From an uncultured delta proteobacterium (GTDB taxonomy: Bacteria > Myxococcota_A > Polyangia > Polyangiales > Polyangiaceae): 64,000 nucleotides of DNA. Positions 1-64,000 of the stretch are shown piece after piece; position 1 is the first letter of the stretch; every line of letters begins with the position of its first letter. The notes beneath the pieces are model-generated. The model did not search any database. It was not told where the DNA came from and saw only the letters and a program-made list of their open reading frames with translations. Both the position numbers and the translations under genes were made by a program. The stretch lies in NCBI GenBank assembly GCA_963716725.1, contig CAVQUB010000003.1:237978-301977 (forward strand), in the 5' to 3' direction.

Positions 1-415
1 GCGCGAACGCCGCGGCGTGCAGCACCGCCAACGCCGGCCCCTTGTCGTCCGTCGCGCCACGCGCGTAGTAGCGGTCGCCCTCGATGGACATGCGAAAGGG
101 CTCACGCTCCCAGGCGTCTCCGTCAGCGGGTTGCACGTCGAGATGGTTGTAAATGCTCACCGTGGGCTGCTTGCGGTCACTCACGAACCGGCCCACGACC
201 ACTGGGTTGCCACGTGTCTTCAGGATCTCGGCGCTGCCGCCCAGCCTGACCACCGCCTTGGCCGCGGCTTCGGCGCCTCGCGCGATGTCAGGGCGATGCT
301 CGGGGGCAAGGCTGATGCTCGGGATCTCGACCCACCGGCGCAGCTCTGACTCGTATTTCGATCGCACGCCGCGCACGTAAATGTCGAGCGCCTTCGGATC
401 GATGCCGACAACCAT
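1..415 (-). CDS. M20/M25/M40 family metallopeptidase (runs off window start, 3' part missing)
   Basis: Manual minus-strand translation (not in ORF track): MVVGIDPKALDIYVRGVRSKYESELRRWVEIPSIS...PTVSIYNHLDVQPADGDAWEREPFRMSIEGDRYYARGATDDKGP, with the M20 HxDV and RGAxDDKG motifs. Confidence 0.9.
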   Translation of the reverse strand, partial: MVVGIDPKALDIYVRGVRSKYESELRRWVEIPSISLAPEHRPDIARGAEAAAKAVVRLGGSAEILKTRGNPVVVGRFVSDRKQPTVSIYNHLDVQPADGDAWEREPFRMSIEGDRYYARGATDDKGPALAVLHAAAFA

Positions 416-519
416 GCGGCGCATCCTAGCAGGTCGGTCTCGAGTTCCGCGCGCAGATTGATCGCCTCGGATCGCCGGACGCGACACGTCGATCCGCTGA
501 CCGACGCCCTGGTTGCCGC

Positions 520-1539
520 TCAGGGGCAGTGCCACTTCAAGCCGCTGCCGTCATAGCGACAGCGACAGTACGAATTTGCGTACGGACACAGCGCTTGGCT
601 GTCGCTACAGGCGCTCTCGGCAGCCGGCTTCGCTGTCGGGCAGGTCAGGCAACTCCAGTTGGTGGTCGTGCCGCCGCACCCGCAGGCGTTGTTGCCGTAG
701 TTGCAGGTGTCATCGTAGCCGTTGCAGTTGGCTCCGTCGTTCGGCTCGCTCTGCGGGCACGGGTTGCAGTGCCAGGTCCCACCCCAGCAAGTGCACTGGT
801 TGTTGCTGTACTTGCAGATCGTCCCAGGAGCGCTGCACGACGAGTTGTTCTGCGGCGCAGCGGGCGAACACGCGCTGGTCGTTCCACCGCTGCCACCCGC
901 GCCGCCGCTGCCGCCCGCGCCGCCGGTCGTTCCACCGCTGCCGCCGGTCGTTCCTCCGCTGCCGCCGGTCGTTCCACCGCTGCCGCCGGTCGTTCCACCG
1001 CTGCCGCCGGTCGTGCCTCCGCTGCCGCCGGTCGTTCCACCGCTGCCACCGGTCGTTCCACCGCTGCCACCGGTCGTGCCGCCGCTGCCGCCCGCGCCGC
1101 CACTGCCGCCCGCGCCGCCCGCGCCGCCACTGCCGCCCGCGCCGCCACTGCCGCCCGCGCCGCCGCTGCCGCCCGCGCCGCCGGTCGTTCCACCGCTGCC
1201 GCCGGTCGTTCCACCGCTGCCGCCGGTCGTTCCACCGCTGCCGCCGGTCGCGCCGCCGCTGCCGCCGGTCGTGCCACCGCTGCCGCCGGTCGTTCCACCG
1301 CTGCCGCCGGTCGTGCCACCGCTGCCGCCGGTCGTGCCACCGCTGCCGGCAGACCCGCCCGTCGCTCCGCCGGAGCCACCGGTGTTCCCGGAACCGCCAG
1401 CGCCACCCGTGGCGCCGCCGCTTCCCCCGGTGTTCGAACTGCCTCCAGTTCCGAACTGGAACTCTTCGTAGTCGTTCGAACAGGCAACGGCCAGCGCGAC
1501 GGTCGCGCTGACAACCCAAAGCGTGCGACGTCGGATCAT
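520..1539 (-). CDS. Lipoprotein with long Gly/Ser/Thr repeat stalk and three 6-Cys C-terminal repeats
   Basis: MIRRRTLWVVSATVALAVAC lipobox; GGSGGTT repeats; 3 x C-x4-P-x5-C-x6-C-x-Y-x4-C-x-C-xn-W-x-C. Confidence 0.85.
   Translation of the reverse strand: MIRRRTLWVVSATVALAVACSNDYEEFQFGTGGSSNTGGSGGATGGAGGSGNTGGSGGATGGSAGSGGTTGGSGGTTGGSGGTTGGSGGTTGGSGGATGGSGGTTGGSGGTTGGSGGTTGGAGGSGGAGGSGGAGGSGGAGGAGGSGGAGGSGGTTGGSGGTTGGSGGTTGGSGGTTGGSGGTTGGSGGTTGGSGGTTGGSGGTTGGAGGSGGAGGSGGTTSACSPAAPQNNSSCSAPGTICKYSNNQCTCWGGTWHCNPCPQSEPNDGANCNGYDDTCNYGNNACGCGGTTTNWSCLTCPTAKPAAESACSDSQALCPYANSYCRCRYDGSGLKWHCP
877..1350. repeat. Coding tandem repeat: two blocks of 8 x 21-bp (GGSGGTT) units separated by 18-bp GGAGGS units
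   Basis: Unit ccgctgccgccggtcgttcca read directly from sequence, synonymous variants between copies. Confidence 0.95.
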
Positions 1540-1618
1540 GGTCGAACCTTGGATCAGATTCGCACGCCGCGCGCCAAAGTGCCAGCTACGTCCGCTCGCA
1601 CCTCGGAGCACACGGTCG

Positions 1619-3511
1619 CTATTTCTTCTTCATGGTGGGGGGCGGGAGGGGATCCGGCGGCGGCGGCGGCGGCGGTCTGAAGCCGGTGTTCGTGGTGGTC
1701 GGCGGCGGAGGTGGATCCATGGGCGGCACCAGATCCGGCGGTGGCTGCGCGAACTCCGACGCATCCGGCTTGGGCTGGATCTCGAGGGCCTGACCCGCGT
1801 CTGCCAGGACGGGCGGGCCTTCGTGCTGCTCGCGCATGTGGGGCGGCGGCAGCGGATCGGGCGGCGGCGGCGCCAGCGGATCACAGGCCAAGGGAGTGAG
1901 CGCGATGGCAGCTGCGGCGGCCGCGCCCCAGCGCGGAACCGCGCGGGTCCTGGCCACGCCATGCACCGCACTCGAGATGGCGTGACTCACCTCGGCGACG
2001 CGGGCTCCAAGGGAGCGGTTCGCGCGCTCGACCTCCTCGAAGACAATGCCCGAGAAATCGTCGAAGGCCGCGGCATCGAGCGACGGCGGCGACTCGGCAA
2101 AATCGACGATCTCGTTCATGCGCGCCACCGAGTCCAGGTTCACCTGCCGGATGGTTTCGATCGTGCGAGCATGGAGCGTCGAGGTCCGCGCCTTCGGATA
2201 AAACTGCCGCAGCAAGTGCCAGTAGTAGCCGAGCGACAGGTTGCTGTTCATCAGCCCGTCGCAACGGAAGTTCCGATCGAGGAAGGTCCTCGCGAAAATG
2301 CGAAAGGCGCGCTCCGCCGCTGGGTCGCTGATCTCGTAGTCCCACCCGAAGACGTCGCCCACCAGCCGCTGCTCGCGCGCGAGCTTCTGGTGGAGCGGCG
2401 TGCCCGGGTAGATCTCGGTTCGGCAGAAGTTCATCGGCACGTCGGCGTTGCGCTTCAAGAAGGCGAGGCTCTCGCGCAGCGACCGAATGCGGGTCTCCGG
2501 ATCGAAGATCAGCATGTTGAAGCAGGCGTAGACGTCGATCTCGCGCAAGAAATCCAGGGCGCGTTGGTTCTGCGCGATGTCCACGCCGCGCCCGAGAGTC
2601 TTGAGCCCCTGGGTGCTGCCGGCCTCGATCCCGATGTACATGCGCAGCAGCCCGATCTCCCGCAGCACGCGGAACACCTCGGTGTCGAGATCGTCGGGAC
2701 GGGCTTTGAGCACCAAGGCGACGTCGTTCACACCACGCCGCCGGAATGCGTCGCGCAAGCTCGTGACGCGCGCCAGGTCGCGGACGGCGTTGCGGGTGAA
2801 GAAGTCGTCATCGTGAAACACGAGCATTCGTGCGCCGCGCTCGCTACGCACCGCGGCGACCTCGTCAGCGACGTTGTCTGCGCTGCGCGAGCGGTAGCGC
2901 TCTCCCCCTGCGTCGGCGATGTAGGCGTGGATGCAGCAGAAGGTGCAGTGGCCATAGCAGCCTCGGGTACCCACCAAGAACGCCGCAGGGATGCCCATGT
3001 GCAGCTGCGGCTCCCCGGTACGCACCGGGAAGTGAATCGCGTCGAGGTCCGATGCCAGCGGCCGAGGCGGGGCTGCGTAGATGCTGCCATCCGGCCGGCG
3101 CTGCACCAGACCGGCCACGTCGTCCAGTGACGCACCGAGCCGCTCGCACAACTCGACCAGGGTCGACTCGCCCTCGTGTCGCACGACGCTGTCGATGCTG
3201 GGAAAGCGCTCCAGCACCTCGCGATAGGCAAAGGTGGGGAAGTGCCCGCCAACCGTCAGGTGTCCCGAAAAGCCTCCGTCGCGCAGGCTTCCCGCGAGCT
3301 GCCCAAACTCCTCGGCACGCCGCTGAAACGTCATCGACAAGCCGATCACGTCAGGCTCGAAGCGACGCGCGGCCTCGTGCACCGTCGCCGTGTCCGCCGG
3401 CGATGAGAAGGGCGCCAGCTCGCTGCGATGCCCGGCCGCATCGAGCGCCGACGCGAGGTAACGAATCGCCAGGTTCTCCTCCAACTCCGACCCCACGAGC
3501 AGCACTTTCAT
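1619..3511 (-). CDS. Cobalamin-binding radical SAM protein (class B methyltransferase-like) with C-terminal hydrophobic and Pro-rich extension
   Basis: N-terminal B12-binding fold motifs (ENLAIRYLAS, DVIGLS, VGGHFPT); TRGCYGHCTFC CxxxCxxC; FHDDDF; YIGIEAG; tail WGAAAAAAIALTPLACDPLAPPPPDPLPPP...DPLPPPTMKKK. Confidence 0.93.
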   Translation of the reverse strand: MKVLLVGSELEENLAIRYLASALDAAGHRSELAPFSSPADTATVHEAARRFEPDVIGLSMTFQRRAEEFGQLAGSLRDGGFSGHLTVGGHFPTFAYREVLERFPSIDSVVRHEGESTLVELCERLGASLDDVAGLVQRRPDGSIYAAPPRPLASDLDAIHFPVRTGEPQLHMGIPAAFLVGTRGCYGHCTFCCIHAYIADAGGERYRSRSADNVADEVAAVRSERGARMLVFHDDDFFTRNAVRDLARVTSLRDAFRRRGVNDVALVLKARPDDLDTEVFRVLREIGLLRMYIGIEAGSTQGLKTLGRGVDIAQNQRALDFLREIDVYACFNMLIFDPETRIRSLRESLAFLKRNADVPMNFCRTEIYPGTPLHQKLAREQRLVGDVFGWDYEISDPAAERAFRIFARTFLDRNFRCDGLMNSNLSLGYYWHLLRQFYPKARTSTLHARTIETIRQVNLDSVARMNEIVDFAESPPSLDAAAFDDFSGIVFEEVERANRSLGARVAEVSHAISSAVHGVARTRAVPRWGAAAAAAIALTPLACDPLAPPPPDPLPPPHMREQHEGPPVLADAGQALEIQPKPDASEFAQPPPDLVPPMDPPPPPTTTNTGFRPPPPPPPDPLPPPTMKKK

Positions 3512-3623
3512 GCGCGACCTCCCAGGCGGTGAGTCTGCCAGACTTCAATCGATCTGGAGGTCCAATAATGCGGTGGCGCCGGAGACGCGCTCGACCCACG
3601 CGGGCCTGTGCTATTTTGCGCTG

Positions 3624-4853
3624 ATGCGCGGTCGATTTCTGGGTGTTGCTCTGTTCACGCTGTCGAGCCTGGCGAGCGCCTACGACGAGAACCACGTGTT
3701 CATCACCAATCGCGGTGGCAACAACGTGCTCGAGCTCGACGAGAACCTGACCTACGTCAAGAGCTGGTTCGACGGGGCGGCCCTCAGCGTGCCCAACGGC
3801 ATGGCCTTCGATCCTCTCGACCGCCTCTACTTGGCCGACACGGGCAACGACCGCATCGTCGTGTTCGACGACAAGGGCGCCGTCGTCACGACCTGGGGCA
3901 CGAAGACGCTCTTGGCGCCGCAGGTCGAGAGCTTGAACTTCAACGCGGCGGGCAGGTTGTTCGCCAGCGCCAACCCAGGCAACGGCACGGTCGCAAGCTG
4001 GAAGAACGACGGCAGCGACCAGAAGGTGTTTGTCAGCGACTCGTCCTACCTGAGCCTGGGCAACGTGAACTTCAGCATGGGCGGCAACGTGCTGCTCGCG
4101 GACTTCTCGGGCTCCCGCGGCGTGCGCGAGCTGAACCCAACGACCGGCGCGCTCATCACCGAGTTCGGACAGGGCACGAGCAAACACGAAGACATGGTCG
4201 TCGACGCCGACGACAACGTCTTCGTCTCGGCGTTCACCCAGAACAAGATCCTGAAGTTCGACGCCACGCGAAAGCAGGTGGGAACCTATTCTCCTCCGGG
4301 TTTGGTTCAGCCCACTGGCATCGTCTTGACCGCCGGCTGCAAGCTGCTCGTGGCCTCGTTTGGCACCCACGAGATCTTCGAGCTCGACTATGACGGCACC
4401 TTCATCAAGAAGTTCACGGTTCCCGGCTTGTCGCTGCCCGAGAGCTTGGTGATCGCGAAGCTCTCGGTGGCCGGATCGATTTCCCTCGGCAAGGCCGTGC
4501 CGGACTGCGAGGGGCCCGACGGCGGCAGCGGTGGCGCGAGCGGCGGCGCCGGCGGCAGCGCGGGCAGCGGTGGCGCGAGCGGCGGCGCCGGCGGCACCGC
4601 GGGCGGCGGCGGGGCGGCCGGCAGCGGCGGCGCCAGCTCGGGGGGAAGCGCCGGCAAGGGCGGCGGCTCCGCGGCGACGGGTGGCGCGGCGAGCGGCGGC
4701 GCTCCGGCGAAGGGCGCCACGACCTCCGACGACGATGGCGGCTGCGGCTGTCGCGCGGCCCGATCAGATCCGCGTTCGAGCCTCGCCAGCGCCTTGATGC
4801 TGCTCGGGGTGGCGCTCTTGCGCCGGAAGCGCTCGCGTCTCGACGCCGAGTAA
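3624..4853 (+). CDS. Secreted NHL/SMP-30-like beta-propeller protein with Gly-rich linker and MYXO-CTERM sorting signal
   Basis: Signal peptide; PNGMAFD..LYLADTGNDRIVVFD NHL repeat; C-terminal DDDGGCGCRAA-hydrophobic-RRKR. Confidence 0.88.
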   Translation: MRGRFLGVALFTLSSLASAYDENHVFITNRGGNNVLELDENLTYVKSWFDGAALSVPNGMAFDPLDRLYLADTGNDRIVVFDDKGAVVTTWGTKTLLAPQVESLNFNAAGRLFASANPGNGTVASWKNDGSDQKVFVSDSSYLSLGNVNFSMGGNVLLADFSGSRGVRELNPTTGALITEFGQGTSKHEDMVVDADDNVFVSAFTQNKILKFDATRKQVGTYSPPGLVQPTGIVLTAGCKLLVASFGTHEIFELDYDGTFIKKFTVPGLSLPESLVIAKLSVAGSISLGKAVPDCEGPDGGSGGASGGAGGSAGSGGASGGAGGTAGGGGAAGSGGASSGGSAGKGGGSAATGGAASGGAPAKGATTSDDDGGCGCRAARSDPRSSLASALMLLGVALLRRKRSRLDAE

Positions 4854-4874
4854 AAGTCGCGCGAGGCTCGGCGC

Positions 4875-7367
4875 ATGCTTCAAGGCCTGCGTTGGCTGAC
4901 GGCGCTTCCGCTCGCATTCGTGACGATCGGCTGCGACGACGAACATCTCGAACGTGGCCCGCTCCTGGTGTCCGATGGCGCCAGCGTGCAGGTTCGGCTC
5001 TCGCCCTTCGGGCTCGAGATCCGAGATGCGGACCAGCGGCCCGTGCTGGAGACCACTCGCGGCAGCCGCGACGATGGCTACGGGGGTCCCGGCGTCACGG
5101 TGGACAGCCCCGACTTCGTCTCCCAGGTGTTGCCGGGCTGGGACGGCTACCGTGCCAATGAAGCACCTTGGCACAGCGGGCTGGTGGCCACGGTGCGCGA
5201 GGCGGACCAGACGTCGGTGGTGCTGGATCTCGATGGCGACGGCACACATATGGTGTTTCGCGTGCAGGTCGAGGCGTCCCGCGTGCGGCTGTCCCTCGGC
5301 GCCGGCGCCAGCGCGGGCGGCTCCGACGCGCTGAACAAGACCACTCTTGGATTTCGCTCTCACCCCGACGAGAGCTTCTTCGGGATGGGTGAGCGCTTCG
5401 GCGAGGTCGATCATCGGGGCTGGCCCATCTACAGCTACGCCGAAGAAGGGGCCCTGGGCAGAGGCGAGAACACACCCATTGGCGAGGAAAACCCCTTTCC
5501 GAACGGGCCGAGCATGACCTATTTCCCGGTCCCCTTCTTCATGTCGAGCCGCGGCTACGCCGTGCACGCCGACACGACCTACCGCAGCGAGGTGCACTTC
5601 ACCTCCGAGCGCGAAGACGCCTGGCGCCTCGCCGTCAACGCCGATCACTTCGACGCGACGGTGTACGTCAACGCCGATCCACTGCTGAGCCTCGATCAGT
5701 ACACGGAGGACACGGGGCGGCCGCCCGTGCCCGCGCAGTGGGTGTTCGGACCCCGACGCCGCGTGGGTTCGAATTCGATGGTCGACGGTGTGCCCGAGTG
5801 GAAGCTGATGCGCGACCGCGACGTGCCCTGCACCGGCGTGGACGACTCCGTGCATTTTCTGCCCGCGCTCTCCCACAAGGGCCGTGAAGCGGAGCTCTCC
5901 GCCTGGACCTCTGCCGCCCACGCCGCGGGCTACAAGGTCATGGCGTACAACAACCCCTACGTCGCCTCGAACCACGACAACGCGCTCGACGACTACGCCT
6001 ACGGCAAACAGCAGGGCTTCTTCGTCAAAGGGCCCGACGGCCAGCCGACGCTCACCGAGTTCATCTCGGGACAGCTGCTCGAAGTCGCGGCCATCGATCT
6101 GACGAACCCCGCCGCCGACGCCTGGTTCCAGAGCCTGCTGAAGCGCACGCTCGATCTCGGCTACGACGGCTGGATGCACGACTTCGGCGAGTACACGCCG
6201 CGCGACGCGGTGTTCCACGACGGGCGGCGCGGGGACGAGGTGCATGACGAGTATCCCGTGCTGTCGGCCAAGTCGGCCCACGATCTGTTGGAGCGCGAAC
6301 GACCGGGCGACTACCTCTTCTTCGTGCGATCGGGCTACAGCGGAACCCAGCGTTGGGTTCCCGCGGTGTGGGGCGGCGACGCCGAAGCAAACTTCGACGA
6401 GAGCCAAGGTTTGCCGTCAACGCTGCGCGCCGGCATCAGCCTGTCGATGAGCGGCGTGCCCTATTGGGGCAGCGACATGACGGGCTTCAAATGCCTGACC
6501 GCAGCGCCCCGTGACAAAGAGGTCTTCTTGCGCTGGGTCGAGTTCGGCGCGGTTTCACCGATCATGATGGAACAGAACGCCTGCTCGAACCCCCTCGGCA
6601 AGCAGACCAAGTGGTCGCTCTGGAAGGACGACGAAACCGTCGAGGTCTACTCGCGCTACGCGCGGCTACACACTCGCCTGCAACCGTACTTTCTCACGCT
6701 GGCGCGCGAGGCAAACGCCAGCGGTCGCCCGCTCTCGCTGCACCCGTTTCTGATCTTTCCCGAGTCGCCTGCGGCCCGCGCCGTCGACGATGCGTACTAT
6801 CTCGGGCCCGCGCTCTACACGTCGCCGGTGGTGCGGCGGGGGCAGCTCGACAAGAAGACCTGGCTACCCCCGGGACGCTTCGTGCACTTCGACACTTACG
6901 AGCTCTTCGCCGGCGACCAAGTCGTCAGCATCGCCGCGCCCCTCGGCCGGCTCCCGCTCCTGCTCGTCGAAAACCAAATCCTCCCGCTGCTCGACCCCAG
7001 CATCGACACCTTGGTGCCCGCAACCGACGCTGACGTGGTCAGCCTCGACGATGTCGCCGATCGCCTCGACGTGAAGGTCGTGCTCGGCGCGAGCGGGCAG
7101 GCGCGGCTCGAGCTCGCAGACGGCACGGTGCTGGAGGCGGTGCGTGCCAGCCAAGACGCGGGCAACCCCGACGCCCTGGCCAAGGTCACCGACAGTGAAA
7201 TTGCGAATTGCACGGCCTGCTTCATCGACGACCAGAAGGGCGATACGAAGCGAGTGCGCGTGACCACCGCGTTGGCGTCGGGCTCGGACCTGCGTTGGGG
7301 CGATCTGCGGCTGGTGGTCAGCGGCGGTCCGGCGCGCCGAGTGCGCTGGGAAGTGCTGCGGCTCTGA
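4875..7367 (+). CDS. Glycoside hydrolase family 31 lipoprotein
   Basis: Lipobox VTIGC; FFGMGERF, TYFPVPFFMSSRGY, IDLTNP, nucleophile motif WMHDFGE, WGGD, GSDMTGF, RWVEFGA. Confidence 0.92.
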   Translation: MLQGLRWLTALPLAFVTIGCDDEHLERGPLLVSDGASVQVRLSPFGLEIRDADQRPVLETTRGSRDDGYGGPGVTVDSPDFVSQVLPGWDGYRANEAPWHSGLVATVREADQTSVVLDLDGDGTHMVFRVQVEASRVRLSLGAGASAGGSDALNKTTLGFRSHPDESFFGMGERFGEVDHRGWPIYSYAEEGALGRGENTPIGEENPFPNGPSMTYFPVPFFMSSRGYAVHADTTYRSEVHFTSEREDAWRLAVNADHFDATVYVNADPLLSLDQYTEDTGRPPVPAQWVFGPRRRVGSNSMVDGVPEWKLMRDRDVPCTGVDDSVHFLPALSHKGREAELSAWTSAAHAAGYKVMAYNNPYVASNHDNALDDYAYGKQQGFFVKGPDGQPTLTEFISGQLLEVAAIDLTNPAADAWFQSLLKRTLDLGYDGWMHDFGEYTPRDAVFHDGRRGDEVHDEYPVLSAKSAHDLLERERPGDYLFFVRSGYSGTQRWVPAVWGGDAEANFDESQGLPSTLRAGISLSMSGVPYWGSDMTGFKCLTAAPRDKEVFLRWVEFGAVSPIMMEQNACSNPLGKQTKWSLWKDDETVEVYSRYARLHTRLQPYFLTLAREANASGRPLSLHPFLIFPESPAARAVDDAYYLGPALYTSPVVRRGQLDKKTWLPPGRFVHFDTYELFAGDQVVSIAAPLGRLPLLLVENQILPLLDPSIDTLVPATDADVVSLDDVADRLDVKVVLGASGQARLELADGTVLEAVRASQDAGNPDALAKVTDSEIANCTACFIDDQKGDTKRVRVTTALASGSDLRWGDLRLVVSGGPARRVRWEVLRL

Positions 7368-7400
7368 GCCCGGGAGGGGTCGCGACTCTCGGTCGTGGGC

Positions 7401-7766
7401 TCACTCCGCGGAGAGCGCTTGCGTCTTCACTTCGTCGAGCACCGTACTGAGCTCGGTGAGCGCGTTGGCCTTTCCGCTGGCTACCGATGAGGCCTGCTTC
7501 CGATATCCGAGATAGGCATTGCCGAGTCGGCGCATGGCACCGGTCAGTTGATCGACGCGCGCGGAGTCGGCCGTGGTTCCCTTGAAGACGCCCGCGGCGA
7601 GTCGATCCGTCGTTCCGAGCCGCGCGACCAAGCGCGACGCGCTGTCTTTGAGCGGATCAGGCGCAATGTCCGCCTCGTCCCAGTTTGCCAACCGAAGCGT
7701 GGCTTCGAGCGACTCGACGAGCTCCTCGAGAGCTTTTCGGAAAACCACGATCCGTTTGTCTTTCAT
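7401..7766 (-). CDS. Hypothetical helical protein
   Basis: Clean 121-aa ORF (MKDKRIVVFRKALEELVESLE...) with natural amphipathic composition. Confidence 0.65.
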   Translation of the reverse strand: MKDKRIVVFRKALEELVESLEATLRLANWDEADIAPDPLKDSASRLVARLGTTDRLAAGVFKGTTADSARVDQLTGAMRRLGNAYLGYRKQASSVASGKANALTELSTVLDEVKTQALSAE

Positions 7767-8063
7767 GTTCGTGACGAACTCGTAGCACCAAAACACCCCA
7801 GGTCTGACGATTGATTCGAAAGCGGTGTGAAATGGCTCCGCGCCGCCAAGCTCGGGGCGAATTGCAGCTGCGAGCCGCCGACTTCGTCACTCTCGCCACC
7901 CGGACTGACGTACGCGCGTGCGTCACGGGCGACCGAGCAGCGCGCGTTCCCCTGGGGCCGGAGCGCTTCCCTTGATGAGCAAGCTGCAACCCGAAGACTC
8001 GCTCCCAGAAGAGGAAGGCCATCTTGGCTGACGTTCGCGGAGTGAAAAGGCCAAGCGCGTGGG

Positions 8064-9167
8064 CTATCGCACGACGAGGCGCGCCCAGTCGCCGGTCGGA
8101 AAACTCGTCTCGTTGGCGAGAACCGCCACGGCATAGCCGAGCCTTGGGTAGACCCGAAGCTCGGAGCGATATCCGCCTCCGCCTCCCAGGTGGTACGCGA
8201 ACGGCTCCCCGCCGATCTGCCCCAGGTGCCAGCCGAGCCCGATCTCGGTTGCCTTGCCGCCGGACGTGACGAACGGCGTGAGCATGGTCGAAATCGTCGC
8301 CGTGGAGAGGAACACCCCGCCAGGCCCAAGCCCGTCGGCCAACACCATCTCGGCGAGCGCGAGCAGATCGTCGACCGGGCCGCTGAGGCCACCGTACGGC
8401 GCCCCATCGACGTCGAAGGGTCTGAGAACGCGATACGGACCAGCGCTTCCGTCAAAGAAGCGCCCATCGAGCATCCAACGTGCCGCGAGGCCCATGAAGC
8501 TCAGGCGCCGCTGGTAGCCAGTAGCCCTCTCGGATCTACCCCCGAAGGCCGAAGCTGCGCAGCCCAGGGGCTCGAGCACGTCCTTGGTGATGTGCTCTTG
8601 GAAGGTTTCGCCCGACTCGCGCTCGACGATGAGCCCGAGCAACAGGTAGCCCAGGTTCGAGTACGAGGACTTCTCGCCAGGGACGAAGGCGAGGTCGGGA
8701 GCCGTGCCGACTCGCTGCCGAACCATGTCGGCAAGCGAGGGAGGCGGTTCGGTGGTCAAGTGGACCCACGACACGGGAATCGGGTTTCTGAGCCCCGCGC
8801 CGTGCGCGAGAAGGTGCCGCACGGTGGCGTCGCGGCCCGAGCGCGCCACCCTTACTTCCGGCAGGTAGCGGCTCACGGGGGCATCGAGGTCGATGCGCTT
8901 GGCCTCGACCAGCCGCATGATCGCCATCGCCGTGAAGAGCTTGGTGATCGAGAACCATGCGAAGGGCGTCGATCGAGAGACCGGAGTGTTGCTCCTGACA
9001 TCGGCGAGCCCGGCACTTCGCACCGTTTTCGTGCCGCCGCGCCGCAGCGTCCCTACGACGACGCCAGGCGCGTCGGTCGCGCCGGCGAGCGCGCGTTCGA
9101 GCTCGCCCACGCCTACGTTCTCCAACCGCGTTGTCGCGCACCCGAACAGGTTCATGGCGATCACCAT
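8064..9167 (-). CDS. Serine hydrolase, beta-lactamase/AmpC-like family (start uncertain, possibly up to 9260)
   Basis: FSITK (SxxK), LLAHGAGL, YSNLGY (YxN), HLGG motifs. Confidence 0.9.
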   Translation of the reverse strand: MVIAMNLFGCATTRLENVGVGELERALAGATDAPGVVVGTLRRGGTKTVRSAGLADVRSNTPVSRSTPFAWFSITKLFTAMAIMRLVEAKRIDLDAPVSRYLPEVRVARSGRDATVRHLLAHGAGLRNPIPVSWVHLTTEPPPSLADMVRQRVGTAPDLAFVPGEKSSYSNLGYLLLGLIVERESGETFQEHITKDVLEPLGCAASAFGGRSERATGYQRRLSFMGLAARWMLDGRFFDGSAGPYRVLRPFDVDGAPYGGLSGPVDDLLALAEMVLADGLGPGGVFLSTATISTMLTPFVTSGGKATEIGLGWHLGQIGGEPFAYHLGGGGGYRSELRVYPRLGYAVAVLANETSFPTGDWARLVVR

Positions 9168-9376
9168 CGCGGCCAGCTGGTGCGGTGGAACAACTAGGAG
9201 AACGGGCTGCTCGAGAACTCTCTCGGTGATCAACCCGCCTGGATCCCGGCCCGAAGGCAAGGTGGATGTGTATCATACCAAGCACGTGATCGTGCGGTGC
9301 GGTGCGACCAGGGTCGCGGCAAACCGCTGTCGAACGGACCGGACACAGGGCCAGCAGCAGTCGTTGGCCCGCGCGA

Positions 9377-10456
9377 TCAATTCGATCGCGTGCACATCGA
9401 CACGACGAGCTCGCTGCTGAACGGGCCAGACGGCCCCTGGCCCTTCAGCCGCGCGAAGAGCAGCGGTGGAGGCTCGGGGAAGGCTGCATCCATCGGCTGC
9501 TGCGCGGGGCAGGATTCTCCCAGCAGGTCCTGGTCGCTCGTCGCGTCGACGCTGGTCGAGTGCTCACCCGTAGCCGGGATCGTGGTCTCGATCAGGTGGA
9601 GGGACCAACCGCTGGTGTCGAAGGGCGCGATGGGAGCGGAGCTGCCGAATGAATACTGAAACGGCACGATACGGATGTCGCCCGAGACCGATCCCAGCCC
9701 GGGTCCGGCCGCATGCGGGACGTGACCGTGGAGCGTCGTCATCGTGAAGGGACCCGCCGGTTGCACCATCGCGTTGCCAAAGGCCGACGGATGGGTGAGC
9801 CCGCTGTGGCATGTCAGCACCACGCGCGGCGGCCAGGCGCTTCCGAATTCGACGCCTGAGCCGCACTTGGCCTCGAAGCTGCCGCCGTCTGCCTTGCCCT
9901 TCACGATGATTCCGTAGGGCTCGATGCGATCGAGCTCGTCTTTGCAGCGAGTGCCGATCTCCGGCGCGGCGTCGGCGCTCGCCCACAGCTTGTAGTCCCA
10001 GGACTTCTGGGCGCCGCCGCTGGCGGTGAGGGTCTGCGCGACGCTCTTGTCCGGGCGCACCAGCTCGATGCTCTCGGGCATGAGGCAGGTGTCATTGCCC
10101 GAACTCAGGCGACCCCTCACCTGCAGGTGCGCCGGCTTGCCCGGCATCTCGAGCAACGCGAGGCTGACATCGTCGCAGAGCACCGTAACCTTGGCGCTGC
10201 CGCTCGTGGGCGTGCAATCGGTCGCGCCGCCCGTGCCGCCGAGACCCGCGCTGCCGCCGACGCCCGCACCACCGGCCACGCCACCGCTACCGCCTGCGCC
10301 GGTGCCAGCATTGCCCGTTCCGCCGGTCCCGGCGCCGGCCCCGCTGCCGCCAGCGCCGCCAGCGCCGCCCGATGCGCCGCCCGACGATCCCGAGCTGCTG
10401 CACGCAACGCCCAGGCAACACACCAAGAGTAAAGCGACCGACTGGGCTCGGAACAT
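9377..10456 (-). CDS. Gly-rich-linker lipoprotein, unknown function
   Basis: MFRAQSVALLLVCCLGVAC lipobox followed by Gly-rich linker and Cys-containing beta domain. Confidence 0.8.
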   Translation of the reverse strand: MFRAQSVALLLVCCLGVACSSSGSSGGASGGAGGAGGSGAGAGTGGTGNAGTGAGGSGGVAGGAGVGGSAGLGGTGGATDCTPTSGSAKVTVLCDDVSLALLEMPGKPAHLQVRGRLSSGNDTCLMPESIELVRPDKSVAQTLTASGGAQKSWDYKLWASADAAPEIGTRCKDELDRIEPYGIIVKGKADGGSFEAKCGSGVEFGSAWPPRVVLTCHSGLTHPSAFGNAMVQPAGPFTMTTLHGHVPHAAGPGLGSVSGDIRIVPFQYSFGSSAPIAPFDTSGWSLHLIETTIPATGEHSTSVDATSDQDLLGESCPAQQPMDAAFPEPPPLLFARLKGQGPSGPFSSELVVSMCTRSN

Positions 10457-10572
10457 GATGGGTGCGCGTCTGATGCCCCGGCGGCTCGCCGCGTTCAAGC
10501 CAACAGGTTGGCGGCTGCGCTCAAGCAAGTCGGCGGAATCACGGGGGAACGACCCGAGGAATTTTTTTGGAA

Positions 10573-10589
10573 TAGGCCCAGCCCCTGCG
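10573..10589 (+). promoter_or_regulatory. Putative sigma54 -24/-12 promoter for the sRNA candidate
   Basis: taGGcccagcccctGCg: GG(10575-76)-N10-GC(10587-88), preceded by a T-tract; imperfect versus TGGCAC-N5-TTGC. Confidence 0.4.
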
Positions 10590-10599
10590 CGGTTGACCC

Positions 10600-10806
10600 A
10601 AGTGAACCTGCAAGGAGGTGTCGAAGAGTCAAGAGAACAACGGCCCTGCGTGAACCTACGAGAGCGAGCCATTGCGCGCCCTCCTCCCCGAGCCCGCCCA
10701 AACGCAAAGAAGGCGCGGCCGCCACTCTCGAAGTGGTGAGGCTCCTGTCGTCCACGCACGGCTGCTCTCAAAAACCCCTGGTGCGCTGCACCGGGGGTTT
10801 TTTTTT
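10600..10806 (+). ncRNA. Candidate structured small RNA (~200 nt)
   Basis: Intergenic between two minus-strand genes; long-range stem gagagcgagcc(10660-70)/ggctgctctc(10760-69), internal hairpins, plus-strand terminator with 9 T. Confidence 0.55.
10770..10806 (+). terminator. Rho-independent terminator, probably bidirectional
   Basis: aaaaa-cccctggtgc-gct-gcaccggggg-ttttttttt. Confidence 0.9.
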
Positions 10807-10828
10807 GCGTGCCTCGGGGCGAGCGAGC

Positions 10829-13369
10829 TCACTTCCAGTCGACGAGCAGCCGACGGAGCCGGCCTTCGCTGCCAGCTCGGTCCGCGATCAACACCTCACG
10901 ACCCAACAGCGCCGGCGAGATCGTGGGCGGCACCGCCGAGCTGAGGCTCATCAGTCGCACTGCAGCACTTGCCTTGCCGCCCGCCCACTCGGACGCCCAG
11001 ACCCCCGCGGCTCCGTCTCTCACGGCGTTCATCAAGACCCGACAAGCGTCGTCTCGACACTCCAGCGCGAGCGCATTCGGAGCGCTGCCGCTGAGCGGGA
11101 TCGTCAGTGACTTGCCGAGGGGACGGGCATCGGCACCGAGCTCGACGACGCGGACCTCCGCATCGCCGGACGCTCCGCTCGGGGAAACGCTCTCCTCGAT
11201 CCACGCCAGCAGCGCGCCCTTGCCAACCAAGGCGAGGGCCGGCGAGCGCGAGTGCCGGGGCGTCTTCTCGACCACTTGCTCGCTGCCGACGAGGGATGCA
11301 TCCGACCCTTTCAGGGCAGCGACGTAGATGTCGCCAACACCGGGCTGGTCCTTGTCGCGCGCGTCGGACCAGGCGATGAGGGCGTCTGGTCCCCGCGCGA
11401 CCAGGGCGACCTCTGCCGCGGATCCGGCCGCGCTGGTGATGCGCTTGTCCGGGCCGGCGCTCAAGAGCATGCGGTTGATCCGCGCCGCGTACACCTCGGC
11501 ATCGCCGCTCCGCTCGTCGATCCAGGCCAGCAACCAGCCGTCGCCGACGCCGGTTGCCGCCACGTCGCTCTTCTCCCCGGGGGCGCGGGTCAGCATGCGT
11601 TGCCGGAGCTTCTTGCCCTTGTCGTCCACGACCGTGACAAACACCTGCGGCACCTTGTAGTCCATCGCGGTCCATGCGAGCAGCGCGTCGGGCTGCCCGG
11701 CGGTGCTGGCCGCGAGCGCAACACCTCCCAGAGAGCGTGCACGGATCGAAATCGTCTCTGCGGCGAGCGGCGCGCCAGACCCAGGGAGCGCTCGCACTTG
11801 GAGCAACGCTCGCGTTGGATCCATCCGCCCGTCAGGCGCAGCTTTGGTGGGCCGCACCCAGGGCGTGCTGGGATCGAAGTAGGTGACCCACGCCGCCAGG
11901 GACGTCGGACCCACCTTGGTCGACGAGAGGTCGGCGAGCGGATCCGTCTTTGCGATCACTTCGATGGCGGCAGCGCGGGGCGGCGGCGGGCGCCCCGCTC
12001 GGCGCGCGGCCGGCACGAAGCCTCCCCGCTTGCCCTCGGCGCGGATCGCCCACACCGGGGTGGGGTTGGTGGCTTGCGCGCCCAGCACGCGACATGGCTT
12101 CATCTCGCAGGAAAGCCCCCACACGAGATCCGGTGCCTCGCCCCGGAGCGAGGCGATCTTCAGCGGCTCCGACGCGACCACGCGGAGGCTCGCGTCGAGC
12201 TCGACGTAGGTGGGCAAGAGCGGCGCGTCCGGGCACTCCTGCTCTTTTCGACACACCTTCGCCACGGTGAGCGCGGTGAGCCCCGCCGGAAGCGCAGCCA
12301 GCTCCGGGATCGATCCGTCCCGCACGCCGTGGTCCAAGGTGGCTCGGGCTTCGCCCAGCTTTCCGTCGCTCGAGATGGGTGCGAGGGAGATCTTGCGACC
12401 GGTCGCCGGACGCTCGAGCAGGCTCTCCCAGGCGAGGTAGGCGCTGCCTCCCTTCTCGTGGGGTGGGACGAGACGGATCAGCGCCTGCTCGCCGATACTG
12501 TCTTCGAGGACCGTGGGCGACGCCGCGAGCTTGCCCCCGGAGTTGATCGACGCGAACCAGAGCTTCTCGTGATCGGACCAAGCCAGGAGCAGCCCTCGTT
12601 CTATCCTCACCATGTCGAGTTCGCGCACCTTCGGTGCTGCGGACGTGACTTCGACCCGCGAGGATGGCGCCCCGTGGTCGTCGAGGATCTCGAGGTGGAC
12701 TCGGCCGGTTTCGCCGACCGCGGCCACGGCGGCCCCGGCGCCGAACCTCACGGCCTGCCAGGCGCGAGCATTCTTGACGAAGGGCTCGGGCTGCATGCGC
12801 TCTTGTCCCACCAGCGCGGCAAAGAGATCGGCGCCGCCCGGATTCTTCACGCCCCAGAGCGCGAGCGTGCCGCTCGACGTGGCGACCAGATCGATCCAGA
12901 CGACGTCGCCAACCACTTCCGTCAGACTGACCGGTAAGCCCTTCGGTCGCCCACGCAGATCGAGCTCGAGTGAGTCGAGGACGGTGCGCCCGCCGTCCTT
13001 TCGGGTCGAGAGCAGCGCGAAACCGGCGGGCTCTGCCTCGACCACGGCCACGCCGACTTCACCCGGCGCGTTCGAGAGGCGCAGCGGCGCGCCGCGAGGC
13101 ATCCCGATATCGTCGAAGCCGACGCCGAACCAGGCCCGGCCTTTCTCCGCGGCCTGCGCCCAGACCGCGACACCCCCGGACGAGGTCGTCGCGACGTAGG
13201 GGCCAACTGTGCCGGCGGGCACGCTGGCGAAGCGCACGCTGTCGAGGGCGTCTTTGCCCGCGGACGCGCCGGCGCTCGGAGCCACGGGCCCAGGTCGCGC
13301 CGGCTTGGCGACCTCGCTCTGCCCCGCACAAGCGCCGACGGCGAGAGCCAACATGAAGATGCAACGCAT
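10829..13369 (-). CDS. Large lipoprotein, probable two beta-propeller-like repeat domains
   Basis: MRCIFMLALAVGAC lipobox; recurring xLxAWxD/E...dVyvarL repeats; 846 aa. Confidence 0.8.
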   Translation of the reverse strand: MRCIFMLALAVGACAGQSEVAKPARPGPVAPSAGASAGKDALDSVRFASVPAGTVGPYVATTSSGGVAVWAQAAEKGRAWFGVGFDDIGMPRGAPLRLSNAPGEVGVAVVEAEPAGFALLSTRKDGGRTVLDSLELDLRGRPKGLPVSLTEVVGDVVWIDLVATSSGTLALWGVKNPGGADLFAALVGQERMQPEPFVKNARAWQAVRFGAGAAVAAVGETGRVHLEILDDHGAPSSRVEVTSAAPKVRELDMVRIERGLLLAWSDHEKLWFASINSGGKLAASPTVLEDSIGEQALIRLVPPHEKGGSAYLAWESLLERPATGRKISLAPISSDGKLGEARATLDHGVRDGSIPELAALPAGLTALTVAKVCRKEQECPDAPLLPTYVELDASLRVVASEPLKIASLRGEAPDLVWGLSCEMKPCRVLGAQATNPTPVWAIRAEGKRGGFVPAARRAGRPPPPRAAAIEVIAKTDPLADLSSTKVGPTSLAAWVTYFDPSTPWVRPTKAAPDGRMDPTRALLQVRALPGSGAPLAAETISIRARSLGGVALAASTAGQPDALLAWTAMDYKVPQVFVTVVDDKGKKLRQRMLTRAPGEKSDVAATGVGDGWLLAWIDERSGDAEVYAARINRMLLSAGPDKRITSAAGSAAEVALVARGPDALIAWSDARDKDQPGVGDIYVAALKGSDASLVGSEQVVEKTPRHSRSPALALVGKGALLAWIEESVSPSGASGDAEVRVVELGADARPLGKSLTIPLSGSAPNALALECRDDACRVLMNAVRDGAAGVWASEWAGGKASAAVRLMSLSSAVPPTISPALLGREVLIADRAGSEGRLRRLLVDWK

Positions 13370-13462
13370 GCGGCTCGGAAGCTACGAGCGCGCCCTGCGG
13401 CGCGCAACAGGGAAGACGTGGACCGGTTTCAGCGTTCTGGAACAATCAGCTAGGATCTGCCA

Positions 13463-15120
13463 GTGACACTTGCGCAGCGCCTGCTCGTCGCGACTCTGCT
13501 GCTCACCGTGGTCACCACGGTGAGCCTCGGATTCGGCGTGCGCGAAGCTTGGCGGCGCACGGAAGAAGAGCGATTCCGTGAGCAGGGCGCGGCGGCCTTC
13601 GCGCGCCTCGAGAGACAGCTGGGCACCGCGGTTCGGGACCTGCCTGAGCTCGTCGAGCCTCTGTGCAAGCACGATCCGATGGTGGACAGCGCGCTGGTGG
13701 GCCTCAAGGCGCGCGATCTCGACTCGCGCCGGTTGTCGCTCAGCCTGCGCGTGCCCGAGCTGATGAAGGCCCTGCGCCTCGACGAGCTAGTGCTGGTGAC
13801 CAGCGAGGGCGAGATCCTCGGCGCGGGGCACGCCGACGGGTTGGTGGGCAAGCGCGACAAGAAGCTGGCTCAGCGCATGCAGAGCGGTGTCGGTTCGGCC
13901 CGCGTGCGCACCTCCGATCCCCCGCTGGCCATCGAAGCCGGGTGTTTGCTCCGCGATCGCGAGCACGAACGGCTGTGGGTCGGCCTGTTCGCCGCGCGTC
14001 ATCTGGATCCGATGCTGCAGGCGACGGCGGAATCTCACGGGGTGCGCCTCTCGCTCTCGAGACCCGCAGGCGGGCAAGACATGGTGACGGCCGTCAACGT
14101 GGCCGAGCTCGGGGGCATGACGCTGTTTGCGAGTCAGTCACGCGTGCCGCTCGCGCGGGCGCTGAAGGCTCTCGACTCCGCCATTGTCGTGATCGGGGAA
14201 GCTCCTTCGGTGCCGCGCTGCTGATTGCGCTCATGCTCTCCCGGGGCCTGGCGCGCCCCATCGTCAAGATGGCCGAGCAGGCCCGGGCGGTGATCGGGGG
14301 CGAGCCCAAACCGGTGAGGGGCAAGGGCGGCAAGGAGTTGGTCGAGCTGGCCAACGTGTTCAATCAAGCCATCGCGGACCTGACCCAACTTCGGAAGCGG
14401 CTGGCGGCCACGGAGCGCATCGCCGCACGCCGGGAGATTGCCCGGCGCGTGGCCCACGAGATCAAGAATCCGCTCGCGCCCATTCGAGCCGCCGTCGAGA
14501 CCTTGCGCCGTCTGCGTGCGCGGAACGATCCAGCCTTCGACGAGTACTTCGACGAAGCGACCCGGACCGTGCTCGACGAAGTGACCCGTATCAACAACAT
14601 CGTGTCGGAGTTCACCCGCTTCGCGCGCTTGCCCCCACCGAACCCGTCACCCATCGAACTGGCAGACGTGATTCGAAAGGTCGTGAACCTGCACGCGAGC
14701 AGCGGCGCCGACATCGAGCTCTCGGTCTCGCCCGTTGTCGTGGTGAACGCCGACGGCGACCAAATGGTGCAGGTGCTCACCAACCTGATCCAGAACGCCA
14801 TCGACGCGGCCCAGGCGTCGAAGAGCCCCCGAGTCACGGTGACGCTCGCCCCGGAGGGAGCGGACAAGATCCGTCTCTCGGTGCGCGACAACGGCCCGGG
14901 TGTGTCTGCGGAGCTGCGCGGTCGTCTGTTCGAGCCCTACGTCACGACAAAGCCGGAGGGCACGGGCCTCGGCCTCGCCATCGTGCACCGCATCGTGCTG
15001 GAGCACGGCGGCGAGATCGTCTACGCGGATGCCGCGGGTGGCGGCGCCGAATTCACGTTGGTGCTGCCTGTGGCGGGGCCGACTTTGCTGACCGAGGCTC
15101 CGGCCCCTTCTTCGGTCTGA
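13463..15120 (+). CDS. Membrane sensor histidine kinase (HAMP-HisKA-HATPase), split by a frameshift at ~14197
   Basis: ORF 13463..14224 gives TM plus periplasmic domain; second frame gives TM2, HAMP, VAHEIKNPL, NLIQNA, DNGPG, GTGLGL. One extra G in gggg (14195-98) restores the frame. Confidence 0.9.
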
Positions 15121-15161
15121 GGGAAGGGACTGGGCTCCCCCAGCGTGTAACTGATCAGAGC

Positions 15162-15734
15162 ATGTCGAAATTCGCGGTCAGCCTGTTGCTAGTGGCCTTC
15201 GCCAGCGGTTGTTCGTTTTCGACCACCCTGGTCGCCGGGACGCCCGGCGGAGCGCAGGGAGCGCACTTCCCCCCGTACGCTGCCCAGACGACGCCCGCTG
15301 GGGAGCCTGCCCCGGCAGCGCAGCCGGCGGAGCCCGCTCGCCCCGCCCCGATCGCCGCGCGCCCTGCGATCGCGCCCCCCGCCGCGCAACCGCCGCTCGC
15401 GAACACCTCGCCGTGGTCGGTCCCGCCACGGATCAGGGAGCCCGCCGCGCCTGCGCCGTCTCCAGCCCCCCGGGCGGGCGCGCCCCCCCGGGCCACGACG
15501 CCCGCGACGCCCACGACTCCCCCGTCCCGTCCAGCGCCCTCCACCCACGCGGCGGCGGCGTCGCGGCCGCCCCATGCGGCACAGCCTGTCGCAGCGAACG
15601 CGCCGCCCACCGAAGCCAAGCCGGCGCCCCACAAGAAGCTGCCCAAGAAGCTCAAGAAGCCGGGCGGCAAGAACACCTGGCTGGTCGACCGAGACCCGAA
15701 CACGCTGCCCCAGAACCCGCCGCCGCCCCAGTAA
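15162..15734 (+). CDS. Pro/Ala-rich lipoprotein
   Basis: MSKFAVSLLLVAFASGC lipobox; low-complexity body; basic C-terminus. Confidence 0.65.
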   Translation: MSKFAVSLLLVAFASGCSFSTTLVAGTPGGAQGAHFPPYAAQTTPAGEPAPAAQPAEPARPAPIAARPAIAPPAAQPPLANTSPWSVPPRIREPAAPAPSPAPRAGAPPRATTPATPTTPPSRPAPSTHAAAASRPPHAAQPVAANAPPTEAKPAPHKKLPKKLKKPGGKNTWLVDRDPNTLPQNPPPPQ

Positions 15735-15800
15735 TCGCCGAAGGCGCTTGGCGCTTCGCCCATAGCCCAATAATCTCGCCGCCATGCGCAGTGGGCGAGC

Positions 15801-17411
15801 ATGAACGGTCTGTCCCAGCGAAAGCTGATGGCTCTGGGGCTACCCCTGCTGGCGGGCATCGTCGTTGCGTTCGTGCGCCAAGACATCGCGAGCTACGCGC
15901 TCGCGGTCGGCGTGATCGGGGCGGTCGGAGCGTGGATGGCGGGTTCGGGTGAAGCGCCCTCCGGCTCCCTCGACGGGGTCGTGACGGCGCTGCGACGGCT
16001 GCGCGAAGGCAAGCGACCTGAGCTGCCGCCCAGCGCCGATCCGGCGATGAAGCCGCTGCACGACGAGATCAACGACCTGCACGAGACCATGGCCGATCTC
16101 GAAGCCCGCGACGAGCAGCGCGCCGGCGCTGTCGACGCTGCGTCGCTCGCGGTCTCCGACGCGCTGCGCACGCTGACCGAGGGCGTAGCGGGTCAACTCG
16201 ACGCCAGCGAAGACACGGCGAAGACCATCAAAGAGTCGACCTCGTCGCTGCGTGAGATCGCCCAGCACGTCGAGGTGCTGGCGGCGAGTGCCGAGGAATC
16301 GAGCTCGTCGATTCTGGAGATGACGGCCACGAACGAAGAGGTGGCGACGAATATCGTCGAGCTCGCCTCCAGCGTTCGCGAGAGCGTCTCCAGTATCGAA
16401 GAGATGGCCTTCTCGATCAAAGAGGTCGCCAAGAACGTCGACGCGCTCTCGCTGACGGCTGAAGAGACCAGCTCGAGCATGAACGAGATGGATGTCTCCA
16501 TCGACCAGGTCCAGTCGAACGCCAACGAGACGGCGAGGCTCAGCGAAGAGGTGGCTCAGGACGCCGAGCGGGGCGCCGAGTCCATTCTGAAGACGATTGG
16601 GGAGATCTATCGCATCAAGGAGAGCAGCCAAGAGGCGGTCGCGGTCATGTCCAACCTGGGCTCCCGCATCGACGCCATCGGTCAGATCCTCAACGTCATC
16701 GACGACGTCGCGGAGCAGACCAACCTGCTCGCGCTCAACGCCGCGATCATCGCGGCGCAGGCCGGGGAGCACGGCAAGGGCTTTGCGGTCGTCGCCGACG
16801 AAATCAAGGATCTGGCGGAGCGCGCCGGCGCTAGCACCAAGGAAATCGCCGACCTGATCAAGACCATCCAGTCCGAGAGCCGCAACGCCATCGTGGCCGT
16901 CGAGCGCGGCGCTCAGAACGTCGACCGTGGCGTCGAGGTCTCGAACGAAGCCGAGCGCGCGCTGAAGAAGATCCTCGAGAGCTCTCAGAAGAGCACCAAC
17001 ATGGTGAGAGCCATCGCCCGCGCCACGGTGGAGCAGGCCAAGGGCAGCAAGCAGGTCACCGACGCCATCGGGCGCATCGCGGAGACCGTCCAGCAGATCG
17101 CCGCGGCCACCGCTCAACAGGCGCGCGGCTCGGAGCTCGTGATCCGCACCAGTGACAAGATGCGGGCCATCTCCCAGCAGGTCGAGCGCTCGAGCCAAGA
17201 GCAGGCGCGGGGCGGGCGTCAGGTCACCCAGGCCATCGAGAGCATCAGCCACATGGTCAACCAGATCAACGCCTCGCACCGCTCGCAGACCCGTGGAACC
17301 GAGCACGCGCTCGTCACGGCGACTCGGCTCGAAGAGACCGCGCGTCGGCAGGACGCCGCGCTGCGGGAGCTGATCACTCACACCGAGAAGCTGCGCAAAG
17401 CGCTGTCTTGA
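15801..17411 (+). CDS. Methyl-accepting chemotaxis protein
   Basis: Tip motif VAEQTNLLALNAAIIAAQAGEHGKGFAVVADEIK; AEESSSS/AEETSSS methylation-type sites; N-terminal TM hairpin. Confidence 0.95.
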   Translation: MNGLSQRKLMALGLPLLAGIVVAFVRQDIASYALAVGVIGAVGAWMAGSGEAPSGSLDGVVTALRRLREGKRPELPPSADPAMKPLHDEINDLHETMADLEARDEQRAGAVDAASLAVSDALRTLTEGVAGQLDASEDTAKTIKESTSSLREIAQHVEVLAASAEESSSSILEMTATNEEVATNIVELASSVRESVSSIEEMAFSIKEVAKNVDALSLTAEETSSSMNEMDVSIDQVQSNANETARLSEEVAQDAERGAESILKTIGEIYRIKESSQEAVAVMSNLGSRIDAIGQILNVIDDVAEQTNLLALNAAIIAAQAGEHGKGFAVVADEIKDLAERAGASTKEIADLIKTIQSESRNAIVAVERGAQNVDRGVEVSNEAERALKKILESSQKSTNMVRAIARATVEQAKGSKQVTDAIGRIAETVQQIAAATAQQARGSELVIRTSDKMRAISQQVERSSQEQARGGRQVTQAIESISHMVNQINASHRSQTRGTEHALVTATRLEETARRQDAALRELITHTEKLRKALS

Positions 17412-18905
17412 GCCTCGCCGCCGCGCTCCCCGCTGTCGCTGCGGCGTTCGCGGTCACGCTGGTGCGCATCCAAGTCAGGCGCAGACTGGCGCCTGTTCGC
17501 TCCGCCGCGACGCGCGCCTGGCAGCCGCGGGATCTCGTGCTCGCGTTGGCGGTGGTCGGGGCTGCGCTCGCCACACGACTGATCCTGCTCGAGGCGCGCC
17601 CGATCGACAACGACGAGCCCGTGGGTCTCGGAATCGCTTCGCTCGGGGCTTGGGCAGCCGAAACGGATTCGCGTTTGCACCCGCCGTTGCCCGCGCTCTT
17701 GATGACCTGGCTGGGCGGCGCGACGAAGATCGAGGCCGCGCGATCCGTGTCGGTGCTGGCCGGCACGGCCAGCGCGGCCATCGCCTTCGCGATGGTGCGT
17801 GGGAGCGCCGGGCGAGGGCCGGCGTTCTTGGCAGGCCTCTGGCTCGCGCTGATGCCCGCTGCCATCCACACCTCGCAGCTGGCTCGGGGCTACGCGCTCT
17901 GCGCCTTCGGCCTGATCGCTGCCCACGCGTGTCTAGAGAAGGCGCTCGCCACCGGCCGAGAGCGCTGGTTCGCGCTGTACTCCGTCGCAGCCGCTCTGGC
18001 TCTGACCAGCGAATACTGGGCGCTGCCGCCCCTCGTGGCCAGCGCGACCGCGGCAAGCTGGAGCACACGTCGTCACCCGACCTCGCTGGTGGGCGTGATC
18101 GGATCCCTGGGCGCGGCCCTGGCGCTCGCGGCGTTCTTCGCGCCCTTCGCGCTCCCGACGCTCTGGCTCGGCGTTGGCGGCGGATCGCACTCGCCCACCG
18201 GACCCGCTTCGCGCGCTCTCTGACGCGATCGCGCTCGCCTCGGGCTCTGCCGCGCCCTTCAATGGGCTGGTCGCGCTGGGGCTGGTGCTCGCTGCCGCGC
18301 GTCGGCGCGCGCTCGGTCGATCCGAGCTGATGGCGCTCGCGGGGATCGTCGCCGCGATCTTCACGTTGCTGGTGGCCTCACACACCACGGCTGTGCGCGC
18401 GCGTTATCTCCTGCCCGTCGTCCCGCTCTTCGTGTGCGTGGTCGCGGCCAGCGCCCGCGGCATCGGAGTGGCGGTGCTGGTCGGAATTGCGCTGGGGCAC
18501 GCTGGGCTCCTGCCCTCGTACTACGCGGGCACCGCGCGTGGGCCCGAACTCTCGACTGGAGAGCGCACACCGCTCACGCTCGAGATGCTGCGCGCGGATC
18601 CGCACGCGCCGGTCGCTGTGGTCCCCGCTTGGGCCATCGCAGAAGCGAGCTACCGACTGGAGGGTCGCTTTCCCGATCGAGATGCCGGGGTCGGCTGCCC
18701 CGCCACGTTGTGCATACGCGGTGAGCGGTTGATCTTCGGAGCGACGTTGGATCAGGTTGGCTCGCTCGTGGCTAGTGAACCGAGGGTCTACGTCTGGGTC
18801 AGAAGTGGGTTGATCCCCGACACCGACTCCTGCGGCGTGGTCCTGCGGGAAGGCAGCTCGACGCTGCTCCGATGTCAGCAACTGCGGACTATCTCTGGAG
18901 GCTGA
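17408..18905 (+). CDS. GT-C fold (GT39/ArnT-like) membrane glycosyltransferase, frameshift at ~18204
   Basis: PIDNDE, DSRLHPPL, ARSVSVLAG, SQLARGYAL, ARYLLP motifs; multi-TM; removing one C in gacccgc joins ORFs 17408..18223 and 18174..18905. Confidence 0.78.
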
Positions 18906-18928
18906 CGCCGGAGTAGCCTCCGGTCGTT

Positions 18929-20158
18929 TTGGGAAAGCTTCACTCAGTTGCGCTGTCCTGCGCTCTCGTCGTGGTCACTCTTGCCGCGCCAACGCTCGCC
19001 CAGTCCGACGAGGAGAAGAAGGCCATCGAAGAGATCGACAGGAAGGCCGCAGCCGAAAAGAAGAAAACACTGGAGCGGATCCGCAAGAAGGCCGAGGAAG
19101 AGCAGAAGAAGGCCGCCGCCAAGGAGCGCGCCGAGGCCGCCAAGAAAGCGAAGGCCGAAGCGGAAGCCCGAAAGCAGGCCGAGCGCGAGCGCGCGAAAGA
19201 ACCCAAGAGGGAAGAACCCAAACCGACCGAGCCCGAGCCGACCCCGCCGCCGACAACCGAACCACCGCCACCGCCACCGCCGCCGCCACCGCCGGCGCCG
19301 CCGCTGAGGCCTACCGCCGTCGCAGTGGAGAGCGTCGGCGCCGCGCGCTGGACGAGCGTTGGTTTCGTGCAACCCGGGGAGGCCGGCGCCGCCACCGAAT
19401 CCGGATCCAGCGGCCTGAAAGTGCCGAGAGTCGCCAACTTGGACAGCCTGAGCGTGGTGTCGCTGCGTCTGGGGTTGAGTCAGGCCACCTTCAATCCGAT
19501 CAACGACGACCGCACCGACGACGACACCGCGTTCAAGCTGGTGGACTTCGTCTTCGGAGTGAATGCCGAGTTCCGCAACGTCGGGCAGCTCGTGGTTCCG
19601 TGGTTCGACATCGACACGGGGATCCTGTTCGGAAGTCGCAAAGAAGAGCTGGCCGGCAAGGAGACCGGGCGGGTGTTCAAGGCCTTCGCGACCCGGGCCA
19701 GCGGACTGTTCGGAGTGGACTTCGCTCCCATCGAGTTCGTTTCTGCGGGACCTTTCGTCGGCTACCGTGCAGAGCTCTACGTGATCTCCCTACAGAACGA
19801 GGAGAGCACCGAATCCGCCGGTTCCGCCACACACACCGGATTGCAGTACGGCCTGCACGCGAAGCTGCGCACCCGCGCCAAGCCGAAAGAGCCTTCGCGC
19901 TTCATCGCCGACGCGCGCTACGAGTGGCGCAAGGGCGAATACCAGACCGCGACCTACGCGAGCCTGCAAGCGGGTGTGCGCGCAGGCAACGTCTACTTCA
20001 CCGCCTGGTACGAGAAGCGCCTCGGATCTTCTGGCGAGTTCAAGCCGGGCGACGTGGCGGAGCCGGGAGACCCGAACAAGTCCTTGGCCAACGCGGCCGC
20101 GGCCTCGTTTCCCATCGAGCAACGCGTGGGCGGCGGCCTCTTGGTCAGCTTCTACTGA
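18929..20158 (+). CDS. Secreted protein: charged coiled coil, poly-Pro linker, C-terminal outer-membrane beta-barrel-like domain
   Basis: Signal peptide; KE-rich helix; PPPP linker; alternating beta strands ending GLLVSFY. Confidence 0.75.
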   Translation: MGKLHSVALSCALVVVTLAAPTLAQSDEEKKAIEEIDRKAAAEKKKTLERIRKKAEEEQKKAAAKERAEAAKKAKAEAEARKQAERERAKEPKREEPKPTEPEPTPPPTTEPPPPPPPPPPPAPPLRPTAVAVESVGAARWTSVGFVQPGEAGAATESGSSGLKVPRVANLDSLSVVSLRLGLSQATFNPINDDRTDDDTAFKLVDFVFGVNAEFRNVGQLVVPWFDIDTGILFGSRKEELAGKETGRVFKAFATRASGLFGVDFAPIEFVSAGPFVGYRAELYVISLQNEESTESAGSATHTGLQYGLHAKLRTRAKPKEPSRFIADARYEWRKGEYQTATYASLQAGVRAGNVYFTAWYEKRLGSSGEFKPGDVAEPGDPNKSLANAAAASFPIEQRVGGGLLVSFY

Positions 20159-20174
20159 GGGGGAGACAGAACTC

Positions 20175-22361
20175 ATGCAACGACCCATCTCACGCGCCGT
20201 GACTTTGACAATCGGCCTCGCGATCTCCGCCGGCTGTGCCGGTCCCGCAAAGACGCTGAGCCTGGCCAACTACGTGGCCACATCCGGCGACGCGCCCGAG
20301 AGCTGGAAGAGCCTCGAGCCTGGGACCAACTTCTTGCTCTACGCGCCGGCCGGATCGTGTCCGGTCTCGATGGCGAGCTCGCTCGCTGAGCTCGAGCAAG
20401 GCAAGGGCGTACCCGTGGCGGGAACACCCGCAGGCACGAGCCTGAGCGTCCTCCAGATCAAGAACACCTACGTCCGCACGGGGAGCGACGCTTTCGCGGC
20501 CATCGAGGTGAGGGCCGGAGCCGGCGGCACCCATTGGCTCGCGCTCCCCGCGGGCGCGTCTCACGGCTGCCTGCAGCCCGTTCCCCCGGGGCTCGAGGCC
20601 GCGCGCCGGCTCGTGGGCACCCAACTCGCGTTCACCCCCTGGGCACCAACGTGCACGGAGGTGCAGGCGACGGGTCGCGCCCCCACCGCGATGTTGGTCG
20701 ACGCAGAGGGGGACTTGGTCTTCAAGGTCGACGGACTCGCACTCGGGCCCGCCAGCGCCCAGGCGAAGGCCGCGGGCAAGGTCGGCGACCGATTGTGGGC
20801 CAAGCTCGCCAGCGGCGCCCTCGAAGTTCGCGTCGACGTCTTGAGCAAGTGCTTCTCGGCGCCCGACTCCGAGCTGGCGGCGCGGCCGAAAGATCCGCTG
20901 AGCCAGCTACGGCTTCCGATCACGCGCTGCGAGGAGGACACGGACGACGACAAGCGCCATGTCGCTTGCAGGACGACGCTCGGACTCTGGGAGGGAGTGA
21001 TGAGCGACACCGCCGTCGAGCTCCGCGCCGTTCGCCGCACGCTCGGTGCGGTGCACTTCTTGGATGGGAAGCTCGTCGATGGAGGGCGTTACGCTCGGAC
21101 CATCGTCGCGCTGACGGTGGGGCAGGCACCCGACCCTCGGCGCCGGCAACTGTACGCTGCGCTCACCCCGGCGATGCAAAAGGCGATGGCCCGCGATGCG
21201 GGCGGCGTGCGCGTCACCGCCAGCGGCGCCTCCGACGCGACCTACAGGATCGGCGTCGAGCTCGCCGAGGTCAGCATCGGGGAACTCCAAACCTCCGAAG
21301 TGCCGCAAAGCACCAAGTACAAGGTGCGCGACGAGCAACGGCCGAACCCCGACAAACCCGCCGCTCGCGAGCGCGCTGCGAACGCTCGCGCGCAACTCTC
21401 GACCGCAGAATCGGAGTACCAGACTCGCAAACAAGACTTCGACCGGCTGAAGCGCGAGGCACGCGCCGAGTGCGATCGCATTGCCTCCGAGCAGAAAGAG
21501 GCCTGGGCACGCATCGCCGCCGGAACCGGCTGCGCCGCCGCCGACGCCATCATCCAGCCCAGCGACTCCGACGTTGTCTCGGCCCGCACCGAGCTCAGCA
21601 CCGCCGAGACCGCGCTGACGAACATGCCCGACACCATCACGGTGCCGATCATGGCGGACTGGCAGTACACCAAGAAGCTGTTCTCGCGGTCGGTCACCAG
21701 CACGCTCAGCATCTCGCTTCAGCCCGCGGACTCGCCCACGCCGAAGACCTTCCAGACCCCGCTCCAATACACCTGGCAGGACTACGAGGTGCAAGCTGAT
21801 GCCGCGCACAACGTCGAAGGTCATGCCGCCGATCGCGGCCCTATCGACAACGCTGAAGCGCTCGTGCCGTACATCGCCGCGGCGGCGAGCGCAGCGGTCG
21901 CGACACGCTTCCGCGCAGCCATGGCCGAGGCTCAGATCGAGGCGGCGCGGCGCGCCATGACGGCGGCTGGCGTCGAGGCGAGTAAGCCAGGCTACGAGAC
22001 CGTGGATGCCCTCGCTTACGACATGGTGGGCAAGCGCCTCGAGAAACCGCTGCTCCGCGGCAGCTCGACGCTCGGCGCCGGCAAGGCCGTGCCACTTCCG
22101 GCCGATGCGCTCAACCTGAGCGACGACCAATGCCTGTTGGTCGTCGCTGCCGGCACGGCCGAGTCGCCGCTGACCCTCGTGATCCGCACGCCGGACCGGA
22201 AGTTCGGAGACACTCGCGAGGGCGGCTTCGCGCTCCTGGAACTTTGCCATGCCGAGATCGGCGGCAAGCTCCCGACGCTGGAGCTGACCAGCAAGGCACC
22301 GGGCGGCGTGAAGTGGACGCTGTTTCGCACGCGAGTGGCTGCAACAGGAGGTGGATCGTGA
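20175..22361 (+). CDS. Large lipoprotein with internal coiled-coil hairpin, unknown function
   Basis: MQRPISRAVTLTIGLAISAGC lipobox; purine-rich RBS (gagggggag) upstream; helical segment ARERAANARAQ...ETALTNMP. Confidence 0.8.
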   Translation: MQRPISRAVTLTIGLAISAGCAGPAKTLSLANYVATSGDAPESWKSLEPGTNFLLYAPAGSCPVSMASSLAELEQGKGVPVAGTPAGTSLSVLQIKNTYVRTGSDAFAAIEVRAGAGGTHWLALPAGASHGCLQPVPPGLEAARRLVGTQLAFTPWAPTCTEVQATGRAPTAMLVDAEGDLVFKVDGLALGPASAQAKAAGKVGDRLWAKLASGALEVRVDVLSKCFSAPDSELAARPKDPLSQLRLPITRCEEDTDDDKRHVACRTTLGLWEGVMSDTAVELRAVRRTLGAVHFLDGKLVDGGRYARTIVALTVGQAPDPRRRQLYAALTPAMQKAMARDAGGVRVTASGASDATYRIGVELAEVSIGELQTSEVPQSTKYKVRDEQRPNPDKPAARERAANARAQLSTAESEYQTRKQDFDRLKREARAECDRIASEQKEAWARIAAGTGCAAADAIIQPSDSDVVSARTELSTAETALTNMPDTITVPIMADWQYTKKLFSRSVTSTLSISLQPADSPTPKTFQTPLQYTWQDYEVQADAAHNVEGHAADRGPIDNAEALVPYIAAAASAAVATRFRAAMAEAQIEAARRAMTAAGVEASKPGYETVDALAYDMVGKRLEKPLLRGSSTLGAGKAVPLPADALNLSDDQCLLVVAAGTAESPLTLVIRTPDRKFGDTREGGFALLELCHAEIGGKLPTLELTSKAPGGVKWTLFRTRVAATGGGS

Positions 22362-22771
22362 AACAGGCAGGCATCGTCGTGGCGGGGCTGTTGTTGCTCG
22401 GTTGCGAGGACTCGGGGCCAGTGCCGTTCACCGGTCCGGAGCTGTTTGGGACCGGCGCAGCGTCGGGCTCCGGCGGCAGCGGCGGCAAGAACACTGGCGG
22501 CTTCGGCGGTAGCAGTGGGGGCTCCGGCGGGAGCGGCGGCCACGCCGGCAGCGGTGGCGGATGCCTGGGTGGCCCGGGCACGCCGTGCGACTTCAAAAGT
22601 GACTGCTGCCAAGTGAGTACCTACGGCGACACCTGCGTTGGCGATCCCATCAACCAGTGCGCAGGCCTGTGCTACTCGAGCAGCGATTGTCCGAGCGACT
22701 GCTGCGTTGCGCTCCAAGATGAATCCTACGGAGCCTGCGTCTCCGTCTCGGGGTACACCTGCATGCCGTGA
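22358..22771 (+). CDS. Small Gly-rich/Cys-rich lipoprotein
   Basis: GTG start overlapping upstream stop, GGAGG RBS; VKQAGIVVAGLLLLGC; Cys-rich tip. Confidence 0.8.
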   Translation: MKQAGIVVAGLLLLGCEDSGPVPFTGPELFGTGAASGSGGSGGKNTGGFGGSSGGSGGSGGHAGSGGGCLGGPGTPCDFKSDCCQVSTYGDTCVGDPINQCAGLCYSSSDCPSDCCVALQDESYGACVSVSGYTCMP

Positions 22772-22820
22772 GCGCTCACGCCGTGCGTCTGACCCCTCGC
22801 CGACTCGTCCTGCTCGTGCT
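22542..22820. repeat. Direct repeat copy 1 (copy 2 at 25122..25403)
   Basis: 22666..22820 is identical to 25249..25403 (155 bp); the preceding ~125 bp are homologous but diverged. Confidence 0.95.
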
Positions 22821-22885
22821 TCAATCAGGGTAACCGTTCGGGGGTGGTGTTGAGCGCCTGATCAGAATCATGCGATTCGGGCGCC

Positions 22886-23175
22886 ATGAGCAACACCAAC
22901 AGCTCGCTGGACTTGGGCCAGTGCATCGAGAAGTTGATTCCGGAGCACCCGGCCGCAAGCCGGGTTTTCGCGCAAGAAAAGGTCGTGCGGGGATTCGCGG
23001 AGGCCTCGCGGCCGCCCCCCGGACCGGCGCGTCGGACGAAGAGCAGCCCGGGAAAGAAGCGCCCGTCGGCAGACATCGCCGCGCTCGGGGAGCAGTTCTA
23101 TAGAGCGGTCAGCGCCAAGCCCGGCGAGACGATGACCGTGCTGGGCGCTGAGGTCGGCGCGTCGGCTCGCGAGCT
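22886..23175 (+). pseudogene. Truncated small DNA-binding (winged-helix-like) protein
   Basis: MSNTNSSLDLGQCIEKLI...ADIAALGEQFYRAVSAKPGETMTVLGAEVGASAREL, then runs into antisense of the transposase fragment. Confidence 0.5.
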
Positions 23176-23410
23176 TGCGCTCCTTCTGCTTCGCCTTGTT
23201 CTTGTTACGGCGCTCTCGACGCTCGTCCGGCGAATCCGTGGCCGGAGGCAAGTGAGACTTGGTCGAGTTCTGTCCGATCTTCGCGCTGAGCTTGGCCACC
23301 TGCTTCATCAGCGACCCGACCTGCTGCTCGAGCTGGGCGATGCGCTCGTCACGGGCGCGAAGCTGGGCCTCCAGCTCCTCTATCCGCTCGCCTCGCCAGT
23401 CGCGCCCCAC
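23173..23410 (-). pseudogene. IS66 family transposase N-terminal fragment (DUF6444-like)
   Basis: Coiled coil ERIEELEAQLRARDERIAQLEQQV followed by IGQNSTKSHLPPATD (NSxNSxxPPSxD motif); no DDE domain. Confidence 0.75.
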
Positions 23411-23580
23411 GCGCAGCGGAGTGCCCGAGCGGGCGCCTCATAGAAAGCGCAAGATCGCCAATGCAGTGATCTCGATCACCTACGCGTCGCACGCAGCCCA
23501 GCCCTGAACGGTCACGTCGATTGTCGCCCAAGCGAGGATTGGCCTGCGTGATGTCGTGGCGGTGCGCCGATCAGTTCTGC

Positions 23581-24600
23581 TCAATCCGAGGGAGTCCATG
23601 CCGAAATGCGAAGGATTGCGCGCGACGGGGCGTCGGCTCGGGATCTCGCTAGGAAGAAGACGTCGTCCGAACCCGTGGCCACTTCGAGTGCGTTGCAGAG
23701 CTCCGACGCCCACACGACCCGCTGCGAAGTCTCCAGGTCGACGCGCACGATTTGTCCGTTGCACAGGCCTTTGCCCTCGTCCGTGAAGAACAGGGCTGGC
23801 CCAGCCGCGAAATTCAGCAGCGCGCCGATGCCGACGTTTGTCGCCAGGACGCTCGGGAATCCGTCGTCCTCGGCGGTGCGACGAATATCCGACTGCAGGC
23901 CGTAGCCGGATGCCCAGTACACGAAACCATCGTGTACGGCGAGCGTGACCAACGACGCGTCGGTCGGCGCCAGCTCGCTGGCGGTCGTCCCGGAAAGCGG
24001 GACACGGTCGATGCGACTGGGGCCCTGGAAGTACACGTACGCGTCGGACGCCGCCAGCGTATGGTCGTGAGCGGACGACAGGATGGTCTCTGGCTGACCA
24101 CCGGCCACCGGGATGCGCCGCAGCCGATTCACGTCCGTGAACCACACGTACCCGCCGGCGGCGACGAGCCGGTGGGGCGCGCTCGCATCGAGCTCAGCCA
24201 GGGTCGAGACCTCGCCTCCCGCGGTCGAGACGCGGCGAATCCACCCGGTGTTGTCGAAGCACTCGAGGCAGCCCTTCTCGCGCTCGGTGAAGAAGACGTC
24301 GGACTCCGTGACGAAGAGGTCGCCCAACGACCACTGCTGCCCGAGCTCCGCGACAACGCTCCGTGCGCGCGTTTGGCAATCGATGCGAACCACCCGACTG
24401 CCATGCTTCGTCAAGTCCAATGCGTGGACGAAGACGCCCGAGGAGTTGGTGCGAAGATAGCCCACGAAAGCCTCGTCGCTCGGATCGAAGACCAGGTCCG
24501 GCTGGGTTCCGCCGTCGCTCGTCGAACCATCGGACGGGTCGCCACAGGCGGGGAGACCGAGGACAAGCGCAGTCAGCAATGCGACAATGGTTCCTCGCAC
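23581..24600 (-). CDS. Beta-propeller lipoprotein (DUF5050/YWTD-like repeats)
   Basis: VRGTIVALLTALVLGLPAC; repeats such as LAASDAYVYF, LAVHDGFVYW, IRRVSTAGG. Confidence 0.78.
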   Translation of the reverse strand: MRGTIVALLTALVLGLPACGDPSDGSTSDGGTQPDLVFDPSDEAFVGYLRTNSSGVFVHALDLTKHGSRVVRIDCQTRARSVVAELGQQWSLGDLFVTESDVFFTEREKGCLECFDNTGWIRRVSTAGGEVSTLAELDASAPHRLVAAGGYVWFTDVNRLRRIPVAGGQPETILSSAHDHTLAASDAYVYFQGPSRIDRVPLSGTTASELAPTDASLVTLAVHDGFVYWASGYGLQSDIRRTAEDDGFPSVLATNVGIGALLNFAAGPALFFTDEGKGLCNGQIVRVDLETSQRVVWASELCNALEVATGSDDVFFLARSRADAPSRAILRISAWTPSD

Positions 24601-25121
24601 TCGAGGAAGGGTCCCTCGTAACGCGGCGTCGCGCAAGGCGCGAACGAGGCAATCCGGGTGTCGCGCCGCTCGGACCTCGAGCTGGTGCTGGGGTGCGTAG
24701 GAAGAACGAACTGCTAGAAGCCTGGGGGGCTGGCTGGGCACTAGTTGCCGCTGCTGACCGTGCCTGCGAGGCAGCATGCGCCAGCGCGCGTGGACCAGCG
24801 CCTCGGCGAGGCGCGCGACGGAACCTCACCCCTGCCCGAACCCCAACACCAACTGCTCGGGCACATTGACCTTCGCGCGCTCGGCCCGCGGCGCTCGCGG
24901 CCCGAGACCGCCCCCCGTCGGAGCGGCTGCGGAACACCCGAAGGGTGTGGGACTTCCCAGGGTCGTCGATGGCGAGTTCGGGCGGCGTGTCGTCGCCGAA
25001 CTCACGCAGCACAGCCGCAAAGCCCCGGGGGATTCGTTCGCCCACAGGCGGCGAAGTGGCGAAGTCAGGTGGCGATCACCACCCGGGGCGCGCTTTTCTC
25101 TCAGCGCAGACTATGCCGGCT

Positions 25122-25403
25122 ACGCCGGCAGCGGAGGTGGGACTTGCCTGGGCGGTCCGGGAACGCCCTGCACGGACGAGAGCCAGTGCTGCCAGGTGGA
25201 CACGAACGGCGACACCTGCGTTGGCGGTCCCATCAACCAGTGCGCGGCCCTGTGCTACTCGAGCAGCGATTGTCCGAGCGACTGCTGCGTTGCGCTCCAA
25301 GATGAATCCTACGGAGCCTGCGTCTCCGTCTCGGGGTACACCTGCATGCCGTGAGCGCTCACGCCGTGCGTCTGACCCCTCGCCGACTCGTCCTGCTCGT
25401 GCT
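25122..25403 (+). repeat. Direct repeat copy 2: orphan Cys-rich tip lacking signal peptide, plus start of next gene
   Basis: Encodes AGSGGGTCLGGPGTPCTDESQCCQVDTNGDTC...YTCMP-stop with no lipoprotein leader upstream. Confidence 0.9.
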
Positions 25404-25845
25404 GCTCGGCGGCGCGCTGCTCGCGCCGCTGGTGGTCGGACGACAGCCGCGCGAGGCCCTCGAGCCGCCACCCGTCGCCAGCGAGGCCTACCCCAACGCG
25501 TGGCCCACTCCTCCTCCCGCAGACGTCGCGGCGCTCTTCGGTGGGCTCGGCCCGGGGGCAGCGCTCACCCCACGCTGGCGCGTGCGCGGCATCAGCCCGG
25601 TGCACGAGCAGCGCATCGTGCTCGACGTCGCCAGCGGCGACCTGGGCTTCCGGGTCGCGGTGAAATTGAAGGAACGTGACGAACGGGTGCCGCCCAAGCG
25701 CACCGCGCGCTACGCGCTCTACACCATCCAGCCACGTCCGAGCGCGGAGCAGATCCAAGACTCGGACTACGCGGAGGTGCTCACGGCGCTGGCTGCGATC
25801 TTGACCGACCGTGAAGGAAAGGCTCCGGTGCCCGCGGGTCTGTAG
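25351..25845 (+). CDS. Membrane-anchored hypothetical protein
   Basis: GTG start overlapping stop of Cys-rich tip; RRLVLLVLLGGALLAPLVVG TM; small beta-rich domain. Confidence 0.75.
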   Translation: MSAHAVRLTPRRLVLLVLLGGALLAPLVVGRQPREALEPPPVASEAYPNAWPTPPPADVAALFGGLGPGAALTPRWRVRGISPVHEQRIVLDVASGDLGFRVAVKLKERDERVPPKRTARYALYTIQPRPSAEQIQDSDYAEVLTALAAILTDREGKAPVPAGL

Positions 25846-25881
25846 CTCTCGTTGTCGCTTGGGCTCCGCGCTCAGCTGACC

Positions 25882-28800
25882 TCAACCCTGCTCGCCGTCG
25901 TTCATCTCGGGAGCACCGCCGAAGCGCACGTAGAGCGCAGGCAAGGCTAGGAGAGTGACCAGCGACGCGGTCACCAGGCCCCCGATCACGACCGTCGCGA
26001 GCGGGCGCTGCACCTCGGCGCCGGACCCCGTCGCGACGGCCATCGGGATGAAGCCAAACGCCGCCACCATGGCGGTGACCAGCACCGGCCGCACGCGCTC
26101 CTCCGCCGCCCCGAGCACCGCGGCCCGGGGCTCTTCGCCCTGAAGCTGTCGGTTGCGCACCGAGGCGAGCAGCACCACGCCGTTCAAGGTCGCGACGCCG
26201 AAGAGCGCGAGGAAGCCCACCGCGGCGCTCACGCTGAGATCGAGCCCCCGCAGCGCCAGCGCGACGAACCCTCCCGTGGCCGCGGCGGGCACGTTGACGA
26301 AGATGAGCAACGCCGGACGAATCGATCCGAACGCCAGGTAGAGCAGCACCAGCACCGCGGCCAAAGTCAGCGGCACCACCACGGCCAGCCGCGCGGTCGC
26401 GCTAGCGAGGTTCTCGTACTCGCCGCCATATTCCAGATAGTAGCCCGACGGCAGCTTCACCTTGGCGAGGCGTGCGCGAAGCTCCTGGACGAAGCCCGCC
26501 AGATCGCGACCGCGCACGTTCACTTCGATGAGCACTCGACGTCGACCCTGTTCGCGGCTCACTTGCGCCGGCCCGTCCGAATGCGACACCGCGACGACGT
26601 CGCCGAGCAACACCGATCGGCCGTCGGCGAGCGGCACCCGCACACGTTGAATGGGCCCGTCGTCGGCCGCGGGCACGTTGGCCGATCGGAGCACCACGTC
26701 GAAGCGACGCTCTCCCTCGATCAAGTGACCTGCGTGGCGTCCGGTCCTCAGCGTCTCGATGAACTCCGTGAGCTCTGCCGACTTGACCCCGCGACGCCCC
26801 AGCTCGCGAGTGTCCGGGGTGAGCGTCAACATGCCGAGGCCGCTCATCGGCTCGACGCGCACGTCGGCCGCCCCGCGCGTGCCGCTGATGACCTGCGACA
26901 GCTCCTCTGCGAACTTGCGCAGCTTGCCGAGATCGTCACCAAAAAGCTTCACGCCCACGTCGGCCTTCACGCCACCGATCAGCTCGTCGACGCGCATCTC
27001 GATGGGCTGCGTGAAGCCAAAGGCGGCGCCGGGCAGCGCCTTGTTGAGCTCGGGGCCGAGCACCTCGGCAAATCCCGCCGCGTCCTTGGCCGTCACCCAC
27101 TCGGCGCGGGGCTTCAGGATCACGAGCACGTCGCTCTGCTCCGGACCCATCACGTCGGTGGCGACGTCGGGGCTACCGGTGCGGCTCACGACGCGCTCGA
27201 CCTCGGGATAGCGGCGCAGCACCTGCTCGACGACGGTGGTGCCGCGCGAGGCTTCGGCGAGCGTGACGCTGGGCGGCCGCGTCACCTGAATGGCGAGGTC
27301 GCCCTCTTCGAGGCGCGGCACGAACTCCGCACCGCGTGTGGCCGCCACCGCCGCGCCCAGCAGGATCAGCGTGACGACGGCGCCGGCGGCGAGCTTCCAA
27401 CGATCGACGAGCAGCGTGACCAGCGGGCGATAGACGCGCTTCATCCAACGAACGATCCGCGGATCTTCGTGGTGGGCGCCCGTGAGCACGAGCCCTCCGA
27501 TGGCCGGGACCCAAGTGAAGGTGAGCACCAGCGCGACGCCGAGCGCAAACAGCACCGTGAGCGCCATGGGGCGAAACATCTTGCCTTCGACACCCTCGAG
27601 CAGCAGCACCGGCACATAGACGATGGCGATGATGAGCACGGCCATGGTCACCGCCCGTCCCATCTCGCCGGCGACCCGCCCCATGGCTTGTTTGCCCGTC
27701 AGGCGATGCGCCGCCATGGCGGCGAGCGCGCCTTCGACCACGACGACGGAGCCGTCGACCACCAGCCCAAAGTCGATGGCCCCGAGGCTGAGCAGGTTGC
27801 CGCTCACACCGAAGTAACGCATCAACGCGAAGGCGCCGAGCATCGACAGCGGAATCACCGATGCGACCAAGAGCCCGGCCCGCAGATTGCCGAGCATGAT
27901 CAGCAGCACAATGGCCACGATCACGCCGCCCTCGAGCAGGTTCTTCTTCACCGTGCCCAGCACTTCGTCGACGAAGGCGGAGCGATCGTAGAAGGGCTCG
28001 ACCACCACGCCCTCGGGCAGACTGCCCTCGATCTCCGACAAGCGCTCCTTGACCCGGGCGACGACCTGATGCGCGTTGCCGCCGGCGATCATCTGCACCA
28101 TCGTGTAGACGGTCTCGCCTTCACCGTCAGCCGTCGCTGCCGCGAAACGCGGGGCCTTGCCGTCCACGACGTCCGCCACGTCCTGCACGAGCACTGCGCG
28201 AGTCACGCCCTCGTGCTCCCGCGTCGCCACGACCTGACGCGCCACGTCCTCGCGCGTGTGGTACGAGGCCTCGGCGCGAACGAAGGTGCCCTCTTCGCTG
28301 CGCTCCACGAAGCCCGCGCTGACGTTCCTGCCCGCGCCCAGCACCGCCTCTTCGACCATCTGAGTCGTGACGCCGTTGGCGAGCAGCGAGCGTTCTCGCA
28401 GACGCACCTCGACCTGCCGCGTATCGCCTCCCCACGAGTTGACCTCGACCACGCCTGGCACCGAACGCAGTCGGTAGGCGATGTCCCAATCCAAGAGCGT
28501 GCGGATCTCGCCCAGCGAGTGACCGGGCCAACGCACGGTGAAGTGGTAGACCTCGCCCAGGCTGGTGGTCAGTGGTCCGAGCTCCGGTCGCCCCGCGCCC
28601 GCGGGGATCACCTCGCGCGCCGCCGGCAGCCGCTGGGCCACCAACTCCCTCGCGGTGGCCAGATCGGTGTCGTCGTCGAAGACCAAGGTGACGGCGCTGA
28701 CGCCAGAGCGCGAGATGGAGCGGATGCGGGCGACGTGCGGCACGCCCGTCATCGCCAGCTCGACGGGCTGCGTGACGAGCCGCTCGACCTCGGTCGGTGA

Positions 28801-28968
28801 GAGTCCGGGTGCGCTGGTCAGGACCTGGACCTGCACGTTGGTCAGGTCGGGAACCGCGTCAATGGGCAAGGTCTGGTAGCTCCGCACACCGATCACGATC
28901 AGCGCGATGGCGCCCAAGATGGTCAGCAGCGGGTACTGAACGACGAGACGTGCGAGGCGCCCGATCAT
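25882..28968 (-). CDS. czcA: CzcA/CusA family heavy-metal RND efflux transporter
   Basis: LPIDAVPDLTNVQVQV, SLGAIDFGLVVDG, EGKMFRPMA, GAEVQRPLATVVIGG; 1028 aa. Confidence 0.95.
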   Translation of the reverse strand: MIGRLARLVVQYPLLTILGAIALIVIGVRSYQTLPIDAVPDLTNVQVQVLTSAPGLSPTEVERLVTQPVELAMTGVPHVARIRSISRSGVSAVTLVFDDDTDLATARELVAQRLPAAREVIPAGAGRPELGPLTTSLGEVYHFTVRWPGHSLGEIRTLLDWDIAYRLRSVPGVVEVNSWGGDTRQVEVRLRERSLLANGVTTQMVEEAVLGAGRNVSAGFVERSEEGTFVRAEASYHTREDVARQVVATREHEGVTRAVLVQDVADVVDGKAPRFAAATADGEGETVYTMVQMIAGGNAHQVVARVKERLSEIEGSLPEGVVVEPFYDRSAFVDEVLGTVKKNLLEGGVIVAIVLLIMLGNLRAGLLVASVIPLSMLGAFALMRYFGVSGNLLSLGAIDFGLVVDGSVVVVEGALAAMAAHRLTGKQAMGRVAGEMGRAVTMAVLIIAIVYVPVLLLEGVEGKMFRPMALTVLFALGVALVLTFTWVPAIGGLVLTGAHHEDPRIVRWMKRVYRPLVTLLVDRWKLAAGAVVTLILLGAAVAATRGAEFVPRLEEGDLAIQVTRPPSVTLAEASRGTTVVEQVLRRYPEVERVVSRTGSPDVATDVMGPEQSDVLVILKPRAEWVTAKDAAGFAEVLGPELNKALPGAAFGFTQPIEMRVDELIGGVKADVGVKLFGDDLGKLRKFAEELSQVISGTRGAADVRVEPMSGLGMLTLTPDTRELGRRGVKSAELTEFIETLRTGRHAGHLIEGERRFDVVLRSANVPAADDGPIQRVRVPLADGRSVLLGDVVAVSHSDGPAQVSREQGRRRVLIEVNVRGRDLAGFVQELRARLAKVKLPSGYYLEYGGEYENLASATARLAVVVPLTLAAVLVLLYLAFGSIRPALLIFVNVPAAATGGFVALALRGLDLSVSAAVGFLALFGVATLNGVVLLASVRNRQLQGEEPRAAVLGAAEERVRPVLVTAMVAAFGFIPMAVATGSGAEVQRPLATVVIGGLVTASLVTLLALPALYVRFGGAPEMNDGEQG

Positions 28969-28971
28969 CGC

Positions 28972-30084
28972 CTACTCCAGCCGCGAGCGCATCAGCTCGC
29001 CCTTCAAGAGCAGCGCTCCTCGCTCGACCACTCGCTCGCCAACCTGGACTCCGTCGTCGAGGAAGACTCGTGGTCCCGCGTACTCGGCGACGCGCACGCT
29101 CCGCGCTTCGAAGCGGCCGACTCCCTCTACGGCGACGAAGACCATCGGCACTTCATCGACGCTGACCACGGCGTCCCGAGGCAGCGAGATCAGCTGTTTG
29201 TCCCCGGCCGACGCGCGCTCGATGGCCACGTCCACGAAGGCGCCGGCGTGAAGCTCCCCGCAATTGGCGCCGAGGCGGATACGGAAGGGCACCGTGCGCG
29301 TCTTGTCGTCCACATGCGGCGCGTGGGATTCGACCTTGGCCTCGCAGGCAAGGGGCTTGCCCGCCACCGAGAGCGTCGCGCTCGCCCCTTCGGGGACCAG
29401 GTCAGCGTCGTTCTCGGCCACGTCGGCCCGCGCCAGCAGGCGACTGGTGTCGACCAGACGGAAGAGCGGCGCCGTGGCCTCGACGGGCGCACCCACCACG
29501 CCGTTCACCGCGACGATGGTGCCGTCGATGGGCGCCCGGAGCACCAGCGCGGCACCGCCCGCAGCGCCGTAGCTGCGCAGGAGCGCACCCGCGGCCTGCT
29601 CGTCAGCGCGCGCCGTGTCCACTTCGCTCTTCGCGTCGGACAGCGCGCGTTCGCTGGTGGCCTTCTCGGCCATCAGCTTCTGTTCCTGCGAGAGCACGCG
29701 TTCGGAGTGGACTCGACGCGCTTTGGCGCGAGCCAGATCCGCTCGCACGCGTGCGATCTCGCCCGCGGCGAGCACGGCGAGCTTGTCGCCCTTCTTCACG
29801 TGGTCGCCGCGGCGCACTGCGATCTCTTTCACCCGCGCCGTGATGGGCGAGGTGACGGCGGCCTCGCCGTCCGGCGGCGCCTCGATCTGACCGGTGGCGA
29901 CGACAAAGCCTCCGACTGGCCGCTTCTCGGCAGAAATCACCGCGATGCGACCGCTGACGATCACGCTCTCGTCGACCACGAGGACACGCTTCTCGGGCTC
30001 ACTGGTGGCCTGGACGGCTTCGGGCTCCTGCTTGGAGCAAGCCACGAGCAAGAGCACCACCAGCGGCAACAGAGACTTGGTCAT
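28972..30084 (-). CDS. czcB: RND efflux periplasmic adaptor (CzcB-like), lipoprotein
   Basis: LLVAC lipobox; lipoyl/hairpin motifs GDHVKKGDKL, LRAPIDGTI; gene order C-B-A. Confidence 0.9.
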   Translation of the reverse strand: MTKSLLPLVVLLLVACSKQEPEAVQATSEPEKRVLVVDESVIVSGRIAVISAEKRPVGGFVVATGQIEAPPDGEAAVTSPITARVKEIAVRRGDHVKKGDKLAVLAAGEIARVRADLARAKARRVHSERVLSQEQKLMAEKATSERALSDAKSEVDTARADEQAAGALLRSYGAAGGAALVLRAPIDGTIVAVNGVVGAPVEATAPLFRLVDTSRLLARADVAENDADLVPEGASATLSVAGKPLACEAKVESHAPHVDDKTRTVPFRIRLGANCGELHAGAFVDVAIERASAGDKQLISLPRDAVVSVDEVPMVFVAVEGVGRFEARSVRVAEYAGPRVFLDDGVQVGERVVERGALLLKGELMRSRLE

Positions 30085-31322
30085 CGTCCGCCTCCCGCTT
30101 TTCGACCACCACCCGTCAAACGCAGCAAGCGAATGTCCGCGCGCCGCACCTCCGCGGCCGCCTCGGCCCAGCGCTCCTCTGCGAGCAAGAGTTCGCGGCG
30201 TGCGGCGAGCACGAGCGCGGCGTCGGTGCTGCCAGCTTCGTACTGCGCCAGCGATTGCCGCAGGGCCTCGCGAGTCGGAAGGATGACCGTCTCGCGCAGC
30301 GCGTCGCGGATCTCACGCGCGTGCTGACGCTCATGGACCGCGAGGTCGAGCTCACGCTCCAAGTTAACCCGCACGTGGCGGACCTCCGCTCGCTGGACAG
30401 CAGCGTCCGAGCGCGCGCGCGCGGTGTCGAGGGCGGCGGGGTTCACCAGCGGCAACGGAAAGGACGCTCGCGCCAAGACGAGCCAGTCGCCGGTGCCCTC
30501 CCGAGTCACGCTGGGTCCGATCGACAAGGACGGTACGCCAGCCGCTCGCGTGACCTCGATGGATCTGTCAAGACGCTCGGCAGCCGCTTCGGCCGCGAGC
30601 ACGTCGGGTTGCGCCCCGCGGGCGCGGGCCAAGAGCGGGGCGAGGTCCATGGGTCGATCGGCGAGGGCGAGGGGTCCCGCAGCGTCTATGCTGCGACCGC
30701 GGATCCCGGTCAGGTGCCCCAAGGCGACCTCGGCGACGTGGGCCCTGCCCTCGGCTTCGATCACGTCGATGCGAGCGCGACCCGCCAGGGCCTTCGCGGT
30801 GGTCTCCTCGGATGGTGGAGCGCTTCCCGCACGAACCCGCGCGCCCGCGATCTTGGCGATGGTGAGCGCGTGTTCCAACGACTCGCGGCGCTTCTGTTCG
30901 AGCTCACGCGCGAGCCGCAAGTCGACCCACGACAGCGCGGCCTCGGCGCGAACATCGTGGACGCCCACGCGGAGCCGAGCGTCGGCCTCGCCCGAGGCGG
31001 CCCTCGCCCAGCGCTGACGCGCGGCGCCCACGCCGCCGAGGGGCAGGTCCTGCCAGAGGCCGAGGGTCGCGTCCACGCCGATCCGACTCGGGTCGGCTCG
31101 GAACCGCGGGCCGATCTCGACCTCGATCCGGGGCGGCTGCGACAGTCTCTGATCTGCCGCCCGCCGCAACCCTTGCGCGCTCCCGACCGCTGCTCGCTTC
31201 GGACCCAAGGCCGAGGCGGCCTGCTCGGCGCGACGCATGGCCTCGTTCAGGTCCATCGACACGGGTGCAGCGGCGGCTGTACCGGACAAAGACACGAGAG
31301 TGAGGACGAAGAGAGATCGCAT
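30081..31322 (-). CDS. czcC: TolC family outer-membrane efflux protein (CzcC-like)
   Basis: Signal peptide, helical repeats, QYEAGSTDAALVLAARRELL; overlaps czcB start by 4 nt. Confidence 0.88.
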   Translation of the reverse strand: MRSLFVLTLVSLSGTAAAAPVSMDLNEAMRRAEQAASALGPKRAAVGSAQGLRRAADQRLSQPPRIEVEIGPRFRADPSRIGVDATLGLWQDLPLGGVGAARQRWARAASGEADARLRVGVHDVRAEAALSWVDLRLARELEQKRRESLEHALTIAKIAGARVRAGSAPPSEETTAKALAGRARIDVIEAEGRAHVAEVALGHLTGIRGRSIDAAGPLALADRPMDLAPLLARARGAQPDVLAAEAAAERLDRSIEVTRAAGVPSLSIGPSVTREGTGDWLVLARASFPLPLVNPAALDTARARSDAAVQRAEVRHVRVNLERELDLAVHERQHAREIRDALRETVILPTREALRQSLAQYEAGSTDAALVLAARRELLLAEERWAEAAAEVRRADIRLLRLTGGGRKAGGGR

Positions 31323-31571
31323 GAGACTGTTGCGCGGAGCACGATCCGTGCGCGCCGGGACCATCCGTGCCTTCGGGCGAGCCAGGGCTCAATCCGTCGG
31401 ATGGCGGATGCCGGGATTGGCAGCTGAATCGCCGCCCGTTTCTTCGGTCGCCCGGGCGTTCGGCGGCAGCGATCCGGGCGCCGCACGGGGGCAGTCCTCC
31501 CCGGGGGTCCCGCAGAAGTTTCGCGTGATGGCTCCTCGGGCGCACGCACGACTCCTGCTAGGTTCGAAAGG

Positions 31572-31961
31572 ATGCACGCCCCAGCGCGCTCCATCACCCT
31601 AGCTTTTGCGCTCGTCATTGCCTGCGCCTGCAACAAGACAGAACCGCCGGTCCCCTCCGGAGAGGGCTTCGGCTGCGTCAACATCGTCGCGAACAAGGAC
31701 TTCAGCTGCACCGAGGTCGACGCGACCAGCACCCAGGAAGAGCGCGAGCGATTCGAGAAAGCCTGCGTTGACTCGGGGCGGCGAAACCTCCGCGGCCGCG
31801 TGGTCAGGCACTGCCCTTCCGAGAGCGTCGTGGCCGAGTGCGCATTGCCCGCAGAGAAGTCGACCATGCGCTACTACGAGAAAGAAATGTCTCCCGAGGC
31901 GCGCAAGGGCGCGGCGCTAGGCTGCAAGCTGCGGGCGGGGGTCTTCTCCGAGCGACCTTGA
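31572..31961 (+). CDS. Small Cys-containing lipoprotein
   Basis: LVIACAC lipobox; six further Cys (C..CTE..C..CP..C..C). Confidence 0.7.
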   Translation: MHAPARSITLAFALVIACACNKTEPPVPSGEGFGCVNIVANKDFSCTEVDATSTQEERERFEKACVDSGRRNLRGRVVRHCPSESVVAECALPAEKSTMRYYEKEMSPEARKGAALGCKLRAGVFSERP

Positions 31962-32043
31962 GCTTGCTGCTCGACCGAAGACGATCCGCCCAGACGCGGC
32001 TCGGATCATCCGCGAGCGCGGGGGAGGCGGCCGGTGGGGCCCG

Positions 32044-32988
32044 TCAGCGACTGCCGAGCGAACGGGTCGGTCCCGCCCACGAGCGAGCCTCGACCTTCGC
32101 AAGGGACAGCGCGCTCTGGACCGCGCGGAGCAGCTCTTCCGGTCGAGCCAGGGCACCAAGGCGAGGCACTATCAACAGGTCGCCCCCAGCGAGGGACAGC
32201 CACGGCAAGAGGGGGCCGCCGGGCTCGGTTCCGAGGGAGGCCAAGCTGGCCGCCAACGGCTCCTTGGCGGCAGCCGCCGAGAGCAGGCGCCGTCTGGCAC
32301 GGCAGAGCCGGACCAGATCGCCGAGCTCGCCCGGCTCGGAGCGGCGCGCACAGAGGTCGGCGTCGACCACCAGCGCGATCGGTGACCAGGCAGACGGAAC
32401 GGACTCTCGCAGCTTCGCGGCCACACGGTCACGCTCTCCGCTACCACCCGTTCCAAGCCGGATCGCCCTCGAGACGGGCCACGCTGCAAAGCGCGCGCGC
32501 TCCGCCAACGGGTCCACGACGTCGCTCGACCACGCGGCGACGACTCGCTCTCCGGGGTTCGCAGGCTCAGTCGCGATACGAACCTCCAGGCCCGCACCGA
32601 GCCAGCTCTTGGCCAGAAGCTCTTGTGCCCCGTTGAGCACTGGCAGGAGCCAGGCGCGATCCCTGCGGAGCTCGCTCGTCACTTCCTCGGAAGTGAGGTC
32701 GACCAAGCCTGGAGTGCTCGACGCTTCGAGAGCCTCGACCAACGCACGAAGCGTTTGGCACAGCTCGACGCACTCCGCCGGAGGCAGCGCCGCGAGGGCG
32801 AGCCACACCGCGTCACCGGTGTCCCCCGCCGGGGACTTCCCAGGGTCGTCGCGACGCGCATCGTGCACGGATGCCGTCGTCCGATAGGCCAAGCGTGGGC
32901 CAGCACTGTTGCTGCGATCCACCGGCTCGCGTCCCGCGTATCGACGCCACCCCCAGACGCCCACGGCGCCCAGGGCAATGGCAGCCAT
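32044..32988 (-). CDS. Hypothetical protein with N-terminal membrane anchor
   Basis: ATG 4 nt after upstream stop; MAAIALGAVGVWGWRRY; Leu/Ala-rich helical body. Confidence 0.55.
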   Translation of the reverse strand: MAAIALGAVGVWGWRRYAGREPVDRSNSAGPRLAYRTTASVHDARRDDPGKSPAGDTGDAVWLALAALPPAECVELCQTLRALVEALEASSTPGLVDLTSEEVTSELRRDRAWLLPVLNGAQELLAKSWLGAGLEVRIATEPANPGERVVAAWSSDVVDPLAERARFAAWPVSRAIRLGTGGSGERDRVAAKLRESVPSAWSPIALVVDADLCARRSEPGELGDLVRLCRARRRLLSAAAAKEPLAASLASLGTEPGGPLLPWLSLAGGDLLIVPRLGALARPEELLRAVQSALSLAKVEARSWAGPTRSLGSR

Positions 32989-32992
32989 TCCG

Positions 32993-33730
32993 CTAACGAC
33001 GCTGCGCCGAGAACTCGATCCCTGCACTGGTGAACCCGCTGAGCTTCGTCCCGTCGATCTCGACATGAAGCGAACCCTGGGTGCTCGCATGGCCCGCGCA
33101 GTTCGCGTCGATCACGTTGTCGTGGATATCGATCGTGCAGCTGCCAACGCCAGCCTGCTCGATCTTCCAGGTTCCTCCGAGATCGCCGAACATCGAAGGT
33201 TTGGCCGCCGTCCGCGTGCCGAGGATCTTCGTGAAGGCCGGACTCGGGAGCCACTTGGGAAGCGCCGGAGGCTTCGCGGCCGAATCGACAGCCAGACAAG
33301 TTGCCCCGAGCGTGGTCCCGCCGAGGTCCGTGATACAGCCGTACAGCGGGTCGCCGTCGAGATCGCTCGCCAACCACTGACCGGCGATGTTGATGGGCAG
33401 CGCTCCCACCGAGAAGTCGGGCGTGCCGGCGCGCTCCACGAAAAATGCCGAGTGGGCGTTGTCCCAAGCGTCGGTCCAGTAGTCGACCCGAAAGCCATCG
33501 CCTTCAGCCAGCGCGGTGACCCCTCCGGACTTGGTCTGGATACTGAATCGCGTCGGGTCGATGATTACCGTAGCGACGACCGCGTTCGTTCCGACACTAG
33601 TCCCAATGGCGTCCCACACCCCCGCCAGTTCAGTCGACGTCGCGCCCGACTCCGAGCCGGATCCCTGACACGACAACGCCCCCAACGCGAGGGCGGCCAG
33701 CCACCCCCTGCTTCCCCTCAAACGCCGCAT
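32993..33730 (-). CDS. Beta-rich lipoprotein
   Basis: WLAALALGALSC lipobox; repeated LAGVW/IAGQW/LGGTW strands. Confidence 0.75.
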   Translation of the reverse strand: MRRLRGSRGWLAALALGALSCQGSGSESGATSTELAGVWDAIGTSVGTNAVVATVIIDPTRFSIQTKSGGVTALAEGDGFRVDYWTDAWDNAHSAFFVERAGTPDFSVGALPINIAGQWLASDLDGDPLYGCITDLGGTTLGATCLAVDSAAKPPALPKWLPSPAFTKILGTRTAAKPSMFGDLGGTWKIEQAGVGSCTIDIHDNVIDANCAGHASTQGSLHVEIDGTKLSGFTSAGIEFSAQRR

Positions 33731-33805
33731 GCCTCAGCATAACTTGGTCGGGGCCGCCGCGGACAGCCCCTTGGCAACGCCCTGCCCTTGATCGGTGTAA
33801 GACCC

Positions 33806-34258
33806 TCAGTTCGGCGAGTCGCCCTCGAGCTCGTGCTTCAGCTCGAGCAGCATGCCGTGGAACCCGTCACAGACCAAAGGCCGCGCCGCCTTGGTCAACA
33901 ATTTCCCAATCACTGGGATCGCGATCTGGAACCGCGTGGTCCAGTGAACCTCGGTCCCCCGCCCCCGTTCGATGAGCTCGATGCGTCCCAGCTCGTGGTC
34001 GAAGGGCACCGTGCACTCAACGACTCGATACTCGATCACGTGAGGCGGCTCGAAGCGGACGATATCTTCGAGGAAGCGCAGTCGCCCGAGCACCACTTCG
34101 CGCTGGGCCCCGACGCCGTTCGCGTGCTCCCGACCGGCCCGAAGCAGCCTGGCGGAGGTGACTCCTGAGAACCGAGCGAGCGCGCCGTGGTCCGTGATCG
34201 CCGCCCACACTCGGCACGCCGGCGCGTGAATGTACGTTTTCATCAATGCGGTCTGCAT
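33806..34258 (-). CDS. SRPBCC (START/polyketide cyclase-like) family protein
   Basis: IHAPACRVWAAITDH, GVGAQREV, EDIVRFEPPHVIEYRV, GTEVHWT, C-terminal helix. Confidence 0.88.
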   Translation of the reverse strand: MQTALMKTYIHAPACRVWAAITDHGALARFSGVTSARLLRAGREHANGVGAQREVVLGRLRFLEDIVRFEPPHVIEYRVVECTVPFDHELGRIELIERGRGTEVHWTTRFQIAIPVIGKLLTKAARPLVCDGFHGMLLELKHELEGDSPN

Positions 34259-34447
34259 GCTGCCTCGGCTGCCGGCGCGCCCCGAGGTTAGCCCAAGCGA
34301 GCCAGTTTCGGCAGCGCCGCGTGGCGGACCGGGATGCCGCCGCCACACGGGGCACCGGCACGCCACTGACCCACTCGCGTACACTCGCTGGGAGCCGGCT
34401 TCGGTTGCTGCCCGCGCGCACCTGCCTTGCTAGGCTCGCGAGCTGAG

Positions 34448-35704
34448 ATGTCACAGCGCATCGCCATCATCGGTGGAGGCATCGCGGGGCTGACCACCGC
34501 GTATCTGCTCGCGCGTCGCCACGAAATCACGCTCTTCGAGAAGACCGGCCGAGTGGGCGGCAACGCCTACACGCACACCACGCGTGACGGCCACCAGGTC
34601 GACATCGCAGTGGCGGCCTTCGGTCGCGCCGGCTACCCGAATTTCTATCGGCTCATCGACGAGCTCGGCGTGCGCGCGCAGCGTTCCCCCGGCGCGTTCA
34701 TGAGCCTGAAGAACCTCGACAGCGGCGAGGGGCTCTACATCACGCCGTGGAGCGCCCGAGGACTTTGGACTCAGAAGTTCGATCTGCTTCGCCCGCACCA
34801 CCTCAAGGCGCTCTACGGTCTCTACCGTGGGCTCGGCGCGCTACGCGGGCTGCTTCGCGACGGCAAGATCGGCAAGCTGACCCTGGCTGAGGCGATGGAA
34901 CTTACCCCGGCCATCCGCGGCGACGGGCGGCGGGTGCTGCTCTCTGCGCTCTGCCTCATGTCGTCGATGAGTGGGGACGACGTGCTGGCGGCGCCGGCGG
35001 AGTTCTTCGTGCGCAAGCTCGACGTGCACAACGACGTGGTCTCACCGCGCGCGCCCTACTCGGTGCAGTGCATGGCCAACCGCACCGTGAGCTACGTGGA
35101 CGCGCTCACTCGTCGCTTTCAGGATCGCATGGTGCTGAGCGCGGATTTGCGACGCGTGCTCCGTGACGAGCGGAGCGTCACGCTGATCGACGGGGCCGGC
35201 GAGCGGCGCGAGTTCGACCAGGTGGTGTTCGCGTGTCCAGCGGACGAGGCCCTGCGGCTGCTCGATGCGCCGAGCGACGATGAGCGCGCCCTGCTCGGGG
35301 CCTGGCGGTATCGCGGAGGCCGCGTGGTTCTCCACCGCGATCACTCGGCGTTTCCCCCGAAGGAACTGATCCAGGCCTTCACCTTCCTCTACCGAGAGTC
35401 GGGGTCGCGCTTCGAGACCTCGGTCTCCGGCGCGCTCTGGCGCCAGCCGGGTGTCTCGCCCGACTGTCCCTATTTGAGCTCGCAGCACGCCAACTTTCCC
35501 ATCGCGGTCGACCTCATCGAGCTGGACACCGTCCTGTACACGCCGATCTTCGACTTCGCTTCCTTCGCGACTCAGGCGCGGTTGCCGGATCTCAACGGCC
35601 GCCAGCGCACGTACTACTGCGGCAGCCACTTCGGTCACGGCCTGCACGAGGACGCCGTGACCTCGGCGATCAACGTGGCGCGCAAACTGGGCGCGACCTG
35701 GTAA
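34448..35704 (+). CDS. FAD-dependent oxidoreductase (COG2907-like amine oxidase family)
   Basis: IAIIGGGIAGL, GRVGGNAYT, YPNFYRL, LNGRQRTYYCGSHFGHGLHEDAVTSA. Confidence 0.88.
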   Translation: MSQRIAIIGGGIAGLTTAYLLARRHEITLFEKTGRVGGNAYTHTTRDGHQVDIAVAAFGRAGYPNFYRLIDELGVRAQRSPGAFMSLKNLDSGEGLYITPWSARGLWTQKFDLLRPHHLKALYGLYRGLGALRGLLRDGKIGKLTLAEAMELTPAIRGDGRRVLLSALCLMSSMSGDDVLAAPAEFFVRKLDVHNDVVSPRAPYSVQCMANRTVSYVDALTRRFQDRMVLSADLRRVLRDERSVTLIDGAGERREFDQVVFACPADEALRLLDAPSDDERALLGAWRYRGGRVVLHRDHSAFPPKELIQAFTFLYRESGSRFETSVSGALWRQPGVSPDCPYLSSQHANFPIAVDLIELDTVLYTPIFDFASFATQARLPDLNGRQRTYYCGSHFGHGLHEDAVTSAINVARKLGATW

Positions 35705-35708
35705 ACCC

Positions 35709-36398
35709 TCAGCTCGTTCGAGACCCGGGCGCGCTTCTCAGCGCGGCGGCGTCCATCGGAGCGCTGGGAGACGGCGTGCCTGGCAGCAGGTTGGACCCGT
35801 CGACCTCTGACCAGCGGCCACGCTGGAGGGCTTGGGCGGCGCTCTCGATCATCGAGAGGAAAGCGCGAAACCGCGCCGATCCTTCCCAAGGTCGATCGCG
35901 TGACTCGCGATCGAGAACATCCGTGAGCACGACCGCGGCCGTACCAAAGTGCGCTTTGAGCTCGGTCTGAGTGTAGAGCCCATTGAGCAGCACCGTGGTG
36001 TAGCCCACCTTCGTGCACAGCGGCATGCAGTGCGCGTCCAAGCTGCCGTCTCCCGAAGAGACCAAATGGTACGCCTGAGTCGACAGCGTGAACTCGGGGA
36101 TCGGCGAGCTCCTCCTCGCCATCACCATCATCACCGCGCCGAGGATGACGAGCACCCCGATCGCGGGGAGCGCAATCGCGACCCAGTCCACCCCGCTCGA
36201 GCTCAACCGTGAGATGCCCGCGACGATCGCGATCAGGCCCCCGATGCCCAGAATTGCGACACAGCCCAGCTGGTCGCTCTTCAACCCCGACTTTGCGGCC
36301 CCGGCCGCGTTGGCGCGGGCCCGGATCCGCTCGACGTACTCGGGTGGCAGCGACCGTGAATCCACGGAGCGGTGAGCTGGAACAGTGTCGTCGACCAT
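35709..36398 (-). CDS. Hypothetical two-TM membrane protein
   Basis: Two hydrophobic helices (VAILGIGGLIAIVAGI; WVAIALPAIGVLVILGAVMMVM) and soluble C-terminal domain. Confidence 0.7.
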   Translation of the reverse strand: MVDDTVPAHRSVDSRSLPPEYVERIRARANAAGAAKSGLKSDQLGCVAILGIGGLIAIVAGISRLSSSGVDWVAIALPAIGVLVILGAVMMVMARRSSPIPEFTLSTQAYHLVSSGDGSLDAHCMPLCTKVGYTTVLLNGLYTQTELKAHFGTAAVVLTDVLDRESRDRPWEGSARFRAFLSMIESAAQALQRGRWSEVDGSNLLPGTPSPSAPMDAAALRSAPGSRTS

Positions 36399-36463
36399 GG
36401 CGCCGAGGCGGAGCGTATCAGACGGACCTGGACGTATGTGCGCGCACACGCGATCATCGCCGG

Positions 36464-37993
36464 ATGACACCGGGGGAGCGCCGCCGCGGCCTGAGCGTCG
36501 CGCTCGTGGCGTTGACCGCCGCCTGCGGGGCACAACCCACGGCTCCGAGGGCCGTGGCGAGGCCGGCAACGCTCGAAGCTCCCGTCGCGTCGTCACGCCC
36601 GACCCCGCCGCAGCCGAATCCGACGTGTGCGCCGCTGGGAGCCCGCGCGATCTCAACGGACGGCGCGCTGATGGCCGTGGTGGACGGCCCCGACTTGGTC
36701 GTCTGGGAGACTGCAAGCTGGCGCGCACGGCTTCGCATCCCTCTGCGCGGAATGAAGGTGGAGACCCTGCGCTTCGATCCCAAGAGCCGCTACGTCGCCG
36801 TCGCGGCGGATGAGCGCGATCCTCGGGCACAGAGCACCCTGATCCGCCTCAGCGACGGGAACATCGTCGCCAATTGGCCAAGCACGTTCGAGACCGAAAC
36901 GACCTTTTCGCCGGACGGAAAGCATGCGTTTGTCATCGCGCGCGACGATTCCGCAGGAGATGCCGACGGGCAGGTCGTCGCCGAGCTGTGGACGCTAGAC
37001 CCACCCGCGCGACGCTCGACCTACCCGCTGGCGGAGTACGACGGCATGACGGGTCCCGATTTCAGCCCTGATGGCAAGCACGTCGCGGTCGGTCGGGCAG
37101 AGCTGGTCGTGTTCGAGTTCGGCGCAAAGGCGCCGGTCGGCACGTTTCCGTTTCAATCGGGCGGACCCGTAGTGTTCTCGGCCGACGGCGCCAAGCTCGT
37201 GTACAGGGAAGAGCAAGCCGCACGTCTCGTTGACGTTCCGAGCCGCCGCGGGCGCGTCGTCAAGGACCGCCATTGCGAAGGCCACGGCTTGGCGATCAGC
37301 CCGGACGGCAAGCAGTTTGCGATGGGAGGCGGCTTCGGTCTCGTTTGTTTGTTCGACACCGCGTCGGGTCGCCTGCTGCGCACGCTCCCAAGCAGGCGAC
37401 CCACCAAACGGGCTGAAGAGGACAGTGCGCTTTGGGAGCCCATTCTGTTCAGCGCCGACGGACAAACGCTGGTCGTAGCGGAGCAAGTCGCCTACCTGGT
37501 CTTCGACACCAAGCTGGGACGCGAGCTCCCACCGCCGATCGCGGCGCGCCCGGACGACCCCGAGGCGCCAAACTTCGACTGGAACCGCGGGGACACGACC
37601 TTCGTGTCACGCAAGCGCGACGGCGCCATCTTCATCGTGCATCGGGGCGCGATCCAGGCCCGCATCGACCCGGGTGCCCGGATCCGGGCCGTCGACCTCG
37701 CAGCCGGTGAAGGCAGCGTGCTGGCCGCGAGCTCGGACGGCGAGCTCATCGTCCGGGCCAGGGGCGCTGTCGAAGTCGTGAACACGGGGACCCGCGCGCG
37801 GGTCGCGATGCTGGATGGGGCGACACCCTCGACCGTGCTGGCGTTCGATCCCTCGGGACGCTTTGTCCTGTCCACCGGAGAGCTGGTTCGGGTCTGGGAT
37901 GCCAAGACCGGCCGGCGAGTGGACCCCTACGTGACCGCAGTGGACTGTCGGCCTAAGCCGACGCCTAAGCCCAAGCCTGCGCGGGCGCCGTGA
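36464..37993 (+). CDS. WD40-repeat beta-propeller lipoprotein
   Basis: VALVALTAAC; repeated FSPDG/FSADG and VRVWD motifs. Confidence 0.88.
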   Translation: MTPGERRRGLSVALVALTAACGAQPTAPRAVARPATLEAPVASSRPTPPQPNPTCAPLGARAISTDGALMAVVDGPDLVVWETASWRARLRIPLRGMKVETLRFDPKSRYVAVAADERDPRAQSTLIRLSDGNIVANWPSTFETETTFSPDGKHAFVIARDDSAGDADGQVVAELWTLDPPARRSTYPLAEYDGMTGPDFSPDGKHVAVGRAELVVFEFGAKAPVGTFPFQSGGPVVFSADGAKLVYREEQAARLVDVPSRRGRVVKDRHCEGHGLAISPDGKQFAMGGGFGLVCLFDTASGRLLRTLPSRRPTKRAEEDSALWEPILFSADGQTLVVAEQVAYLVFDTKLGRELPPPIAARPDDPEAPNFDWNRGDTTFVSRKRDGAIFIVHRGAIQARIDPGARIRAVDLAAGEGSVLAASSDGELIVRARGAVEVVNTGTRARVAMLDGATPSTVLAFDPSGRFVLSTGELVRVWDAKTGRRVDPYVTAVDCRPKPTPKPKPARAP

Positions 37994-38063
37994 GCACTCA
38001 CGCCTTCGCCGATCCCGAGGGCGGGCTGGATCGACTCAGGTCGACGTGCGACCTTTAGGGCCG

Positions 38064-39002
38064 ATGACGCCGTCCATCGCGCGCGTGACCGCGCTCGTTC
38101 TCGCGATCGGAGTCTGGGTTTCGCCCTCGACCTCCCAGGCGTGCAGCTGTCAGCCACCAAAGCCGACCGTGCTGTTGCCTTCGGCTACGACCCTGGCCCC
38201 AGCCGCCGGACCCTGGTTGGTCCTGCACGAGGGTGATGGAGTCGGCAGCCTCCGGTCGGAGCTCGGCGATCTGGTTCCGCTCGAGTCGATGGGCAGCTTC
38301 GACGAGCTCAGCCTGTGCGGGCGGCGCTTCGAGCTCTTGCGTCCCACGACGCCGCTCGACACCGGGCTCTCCTACGAGCTGTCACTCGTCTCGGGGACCG
38401 TCGCAGATTCTCGGAAGTTCCGCGCATCGTCGCGTGAGCCCAAGCTCGTCGAGCGTGCCGTCCACCTGAAGATCGCGCACTTGGTGTTCGACGGCGAGAT
38501 GAGCGAGGCGAGTTGCGCTGATCCGAAGTTCAACGGCCTTCATGCGAAAGGCTTCTTCCAAGCATCGATCGAACTCGACGCTCCTGCGCTGCTCTTCGTC
38601 GAGCTGTCCGCGGCCGACACTACCTTCGGGCAACTCGTCGAGGGAAATGCGACGGTGGGCCAAGGGCAATCGAGCGCGGTCGCCTTGGAGGCGCGGGCGG
38701 TCGCTTCTCTCCCGCAGCTCGACACCACTGCGGACTGCGCGCGGCTCGTGATTCGCGACTCGCGGAACGAGGTCGTGCACGATCAGGAGTTGTGTCCGCA
38801 GCCCGGCGAGACGCTTGAATCGGATCACACGTTGACCGTTCCGGAGCACCTGATCCGCGAGCCCGGCGAAGAACCCGAGGGCTGCGGCTGTCGCGTCGGA
38901 CGTCGCGACGGCTCAGGGCTTGGCGCGGCCTGCCTGCTCGCACTGGCGGCGCTCAGGCGCTTGGCTTCGCCCGCCCGACCCAGAGCATCGCCGCGATGCT
39001 GA
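38064..39002 (+). CDS. Secreted protein with MYXO-CTERM-like sorting signal
   Basis: Signal peptide ending SQA-CSC; C-terminal EGCGCRVG-hydrophobic-RR. Confidence 0.78.
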   Translation: MTPSIARVTALVLAIGVWVSPSTSQACSCQPPKPTVLLPSATTLAPAAGPWLVLHEGDGVGSLRSELGDLVPLESMGSFDELSLCGRRFELLRPTTPLDTGLSYELSLVSGTVADSRKFRASSREPKLVERAVHLKIAHLVFDGEMSEASCADPKFNGLHAKGFFQASIELDAPALLFVELSAADTTFGQLVEGNATVGQGQSSAVALEARAVASLPQLDTTADCARLVIRDSRNEVVHDQELCPQPGETLESDHTLTVPEHLIREPGEEPEGCGCRVGRRDGSGLGAACLLALAALRRLASPARPRASPRC

Positions 39003-39441
39003 TCAGCGCGGCGCCCACCGGCCACGCGATCCCATAGCCGCGACTGGGTGGAACCTCGGCTGCGGGTTCGGCGCGGGCTCGCCAGAATCCGCCCCGGTCA
39101 TTGCGCTTGATGGCCGCGACCACCGCCCCGATCGCGGCGCTCGACCCTGCATCGTTCTCGATCACGATGCCGAAGCTGGCGCTCCGCTCGGCGTGATTCG
39201 ACCACTCGACCAAGCGCAGGCCCGCCCGCGCGTCCGTCGGCGAGCGCAGCTCGATCTCGATCTCGCGCGAACCGATGCGCACGTTCCACAGCTTCCAACC
39301 CTCCCTGACCTCCGCGCCGAGCCGATGGGGAGCGAGCAGGGCGAGCACGTCAGCCTCGCGGCCGCGCTCAATCACGGCACCCGCCTGCGCCGACGCCCAG
39401 GGGGCGAGCACGCTCGCGATCACGAATGTCCGGCGCTTCAT
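38953..39441 (-). CDS. Small exported protein with C-terminal TM anchor
   Basis: MKRRTFVIASVLAPWASAQA (Tat-like RRxF leader); ATG overlaps upstream stop; C-terminal hydrophobic helix. Confidence 0.7.
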   Translation of the reverse strand: MKRRTFVIASVLAPWASAQAGAVIERGREADVLALLAPHRLGAEVREGWKLWNVRIGSREIEIELRSPTDARAGLRLVEWSNHAERSASFGIVIENDAGSSAAIGAVVAAIKRNDRGGFWRARAEPAAEVPPSRGYGIAWPVGAALISIAAMLWVGRAKPSA

Positions 39442-41306
39442 GGTCGGATCCGGTAGAGCGCCACGCGCGCGTCGCTGCCTACGTACGCGTGCCAGCGCAT
39501 GCTCGGCCGCGCCGGCAAGATCCGCTCGGACACGAGCTCGAGCGACGCGCTGCCTTCGATGGCCGCGCACACGGGCTGGCCGTGGGGCGTCGAGCAGAGT
39601 GACGACCGGAAATAGTAGGCGGGAGCGGGGAGCGTGCCGAGATCGAAGCTCGAATCGCGATCGGAGAGGGGCGCGCGCTCGCCGGCGTAGAGCGGCAGCA
39701 CGCTGATCTGAGATCCCGCGCGCTCCAGGTAGGCAACGCTTGCGTTCGGCGCAAGACCCGAGCGCAGCCCGCGAAACCAGCTGGCCTCGAGGCTGTCGGT
39801 GGCGGGTTCGGATCGGGTCAGGCCTGTGGGGATCGCGAGCAGCGCCGCTACCACCACGACCGCCGCGACCCCACGCTGCGACTGCTTCACGAAGCGAAGG
39901 CGCGTCGCGACGACGATCGCGAGGCACACGACAGCGGGCAAGAACATGCGTCGATGAGCGTCGGTCACCGCGGGGTTCGGATCGCTCATCAGATCACTCG
40001 AGCGAGCCACGAAGTACGTGATCGCCACCACGGCCACGAGCACGGCGCCGCGCCACGACCTGAGCGCGACGCCCGCGAGCGCCAGGAGCGCGAGCCCAAT
40101 CCCAACCTTCCAGTCGGCGAAGACCTCCCAACGCGGGCCCGCGCTGGGGAGCCACTTCTGACCGAGCGGCCCGCGCACTACCTCGAGCATCTGCGTTCCG
40201 CTCGCGATGAAGACGACGACGGCGATCACCAGCCCGCCGAGGAGCGTGACCCGAGCGCGCCGTTGGAACGAGCCAGGACCGAATACGAGCGGGATCGGCG
40301 CGATGATCGCCGCGGGCCACACCAGGGGATGCAGTCGCACCAGCTGCGCCAAGAGCAACGCCGCCGCGCAGACCGGGATCCAGAAGGCCGCACTCCGAGG
40401 GCGAGGCTCGGCGAGGGCGCAGGCCGCAGCCGCGAGCATCGCGAAGGACAGCGCGGTGGCAAAGTACGACTCGGACATGGCGAGGCGGCCGAGCAAGGGA
40501 TCGATCGCGCAGGCGACGCCGACCGCCGCGCCGAGCCAGGGTTCTGCACCGAGCCGACGCGCGACTAGCCACGCGGCGGGCACGACGCTCGCTGCGAGCA
40601 CCGACTGCGTGAGCCAAATGCCGATCTCGGGCCGCGTGCCGAAACTCAGGGCCGCAGCCGCGAAGATTTGGTGAAACCCCGGGCCGTAGCTGGAGAGCCC
40701 CGGATCGTCTCGCAACGCGTAGCCTACCCAAACCGGGCCCTGACCGTTCTGGTGAAAGTAGGTCCCGCCGAAGGCCCACCAGCGGAGCAAACCGGTGAAG
40801 ACACCGAGCAGCACGGCCGCGACCGCTTCTTGCGAGAGCCGCAAGCGCCGCAGCGCGACGCCGAGGGCGGCGACGGCGAACAACGAGAGCCAGGGCGGTG
40901 TGAGCTGGCGCGGCTCGCGGCGATCGCTCCCGGCGTTGGCGCCCGTGCGATCAACCGGGAGATCGGCGTCGCGCGTCGCGCAGTGCTCGAGCGCTTTCAG
41001 CGCGGCCCGGCGCGCGTCCGATTCTTTCGACCAGTCGGCGAACTGTCCGACGGGCGAGAGCCCGATCTCGCCGGCGCTCACGAAGCTGCGTACGGCGCTG
41101 CTGCGAAGCTCGACGTCGAGGCGGGCATCCGCTGCGCGCACGACGACCACGCCCCCATCGCAGGTCACGATCTCGAGCCGCGTCCGCTCGGCACGGGCAC
41201 AGCGCGCGACCCAGCTCTCGATGCCCGGGTCGCAGTGCGGCGCTGCCGCCGCCACCGACGGCGCAGCGCAGAGCACGAGCAGCAGCACGAGCAGCCCTTT
41301 CGTCAT
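39438..41306 (-). CDS. Multi-TM membrane protein, GT-C-like, with N-terminal exported domain
   Basis: GGAGG RBS; signal peptide; about 10 TM segments; YGPGF, DPLLGRLAMSESYF loops. Confidence 0.65.
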   Translation of the reverse strand: MTKGLLVLLLVLCAAPSVAAAAPHCDPGIESWVARCARAERTRLEIVTCDGGVVVVRAADARLDVELRSSAVRSFVSAGEIGLSPVGQFADWSKESDARRAALKALEHCATRDADLPVDRTGANAGSDRREPRQLTPPWLSLFAVAALGVALRRLRLSQEAVAAVLLGVFTGLLRWWAFGGTYFHQNGQGPVWVGYALRDDPGLSSYGPGFHQIFAAAALSFGTRPEIGIWLTQSVLAASVVPAAWLVARRLGAEPWLGAAVGVACAIDPLLGRLAMSESYFATALSFAMLAAAACALAEPRPRSAAFWIPVCAAALLLAQLVRLHPLVWPAAIIAPIPLVFGPGSFQRRARVTLLGGLVIAVVVFIASGTQMLEVVRGPLGQKWLPSAGPRWEVFADWKVGIGLALLALAGVALRSWRGAVLVAVVAITYFVARSSDLMSDPNPAVTDAHRRMFLPAVVCLAIVVATRLRFVKQSQRGVAAVVVVAALLAIPTGLTRSEPATDSLEASWFRGLRSGLAPNASVAYLERAGSQISVLPLYAGERAPLSDRDSSFDLGTLPAPAYYFRSSLCSTPHGQPVCAAIEGSASLELVSERILPARPSMRWHAYVGSDARVALYRIRP

Positions 41307-41409
41307 CGACCTCCATTCAGCGTATCCGGGTCCCGCAATCCATGTCGCGGATTGGCACACGCTGGGCCACTCGCGAGGCGTGAGGTCCGGTGAGAGGCTC
41401 CGCATGGCG

Positions 41410-41425
41410 TGGCACGGGCGTTGCT
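41410..41425 (+). promoter_or_regulatory. Sigma54 -24/-12 promoter
   Basis: TGGCACG-ggcg-TTGCT, exact consensus, immediately upstream of ATG 41438. Confidence 0.7.
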
Positions 41426-41437
41426 CAGTCACGGAGC

Positions 41438-42133
41438 ATGCGTGGTCTATTGGTGCTGGGCGCTCTCACGTGGACGACTCTGCTTGCGGGCTGCGGGGGC
41501 AGTTCGACGCTCGATGGGACCGGCGGCTCGGGCACCGGCGCCTCGAGCGGATCGGGCGGCAGCGCGGGCTCGACGGGTGGCAGCGCGGGCAGTGGCGGAA
41601 CCGCGGGCAGCGGCGGAACCGCGGGCAGCGGCGGCTCCGCGGGCAGCGGCGGCCAGAACAGCTGCGGGCCCGAGACCAAGAAGTGCTCCGATCCGACCGA
41701 GTGCCTGCTCGTGACCCAGGACTGCTGTCTCTGCGGGATGCCCGAGCTGAAGGATTACCAGGCGGTCAACTCCAAGTACGAGGCTCAGTGCTCGTGCGGC
41801 GGCCCCATTTGCGACTGCATGTCGGGCAACAACGCCAACCTCGCGGCGACCTGCCGCAACAGCGCCTGCGAGGGCTTCGACGTGCGCAAGGTCGAGGCCT
41901 TCTCGGGCTGCACCAAGGACGACGACTGCACCCTACGGATGGGGCTGGATTGCTGCGAGGGCTGCGGCTCGAGCGCTGCGGATCTCGTCGCGGTGGCGAA
42001 GACGGGCGGCCCCGCGCTGATGAAGGCCGTCTGCCCCGGCGGGCCCATCGGCTGCCCCGCCTGCGCGCCGCAGTACCCTGACAACAAGAAGGCCGCTTGC
42101 GTATCGAAGCACTGTCAGGTCGTCGACAAGTGA
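41438..42133 (+). CDS. Gly-rich linker, Cys-rich lipoprotein
   Basis: LLAGC lipobox; two C-x4-[ED]C...DCC...C...C-x4-C repeats. Confidence 0.85.
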   Translation: MRGLLVLGALTWTTLLAGCGGSSTLDGTGGSGTGASSGSGGSAGSTGGSAGSGGTAGSGGTAGSGGSAGSGGQNSCGPETKKCSDPTECLLVTQDCCLCGMPELKDYQAVNSKYEAQCSCGGPICDCMSGNNANLAATCRNSACEGFDVRKVEAFSGCTKDDDCTLRMGLDCCEGCGSSAADLVAVAKTGGPALMKAVCPGGPIGCPACAPQYPDNKKAACVSKHCQVVDK

Positions 42134-43338
42134 CTCAGCTTTGCGGTGGGGCCCTTCGAGAGATGGGCCATGGCCTCCGCGAGCCCTTCGAGGGTCAGGT
42201 GGTGCATCGGAATCACCTCGGAGATCGCCTTGGCGGTCCCGCCGTTCCAGTACTCGGGCGGATCCGGGTTTAACCACACGCTGCGCTCGAAGCGCTCGTG
42301 GATGAACGTGAGCCAGTCGAGCCCCGAGAGTGAGCGTTCCCCGGCCGGAGATCCCCAGGGGCCCGTGCCGAGCAGCTCCCCGGGCGCCATGGCCGCGTCG
42401 CCCACGAAGATGACCTTCCAGCGACCGTTCAGCTGATCAACCAAGCGCGGCACCTCGATGGGATCCATCAGGCCGTCGGTAGAATATACGCGTCCGTAGA
42501 CGGTGTTGTGGAAATAGTAGGTGCGGAGCTCCCGGAAGTTCGACGCCCGGCGGGCCGCGCTGAACAGCTGCGAGCAGGTGTGCGCAAAGGGGTCCATCGA
42601 CCCGCCGACGTCCATCAAGAGCAGCACTCGCACGTTGCTGCGCCGCGGTGGACGCGTGACGATCTCGAGCTCTCCGCCGTTCTTGGCCGTGGCGTCGATG
42701 GTGCCTTCGAGATCGAGCTCGTCCACCGCGCCCTCGCGGGTGAACGAACGCAGCTTGCGCAGCGCGACTTCGATCTGTCGTACGTCGAGCACGAGATCGG
42801 AGCGGTAGCTGCGGTACCGGCGCGCGTCCGCCATGCTCATGGCGCTGCGACCACCGCGGCCCTGGGAGCCGGCGCGCATGCTGATGCCCGACGGGTGGTG
42901 GCCGCCGGTGCCGAAGGGGCTGGTGCCGCCGGTGCCGATCCAGCGGCTGCCGCCTTCATGGCGCTCCTTCTGCTCACGCATGCGCTGCTCGAGCAGCTCC
43001 CGCAGCTCGTCGAGGTCGAGCTCTTTCAGCGCCGCCTTCTGCTCCTCGGTCAAGCCCTCGAGGATCTTCGGATCCTTCAACCACTCTTCCAGATCCTTCA
43101 GGGCGCTCGCCGTCTCGAACACCACGCCCTTGAAGTGAGAGAGAAAAGCTTCGTCGAACTTGTCGAGATCGCTCTCACGGTGCACGATCAGCGCCCGCGC
43201 GACGAAGTAGAAGCCGTCGAGGGAGTTCTGGTGCAGCCCCAACGACAGCGCGCGGGCCAGCTGAACGGCCTCCTGCGCGCCGACCGGCATCCGGCGTGCG
43301 CGCAGCGCGTACAAGAAGGGAACGACAAACTCGCTCAC
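42115..43338 (-). CDS. VWA domain protein (CoxE/COG3825-like)
   Basis: HEGGSRWIGTGGTSPFG, ELDLEGTIDAT, MIDAS LLMDVGGSM, YFHN, FVGDAAM, VWLNP. Confidence 0.9.
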   Translation of the reverse strand: MSEFVVPFLYALRARRMPVGAQEAVQLARALSLGLHQNSLDGFYFVARALIVHRESDLDKFDEAFLSHFKGVVFETASALKDLEEWLKDPKILEGLTEEQKAALKELDLDELRELLEQRMREQKERHEGGSRWIGTGGTSPFGTGGHHPSGISMRAGSQGRGGRSAMSMADARRYRSYRSDLVLDVRQIEVALRKLRSFTREGAVDELDLEGTIDATAKNGGELEIVTRPPRRSNVRVLLLMDVGGSMDPFAHTCSQLFSAARRASNFRELRTYYFHNTVYGRVYSTDGLMDPIEVPRLVDQLNGRWKVIFVGDAAMAPGELLGTGPWGSPAGERSLSGLDWLTFIHERFERSVWLNPDPPEYWNGGTAKAISEVIPMHHLTLEGLAEAMAHLSKGPTAKLSHLSTT

Positions 43339-44948
43339 TCGGCCGTCCCCGCGCCGCAGCGCGCGTCGCCCGGCGTCGACACGACGAGCTCGTACTCACC
43401 CACTTCCAGATTCTGGGGCACTACGATGGCGCCGTCGTACTTGCCGTCGTCTCCGGCCGAGAGCGACTGAATGGGGATCATCTTGCCCGACTCGTGCCGG
43501 AGCGCGAAGTCCACCCGCACTCCCCGGCAGCCGTCCCCGCCAGACTCGATTCTGCCGCTCACGGCCAGCGGGTCGCCGCGCTTGACCGCGGGCTTGGCGA
43601 GCTTCACCTCGAGCTTCGAGGCGGGTCGGTCGTCGAACGCCGTCGCACCGGCGTCACCGACCCCCGGACCGGCGCTCGGGATGGGCACGGGCGTCATGCC
43701 AACGCCGGCGTCGCCCACCCCGCCATCGGCTCCGAGCTTGGCCGCGGTCGGCTGCGGACCGCCACCCGGGGACATGGTCCGATCCACGAGATCGCGCGCG
43801 CTCTCGGAGCCCGCCGGCCAGTTGAAGGGATCGCGCGGGGGTGCGTGCATGGGCTGGGAGGGGTCGCGATCGGTGTCGAGCCGCTCGGCCGCCCCACCGA
43901 GATCGATGCGATGCCAGATGCGACCGTCGAAGGCCTCGACCCACGCGTGCGCCTCGTTGCGCACCATGCGCGTGGGCAGACCGAGCGCTTGGGCGGTGAT
44001 GATGTAGGCGTAGGCGCGGTGACGACACACGCCCTTCTTGCTGAGCGCGAGCTCCTCGTACAAGGCAGCGCCCGAAGACAGGGGCCGGTCGTCGGAAGGC
44101 GCAAACGAGCGGAAGTGCGCCACCAGCGCGCCCACGGCCGCAGCCGGCGTCATCGCGCGCGACACGCCGATCTTCTCCAGCACTCGCTCGCCGGCGGCGC
44201 GGATCGACGGCGGCATGCGCGAAGTGAAGCGCGCCAGCGACACGAAGCTCGCATCCGGAGCGAAGACACTGCCGAAGGTCTCTCGCGGGATCGCGAGCTG
44301 GAGCACGAGCCGGACCCGCTTGTTGTCTGCTGCTCGCACGAACCAGTTCTCGGCGCCGTCGCGCTGAAGCTGAAACGCCGTCTCCGGAAGCGTATGAGCG
44401 GACAAGACCCGAGTGCCCGGGCCCACGCTGGGGATGCGCACGGGCGTATCCGCCACCAGATCGACGTTCATGTCGGCGTAGAACTGGTCGTCGCCGCTGC
44501 GCACGCTGCCGCCGATCATGAGCTTGGTGAGCCCCTTGTCGGCGACGCCGAGCTCGAGGGACTCCTCCACCACGTCGTAGGCGAACAGGCGTTTGAAGGG
44601 CGTGACTGCCGGAATGAAGGGATCGTCGTAGCTGACCAGATCGGGTCGCGAGGTATTGCGGTCGATGCGGTAGGTCGCGTCCACGCTGGCGGGGGTGGAC
44701 TTGCCGCCGTAGGTCGGCTCGTTCTTGCGGGGCGCGCGCAGCGGATCCGGCGCCTGGGCCACGCCGCTCGGGGTCTCGATGGCGGCGGGAAGCTTGCCAT
44801 CGGTGGTGGTCGCGTTCAGGGCGAGGTCTTCGCCGGGATCGGGCTCGAAGAAGGTGTGCAAGATCGGGCCCGCGGCGTGGGCCGGCAGCGCCATCGCGGC
44901 GATCAACGCCAGGCAGAGCTTCACGACGTGAAGGAGGCGTCGACTCAC
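43335..44948 (-). CDS. Secreted transglutaminase-like domain protein
   Basis: Cys-His-Asp triad motifs GVCRHRA, EAHAWVE, WHRIDLGG; signal peptide; Ig-like C-terminus. Confidence 0.88.
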   Translation of the reverse strand: MSRRLLHVVKLCLALIAAMALPAHAAGPILHTFFEPDPGEDLALNATTTDGKLPAAIETPSGVAQAPDPLRAPRKNEPTYGGKSTPASVDATYRIDRNTSRPDLVSYDDPFIPAVTPFKRLFAYDVVEESLELGVADKGLTKLMIGGSVRSGDDQFYADMNVDLVADTPVRIPSVGPGTRVLSAHTLPETAFQLQRDGAENWFVRAADNKRVRLVLQLAIPRETFGSVFAPDASFVSLARFTSRMPPSIRAAGERVLEKIGVSRAMTPAAAVGALVAHFRSFAPSDDRPLSSGAALYEELALSKKGVCRHRAYAYIITAQALGLPTRMVRNEAHAWVEAFDGRIWHRIDLGGAAERLDTDRDPSQPMHAPPRDPFNWPAGSESARDLVDRTMSPGGGPQPTAAKLGADGGVGDAGVGMTPVPIPSAGPGVGDAGATAFDDRPASKLEVKLAKPAVKRGDPLAVSGRIESGGDGCRGVRVDFALRHESGKMIPIQSLSAGDDGKYDGAIVVPQNLEVGEYELVVSTPGDARCGAGTAE

Positions 44949-44964
44949 GCCGGGAGCGTAGCAC

Positions 44965-46008
44965 GTGCTATTGCCGCTCCGTCCCGTGCCGCGACTCACC
45001 CCTTCCGTCTGTTTCGCTCTTGCAGCCTGCTCAGGCCCGACTCCGGCTCCCCGACCCGCGCCAGCGCCAGCGACCGCCGCGCAAACCGCAGCGCCATCTC
45101 CGAGCCCATCAGCGTCGGCGGCCACCGCGCCCGCTGCGCCGCCATCTGCGAGCACCTCACCCGAGCCGCCCGCGCTGAAGCTGCTCGCACTCAGCCGCGT
45201 GCTCGAAGCTCCGGTTCACTCGCTGGCGCTCGGCCACAAGGGCCGTGTCGCTGCCCTGGGCGCCGACGCTTGGCTCGACGACGGCAGGGGCTGGCGCAAG
45301 CTGCCCAAGCCGCCCGCGAACGACGCGACCGTGAAGATCTACTTTGGCCGGGACGACCAGCCACGATTGATGGGCTTCGACTCGGCGGCGCGGGGCGTCT
45401 ACGCGCGCTTCCGCAAGGGCGCGTGGGAGAGCGGTGCGGCGGAGATCGGCAAGCTCGGCACCGCTCCGATGACGCCGCTCTTCGGCGTGCTCGGCTACGA
45501 CGATCCCGAGGTCGTCTGCGCGCGCGATCGACTCTGCATCATCAAGCGCCACACGGGCTGGACCATGATCCCGCCTCCGCCCGGACCGCTGCGCGTCGAG
45601 CTCTGTGGCAAGGTGGCCTGGGCCTGGGACCGCGCGGGCGTTCACCGGCTGCACGACTCGGGCTGGCGCGCCCTCGACGTGAAACCCACGTTCTCGCGCG
45701 CGGAGCACCTGTGGGCGATCAGCGACTCCGACATCTGGCTCGCGGAGCGCGACTCGGGCCAACTCCACCACTTCGACGGCAAGGCGTGGAGGGCCGAGGC
45801 CTCACCGGTGCCCGGACCCCGCGCGCTGTGGGCGACGAGCTCGACCAACGTGTGGCTCGCGGCAGACGGCGGCATCGCTCGCTACGATGGCAAGTCGTGG
45901 CGCCGCGTCGACGGCGCCGCGCAGGCGGCGTTGGTCGTGACAGGGCGCAGCGCCCCGGAGATCTGGTTCGCCGGCGACTCCGGAGTGTGGACGGGATCCG
46001 CCGAGTGA
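44965..46008 (+). CDS. Lipoprotein with Pro-rich linker and beta-propeller-like repeats (start uncertain)
   Basis: FALAAC lipobox; LWAISDSDIW / HFDGKAW / RYDGKSW repeats. Confidence 0.78.
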   Translation: MLLPLRPVPRLTPSVCFALAACSGPTPAPRPAPAPATAAQTAAPSPSPSASAATAPAAPPSASTSPEPPALKLLALSRVLEAPVHSLALGHKGRVAALGADAWLDDGRGWRKLPKPPANDATVKIYFGRDDQPRLMGFDSAARGVYARFRKGAWESGAAEIGKLGTAPMTPLFGVLGYDDPEVVCARDRLCIIKRHTGWTMIPPPPGPLRVELCGKVAWAWDRAGVHRLHDSGWRALDVKPTFSRAEHLWAISDSDIWLAERDSGQLHHFDGKAWRAEASPVPGPRALWATSSTNVWLAADGGIARYDGKSWRRVDGAAQAALVVTGRSAPEIWFAGDSGVWTGSAE

Positions 46009-46015
46009 CTGAGCT

Positions 46016-47305
46016 TCAGGGTGCGTAGCTGAGCACGATAGTGGGATCGAAGGCCGTCGAGTCGCAGTAGTTGTCCACCCCCTTGTTCAGAACGAAGTCG
46101 ATCTTCTCGCCTGCCGCTACGCTCGAAGCCAGGTTGAAGGTGACTCCGATGTTGTCGTCGAGGGCGACGGCGCTCTGCCAGAGCAAGGTCGAGCCCTTGC
46201 GGATCGACACGTTGACCCCATCGGCGCCGCACTTGCCGTGAGCGTCGGAGGCCTTGCCCGTGATCTTCACGCTCCCGGCCTTCGGTGCTGTCCAGCGTCT
46301 CACAGCGTCCAACGCGGTTCCCGGATGTCCGCCGGTGGCGGTCACGGTCACGAAAGGGTCTGGCCCTTCCCACCAATTCTGGGCCGCGACGAAGGTCATC
46401 GGGCTGCCACTGGAGTCCCAATAGCTCCAGCCGTTCTTGCCCTGCACGTTCGAGAAGCCGACGGACGCCACGTAGGTCGCCACGCACGATCCGGCCTGGC
46501 ACGGCTCACCGGTGGCGCAGGCCTTGTTGCACCCGCCGCAGTGGCTGCTATTCGACGCGGTGATCACGCACTGGCTGCCGCACAACGTGGTCCCGCCAAA
46601 ACACGCCAGAACGCACGAGCCGTTGCTGCAACTGGCCACGCCATTGGCCGGGTCCGTGCACGCCTTCCCGCAGCCGCCGCAGTGTTGCTTGCTCGCCTTG
46701 GTGTCCGTGCACGCGCCCGCGCAGAAGGCGAGACCGGAGGGACAAACACACGCGCCGCTCTGACAGGTCTGCGCGCTGGCGCAGGCATTGCCGCAGCCGC
46801 CGCAGTGCTGGGGATCGGTCGCCGAGTTCACGCACGATCCGTTGCAGTTGGCCAGGGCGCCGCAGGTCGACGAGCACTTTCCCTCGAAACAAACCTCCGA
46901 CGCGGTGCAGGCCTTGCCGCAGCCACCGCAGTTCCCGTGGTCGGCCTTGGTGTTGACTTCGCAGCCGTCGGTGGGCTGCTGGTTGCAGTCGGCGTAGCCC
47001 GCGTCGCATGCTTGCACCCCGCACTGATCGGCCTCGCACTTCGCTGACGCCTGCGGCACGGCGCAGGCGTCGCATGCGCTCTGGGCGCAACCGTACTTGG
47101 GGTCGGTGGCCTCAACGCATCCGCCGCACCATTTCTGCGTGGGCCAGCACAGCGCGCCGTCCGGGGGCGGTCCCGAGTCGGCGCCTCCGTCCGGCGCCCC
47201 GCCCACGCCACCCGTGCCGCTGGGCGACTCGTTCGCCGGATCGACCGACATGCATGCGACCGCGGCCAACAGCGGCGTCGACATCCAGCCAGGCCAGCGC
47301 ACCAT
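46016..47305 (-). CDS. Cys-rich repeat lipoprotein (DPxHCGGCGxAC repeats) with C-terminal beta-sandwich domain
   Basis: LLAAVAC; about five D/SxxH/NCGGCGxAC repeats; FSNVQGKNGWSY...HPG...AVRRWTAP...DGV domain. Confidence 0.85.
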   Translation of the reverse strand: MVRWPGWMSTPLLAAVACMSVDPANESPSGTGGVGGAPDGGADSGPPPDGALCWPTQKWCGGCVEATDPKYGCAQSACDACAVPQASAKCEADQCGVQACDAGYADCNQQPTDGCEVNTKADHGNCGGCGKACTASEVCFEGKCSSTCGALANCNGSCVNSATDPQHCGGCGNACASAQTCQSGACVCPSGLAFCAGACTDTKASKQHCGGCGKACTDPANGVASCSNGSCVLACFGGTTLCGSQCVITASNSSHCGGCNKACATGEPCQAGSCVATYVASVGFSNVQGKNGWSYWDSSGSPMTFVAAQNWWEGPDPFVTVTATGGHPGTALDAVRRWTAPKAGSVKITGKASDAHGKCGADGVNVSIRKGSTLLWQSAVALDDNIGVTFNLASSVAAGEKIDFVLNKGVDNYCDSTAFDPTIVLSYAP

Positions 47306-47467
47306 GGTCGAAGGATAGCGGCAGGCCGGGGCGCAGGCGAGGAGCGCGCGGTCCACACCACCCCGCTCCTGGGTTTGCCAGGGGACGGAGACGTGTTGCA
47401 GTTCGTTCTACGTTGCGGTTGGCATCTGCCTCTTGCTCTTTGGCAAGAGCGGGGGTAGCCGGAACTC

Positions 47468-47812
47468 ATGATCCTTGTCGTGGATCCCGCTCACTGGCTC
47501 GATGAAGACGGCAATTTTCCAGAGGACGCGCGCCTTCGCCGCCGCATGTTGCGCATCGCTCGTTTCATCGAATACGGCGGGCCGATACCGAAGCGATCGA
47601 TTCGGGAGACGCTCGTGGAGTGCGACCGACGCCCCAAGCGCATCGCGTGTCCGGGACTCATTTGGGTGCGCAAGGAGGCCGACGATTCAATCGTCGCGTT
47701 CTGCATCGTGTGCAGGACCGACCAGGTGCTCATCCATTCATGGCAGGAAACCCTCTGGGCCAATGGCATGATGGAGCCGGTGCTGGAAGACGATCTCCCA
47801 TTGCTGCACTGA
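47468..47812 (+). CDS. Small putative Zn-binding protein
   Basis: CDRRPKRIAC...FCIVC...WQETLW; four Cys. Confidence 0.72.
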   Translation: MILVVDPAHWLDEDGNFPEDARLRRRMLRIARFIEYGGPIPKRSIRETLVECDRRPKRIACPGLIWVRKEADDSIVAFCIVCRTDQVLIHSWQETLWANGMMEPVLEDDLPLLH

Positions 47813-47837
47813 TCGTGTGCCCCGGGGATTGCCAGAG

Positions 47838-48296
47838 ATGGATGAAGCGCGCCTCCTAGACACGCTCTCGAAGATCGAGGCGCTCTTCGCTGGCGCAACT
47901 ACCGACGGCGAGCGGGTCGCCGCCGGCGAAGCGCGCCGTCGCATCCTCGCGCGGCTCACCGAAGTCCGCGCCCTCGACCCGCCCGTCGAATACAAGTTCA
48001 CGCTCTCCGATGCCTGGTCTCGGCGGGTGTTTCTAGCCCTGTGTCGGCGCTACGAACTGGTGCCGTACCGGCGGCGCGGCCAGCGCTTCACGACCGTGAT
48101 GTTGAAAGTACCGCGACGCTTCGTCGACGAGACCTTGTGGCCCGAGTACGTGCAGCTCAGCGACACCTTGCGCGCGTACCTCGACCAGGTCACCGAGCGC
48201 GTGGTCAGCCAGGTTCTCCAAGCGGACAGCTCCGAGGCCGAGGAGACAGCGGAACCGCGCCAGCTCGAGCTCGGCACGGGGCGCACCAAGGGCTAG
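47838..48296 (+). CDS. Hypothetical protein with DUF2786-like N-terminal helix pair
   Basis: LSKIEALFAGATTDGERVAA; WSRRVFLALCRRY, QRFTTVM, FVDETLWPEY. Confidence 0.75.
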   Translation: MDEARLLDTLSKIEALFAGATTDGERVAAGEARRRILARLTEVRALDPPVEYKFTLSDAWSRRVFLALCRRYELVPYRRRGQRFTTVMLKVPRRFVDETLWPEYVQLSDTLRAYLDQVTERVVSQVLQADSSEAEETAEPRQLELGTGRTKG

Positions 48297-48328
48297 ATTT
48301 TGGGGGATCGCGGCGCGCCGTCCCGAGC

Positions 48329-51025
48329 TCAGGCCCCATCCTGCGGCGCCGCGGCCTGCGCCATGAGCCGGGCCATCCCATCGAAGAGCGCCATCAGCGA
48401 CGCGGCGACTTCGGGGGGCGCTTCGATCGACACGCCGCCGCCTTCGGTGCGTCGCACGCGCACGCTGGACAGGAGCGCTGCAGGACCGATCGCATCCGTG
48501 GCCGCCGGCGGAGGGTGGGGCTCCCGGGGGTCCAGCGCGGAGTCCCGACGGACGATCGCGTCGCCCTTCGTCGAACCTGAGTCGGGCACGCGATCCTCGA
48601 CGTCGTCGACGGAGCTGTCCGAGTCCAGCGGCGGCAGGGCCGCCAGCGCGGCGGGTGCGAGGGGGGATTCCGGCGCTACGAGCCGCTCCACATCGCGCAG
48701 GAACGACGCATGGCCGTCGAAGCGCACGCTGTCGCTCGTGCCGTCAAAGAGCCCCGAGAACAGCGCGCGCTTGTTCGACACGATGGCCGCGATGCGCGAC
48801 TCGATCCCGTACTCCGAGACGAGGTTGTAGACGTCGATCGGCCGCTTTTGGCCGAGGCGGTAGATGCGACCGATGCGCTGCTCGAGCACGGCCGGGTTCC
48901 ACGGCAACTCCAGGTTGATGCACGCGCTCGCGGCGCGCTGGAGGTTCAATCCCACACCGCCGGCGTCGCTCAGGAACATGACGCGCGTGTCGGGCTCATC
49001 ATGGAAGTCCACGATCGAACGCGTGCGCTGCGTTTGCGACTCGGCACCCGTGAAAAAAACCGCGGACGCGCCAGCGTCGCCCAGGATGTCACGCACGCTC
49101 CACGCCGCGAGCCTGAGCATGCGCCGCCACTGGCTGAACACGACGATCTTGCGCTCCTGCGCCAGCGCGATCTCCTCGATCAAGCGCCGGAACTCGAACA
49201 GCTTCGGCGCGAACAGCCCCTCGATCAGCGCGTCGTCGGGGCGCGCGCCCTCGTAGGTCGGCCACAGGTCGTCGAACTGAAGTTGGCCGAGCCCGTTGGA
49301 GATGATGCGCTGCACCGTGAGCATCTGCATCAGCTTGAGGAACTCCGGCTGGGTGAGCGGGCGCCGCGCTGCCCTGGCGACCATCGCCGCGATCGGCTGG
49401 TTCAGCTCGTCGTGCCTGGCGATCTGCTGCTCGGTCATCGGTACCGGCACGCGCGTATCGGTGCGCGAAGGCAGCTGCTTCAGCACCTCCTGGCGACGAC
49501 GACGCACCAGGCACGGCTCGAGACGCGTTCGCAACGTGTCCAGATTGCGGGCGCCGGCGCTCCCGCTCGCCGCGTCGCCGCCCGCGTAGGTGTGCCACGG
49601 GTCGAGGCGCCACTTGGGCGCAAGCGCGACGTCGTCCACCCAGTCGAGAATGCTCGCCAGCTCTTCCAATCGGTTCTCCATTGGCGTGCCGGTCAACACG
49701 AGACGGAAGCGCGGCGCGAGCGCCTTGACGTAGGTAGCGCTCTTGGTCGCCCAGTTCTTGATGCGCTGCGCTTCATCGAGCACGACCATGTCCGGCTCGA
49801 TCGCGCGCACCTGCTCGAAGTCCCGGAGGAGCTGCTCATAACCGATGATCAGGAAGCCCCGCTTCAATCTCCGGTATTGCTCTGCTCGATCCGCCGGAGC
49901 GCCGTCGACGACGCTGGCCGGCACGTCGGTCGTGTCTTCCCACTCGCGGAGCCACTGCGGCTTGAGCGCCGCAGGCACGACCAGCACACCCCGCTTGACG
50001 ACTCCGGCGTGGAAGAGCGCATGGCACGCTGCCACCGCTTGGGTCGTCTTGCCGAGGCCCATGTCGTCGGCGAGCAGAAGCCTCCCCGATCGCAGGAAGC
50101 GCTCGACGCCCTCGCGCTGGTAGGCGTAGAGCTTGCGCTTCAGCGACGCGAGCTTCGGCAACGACCGTTCGGCAGATCGGCGGGCGTCCACGACGCGCTC
50201 GGCACGTGCGATCTCCTCGACCACCAGCGCCTGCGCAGCGGGCTCGCAGGGCATTCGGCCCTTGATCAGCCGCCGCAGCAGCGCGAGGCGCTCCCCGATG
50301 TCGCGCAAGGGCTTTGCGTCGAGCGCGCACAGGGTCGCGCCCCCGGGAGGCTCGAGCGCTTGCGCCGTCGCACTGAGCAGCTGCCAGGCGCGAAGATCTT
50401 CCGTCTCGTAGTGAACCACCGACTCCGCGTCGGACCGCGAACCCCGCAGCTTCTCCCGCACCTCCACCCAGCCCGCGGGGACGCGACCGCGAACGGCGAT
50501 CCGGAGTCCGAGCAGACGATCGAGTGGGCCGGCGAGCGGTATCGACGGATCCCACCACACGACACCGATCGGGAACGCGCTGCCGCGCGCTTGCTCGCGC
50601 TCGGCCGCGTCGACGCTTTTCGCCGTCGAGCACACGTCGTCGAGCACGGCGAGCAGGTGCTTGCACAACCCGAGCGAGCTGCGCACGAAGTCCGCGCAAC
50701 CACAGCTCCCGCGCAAGGGCACCAGGCTCGCGAGCAGCGTTTGATACGGCCGCAAATCCGCATGTGGCGCGCCCGTCGCGTAGATCCCGAACACGCGCTT
50801 GGGCCGCTTGACGACTCGCAGCCCGTCGCGCTCACCGAAGCGGCGACGGCGGTGCAGAGCATCGAGCGCGGCGCTCTTGAGCGCCCAGTCGCCGGTCGTC
50901 GTGCTGGCGACGACCTGCGCGGCAATCAGCTCAGCGGGCACCTTGCCGTAGCGCTTGCGCGCGCGCTCGCGCAGTGTCTCGAATGTTTCCTCGAAGCTCT
51001 CGGGCGGTCGCTCGGTGCGTGACAT
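48329..51025 (-). CDS. SWIM zinc finger-SNF2 family helicase/ATPase
   Basis: CGCADF...CKH SWIM; LADDMGLGKT, DEAQRIKN, LTGTPMEN, DAGGVGLNLQ, WNPAVLEQRIGRIYR. Confidence 0.95.
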   Translation of the reverse strand: MSRTERPPESFEETFETLRERARKRYGKVPAELIAAQVVASTTTGDWALKSAALDALHRRRRFGERDGLRVVKRPKRVFGIYATGAPHADLRPYQTLLASLVPLRGSCGCADFVRSSLGLCKHLLAVLDDVCSTAKSVDAAEREQARGSAFPIGVVWWDPSIPLAGPLDRLLGLRIAVRGRVPAGWVEVREKLRGSRSDAESVVHYETEDLRAWQLLSATAQALEPPGGATLCALDAKPLRDIGERLALLRRLIKGRMPCEPAAQALVVEEIARAERVVDARRSAERSLPKLASLKRKLYAYQREGVERFLRSGRLLLADDMGLGKTTQAVAACHALFHAGVVKRGVLVVPAALKPQWLREWEDTTDVPASVVDGAPADRAEQYRRLKRGFLIIGYEQLLRDFEQVRAIEPDMVVLDEAQRIKNWATKSATYVKALAPRFRLVLTGTPMENRLEELASILDWVDDVALAPKWRLDPWHTYAGGDAASGSAGARNLDTLRTRLEPCLVRRRRQEVLKQLPSRTDTRVPVPMTEQQIARHDELNQPIAAMVARAARRPLTQPEFLKLMQMLTVQRIISNGLGQLQFDDLWPTYEGARPDDALIEGLFAPKLFEFRRLIEEIALAQERKIVVFSQWRRMLRLAAWSVRDILGDAGASAVFFTGAESQTQRTRSIVDFHDEPDTRVMFLSDAGGVGLNLQRAASACINLELPWNPAVLEQRIGRIYRLGQKRPIDVYNLVSEYGIESRIAAIVSNKRALFSGLFDGTSDSVRFDGHASFLRDVERLVAPESPLAPAALAALPPLDSDSSVDDVEDRVPDSGSTKGDAIVRRDSALDPREPHPPPAATDAIGPAALLSSVRVRRTEGGGVSIEAPPEVAASLMALFDGMARLMAQAAAPQDGA

Positions 51026-51317
51026 GTCGCTGGGCGAAGGAGCTAGCGCGGAGACCGCGCGGCGTCAGCTAGCGCGCGAGAACGGCAAGTATGGTGCTGG
51101 ACCCGGGCCCCGGCAGCTCTCGAAGGCAGGTGCCCCCGCGCGCGATCGACAGGTGGCCACCACCAGCGGCAGTTCGTTGTGCGATGGGGCGGAACTCTTT
51201 GCGAAGAAACGCCGTGCGGAACCGGCGATTCGAGACGTCGCGCAGGTCTCGGCAGATAGCTCACGAACGGCTAGATTGGGCGACGCGCGCCCAGGGCGCT
51301 CCAAGGATCGACCCGCC

Positions 51318-52451
51318 ATGAGCAGATCGCGTGACCGTACGTCGAAGCAAGAGCGTCGAGACAGAAAGCGACGCGAGGCGATCGCCAGGCACCCGTGGAG
51401 GCTCGCCCACGAGACGATGATGATCGTTGCACCGCCATGGGCCCGCGTCGTTCGCAAGCTCATCGAGCGAATGCGCCCGGCACCCGGGGAAGCTCCGGTC
51501 CTGGTCGAGGAGCGGCTGATCAGCTCCGATCCCGAGTTCCGAGAGATGCTTCACGGCCGCTTCCAGGTCGAGACCCGCGCCCTCGGCCGGGACCAAGAGC
51601 TCGCGTTCGCGAACGTCCAATGCCTCTGCGGGCTGGCCGAGTGCGCCATCAACTACGAGGTCGGGGGGAAGAAAGCCTTCTGGGTGGACGGGGGGCTCGC
51701 AGAACTCCTCTCCGAGACGACGCTCGACATCTCGGGCGACGCGCTGAGACTCCCTTTCCCGAGCTGCGCCTTCATCTTCGACGATCCGCGGACCCTCGAC
51801 CTGGCCGACGCGCTGAGGGGAACGTTGGGAACGACGCGGGCGTCGCCGTTCCGCATGCTGACCGCCTACGTGTTCCCCATCCCGAGCGACTTCGACGAGG
51901 TCGGCCTCCGGTTCGCATTTCTAGCCGACGCTTTCGACGGCGAGTGGCCGTACCCCGTGACGCGCGACGTGCCTCTCGATGGCAAGCGAACCCTCGACGC
52001 AATCCTCGCGAGCCATCCCGATCCCGACGAGTCGGATGCCTCAACGGATCCTTTCTTCGACCGCGAGGAGCTGCGTGACCTGCTGCACCTCGTGATCAAC
52101 GCGGTGCTCTACGCAACGTCGCGCGAGTTCACGGCGGAGGTCCGATCACCCCCGGCCCCGGGGGCGCTCGGTCTGAGGGGCAAGCCTCTCGAGTTGTCCG
52201 GCGAGACCGTGTTCTATCTCCCGAACCGGATCGTCATCGCTCCCTTCAAGGGCACCGACGATGACCCTCCGCGCCGTCGAACCGGACGTCAGATCGAAAA
52301 GCGATTCTGGGTGCGAGGGCACTGGCGCAAGCCGAACGCGAGCTGGCAGGACCGGCGGCTGCGTTGGATAGCACCCTACTTGAAGGGTCCTGAGATGACC
52401 GCGATCATCGAGCGCATGTACGACCTGAAGGGCAAGAGCTCCGCGAGCTGA
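51318..52451 (+). CDS. Hypothetical protein with C-terminal VRGHWR...WIxPYxKGP motif
   Basis: Basic N-terminus; LRLPFPS; LVINAVLY; RFWVRGHWRKP...WIAPYLKGP. Confidence 0.75.
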   Translation: MSRSRDRTSKQERRDRKRREAIARHPWRLAHETMMIVAPPWARVVRKLIERMRPAPGEAPVLVEERLISSDPEFREMLHGRFQVETRALGRDQELAFANVQCLCGLAECAINYEVGGKKAFWVDGGLAELLSETTLDISGDALRLPFPSCAFIFDDPRTLDLADALRGTLGTTRASPFRMLTAYVFPIPSDFDEVGLRFAFLADAFDGEWPYPVTRDVPLDGKRTLDAILASHPDPDESDASTDPFFDREELRDLLHLVINAVLYATSREFTAEVRSPPAPGALGLRGKPLELSGETVFYLPNRIVIAPFKGTDDDPPRRRTGRQIEKRFWVRGHWRKPNASWQDRRLRWIAPYLKGPEMTAIIERMYDLKGKSSAS

Positions 52452-52508
52452 CGCCGCCGAAGCGGCCTGGGATCGCGCTGCGCTGCGAATTCCCCGGGGT
52501 GATCTCAG

Positions 52509-52581
52509 TGGGCCATGAAAGACTTGAACTTTCAGCCAACGGATTAAGAGTCCGCTGCTCTACCAATTGAGCTAATGGCCC
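52509..52581 (-). tRNA. tRNA-Lys(CTT), CCA not encoded
   Basis: GGGCCATTAGCTCAATTGGTAGAGCAGCGGACTCTTAATCCGTTGGCTGAAAGTTCAAGTCTTTCATGGCCCA folds as a cloverleaf. Confidence 0.96.
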
Positions 52582-52665
52582 ATCCCGCTGCGCGTTTCCG
52601 CGTTCGGGGAGGGCCCGCTATTACCACGGTGGTCTTACGCGTCAAGCACACTTCGTGCTCTGGAT

Positions 52666-52742
52666 TGGCGCGCCCCGTAGGATTCGAACCTACGACCGTC
52701 GGATCCGAAGTCCGAAGCTCTATCCAGCTGAGCTAGGGGCGC
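52666..52742 (-). tRNA. tRNA-Arg(TCG), CCA encoded
   Basis: GCGCCCCTAGCTCAGCTGGATAGAGCTTCGGACTTCGGATCCGACGGTCGTAGGTTCGAATCCTACGGGGCGCGCCA; anticodon stem TCGGA/TCCGA, loop CT-TCG-GA. Confidence 0.95.
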
Positions 52743-52813
52743 AACTGGCCCGTCTCATCCCGCGCCCGGCGGCTCTCGTCAAGCCGGGCGCGTTGTTCTA
52801 GCGTCCCTGGAGC

Positions 52814-54463
52814 ATGCCCAGCGCGTCGGTGCCCCCGCCCGCGGAGGCGATTCAGCCAGAACGCGTGGTCGACCCGGACGGCTGGCTGGTGGCCGTGTCG
52901 TGGGTCGTGGTCGGGCTGTCGGCCGCGCAGATCCTGCTGCTGTCCTTCGGGCGGGACCAGAGCATCTACGCCACCGTGGCCGACGGCATCTTGCGCGGGC
53001 AGATGCCGTACCGAGACCTCTGGGACTTCAAGCCACCGGGCATCTTCCTGATCTACGCCCTGGCCCAGGCGCTGTTCGGCAAGACCATGCTGGCGGTCCG
53101 CTTGCTCGAGGTCGCGGGCCTGGTGGGCATGATCTTCGGCTTCACGCGCCTGTCCGAGAGATTCTTCGGTGTGCGACGCGTGGGCGTGATCGGCGGCGCG
53201 GTGGCCGCGCTCATCCACGCGCAACTCGAGTTCTGGCACACCGCGCAGCCGGAGACCTTCGGAGGGTTCTTGACGGTGTGGGCCTTGGTGCTCACCGCGC
53301 TGGAGGGCAAGCGCAGTCGCAGGCTCTGGCGCTGGCTCGTGATCGGCGCGCTGTTCGGAGCAGCCTTCTTGCTCAAGCCACCCCTGGGCGGTGGCGCCCT
53401 CGCTTGTGCCGCTTACTTGGTTCGAGACGAGTGGAGGCGCGAGGCGACGTGGCGATCGGCGGTCCTGCCTTTCGCGGTGATCGGAGTCGGGAGTCTGCTT
53501 CCCATCGTGGCCTGCGGACTCTGGTTCGTGTCGAAGGGGGCCTGGTCCGAGCTCTCGTGGACCTTGTTCGAGTTCACTCCGGGCTACACCTTGCTCGGCT
53601 GGAGCAACAAGAGCGCCCCCGAGATGTTCTATTGGGGGCTAGAAGAGCTGTTTTTCCGCTTCTCGGCCCTGGCCGCCCTCGGCTTCATCGCGAGCATCGT
53701 GATTCACCCGATGCACGAAGACGAACGCCGCGGGGTGTTCTTGGTGCTGGGCGTGATGGCGATCCACCTGGCTGGGATCGCCATGCAAGGCAAGTTCTTC
53801 CAGTACCACTACGCCGCGTCGTTGCCGCTCCTGGCGCTGCTCGGAGGCCTCGGGCTGTACAAGCTCTGGCGACGCACGCTGGCGGCGGGTGCCAGTGGCG
53901 TGCTGGCCTTCGTCGCCTTCGTCGTCGTCGCGGGCAGCATGCGCACCGCCGTGCGGGACCTCGGCAGCTTCTGGGATCGCGCGCTGCTGCGCACCGGATA
54001 CCTGCTCCGCACCGGACCCATCACCTCGCGAGAGTTGCTCGACAAGGAGCTGTACCGAGTCGCGGACTACGATCTGGACTCGAACCGACGGGTCGCCCTC
54101 GAGGTGCAGCGTCGAACGGCGCCGGGCTCCAAGATCTTCGTCTGGGGGTTCGAGCCGGGCATCTACTGGCTTTCGGATCGGCCGAGCTCGACACGCTACG
54201 TCTACGACGTACCGCAGCGCGTGTCGTGGGGCAGGGAGCGGGCGCAGCGCGAGCTGATGGCCGATCTGGCGAAGAGCCCGCCGGCCCTGGTCGTCGTGCA
54301 GCGCGGGGACCGCTTCAGCTGGGTCACCGGGGACAACTACGACTCCGCCGAGGCGTTGCCGCACTTCCGGGAGCTCGCCGCGCTGATCGAGGCTGATTTC
54401 CAGCTCGCCACCAGCGTCGACGACTTCGACGTGTACGAGCGGCGCGTCCCGACGGACGGCTAG
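52814..54463 (+). CDS. GT-C fold (GT39/PMT-like) membrane glycosyltransferase
   Basis: RDQSIY...ILRGQMPYRDLWDFKPPGIFLIY, AQPETF, FLLKPP, FFQYHY, IFVWGFEPGIY. Confidence 0.85.
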   Translation: MPSASVPPPAEAIQPERVVDPDGWLVAVSWVVVGLSAAQILLLSFGRDQSIYATVADGILRGQMPYRDLWDFKPPGIFLIYALAQALFGKTMLAVRLLEVAGLVGMIFGFTRLSERFFGVRRVGVIGGAVAALIHAQLEFWHTAQPETFGGFLTVWALVLTALEGKRSRRLWRWLVIGALFGAAFLLKPPLGGGALACAAYLVRDEWRREATWRSAVLPFAVIGVGSLLPIVACGLWFVSKGAWSELSWTLFEFTPGYTLLGWSNKSAPEMFYWGLEELFFRFSALAALGFIASIVIHPMHEDERRGVFLVLGVMAIHLAGIAMQGKFFQYHYAASLPLLALLGGLGLYKLWRRTLAAGASGVLAFVAFVVVAGSMRTAVRDLGSFWDRALLRTGYLLRTGPITSRELLDKELYRVADYDLDSNRRVALEVQRRTAPGSKIFVWGFEPGIYWLSDRPSSTRYVYDVPQRVSWGRERAQRELMADLAKSPPALVVVQRGDRFSWVTGDNYDSAEALPHFRELAALIEADFQLATSVDDFDVYERRVPTDG

Positions 54464-54464
54464 G

Positions 54465-54800
54465 TCAGCCCGTGAACTTGCGGACCAGCTCGAAGCGGGA
54501 TCGCACGTCGGCCTTGCGCAGCACCGCAGCCACCTGATTGGCGACGGTGCGCACGGCGACCCTCCGCGCAAAGGCTATTTGGCGATTGGAGTGCCCGAGT
54601 AGGAGCGACGCGGCCACTTCGCGCTCGGTCGGCGTGAGGTTCGTGGGCAGAGCCGGCGACGCCGCCGGATAGGAGAGCACGAAGTACTCGTCACGGCCCC
54701 AGCTGAAGTTCGATGCCCGCAGCCCGCTGGGACACGGCAGGCAGGTGGCACAGGTGGCCGGCGCGTCCGCCGCGGCCGCAGCGAGTGAACAACCCCTCAT
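54465..54800 (-). CDS. Stand-alone LuxR-type HTH regulator
   Basis: LTPTEREVA...GHSNRQIA..RRVAVRTVANQV...K..VRSRFEL. Confidence 0.85.
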   Translation of the reverse strand: MRGCSLAAAAADAPATCATCLPCPSGLRASNFSWGRDEYFVLSYPAASPALPTNLTPTEREVAASLLLGHSNRQIAFARRVAVRTVANQVAAVLRKADVRSRFELVRKFTG

Positions 54801-54842
54801 GATCGAAAATCCTATTCGTTGAGTCGAGCCCGGAGCAATGGT

Positions 54843-55319
54843 TCATTTCTTCTCGCGATGGACCTGCGACCGTGGCTGTCGCAGCGTCGGGTTCGGCACG
54901 GCCGTCGCGGCGCCGCCGAACACAGCGACGAGATCCGCCTGTTTTTCGAGGCCGAGCTTGAACAGCGCCCGTTGAAGCGACTTGGCCACGGTCGAGATGC
55001 TCACGCCGAGCGCGGTAGCGATGCTCTTCAGCTGCGCGCCGCGCACGCGCCGTTCAATCACTGCAATTTCGCGGGCAGTGAGCGGCGACAGCCCGGACTG
55101 GGTCGGGCCGTGGGTCTTGCGCACGACGACAAAGCGACGCCCCTCGCGGTCGAATCGGGTCACGACGCGGAGGCGTCCGGCCAAGAGGTCGCACCAGATA
55201 TCGTCGGCGGATCCCTCGAACTCGGCGTTGTTGGGCGGGCGAGCCCGGTCCACGGCCAGGGCGAGCTCTCCAAGCAGCTCGCCGTTCACCCGCCGATCCG
55301 ACTTCCCCCCGCGCACCAT
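54843..55319 (-). CDS. LuxR-type HTH regulator
   Basis: LTAREIAVI...GAQLKSIATALGVSISTVAKSLQRALFKLGL. Confidence 0.85.
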   Translation of the reverse strand: MVRGGKSDRRVNGELLGELALAVDRARPPNNAEFEGSADDIWCDLLAGRLRVVTRFDREGRRFVVVRKTHGPTQSGLSPLTAREIAVIERRVRGAQLKSIATALGVSISTVAKSLQRALFKLGLEKQADLVAVFGGAATAVPNPTLRQPRSQVHREKK

Positions 55320-55413
55320 GCTGTCCCCTCCCCGGATATCAGCCCGGAGCCAGCGGCATCTATGGTCATTTTTTCGGTCGTGGGCGCTCCCTCATGCCCG
55401 ACCGAGTCGCGTT

Positions 55414-57801
55414 TCAGTCCGGCTTGGTCATCCAACCATCGACGCACACCGCTCGCGGCAGCGCGTCGCGCGTGCTCACGCGGATCTCGACGTCGTGCTG
55501 GCCGCCAGCGAAACGCGCGGTGTCGAAGCTGGCCAGGCGGGCCCCTGGAAGATTGGGAAGGCGCAGCGTGCCCAGGAGCGCGCCATCGATTCGCAGGTGG
55601 ACGAACGCGGGCTTTCGGTTCCACGCGGCGCCCCCGTCCTCCAGACCGGCGACCACGATCAGCTTCTTGCCGAGCGGGCTGCGCCAGGTGTGCCTCGTCG
55701 GTCGCCCCCGCGCGGGGGACGTCCACGTCATGCTCCGAACTGCGCCGCCGACGCGGCAGAGGCGCGCAGCATCGCTTCCGGGCAGCTCAGCCAGCGTCGT
55801 CGCGATGGCGAGCCCTTCGATGCCGATCAAGCGGTACTGCCCGATGCGCCGATCCTCGATCTTGGGTCCCAAGCCACGCAGCGCACGGCTGAGATCGTTC
55901 TCGCGGCCGGCGCGCAGCACGAACCACGCGCGTGGGTGACCGAGGGCGCCCCGGGGGCCCAGCGCCGGATCGAGCACCTCGCGCGACGTCGGCACGGGCG
56001 GCGGCGAGTCGGCGAAGATCGGTCTTTCTTTCACGAACGCCAGCTGCCAGTCGGCGCGGTCGACGAGCACGTCGCCGGGCTTCACCCTGGTTGCGAGGTG
56101 CGCCTGCACGGCGGCGGCGCCGGCGCGACCCCGCGAGACGACGAGCGTCCACCCGAGGTAGCCGGCTGAGGCTGCGCCGACCGCGAGGGCCAGGGCGGCG
56201 AAGCCGAGCGCGCGGCGGGAGGGCGCGACCTTCGTGGGCTCACGTTCGAGCGAGTGGCCGCCGGCCACCGCAAACGCCGCAAACAACGAGCAGCCGAGGT
56301 AGAAACTGTCCCAAATGATGCCGTTGAACATCACGAACAGCACGTAGGCCATGCCGAGCGGTGCGATGACGGCGCGCCGTCCGCGCGCGACCAGCGCGAC
56401 GACGAGCGACAAGAGCGGCAGCGCCACTTGCGCGCGTGGCATCCACACGGTGGCCTTGGCCTCGTAGAGCGGTCCCGAAAACCCGAACTTGGTCCAGAAC
56501 CAACCTTCGTGCACCGGACCGTACTCGACGAGCCAGCGAAAGGTGCCAAACCAGAAGGCGTCGGGGTTGAGCGCGACGAAGGGCACGAGCAGCAGGGCGG
56601 CGACGATGCCCGTCAGGGCGAGCTTGGGCAGCGCGCTGCGCCAGCCCAAATCCCGGAGCATGCCGACGATGACGAAAGGCGCGACCACTGCGGCGAAGTG
56701 GCGTGTGGCCAAGGCGAGACCGAGAAAAAACGCCGCGAGCCACCAGCGCTTCTGCAAGGTAGTCGCGAGCACGAGCGCCAGCACGAACCACCAGGCGTGG
56801 GGCTCGGCGTAGATCCCATTCCAAGCCAGGCTCGGGCTGAAGAGCCACACCGCGCCAAAGGCCGCCGCCGCACCCTGGGCCCGCTCTCGCAGTTCGACGC
56901 GGGCCGCGCTGGCGGTCCAGAACAGCCCGAGCACCACCGCAGCATCGGCCACCAGCCCCATCAGCCGGAAGTCGAGCGCCCCGAAGAAGCGCGGCAGGCA
57001 CCAGATCAGCCACATGCCGGGCAGGTAGGTCAGTGGCACGACGCTGCCTCCTTGCATCTGGTGCAGGCCGTAGGGGTTCACGCCCGACAGAAACGCGTCT
57101 TGCGCGCTCTTGACCAGGGGCAACATGTCGCGCGTCGCCGGATCGATCTTCCAAGTCTCGAGGCCGACGTAGCGCAGACCGATGCCTGCGCCGAGCAGGG
57201 CGAGCACCCGGATGAAGGGTGGCAGACGCGGCACGAACAACAGCGCGACCAGCACGACTGCAGCCGACAGCGTGATGGTGTCGAGATCCGGCCTGGCGTA
57301 GGGCAGCACCGGCAACGACTGCACGCGCAGCTTGCCCACCTGGTGCACCAAGAGCGCGAGCGCAATCAGCAGCCCGAGCCGCTCCACGTCGCGACCGATG
57401 GCGCGACCGCGCAGCAGCCGCCAGCCGAGGGCGACGGGATAGGCAGCGAGCACCGGCGTATAAAGAAAGACCTCTCGCTCCCGCAGCGTCGGCATCGGCG
57501 GCATCGGGTAGAGCTTGGGCGCGAGCAGCGGCGCGAGAGCGCGCGCCATGAGCCAGAGGCCCGCGGTCGCCGCGAGCAGACCACAGCCGCGGCCGACCCA
57601 CACCAGCCAGCGAGGCGGCTCGGGCAGAGGTTCCTCGGGTGGAGAAATCCAGAGCGCCCCAGCGAACAGCACGAACAGCCCCGCGGTCGCGGCGACGGTG
57701 TTGCCGAAGGTCGTGCCCACGTACTCGGCAACGACGATCAGCGGCAGGAGCCACACGAAGAGCCCTGCGACGAACGCTCGCGTCGACCGAATCACGCTCA
57801 T
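55414..57801 (-). CDS. Multi-TM GT-C (GT87-like) protein with C-terminal NPCBM-like beta domain
   Basis: DMLP...GVNPY...LTYLPG loop, LGLALATR, LLVPF...PDAF; C-terminal VAGLEDG...LRIDG. Confidence 0.7.
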   Translation of the reverse strand: MSVIRSTRAFVAGLFVWLLPLIVVAEYVGTTFGNTVAATAGLFVLFAGALWISPPEEPLPEPPRWLVWVGRGCGLLAATAGLWLMARALAPLLAPKLYPMPPMPTLREREVFLYTPVLAAYPVALGWRLLRGRAIGRDVERLGLLIALALLVHQVGKLRVQSLPVLPYARPDLDTITLSAAVVLVALLFVPRLPPFIRVLALLGAGIGLRYVGLETWKIDPATRDMLPLVKSAQDAFLSGVNPYGLHQMQGGSVVPLTYLPGMWLIWCLPRFFGALDFRLMGLVADAAVVLGLFWTASAARVELRERAQGAAAAFGAVWLFSPSLAWNGIYAEPHAWWFVLALVLATTLQKRWWLAAFFLGLALATRHFAAVVAPFVIVGMLRDLGWRSALPKLALTGIVAALLLVPFVALNPDAFWFGTFRWLVEYGPVHEGWFWTKFGFSGPLYEAKATVWMPRAQVALPLLSLVVALVARGRRAVIAPLGMAYVLFVMFNGIIWDSFYLGCSLFAAFAVAGGHSLEREPTKVAPSRRALGFAALALAVGAASAGYLGWTLVVSRGRAGAAAVQAHLATRVKPGDVLVDRADWQLAFVKERPIFADSPPPVPTSREVLDPALGPRGALGHPRAWFVLRAGRENDLSRALRGLGPKIEDRRIGQYRLIGIEGLAIATTLAELPGSDAARLCRVGGAVRSMTWTSPARGRPTRHTWRSPLGKKLIVVAGLEDGGAAWNRKPAFVHLRIDGALLGTLRLPNLPGARLASFDTARFAGGQHDVEIRVSTRDALPRAVCVDGWMTKPD

Positions 57802-57832
57802 TTCCGCGCGAACGACGCTAGCACGCGCGCCC

Positions 57833-58577
57833 TCAGATCTCGCCGCGGAGCGCCGACAGGCGCAGCTTCCACACCATCATGATGGCCTCGGCGAAGATCC
57901 GGCGGTTCATCTTGCTCTGGCCGGCCCGGCGATCGACAAACACGATGGGGACCTCTTTGACCCGGAGCCCGCGCAATAGCGCGCGATAGGTGGTCTCGAT
58001 CTGGAACGAATAGCCATTGGAGCGGATGCTCGACAGATCGATGGTCTCGAGGGCCTTGGCGCTGAAGGCCTTGTAGCCCGTGGTCAAGTCCTTCACCGCC
58101 ACCCCGAGGATCATGCGTGAGTAGAGCGACCCGCCCTTGGACAAGACGTGTCGCCCGAGACCCCAACCTTCGACGCCACCGCCTTCGACGTTGCGCGATC
58201 CGATCACGACGTCGTGGCCCTCGTGGAGCGCTTGGAAGAACGCCGGCAGGTAGTTCGGATCGTGAGACGAGATCGGTGTCCATCTCGAAGAAGTACTGGT
58301 AGCCCTCCCCCAGCCCGCGCTCGAAGGCCTGCACGTAGGCGGTGCCGAGGCCCATCTTGCCGGGGCGATGCAGCACGCGGATGCGGTCGTCGCTCTTGGC
58401 CAGCTCGTCGGCGACGTCTCCGGTGCCGTCGGGCGAGCTGTCGTCGACGATGAGCAGGTGGGCCTTGGGCGCCACCTCCAGCGTGGCACGCACGAAGAGC
58501 GGGAGGTTGTAGCGCTCGTTGTAGGTCGGCGTGACGATCAGCGCGCCGGCGCCGAGCTGGTCGTTCGTGGCGCTCAT
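57833..58577 (-). CDS. Polyprenol-phosphate glycosyltransferase (GT2, Dpm1/Ppm1-like), frameshift at ~58270
   Basis: PTYNERYNL, VDDSSPDGTG, KMGLGTAY, EMDTD then in second frame SHDP, IGSR, DLTTGYK, SNGYSFQIE, EVPIVFVDRRAGQSKM. Confidence 0.9.
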
Positions 58578-58587
58578 GGGGCGGTGG

Positions 58588-59244
58588 TCACTTCTTCTTG
58601 CGATTGGCCCAGGCGTCGTTGAACTCGGCGATGGTGGTCTCGGTCCGCGGGTTCCACAGCATCTTGCGCAAGATGGGCGGCGGCACGGTCACGATGTGAG
58701 CGCCGTCCATCAGGGCTTCGTTCACGTCCATCATGTGGCGCACGCTGCCGACGATGATCATGCTGGCAAGCCGCTCACGATCGAGGATGGCCCGAGTCTC
58801 GCGCACGATCGACCGCACGTCGTAGCCCATGTCTTTCACGCGCCCGCTGAAGATGCTCACGTAGGTCGCCCCGGCCAGCGCGGCCAGGTACGCCTGATTG
58901 AAGCTCATCATGCAGGTGACGTTGGTCGGGACCTTGCGATCCGCCAGCTGCTTGAGCACCTTGAGGCCGACCTCGCTGAAGGGCACCTTCACGCAGATGC
59001 GTTCGCGGTTCCAATCGAAGTAGCCCAGCCCTTCGGCCAGCATCTCGGCCTCGGTCTCGGTGGTGAGCTCCACCGAGACGTGGCCCGTCGAGACGGCCAC
59101 GACCTCCAGGATGCGTTCTTTCAGATCCGCATCGGGCGCCTCGCGGCTGATGATCAGGGGGTTGGTCGTGACTCCGGAAACGACACCCCACGAGAAGATC
59201 TCGCGGGTCTCTTTCGGGTCCGAGCTGTCGAGGAAAAGCGCCAT
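58588..59244 (-). CDS. tal: Transaldolase (short MipB/TalC subfamily)
   Basis: FLDS, GVTTNP, Schiff-base VKVP, NVT; VSVE and YVSIFSGR carry the Glu/Phe pair typical of transaldolase rather than the Gln/Tyr of FSA. Confidence 0.88.
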   Translation of the reverse strand: MALFLDSSDPKETREIFSWGVVSGVTTNPLIISREAPDADLKERILEVVAVSTGHVSVELTTETEAEMLAEGLGYFDWNRERICVKVPFSEVGLKVLKQLADRKVPTNVTCMMSFNQAYLAALAGATYVSIFSGRVKDMGYDVRSIVRETRAILDRERLASMIIVGSVRHMMDVNEALMDGAHIVTVPPPILRKMLWNPRTETTIAEFNDAWANRKKK

Positions 59245-59323
59245 GGGTCTCCGAGCCGCCGCAGCGCGCGGCGGGGCACATATACGGGATCTTCAAGCGT
59301 CGAGCGAGCGGCAATCGCGCGCT

Positions 59324-59930
59324 TCAGGTCGCGATGATGGCCCGAGCGATCTCGTCGAATCGCGCGGCCACCAGGTCGGGGCCCACGGGCGGCCCGCCCT
59401 TGAGCGGGCAGAGTTCGCAGCGGTTCAGGGGGAACACCAGGCCCGCACGCACACCGGCTCGCCGCGCCGCCTCCACGTCGCCCGGCGAGTCCCCGACCAT
59501 CCAGGTCCGCGCCGATCCAAGCTGGCGTGCTCCATGGCGCGCACGAGCAGTCCCGCCTGGGGCTTACGGGCAGCCTGCAGCGCACTACCAGGGCCGGATC
59601 GCCGCCGGGGCCGCCCTCGGGGTGGTGCATGCACACCTCGAAGGCAGCGATGGCGATGCCCTCACGGGCGAGCAGGTCGACCAGGGCGCGGTTCGTGCGC
59701 TCGACGGCCTCGCGCGAGAATTGTCCCTTGGCGGGCGCGGGCTGGTTGGTCGCGACGCAGATCGCGAAGCCGGCGTCCCGGAGCGCGCGCAGCCCGTCGG
59801 CCACGCCGGGCAAGAGCACCAGGTGAGTCGGATGAAAGGCGACGCTGATGGCGCCGGAGTCCTCGTCGCGCACCACGTCGATGAGCGTCGCGTCGCGGTC
59901 GACGATCACGCCTTTGTTCAGTTGCGCCAT
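59324..59930 (-). CDS. gmhB: D-glycero-D-manno-heptose 1,7-bisphosphate phosphatase-like HAD-IIIA hydrolase, frameshifts at ~59520 and ~59575
   Basis: DRDATL, VATNQ, CMHHPE, then RKPQAG and WMVGDSPGDVEAARRAG in shifted frames. Confidence 0.82.
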
Positions 59931-60001
59931 GGGCTGCAAAGGTCGCGAATCGTAGCACGCCTTGCCCTGCTCCGGGACCGCCGTGGTAGAGGCGTTGAGC
60001 C

Positions 60002-60788
60002 ATGGGTTCGGACCGTCCCATCCCCTTGGATCTCGAGGCCACTGCCTACTCGTACGTGGAGCGCCCCAACAGCGTGCTGGTCGAGCTGGTCGAGCGACAG
60101 GTGATCGTGCACCGATCGCGCCCGCGCATCTTGGACATTGGCTGCGGCGCCGGGGCCAATGCCCGCGAGATCAAGGCGCGCCATGCTGGGGTCTTCATCC
60201 AGGGCATCGAACCCAACGCTCACGCCGCCGAGCTCGCCCGCGCCGCCGCGGACGAGGTCTTCGTCGGCCTCGCGGACGCCTGGCTGGCCCAGAGCCCCCA
60301 CGAGCCCTTCGACGCCGTGGTGCTGTCCGACGTCGTGGAGCACATCCCGGATCCGGTGGCGTTTCTCCGGAGCCTGTCCGGCGCGCCTTGCCTGGCCCAC
60401 GCGCGCTTCGTGATCTCGGTGCCAAACTACGCGGTTTGGTACAATCGCCTCGGCACCCTGGCAGGTCGCTTCGAGTACGCCTGGTCCGGGCTCTACGATC
60501 GCACGCACCTGCGCTTCTTCACCCGAAGGTCCCTGGAAGACCTGCTCGAGTATTGCGATCTGCGTGTCGTCGACCGGCGCTGCACTCCGTCGATCGGTGC
60601 AGTCGGCCGCGCCGGTCTTGCGCCGGCTGTTCGAGAAGGACGTCGCCGCGGGTGACCACCTGTCGCTCAGCGAGTCGGCGGCGTTCCGAATCTACCGTCG
60701 CTTCGTCGAGCCCGCGGAGTCCGCCGTCTGTAGCGCCTGGCCCGAGCTCCTGGGATTTCAGATCGTCTTCGTCGCTGAGCGCGCCTGA
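60002..60788 (+). CDS. Class I SAM-dependent methyltransferase, frameshift at ~60595
   Basis: ILDIGCGAG, FDAVVLSDVVEHIPDP, ISVPN, GLYDRTHLRFFT; C-terminus continues in ORF 60564..60788. Confidence 0.85.
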
Positions 60789-60792
60789 AGCT

Positions 60793-62030
60793 TCAGGGGC
60801 ACGGGTTGATCTTGCAGACGCAGTAGCCTGCCGAGTTGCAGATCTCACCCGGCAAACACTTGCCGCAAGAGACGGTGCCGCCGCAGCCGTCGGGCTCGGT
60901 GTTGCACTCCTTGAGATCGCAGAACTGCTTGGGCACGCAGGTACAGCTGTTGCTGACGCAGGTATTGGGCGACTGACAGCTGCCACAGCTGAGCTTGCCG
61001 CCGCAGCTGTCGTCGATGTCTCCGCAAGCTCCGGTCGGGCAACTGGCCTTTGCGCAACCGCACACGTTGGGCGTGCCGCCGCCCCCGCAGCTGTTCGGAG
61101 CGCCGCAGGTCCCACAGCTCAGAGTTCCACCGCAGCCGTTCGCCACGCTGCCGCAGTTTTTGCCGAGGCTGTTGCAGGTCTCCGGCGTGCACCCGCAGAC
61201 GTTATCCGTCCCGCCACCGCCGCAACTCTCCGGGCTGCCGCAACTCCCGCAGCTGAGGGTCTTTCCGCAGCCGTCCGCGATGGATCCGCAGTTCTTGCCT
61301 TCGCCGGCGCAGGTCTTGGGATCACAGGGGGCCGTGCCGCACTTGTTTGGCCCGCCACCACCGCAGATCTGCCCGCCCGAGCAGTCTCCGCACTCGAGGT
61401 TGCCGTTGCAGCCGTTCGGAATCGACCCGCAGTTGGCGCCCGCGGCCGCGCAGGTCGTGGTGAGCAACCACACTTGCCCGCCGAGCTGCAGGTCTCGGGG
61501 GCGGTGCAGGTCCCGCACTCGAGCTTGTTGCCGCAGCCGTCGTCTCGCGAACCGCACTGGGCGCCTTGATCGGCGCAGGTCTTGGGCTTGCAGCCGCAGA
61601 CGTTGGCCGCGCCGGCGCCACCGCAGGTCTCCGGCGCCGTGCAGCTGCCGCAGTCGAGGAGCTTCTCGCAGCCGTCGGAGATCGTCCCGCACTTGGCCGC
61701 GAGGGATTGACAGGTCTTGGCGATGCAGGGCGTGTCGCCGCATTTGTTCGGACCTGCGCCGCCGCAGAACAGCCCTTCCGCGCAGGTGCCGCAATCGATC
61801 GCGCCGTTGCAGCCGTCGTCGACCTGGCCGCAGTCGGCGCCAACGGACGAGCACGTCTTCTTCGTGCAACCGCCATCGCCCGCTTGACCTGCCCCGCCGT
61901 CTTTCCCGGCGTGTCCGGCGCCGCCGTCGGCCGCTGGATCGCTCTTCAGCTCGTCGAGGTTGCCCAGCGAGCACGCAACCGGAAGCACCAAGGCCGCCTG
62001 CGCCAGCGCTTGGGAGAGCCGTCGCCACAT
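60793..62030 (-). CDS. Cys-rich repeat lipoprotein (CGxxxDGCGxxLxCGxC repeats), frameshift at ~61468
   Basis: VLPVAC lipobox; about eight tandem repeats across ORFs 61119..62066 and 60793..62028. Confidence 0.82.
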
Positions 62031-62130
62031 CAGCTCATTGTATCCCGCGAACCGGGGACCGACCACCGCGATCGGCCGACGCGCCGGCTTTGGCGGTTGC
62101 AGGGCTCAATGCCTGCTTCTAGGCTCGGAC

Positions 62131-62923
62131 ATGCCGCTGCCTCGCCTTCAGCTCTTCGAGTTCAACGATCTGGACTGGGTGGGCGCCGATCTGCGCGACA
62201 CCGTCGTCGAGTCGCTGAGCCGCGGCCTCGACTGGGGTCACACACTGACTGGCCTGGTGGATCCCTTCGCCGAGTTCTTGGCAGAGGCGGGCACGGATCG
62301 CGTGCTCGATCTGTGCGCGGGCGCCGGAGGTCCCGCGCGAGATCTTGGTCAACGAGTTCCGGCGCGCCGGCCGCGAGCCGCCGGAGGATCTTGCTGCACG
62401 GACTTACCCGCGTGAGCGCGCGTGGCGGCGCGTGTCCCGCGCGGAACCCAAGATCCAGTCGCACCCCATCGGCCATCGACGCAACCGCCAATTCCGAGCG
62501 ATTTCGGCGCAGGGCGAGCGCGGGCCATCATCAACGCCTTTCACCACTTTCCGCCCGAGCTTCGCCCGCGAGCATCTTGGAGGACGCGGTGCGCGCCGCG
62601 TCCGATTGGGTGTCGGAGGCGTTGGCGCGCAAACCCGCTCCTTTCCTGCCTTTGCGCCCTTCGGTCTGGCGGCGCTCTGGCCAACCCGTGCTGACTCCGG
62701 AAAAACGCTGGGCAAGACCGTGCTTTGCGTGGGGCGTCGCGGCCGCTCACCCTGGGCATTCAGCGCGTGGGACGGCGTTCGTGCAGCACGCTGCCGGTCG
62801 TACGAACACGGCGAGCCTGCTCGAGATGGTGGCACCGCACTCGCGCGAGCTACCGCTGGCGCTTCGGCACCTATCGCTACGCGCTCGGCGGCGAGGGACT
62901 TCTTCTGCGGGCGCGCCGAGTGA
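62131..62923 (+). pseudogene. Class I SAM methyltransferase-like gene with multiple frameshifts (probably sequencing error; end approximate)
   Basis: MPLPRLQLFEFNDLDW, VLDLCAGAGGP, TDL, NAFHHF, WDG fragments spread over three frames. Confidence 0.65.
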
Positions 62924-64000
62924 GGCGCGACCTTTGGGAGACCCGCGCTTGACGGCCTTGGCGTGCTCCTCGCGACGAGTACTGCCGCCAACCGTCGCCT
63001 GCAGTTCCCCGTAGAGCGTGACGTAAGCGCCCGCGCACTCCCGCGGTGTCGGGAAGCTCTTCTTCTCGGACTCGAGGCTTGGGTCGTCGTCAGGTCTCGT
63101 GATCAGATCGACCGCCTGGGGCCACTTGCGCAGGCAGAGCGAGCGTGTCCCTCCGCGTCGACGAAGTACCGCCAGGTGTTCGAGGAATCCGCGAGCAGTC
63201 CGGCCACTCTTCCGAGCGGCCCCGCCGCGCGCGCGCTTGACCGGGGTCTTGGGCTTCTCGACGATGGCCTTGCCGGCAGACGATGCGGCCGGGCTGGCTT
63301 GCCGCGCTCATCGCGGCAAGCGTGATGTTCACGCGGGAGCGAGCCAGAATCACGATCCGCGTGTCGGTTCGCATCCGGCTCGATATCGAGCAACACGACG
63401 CCCTTCGACTCGACGCGCGACGCGACGCCCTCGAGGAAGCGGCTGGCTGGCGGTGAGCGTCTCGTCGACCGACTCGGCCCACGACGAGATCGAGCTTCAC
63501 CGGCGATTCGAGTGCGAGCAGCGCCTCCGCCACCGCCTGGGCGGCCGGTTGCCCTCGAGTCGCGCGACGCGCCCGTCGGCGACGAGCGCGTCGATCAGTG
63601 GGGGGTGGGGCTTCAATGCCGCGATGTCGGCGGCAAAGCGCTGCCCGCCCCGGGGGCCAGGGCTTCGGTGCCTTGAACCAGGCGCGCTCTTGGTCGAAGG
63701 GACCGTGCTTGCTTCGCCGGCGCGTCGCCTTGGTCCTGCCTCATCGTGGATCATCGCGACATCGCCCGGCGTTGTCGCGGCGCAAGCATTGGATCACGTG
63801 CACTGCCCCGCGACGCAATCTCCGGCGCCGCCCGCACTTTCTTCCGCAGGCGCCATAGTCGGCGGGATCAGAAGTGGGCAGGTCTTTGCAGCCCGCCGCG
63901 CCAGAGCAACAGACCCGGCCGGACGCAGGCGGCTCCGCCATTGCAGGCGCAGACCTGGTTAAGTGACCCTCTCGGATGCTTCGCCCGGCATGCATTCGGT

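Follow-up and report, generated by a model that had tools for sequence, protein, structure and literature searches.

Introduction

Radical SAM enzymes of class B are described to C-methylate residues of peptides, for example proline in the case of BotRMT3 and valine or isoleucine in the case of PoyC (PMC11285071), while ApyD, another enzyme of this class, C-methylates tyrosine (PMC13703928). In the borosins, the methyltransferase is fused to its own core peptide and is presumably used only once (PMC11285071). The radical SAM enzyme QhpD, in turn, modifies QhpC in a single turnover in the cytoplasm, before QhpC reaches its destination, the periplasm (PMC7876137).

Here, we describe a locus that recalls each of these systems. 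The window, by which we mean the whole stretch of 64,000 nucleotides that was analysed, contains an ORF at 1619..3511 (630 aa plus stop codon) that encodes a class B radical SAM enzyme and, behind it, a signal-like segment that leads into a Pro-rich tail. This ORF and all features within it lie on the (-) strand. Literature searches, which did not extend to subscription journals, found no published account of this fusion or of an internal lipobox.

Results

Residues 1-519 of the protein correspond to a complete class B (B12-binding) radical SAM enzyme. Its B12-binding domain (residues 12-121; 3149..3478) matched Pfam PF02310 with an E-value of 1.3e-18 and a score of 67.4 bits (cut-off 32.1) and was confidently modelled as a Rossmann-like fold, while the Radical SAM core (residues 181-341; 2489..2971) matched PF04055 with an E-value of 3.3e-16 and 60.3 bits (cut-off 29.5). 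The core contains the cluster motif CYGHCTFCC (2933-2959), which reads C185-x3-C189-x2-C192-C193 and comprises four cysteines that are invariant among 46 sequences. The C-terminal helical domain of the enzyme (residues 397-519; 1955..2323) carries many invariant residues as well and reached pLDDT values of 80-98 in an AlphaFold2 model that is confident over residues 1-520. In this model a long helix, residues 480-519, closes the helical domain and runs into the basic stretch of the signal-like segment. Fold comparison with Foldseek retrieved OxsB (E 1.4e-19) as well as MgmA, TsrM, TokK and CysS (E about 1e-15), with OxsB being the closest solved structure at an identity of only about 18%. Given the two Pfam domains, the invariant CxxxCxxC motif, the confident model of residues 1-520 and the fold matches, the protein is assigned to the class B radical SAM superfamily, and binding of cobalamin and a [4Fe-4S] cluster as well as cleavage of SAM are predicted.

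The search against NCBIfam reached the cut-off of no curated family. The best-scoring ones, BchE (105.5 bits, cut-off 481), HpnR (104.4 bits, cut-off 650) and HpnJ (90.1 bits, cut-off 578), are lipid or tetrapyrrole enzymes, and all scores stayed far below the cut-offs. ApyD gave 85.5 bits (cut-off 750) and the ladderane-type B12 radical SAM family 66 bits, while two B12-type radical SAM families that are defined by their tails were matched weakly (NF040542 with 41 bits, NF040546 with 29 bits). Pfam recognized the B12-binding and Radical_SAM domains only and detected no SAM-dependent alpha-N-methyltransferase domain.

The frame runs without a stop from the enzyme through the signal-like segment into the tail. 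The preliminary description of this DNA had read it in the same way, as a stop-free passage into a basic, hydrophobic and Cys-containing segment and a DPxP tail, and both this reading and its coordinates were confirmed. Two contigs, X1 record 2 (1694-2377) and X2 record 10 (1763-2635), cover the junction with 0 differences; they stem from runs of different studies, one of which may be the source sample of the window itself. A third contig, X10 record 6, is 90-95% alike and spans 1504-3600; the one indel listed for it comprises 3 bases and lies behind 1796, yet the gap tally of the same record is 6. Thus, a stop codon ahead of the tail, which would have undone the earlier reading, is found in none of the contigs from other studies. 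Homologues from many assemblies, 120 of them listed, show this frame just as uninterrupted, and so do the orthologues of 7 related genomes. Third-position GC content is similar in both parts (0.86 in the core, 0.83 in the tail), substitutions in the tail relative to the orthologues fall mostly on third codon positions, and every indel is in frame, a pattern that indicates purifying selection on the tail in the frame of the ORF. The fusion of enzyme and tail is real and conserved and, since contigs from two other studies bridge the junction, not an assembly error.

Between enzyme and tail, residues 520-543 are laid out like a lipoprotein signal peptide: a basic n-region-like stretch, ARTRAVPR (residues 520-527; 1931..1954), is followed by an h-region-like stretch of 15 uncharged, Ala-rich residues (WGAAAAAAIALTPLA, residues 528-542; 1886..1930; about 15 uncharged Ala/Leu-rich residues in the general layout) and then by Cys543 (1883..1885). 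The segment begins at residue 520 of 630 and is thus not N-terminal, as it would be in lipoprotein precursors. AlphaFold2 placed a short helix at residues 530-537. Family-wide, the 14 residues before the hydrophobic segment contain on average 3.5 Lys or Arg and 0.23 Asp or Glu, and the uncharged run before the cysteine has a median length of 16 residues (118 proteins), in agreement with that of the genome's own N-terminal lipoprotein-like signals, which mostly measures 12-15. Asp or Glu directly follows the cysteine in 74 of 117 members.

The cysteine had been noted before as lipobox-like. Its conservation is borne out, as hydrophobic segment and Cys are both retained in 118 of 121 family members (P0066 and P0076 lack the Cys) and Cys in all tailed paralogues examined; the surrounding sequence, by contrast, is atypical, because the 'lipobox' of the window reads TPLAC, with Pro at -3, and deviates from [LVI][ASTVI][GAS]C. 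Most close homologues share this proline (SPLAC in 25, APLAC in 17 and TPLAC in 8 of 117 sequences). The L/V/I-[ASTVI]-[GAS]-C pattern fits 21 of the 117 members and a stricter, PROSITE-like one only 6. Pro at -3 also occurs in 6 of the 372 lipoprotein-like signals at protein N-termini in this genome, for example APLAC/G. Processing by signal peptidase II is uncertain, since Pro at -3 is so common and few members fit the lipobox patterns.

The Pro-rich tail (residues 544-630; 1622..1882) comprises 87 aa, consists of about 40% Pro and ends in TMKKK. It contains DPLAPPPP (residues 544-551; 1859-1882), DPLPPP (552-557; 1841-1858), DLVPP (593-597; 1721-1735), DPPPPP (599-604; 1700-1717) and a second DPLPPP (620-625; 1637-1654). 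In 117 tails of the family, DP[LPVIA]P was counted 513 times, which exceeds chance, as 200 shuffles gave a mean of 98 and a maximum of 120. Elsewhere in the genome the DPxP motif is rare (0.108 per 1000 aa); after filtering by GC3, a clustering of at least two such motifs in 120 aa is seen in only 8 ORFs of the whole genome, of which two are tails of this enzyme family. The check proposed earlier, whether homologues keep the tail and vary in repeat number, came out in favour of the finding: DPxP motifs are kept in 120 of 121 members, that is, in all 120 untruncated ones, and their number ranges from 1 to 8. For 96 of 120 proteins, the final motif stops 4-9 residues short of the C-terminus, and in 115 of 120 the next residue is Lys or Arg. 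In the AlphaFold2 model the tail is unplaced, with pLDDT values below 50 and without a docked pose. A complex prediction of the enzyme (residues 1-520) with the tail (544-630), run without controls, returned scores of 0.00 and 0.17 against a mark of 0.32 and weighs on neither side.

An in-frame GTG at 1957, which encodes V519, had been proposed as a possible start of a separate lipoprotein of about 112 aa. This internal start was rejected: no Shine-Dalgarno-like sequence precedes it and neither Val nor Met is conserved there in the homologues, so a separately translated lipoprotein is unlikely. A separate tail gene was not found either. A word-index search with residues 520-630 against proteins shorter than 346 aa gave 5 matches, all of them fragments of the fused family. 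When the 118-aa tail was compared by phmmer with 1.84 billion representatives, 2 matches emerged, a family fragment (P0126) and a chance match to a translated tandem repeat of 2699 aa (P0127), neither being a separate tail gene; this is a weak negative, because known full-length members were missed as well. The ESM Atlas search with the tail yielded no usable match.

An M20 peptidase fragment (2..535, (-) strand) does lie two genes downstream in the same orientation, as stated earlier, but it is kept only beside the closest relatives: of the 5 orthologous loci whose downstream DNA extends over at least 3.5 kb, 2 contain it, a count that leaves out L002 and L028 with only about 0.4 kb each. As conserved partners, the M20 peptidase, a Gly-rich lipoprotein and an NHL protein were all rejected, their tblastn matches being confined to the closest orthologues (lipoprotein in L002, L024 and L029; M20 in L024 and L029; NHL in L029). 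None of the three was found in L025, L026 or L027, each with at least 8.5 kb of downstream DNA, and no neighbour gene is conserved across the orthologous loci examined. A scan of positions 400-3800 detected neither promoter nor terminator. Since conserved neighbours are lacking and the tail was never found as a separate gene, the one-gene unit appears, judged from these genomic comparisons, to be self-contained.

Tails are also found in paralogous clades whose enzymes are 35-42% identical and share the same layout. Their lipoboxes are canonical (LGC/GGD, GSAC/GDD, ASGC/SGG, TMAC/GED, AAGC/KEK and AAAC/G), and all 11 clade-2 paralogues end the lipobox in [GAST][AG]C. The presumed exported parts vary by clade and comprise a Pro-rich tail, an Ig-like domain or a 480-aa region. 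In clade 2, (M/V)VVDPPPPDAG repeats are combined with an Ig-like domain, a confidently modelled 7-strand sandwich at the end of the tail. Such a sandwich fold is typical of extracytoplasmic proteins. The 11 clade-2 linkers contain 36 DPxP motifs where 3.2 were expected, and these repeats are located between the Cys or anchor and the Ig-like domain, where a lipoprotein tether would be expected. DPxP is the sole tail feature that the main clade and clade 2 have in common, their tails being otherwise unlike; this could reflect common descent instead of independent retention, because the tree leaves the relations of the clades unsettled. Two further tailed types, L021 and L030, show no clear DPxP repeats; not every fused tail therefore carries the motif, and it could be a property of linkers. 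In the paralogue tails Pfam found no domain, including no TonB_C.

In the tail-less clade, the gene immediately upstream of the enzyme encodes a lipoprotein and has the same orientation; this was seen in all 7 of the 7 genomes that gave a strong match. In a profile comparison, the C-terminal part of this lipoprotein shows a weak likeness to the Ig-like domain of clade 2 (hhalign probability 49%, E 1.8e-4), which is only suggestive; BLASTP of the lipoprotein against the clade-2 tails gave no match. Together, the lipoprotein-like tails of the paralogues and the lipoprotein encoded beside the tail-less enzyme add support to a link between this enzyme family and lipoproteins, as far as gene layout and sequence likeness go.

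Discussion

The borosin-like interpretation put forward in the preliminary description is partly supported by these results. Our best explanation, which we regard as possible but somewhat short of probable, is that the ORF encodes a cytoplasmic cobalamin-dependent radical SAM enzyme that is fused, ahead of an internal lipoprotein-type signal, to its own exported peptide substrate. The hydrophobic segment would probably insert into the cytoplasmic membrane, leaving the enzyme inside and the tail outside. Whether Lgt would then lipidate the cysteine and signal peptidase II cut before it is close to evenly balanced in our judgement, with a slight lean against; such a cut would free a lipopeptide of 88 residues. 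In E. coli, Asp at +2 is a signal for retention in the inner membrane, and Asp at this position could mean the same for the lipopeptide. Before export, the enzyme may, as we tentatively propose, modify the DPxPPP units of its own tail or that of a partner molecule, and Pro, Leu or Asp would most plausibly be C-methylated or altered by other radical chemistry. The enzyme would thereby stand in for the leader peptide of a RiPP and be used once. Our confidence in the whole is as limited as it is because it is set by this modification step. In favour of the explanation we count the class B identity, the conserved signal-like segment with its charge asymmetry, the canonical lipoboxes and the Ig-like domain of the paralogues, the DPxP unit that two clades share and that is fixed near the C-terminus, purifying selection on the tail, the seemingly self-contained gene, the lipoprotein gene beside the tail-less enzyme and the precedents named in the Introduction.

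Several observations were counted against the preferred reading. An enzyme of 520 residues with its cofactors would be costly if used once. The tail lacks a docked pose in the AlphaFold2 model, Pro occupies position -3, and P0066 and P0076 do without the cysteine. Furthermore, the highest-scoring curated families comprise enzymes of lipids or tetrapyrroles.

A wider form of the same explanation seems doubtful to us, albeit worth stating. It would amount to a new way of making modified lipopeptides and lipoproteins: enzyme and substrate would be translated as a single chain, parted only by an internal lipoprotein signal peptide, the enzyme would modify the DPxPPP repeats in the cytoplasm, and Sec, Lgt and signal peptidase II would then export, lipidate and cut off the tail, with the enzyme as the 'leader' and the general lipoprotein pathway serving as the leader protease. 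The Ig-like tails, the 480-aa tail and the split pair of lipoprotein and enzyme would then be instances of one strategy, family-wide in Polyangia, to mature envelope lipoproteins by radical chemistry.

The strongest rival is a membrane-anchored enzyme, which we consider rather unlikely. The segment would stay in the membrane for good as a single-pass anchor, the enzyme lying on its inner and the tail on its outer side; the substrate would be a membrane lipid or another molecule rather than the tail, and the Pro-rich tail would act in the periplasm as a stiff polyproline rod or docking motif. The charge asymmetry suits an N-in/C-out membrane segment, but with a median of 16 uncharged, Ala-rich residues this segment is short for a stable helix anchor and typical of signal peptides. 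Among the top curated families are B12 radical SAM enzymes that modify lipids (HpnR with 104, HpnJ with 90 and the ladderane type with 66 bits), although the scores of these lipid-enzyme families are all 4-6 fold below the cut-offs. The tail is unstructured in the model, the DPxP repeats of clade 2 lie tether-like between anchor and folded Ig-like domain, and proteins of the TonB type offer a precedent, as they possess a Pro-rich, periplasm-spanning region behind a single anchor. However, a plain spacer fails to explain a DPxPPP unit that recurs across clades and is fixed at the C-terminus, and a plain anchor does not account for a cysteine that 118 of 121 members and all tailed paralogues retain.

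It is improbable, in our estimation, that enzyme and tail are merely produced together. The tail would be released as a lipoprotein or lipopeptide with an envelope function of its own and left unmodified by the enzyme, while the fusion would couple only amounts or location, for example if the signal peptide were retained and kept the enzyme at the membrane. The conserved signal-like segment with its cysteine, the different exported parts of the paralogue clades and the model without a docked tail all agree with such co-production. Yet it gives no reason why one enzyme family should repeatedly be fused to, or encoded beside, lipoproteins, nor why DPxP should recur in two clades.

Far less credible is a tail that stays in the cytoplasm together with the segment, where cysteine and tail would serve catalysis or regulation. 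Some B12-type radical SAM families of NCBIfam are indeed defined by motifs at their C-termini (CUAEP-tail, RCCLKC-tail), and NF040546 and NF040542, to which the window protein is weakly alike, are of this kind. Nevertheless, the order of basic, hydrophobic and Cys elements with acidic residues behind the cysteine resembles export signals, canonical lipoboxes and an Ig-like domain occur in the tails of paralogues, and the cysteine, preceded by an Ala/Leu stretch of 15 residues, lies 350 residues away from the cluster motif. Finally, a missed stop codon, frameshift or chimeric assembly that joined the enzyme gene to a downstream lipoprotein gene found no supporting evidence and is ruled out for practical purposes by the homologues and orthologues with the same frame, the identical junction in contigs of two other studies and the coding-like divergence of the tail.

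If the preferred reading holds true, the protein would be the first example of a radical SAM enzyme joined to the substrate it acts on, and its signal peptide the first of the lipoprotein type to lie inside a protein, where it would part a cytoplasmic maturase from its exported product. The system would represent a new biosynthetic logic for ribosomal peptide natural products and a compact one-gene route to modified, lipid-anchored, proline-rich peptides, and it would assign a role to many unannotated B12 radical SAM genes of myxobacteria from soil and water. Even if the segment were a permanent anchor, the protein would be without a described precedent, as a cytoplasmic Fe-S/cobalamin enzyme that a conserved segment with a Cys tethers to a polyproline tail in the periplasm.

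Comparison with known systems

The window protein shares its N-terminal B12-binding domain and CxxxCxxC radical SAM core with the class B enzymes that act on peptides or proteins, namely BotRMT3 (Pro), PoyB/PoyC (Val, Ile and others), ApyD (beta-carbon of Tyr) and MgmA (Gln of methyl-coenzyme M reductase). In contrast to the window protein, none of these is described, in the accounts drawn on here, as fused to its substrate or as carrying a signal-like segment.

The segment itself resembles lipoprotein signals, as the family displays a basic stretch, 12-16 uncharged residues, a cysteine and then small or acidic residues. It differs from the usual ones in its position behind a folded enzyme of 519 residues and, in most members of the main clade, in the Pro at -3. 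Like bitopic proteins of the TonB type, the window protein has one hydrophobic segment and behind it a Pro-rich stretch, which on the topology proposed above would be extracytoplasmic; TonB, however, has neither an enzyme domain nor a conserved cysteine after the anchor, and its Pro-rich region consists of Glu-Pro and Lys-Pro repeats, not of DPxPPP. The TonB C-terminal domain was not found by Pfam in the window protein or its paralogues.

By analogy, the architecture is like that of borosins of types I-III such as OphMA, in which a single polypeptide comprises the enzyme and, C-terminally, the core; in our case the tail is the presumed core. Borosin enzymes are SAM-dependent backbone N-methyltransferases, whereas the enzyme of the window belongs to the radical SAM type; moreover, enzyme and core of the borosins are not separated by an export signal, and the core is released by a protease and not by lipoprotein signal peptidase. 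The timing proposed here finds its analogue in QhpD and QhpC, where a radical SAM enzyme modifies an exported substrate once and in the cytoplasm, and both are encoded together. QhpD differs in being of the SPASM type, in making thioether bonds and in being separate from QhpC, which possesses a leader peptide instead of a lipoprotein signal.

Layout of the gene and reality of its reading frame

The query gene (window 1619–3511, minus strand) is a single unbroken frame of 630 codons which joins a complete class B radical SAM enzyme to a signal-like segment with a conserved cysteine and a tail of DPxPPP repeats; the arrangement is conserved and subject to selection. Pfam places a B12-binding domain at residues 12–121 and a Radical_SAM domain at residues 181–341, while the cluster motif reads C185-x3-C189-x2-C192-C193. 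After residue 519, a valine encoded by a GTG at window 1957, the frame runs on through ARTRAVPR and then WGAAAAAAIALTPLA to Cys543. The 87 residues behind this cysteine comprise DPLAPPPP, DPLPPP, DLVPP, DPPPPP and DPLPPP and end in TMKKK. The preliminary description was correct in everything it stated about the sequence of this gene, and the fusion it observed is now confirmed far more strongly than could be known at that stage.

An assembly or reading-frame artifact is ruled out by homologues of the same layout, by unbroken orthologues and by contigs spanning the junction. Among 5.8 billion proteins searched, 296 relatives were found; the best 120 of these have 559–712 aa, share 56–96% identity and carry C-terminal parts of the same layout. 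Seven genomes, six from the same genus and one from a neighboring genus, have orthologous frames that run unbroken over the whole query. As to a stop codon ahead of the tail, which the preliminary description had considered, contigs from two public sequencing runs, each belonging to a separate study, cross the enzyme-tail junction with 0 differences. In a third study, a 90–95% alike contig reaches across the entire gene (one listed indel of 3 bases; 6 gaps in the record table). The window itself may stem from one of these runs.

In a comparison with the 85% identical orthologue, first, second and third codon positions differ at 13, 8 and 38 sites in the tail (33 synonymous and 15 non-synonymous codon changes) and at 63, 39 and 196 sites in the enzyme core (159 synonymous, 77 non-synonymous). 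All indels are in frame, and the synonymous codons of the last DPLPPP unit differ from genome to genome. At codon level, the tail evolves as the enzyme does.

The enzyme

No curated NCBIfam family reached its cut-off; the best were BchE, HpnR, HpnJ and ApyD with 85–105 bits against cut-offs of 481–750. By sequence, OxsB is the closest solved structure (E 9.6e-22). An AlphaFold2 model based on a 46-sequence alignment has a mean pLDDT of 79.7. Its confident part covers residues 1–520 and includes a helical C-terminal domain whose last element is a long helix (480–519); residues 521–630 are unplaced and the tail is undocked. Foldseek matched the model to OxsB, MgmA, TsrM, TokK and CysS. The enzyme belongs to an uncharacterized clade of class B radical SAM enzymes, for which homology gives the class and not the reaction.

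Segment and tail across the main clade

The anatomy of the family was studied in 121 proteins, the query and 120 homologues, and tail statistics were calculated from 117 tails. A hydrophobic segment followed by Cys is present in 118 of the 121; P0028 is truncated, and P0066 and P0076 have the segment and lack the Cys. The 14 residues preceding the segment contain on average 3.5 Lys/Arg and 0.23 Asp/Glu, and the median length of the uncharged run ahead of the Cys is 16 residues. Tails are 36–163 residues long (median 92) and consist of 42% Pro and 8.5% Asp. The unit DP[LPVIA]P occurs 1–8 times per tail, in total 513 times, while 98 are expected from shuffled tails (at most 120 over 200 shuffles). 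Of 120 proteins, 99 have DPLP as the last unit, 96 place the end of the last unit 4–9 residues from the C-terminus, and 115 have Lys/Arg behind it. The tail is thus conserved, with a variable repeat number and a fixed C-terminal unit; conservation among homologues and variation in repeat number had both been raised in the preliminary description.

Within the window's own genome (G000), GC3-filtered ORFs totaling 1.79 million residues contain the motif 193 times, a rate of 0.108 per 1000 aa. Just eight such ORFs contain at least two units within 120 residues, and two of the eight are the tails of the query enzyme and of its clade-2 paralogue. The sole other site with five close units is an ORF on contig C5 (123288–123929, plus strand) with the tandem run LDPPPMPDPPPMPDPPPMPDPPPMPDPPPLP, which has no link to a radical SAM gene. 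Among public entries, the 2699-aa 'protein' P0127 is a translated tandem DNA repeat whose tail match sums chance similarity over 17 repeats, a warning for searches with low-complexity queries.

Likeness to lipoprotein signals

For comparison, 372 N-terminal lipoprotein-like signals were collected from G000. Since the distance from basic residue to Cys is mostly 12–15 residues in these, the internal segment has the size of a signal peptide and not that of a typical membrane helix. This layout gives good support to the predicted export of the tail. The query lipobox, however, is TPLAC and thus has Pro at −3; among 117 family members, only 21 match the usual pattern L/V/I-[ASTVI]-[GAS]-C. Such a Pro is also seen, though rarely, in the genomic signals (6 of 372, including APLAC|G and LPLGC|G). 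Lipidation and cleavage at Cys543 are plausible but uncertain, cleavage because of this Pro. Asp at +2, likewise rare in these signals (19 of 372), is found in 59 of 117 tails, and Glu in 15. In E. coli, lipoproteins with Asp at +2 stay in the inner membrane.

Paralogues

The strongest context for reading the fusion is provided by the paralogues. G000 and its relatives contain several, with enzymes 35–42% identical; the genomes bearing them are mutually related, so that counts are not independent. Clade 2, seen in 19 of the 301 genomes sampled from the class, comprises frames of 750–918 aa (one of 1346 aa), besides short or cut pieces and a broken copy in G000. Its members are built of enzyme, basic stretch, hydrophobic stretch and a canonical lipobox (LGC|GGD, GSAC|GDD, ASGC|SGG, TMAC|GED), followed by (M/F)V(V/A)DP(P/L/A/V)P(P/A)D(A/S)G repeats and a domain of about 100 residues. 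In 11 clade-2 linkers, DP[LPVIA]P was observed 36 times against 3.2 expected (maximum 9 in 500 shuffles). The end domain (L031:9576–9884 and 10 other loci, alignment A3) is modeled with confidence as a seven-strand Ig-like beta-sandwich (pLDDT 86) and has neither a Pfam family nor a specific PDB match (best Foldseek E 0.012). The G000 copy (contig C15, 316972–319201, minus strand; L023/L037) has enzyme, lipobox, DPxP repeats and Ig-like domain and is broken over two reading frames near C15:318140–318156, either as a frameshifted pseudogene or through an assembly error; its orthologues in the related genomes G001 and G002 are intact (738–740 aa).

Two further paralogue types carry AAGC|KEK, a Pro-rich stretch and a domain without Pfam match, or AAAC|G and a 480-residue region; Pfam gave no match on the tails of clade 2 and these two types. 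In a tail-less clade the enzyme ends at about 540 residues, and its gene is directly preceded, on the same strand, by a lipoprotein gene in every one of the 7 genomes where the match is strong; a further match, the eighth, is weak (E 9e-9), restricted to the Gly-rich part and located elsewhere. This looks like a conserved two-gene unit, found in G000 on contig C9 (73607–76209, minus strand; L022/L047) and in six other genomes. The lipoprotein (350–365 aa) combines a Gly-rich linker with a conserved SSGDEC..C motif. Between its C-terminal part and the Ig-like domain of clade 2, profile comparison gave a suggestive alignment (hhalign probability 49%, E 1.8e-4, 50 columns), and BLASTP of the lipoprotein against clade-2 tails gave no match. 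The enzyme-core tree recovers each clade with 99–100% support but not the order among clades; no polarity was drawn, because the outgroup branches are very long.

Neighborhood and distribution

Directly downstream of the enzyme lies a gene for a 363-aa lipoprotein-like product (window 520–1611, minus strand), whose signal ends LAVAC|S. In this product, GGSGGTT/GGAGGSG repeats extend over about 200 residues and the C-terminal part is rich in Cys; Pfam and NCBIfam gave no match. Similar Gly-rich lipoproteins adjoin some orthologues (L026) and not others. Further downstream, on the enzyme's strand, the start of an M20 peptidase gene is present. Upstream and divergent are a GH31 glycosidase and an NHL-repeat/SMP-30-like protein (window 3510–4853, plus strand). 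The latter contains a Gly/Ala/Ser-rich linker and bears a MYXO-CTERM sorting signal, which marks the organism as a myxobacterium. Such neighbors are retained only beside the closest orthologues, unrelated genes standing at loci L025, L026 and L027, and no conserved partner gene was found among the orthologous loci compared. The peptidase link suggested earlier is thus not supported, in a comparison that excluded L002 and L028 for having too little downstream DNA. At E ≤ 1e-150, the main clade occurs in at least 13 of the 301 genomes sampled from the class and in at least 8 of 136 genera, each genome having a single match; both counts are lower bounds, the first look in that search having been stricter. 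All named members derive from metagenome-assembled genomes of Polyangiaceae, Myxococcales, Labilithrix or Byssovorax and are generically annotated as 'cobalamin-dependent protein' or 'radical SAM protein'.

Proposed function

We propose that the segment probably inserts into the membrane, with the enzyme inside and the tail outside. The Cys might then be lipidated and the chain cut before it, for which we see slightly less than an even chance. More tentatively, the enzyme may modify the DPxPPP units before export, on its own chain or on a partner chain. Modification before export is favored because enzymes of this one family repeatedly occur in fusion with lipoproteins or next to lipoprotein genes, because a cytoplasmic Fe-S enzyme could meet an exported protein only at that stage, because DPxP is the one tail feature common to clades with otherwise unlike tails, and because no other gene is conserved nearby. 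Against it stand the undocked tail of the AlphaFold2 model, the Pro at −3 with the doubt it casts on cleavage, the two tailed paralogue types without DPxP repeats, and the clade-2 repeats, which sit exactly where a lipoprotein tether would and could therefore be a structural linker. The main rival is an enzyme that stays anchored permanently, extends a polyproline rod into the periplasm and acts on a lipid or another molecule; we consider it somewhat less likely than modification before export. Self-modification, as suggested by the layout, remains the leading hypothesis, yet unproven. The preliminary interpretation is supported in part: the tail and the signal-like segment have endured as conserved family features, while an internal start at the GTG found no more support than the peptidase.

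Comparison with known systems

As precedents, PMC11285071 describes C-methylation of Pro by BotRMT3 and of Val/Ile by PoyC, both class B radical SAM enzymes, and borosin enzymes fused to their own core peptide, presumably for single use. Methylation of the Tyr beta-carbon by ApyD is described in PMC13703928, and modification of the periplasm-destined QhpC in the cytoplasm by QhpD, in a single turnover, in PMC7876137. The enzyme class is known already, as is the logic of an enzyme-substrate fusion, with borosins as the one precedent. For an internal lipoprotein-type signal between a radical SAM enzyme and a repeat tail, full-text literature searches (subscription journals being outside their scope) delivered no earlier description.

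Follow-up and report, generated by a model that had tools for sequence, protein, structure and literature searches.

The window analyzed here, a 64,000-nt stretch of DNA from an uncultured member of the Polyangiaceae, contains a gap between two minus-strand genes that runs from 10456, the start of a gene for a 359-aa protein, to 10829, the stop of a gene for an 846-aa protein. Within this gap lies what is almost certainly a real non-coding RNA: a stand-alone plus-strand gene of ~205 nt at ~10600-10806. The locus comprises:

9377..10456, minus strand: divergent lipoprotein-like gene of 359 aa, unlinked to the RNA (match in 0/5 of the relatives' 16-kb loci)
10569..10595, plus strand: predicted ECF (SigH/SigR-type) promoter, with -35 GGAATAG at 10569-75 and -10 GTTG at 10592-95 (37/37 members of the RNA family)
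10600..10806, plus strand: predicted ncRNA of ~205 nt (conservation; RNA contigs at 10614-10775; 5' end placed from promoter spacing)
10603..10624, plus strand: weak 5' hairpin with an orphan Shine-Dalgarno (SD) sequence, AAGGAGGUG (10612-10620), and no start codon behind it (AGGAGG in 36/37 members)
10633..10769, plus strand: long irregular rod with a multi-way junction at its end, its structure conserved and its sequence variable (predicted from fold and compensatory changes)
10680..10707, plus strand: C-rich, largely open apical strand CCUCCUCCCCGAGCCCGCCCAA with the conserved core (mostly unpaired in the centroid structure)
10720..10738, plus strand: side hairpin CGCCACU/AGUGGUG at the junction (3/7 pairs with double-sided changes)
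10770..10806, plus strand: intrinsic terminator with a 9-U tail (15 pairs at 10770-10802)
10829..13369, minus strand: convergent lipoprotein-like gene of 846 aa, the usual neighbor (adjoins the RNA in 31/37 members)

Neither flanking gene matches a Pfam or NCBIfam family. Their common orientation was read correctly by an initial annotation of this DNA, and the letters it cited are all found where it placed them: GG at 10575-76 and GC at 10587-88, the SD-like AAGGAGGTG at 10612-20, gtgaacct at 10602 and 10650, the pairs cgcgcc/ggcgcg and gccact/agtggt, the stretch ctcctcccc, and a 9-T tail on the plus strand. Its central proposal, that the plus strand encodes an sRNA missing from the annotation which is structured, contains a C-rich single strand and ends in a terminator, is supported by conservation, by RNA contigs and by compensatory changes; the gtgaacct repeat has its second copy at that place in 0/6 other members of the genus.

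All five relatives compared carry a different upstream gene and keep the convergent 846-aa gene. Since the 359-aa gene has no match in any of the five 16-kb loci, the RNA is not the leader of that gene. In the relatives compared, the 846-aa gene stands head-to-head with the kinase gene and a chemoreceptor gene. In the window, the sensor histidine kinase (13463-15120) is split in two, with one base missing near 14200; the extra base is present in 5/5 relatives, where the genes checked read ~550 aa, and the split reflects either an assembly error or a recent pseudogene.

Five RNA sequencing runs, from two studies, match part of 10300-11100. Each of the four runs mapped to 9700-11700 (4/4) yielded a single contig, 151-154 nt long and with 2-3 differences; every contig falls inside 10614-10775, and the variant positions are predicted to be unpaired in 3/3 cases (p>=0.95). 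The only other cover of 9700-11700 is a single 40-nt partial match in one run, which leaves the flanking genes otherwise uncovered; we do not take this absence as proof that they are silent. Because metatranscriptome contigs show no strand, ends or level, and such libraries can hold DNA, the contigs count as support rather than proof: they are signs of expression in nature for the RNA family.

The segment 10601-10807 folds at -87.1 kcal/mol (z -3.24, 0/200 shuffles). When the terminator is left out, z is -1.2 in the source genome, with a family median of -1.6 and 19/36 sequences below -1.5 (36 of 44 sequences entered this comparison; eight with mis-cut ends, or in which the rod itself is the terminator, were omitted). 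In the best fold, 10633-55 pairs with 10753-69, and GAGCC at 10666-70 with GGCUC at 10740-44. The long stem gagagcgagcc/ggctgctctc of the initial annotation can form, but the resulting structure is less stable than the best fold by 8.6 kcal/mol (-78.5 versus -87.1). Covariation within genus g1 affects 11/46 pairs on both sides, and seven of these do not belong to the terminator (4.6 pairs on average in shuffles; 0/500 shuffles); the slid controls are biased here because the pair structure was taken from the source genome. A second clade has 10/55 pairs changed on both sides. In the terminator, 100% of cells are paired and 4/11 pairs are compensatory. Its U tail lies on the strand of the RNA in 7/7 same-genus genomes, and the opposite A-run shortens in relatives. 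Despite little sequence identity, the genera have a predicted anatomy in common: a weak 5' hairpin that carries the SD, a linker rich in A and C, the rod, the junction, which repeatedly exposes a C-rich strand next to a hairpin, and the terminator. The compensatory changes support a conserved RNA structure in the family.

Distribution in the Polyangiaceae

BLAST finds the full element in 5/6 same-genus genomes at 70-85% identity, and the fragment in the sixth proved to be full length. Scores of 182-209 bits were obtained for three loci in MAGs labeled Polyangiaceae or Myxococcales bacterium (L126, L133, L145), and a covariance model added two further genera. The family totals 37 Polyangiaceae genomes from 10 genera, a set that includes relatives and is thus not one of independent observations; in 31 the RNA lies beside the 846-aa gene, and in six, all of genus g170, at another locus. 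It is single-copy in the source genome.

Two pattern searches covered 383 family genomes, of which one flagged as unpublished (G691) enters only this denominator. SD plus core matched in 33/383 genomes, versus ~13 in a reversed control counted by eye; 19 loci were read, and 15 genomes and one metagenome locus were accepted, the rest resembling coding sequence. Promoter plus SD matched in 129/383 genomes, versus ~30 in a control also counted by eye. Examination of 60 of these 171 matches, chosen by eye, yielded 20 new members and six paralogue-like RNAs, the remainder being mostly ATG-bearing mRNA starts or chance matches.

To avoid circularity, we also searched with the neighboring gene alone, which is found in 123/131 Polyangiaceae genomes, and read the downstream DNA in 70 loci. 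The RNA stands beside the gene in 14 of these loci, and 56/70 have no such element. Among the top 30, the promoter is present in 13, and all 13 also have AGGAGG and CCCGAGCC, so that promoter-bearing loci carry SD and core in 13/13 cases; the promoter is present in 0 of the other 17. Among the 40 more distant loci, one (G571) has the promoter and the terminator; its SD is weaker and the core is absent. The 846-aa gene is the usual neighbor, and its membership of the RNA's system is at most putative. In one genome (G556, locus L340), a tandem heptamer repeat, CACTGAG, and an N gap lie right behind the homologue of this gene, at the position that the RNA takes in other genera.

A quick tree of the 846-aa protein places carriers across a deep part of the family, with six changes, two of them forced by well-supported branches. 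On this tree, the RNA is probably an old element with losses or moves. Among 216 genomes of the class other than the Polyangiaceae and the source genome, 10 matched the three-part pattern, and all look like mRNA starts or chance; viral contigs gave 0 matches. A GTDB-wide search for the exact core pattern returned mostly chance hits among the matches listed, with 3 of 118 loci true, and in three Pxr-bearing Myxococcales genomes none of eight promoter-plus-SD matches was common between genomes by eye.

Against Rfam, the RNA gives six weak matches, all below gathering score and driven by the terminator or the C-rich motif, with none to Pxr, 6S or a riboswitch; 20 other member and paralogue loci give one weak match and none at gathering score. 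The family thus has no counterpart at gathering score in Rfam, the catalogue that this comparison covers. Literature searches by topic, without the sequence, found no description of this RNA and no sRNA described from the Polyangiaceae, in a coverage that excludes most subscription journals.

The six paralogue-like RNAs (L274, L276-L279, L282) come from five genomes of genus g332. They have the same promoter, orphan SD, rod and terminator, a different core (of ACUCCGAUAG type) and other neighbors; 12/43 pairs are compensatory, and none has an Rfam match. Three further loci, L285 (G553), L328 (G216) and L306 (G493), have GGAAT-N18-GTT followed by an SD without a start codon, in A-rich or terminator-ended form, and are possibly further ncRNAs of the same regulon.

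Promoter and candidate sigma factor

The promoter motif was missed by the initial annotation: GGAAT (10569-73), exactly 18 bases of variable sequence, and GTT (10592-94), an arrangement present in 37/37 members, partly by design of the searches. The sigma54 promoter proposed in its place finds no support. Its GG-N10-GC element is no more frequent than chance, with 11 occurrences per kb on contig C5 of the source genome, and is kept in register in 4/37 members, the conserved motif being instead of SigH/SigR type. A sigma54-type, TGGCA-N6-TGC-like motif is found near 0/37 member promoters; the four Pxr loci that score over the Rfam cut-off do have one.

GGAAT-N18-GTT is the consensus for Corynebacterium sigma-H in the part of PMC10012870 consulted. 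The sigma factor of the source genome that concerns us here has as its best family TIGR02947 (SigH_actino), at 194 bits and thus below the cut-off of 252, and its gene is directly followed by one for an RsrA-like anti-sigma factor (checked in the source genome only). Just upstream of the SigH-like sigma gene lies GGAATA-N17-GTT, in the source genome and in 4/4 other Polyangiaceae genomes (5/5); two more cases were met by chance. In one Myxococcales genome that has Pxr, the motif occurs only in a looser form and at a greater distance upstream. ECF sigma factors commonly transcribe their own genes, and this, together with the occurrence of the same motif before the sigma gene, makes it likely that the SigH-like sigma reads the RNA promoter. 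On this match we strongly infer the sigma factor: very probably, the predicted promoter and the SigH-like sigma drive the RNA. The promoter thereby suggested for a myxobacterial SigH-like sigma, GGAATA-N17-GTT, makes its regulon searchable. In the source genome, the phaR-like, SigH-like sigma and RsrA-like anti-sigma genes stand in a row (L230, contig C8:152253-154372), the sigma gene at 153101-153748, and the sigma promoter, which overlaps the phaR-like stop codon, is conserved in 5/5 Polyangiaceae genomes.

The promoter motif is hardly enriched before genes of the source genome, with 22 occurrences versus 8-27 for other spacers. The 18 of these 22 downstream genes compared with Pfam include an HtrA-like protease, a ScdA/hemerythrin protein and an OmpA-domain protein, and no thioredoxin and no chaperone of the DnaK/GroE/ClpB type. 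The system resembles the SigH/SigR regulon of Actinobacteria in its GGAAT-N18-GTT promoter and in a sigma factor that is nearest SigH_actino and followed by an RsrA-like anti-sigma, but differs in that the sigma scores below the family cut-off and that no thiol-stress genes were found behind the motif among those 18 genes of the source genome; the comparison concerns the control of the RNA, not the RNA itself. We infer the kind of inducing stress from the sigma family only.

The orphan Shine-Dalgarno sequence and the C-rich core

AGGAGG is found in 36/37 members, in 35 of them 6-18 nt from the predicted 5' end. The exception, G571, has AGGAG only, with a GTG behind it. An ATG or GTG 3-10 nt behind AGGAGG occurs in 0/36 members. 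In the source genome, the SD pairs with the tail of its own 16S rRNA at -15.1 kcal/mol, a value equaled by 0.36% of predicted genes (with crude gene starts). The sequence runs on into TG in 22/36 members (six of 10 genera) and into TGA in 9/36 (four of 10 genera), versus 6.3% and 1.8%, respectively, of 2846 genomic AGGAGG; these letters were not demanded by the searches, and members that are kin are not independent. The extension tracks the 16S tail and is unneeded for CsrA binding or for an internal duplex with the CCUCC of the same RNA. In the source genome, the predicted fold pairs the GGU half of the SD, and in genera g3, g332 and g334 the SD lies in a loop. We favor the view that this SD is read by 16S rRNA, a likely though not secure assignment. 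It is unusual for a non-coding RNA to have a conserved and very strong SD.

Pairing of the SD with the anti-SD within the same molecule was considered and rejected: it costs 14.4 kcal/mol in the source genome and has near-zero probability in most full-length members, and genus g60 lacks CCUCC.

The open C-rich strand, CCUCCCGAGCC..CCC, is among the conserved parts of the RNA and is closed by CGCGCC/GGCGCG (10675-80 with 10712-17). CCGAGCC is exact in 31/37 members, present as a one-letter variant in three and absent in three; G600 carries it twice. CCUCCUCCC is exact in the source genome and most g1 members; other genera have a shortened form or none. Before GAGCC, the C-run is two to seven letters long, and neither g60 member has the anti-SD CCUCC, so that the strand fits a fixed seed register poorly.

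A target scan covered 6751 crudely predicted 5' regions of one whole genome. In its top SD-anchored candidate, a VOC-family gene, the GGCUCGGG part is kept in 0/10 homologous leaders. Seed-plus-ATG matches in 32 member genomes revealed no gene common across genera by eye among the 150 of 347 listed, and complementarity of the core to 16S, 23S, tmRNA or 6S is no better than in 15 random windows. The 6S gene (contig C32, 47.6 bits) and the tmRNA gene lie elsewhere in the source genome. As no conserved target was found, readings in which the RNA is a 30S decoy or binds a protein retain part of the probability.

Relation to known RNAs and possible functions

The RNA is not a member of the Pxr, cuckoo, 6S or Csr families. 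Among myxobacterial sRNAs, Pxr alone has had its function worked out in the literature examined, and the present family is a second conserved one beside it, with a predicted controlling sigma factor. Both are stand-alone sRNAs of myxobacteria, each with an alternative-sigma promoter to itself, a single-stranded stretch rich in C and a terminator. Pxr is 109 nt long, sigma54-dependent and adjacent to PxrK/PxrR, whereas this RNA is ~205 nt long, of predicted ECF type and without those neighbors; the SD-like letters form a stem arm in Pxr and are exposed or weakly paired here. The three stem-loops of Pxr, with the SL1 loop UUCCCCCC and a length of ~110 nt, are likewise not found in this RNA.

Cuckoo RNAs (RSs0680/CcsR, Rfam ar14) of Alphaproteobacteria offer a second comparison, with an anti-SD CCUCCUCCC in an open loop, exact in the source genome. 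In the part of PMC4615179 consulted, they have two to four adjacent hairpins, each with CCUCCUCCC, no multiloop, and stress-sigma control. Our RNA differs from them in presenting a single motif, at the apex of a long rod that includes a multiloop, and in having CCGAGCC as the family invariant and an additional 5' SD; ar14 matches it weakly, at 18.4 bits versus a cut-off of 58.8. With the Firmicutes RNAs RoxS, FsrA and RsaE on one side and RosA and RsaI on the other, it shares C-rich open and G-rich regions in a structured RNA of ~200 nt, but there is no Rfam match, the phylum is another and so is the promoter class. C-rich open regions do the work in cuckoo RNAs (PMC4615179) and in RoxS and FsrA, and RosA and RsaI are G-rich sponges (PMC8216469). 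6S RNA (RF00013) is similar in its ~200 nt and its long rod with a large open region; in contrast to it, our RNA has no match to the model, an apical open region, a 5' leader and a separate terminator.

The closest parallel for the orphan SD is STAB-SD of the Bacillus thuringiensis cry3A mRNA, at which a bound 30S subunit does not initiate and RNase J1 is blocked (PMC4113751). As in STAB-SD, a strong SD near the predicted 5' end would start no translation, and an RNase J gene, scoring over the cut-off, is present in the source genome. STAB-SDs are described from mRNA leaders of Gram-positive bacteria, whereas this is an ncRNA of a myxobacterium, where stabilization is suggested by analogy.

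Our preferred explanation, which we hold tentatively and at slightly less than even confidence, is an sRNA of the SigH-like regulon that would pair through its C-rich strand and whose orphan SD would hold a parked 30S subunit that protects it from RNase J. A SigH/SigR-like ECF sigma held by the RsrA-like anti-sigma would be freed by stress and transcribe the RNA from GGAAT-N18-GTT. The rod would hold the C-rich strand open at its tip, and this strand would most likely pair with G-rich, SD-containing translation starts of mRNAs and repress them, on the model of Pxr, the cuckoo RNAs and RoxS/RsaE, making the RNA the putative repressing arm of the sigma response. Binding of Pxr near SD regions is described in the consulted part of a TRIC-seq preprint (bioRxiv 10.1101/2025.09.11.675593). 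The SD, ~12 nt from the 5' end and followed by no ORF, would most likely bind the 16S tail of a 30S subunit, and the parked subunit would keep RNase J off the 5' end, in the manner of STAB-SD on Bacillus mRNA. For the pairing component taken alone, that the RNA is a base-pairing regulator, we put the chances at even. The orphan SD would mean either that ribosome-based 5' protection extends from mRNA leaders to sRNAs or that an RNA captures 30S subunits.

The capture of subunits could itself be the function, which we consider unlikely but the strongest of the competitors. The extended SD would bind small subunits without initiation, damping or re-routing translation under stress, and the rod and C-rich strand would serve as scaffold or docking site for a partner. 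In one form of this idea, to which we give the same low credence, a stress-sigma-induced ncRNA would act as a translation brake, its orphan extended SD holding 30S and its rod presenting CCGAGCC to a partner that times release; if true, the paralogue-like group of g332 would make such RNAs a small class. The rank of the SD in the top 0.36% of the genome, its extension toward the 16S tail in four to six genera and the 0/36 members with ATG or GTG behind it are consistent with such a role, as are the retention of the SD in 6/6 paralogue-like RNAs with another core (the search pattern had required it) and the assembly of the RNA, and not of the flanking genes, in four metatranscriptomes. However, with one SD per RNA, titration is at most one-to-one and would demand a very large number of copies; part of the SD is taken up in a weak hairpin, and one member has only AGGAG; and the conserved C-rich core is left unexplained.

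Somewhat less likely still is an RNA that sequesters or scaffolds a protein, through CCGAGCC in its open C-rich context or through a GGA loop for CsrA. CCGAGCC stays conserved while the C-run around it changes length, and is doubled in G600; many members have a GGA in the loop of a hairpin; and CsrA-like and Hfq-like genes are present in the source genome, above Pfam and below NCBIfam cut-offs. Csr/Rsm sponges carry many GGA motifs in loops, but this RNA has one in the source genome and one to four across the 37 members, unlike CsrB/RsmZ; moreover, the GGUGA extension is unneeded for CsrA, and no partner gene is linked. The Hfq-like gene is a 124-aa ORF (L422:1447-1821, contig C27); M. xanthus is reported to be without Hfq.

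A sponge that captures C-rich anti-SD sRNAs with its exposed G-rich SD, as RosA does with RoxS and FsrA, is improbable. It has a precedent, including RsaI with both G-rich and C-rich regions (PMC8216469, in the part consulted), and the SD does lie in a loop in g3, g332 and g334. But the SD extension follows the 16S tail, no candidate partner sRNA is known here, and the Pxr model matched 0/151 genomes of the phylum, source genome included, in a search whose controls were silent as well.

We give even less weight to a coding role, in which a small peptide would be translated from a non-standard start codon behind the SD; the 11-codon ORF in the initial annotation would be one instance. A promoter followed by an SD does resemble an mRNA start, true mRNAs with promoter, SD and ATG exist in the family, and 17/36 members have TTG (one) or a near-cognate codon (16, scattered) 3-10 nt behind the SD, as G571 has GTG. 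Yet the other 19/36, the source genome included, have no such codon; where one occurs there is no common frame, the codon, spacing and length (2-60 codons) differ, and indels shift frames between close relatives. The GTG of the 11-codon ORF falls inside the SD and reads GTA in G004, and neither its frame nor its start is conserved.

Kinship with Pxr under a sigma54 promoter is already largely refuted and keeps only a very slight probability. The resemblance named by the initial annotation has a basis in the letters: Cystobacter pxr-paralogue primers begin with a similar AAGTGA..AAGGAGGT (PMC5568312), and an open C-rich region and a terminator are found in either RNA. But in Pxr those letters form one arm of a stem and are paired, and their AAGTGA part is unconserved across the present family. 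The RF01812 model (threshold 80 bits), which finds Pxr over the cut-off in 4/41 Myxococcales genomes, has no match at E<=5 in 701 nt around the RNA and none at E<=0.1 in 20 member and paralogue loci. All 28 local alignments of Pxr sequences from Myxococcales genomes with seven members fall within the shuffle range (P 0.21-1.0), and the pattern of the pxr primers occurs in 1/401 genomes of the phylum, in apparent coding sequence. None of the 37 members has a TGGCA-N6-TGC-like motif near its promoter. Pxr genes lie downstream of pxrK/pxrR, but the best PxrR-like match of the source genome is on another contig (C2), and the RNA is about twice as long as Pxr with a different fold.

That the element is only the terminator of the convergent 846-aa gene, with incidental flanking conservation, is scarcely credible: the hairpin does have a 5-U tail on the minus strand in the source genome and the fold signal drops without it, but promoter, SD and core are all retained in 6/6 g170 members, where the RNA lies at another locus, the gene lacks such an element in 56/70 loci, and the RNA contigs fall on the element rather than on the gene. 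The terminator may also end the 846-aa gene.

Apart from this family, four loci in three Myxococcales genomes (L150, L151, L156, L157) hold divergent Pxr-like RNAs that score below the Rfam cut-off, two of them in tandem in G446 with sigma54-type promoters, and these may widen the known range of Pxr.
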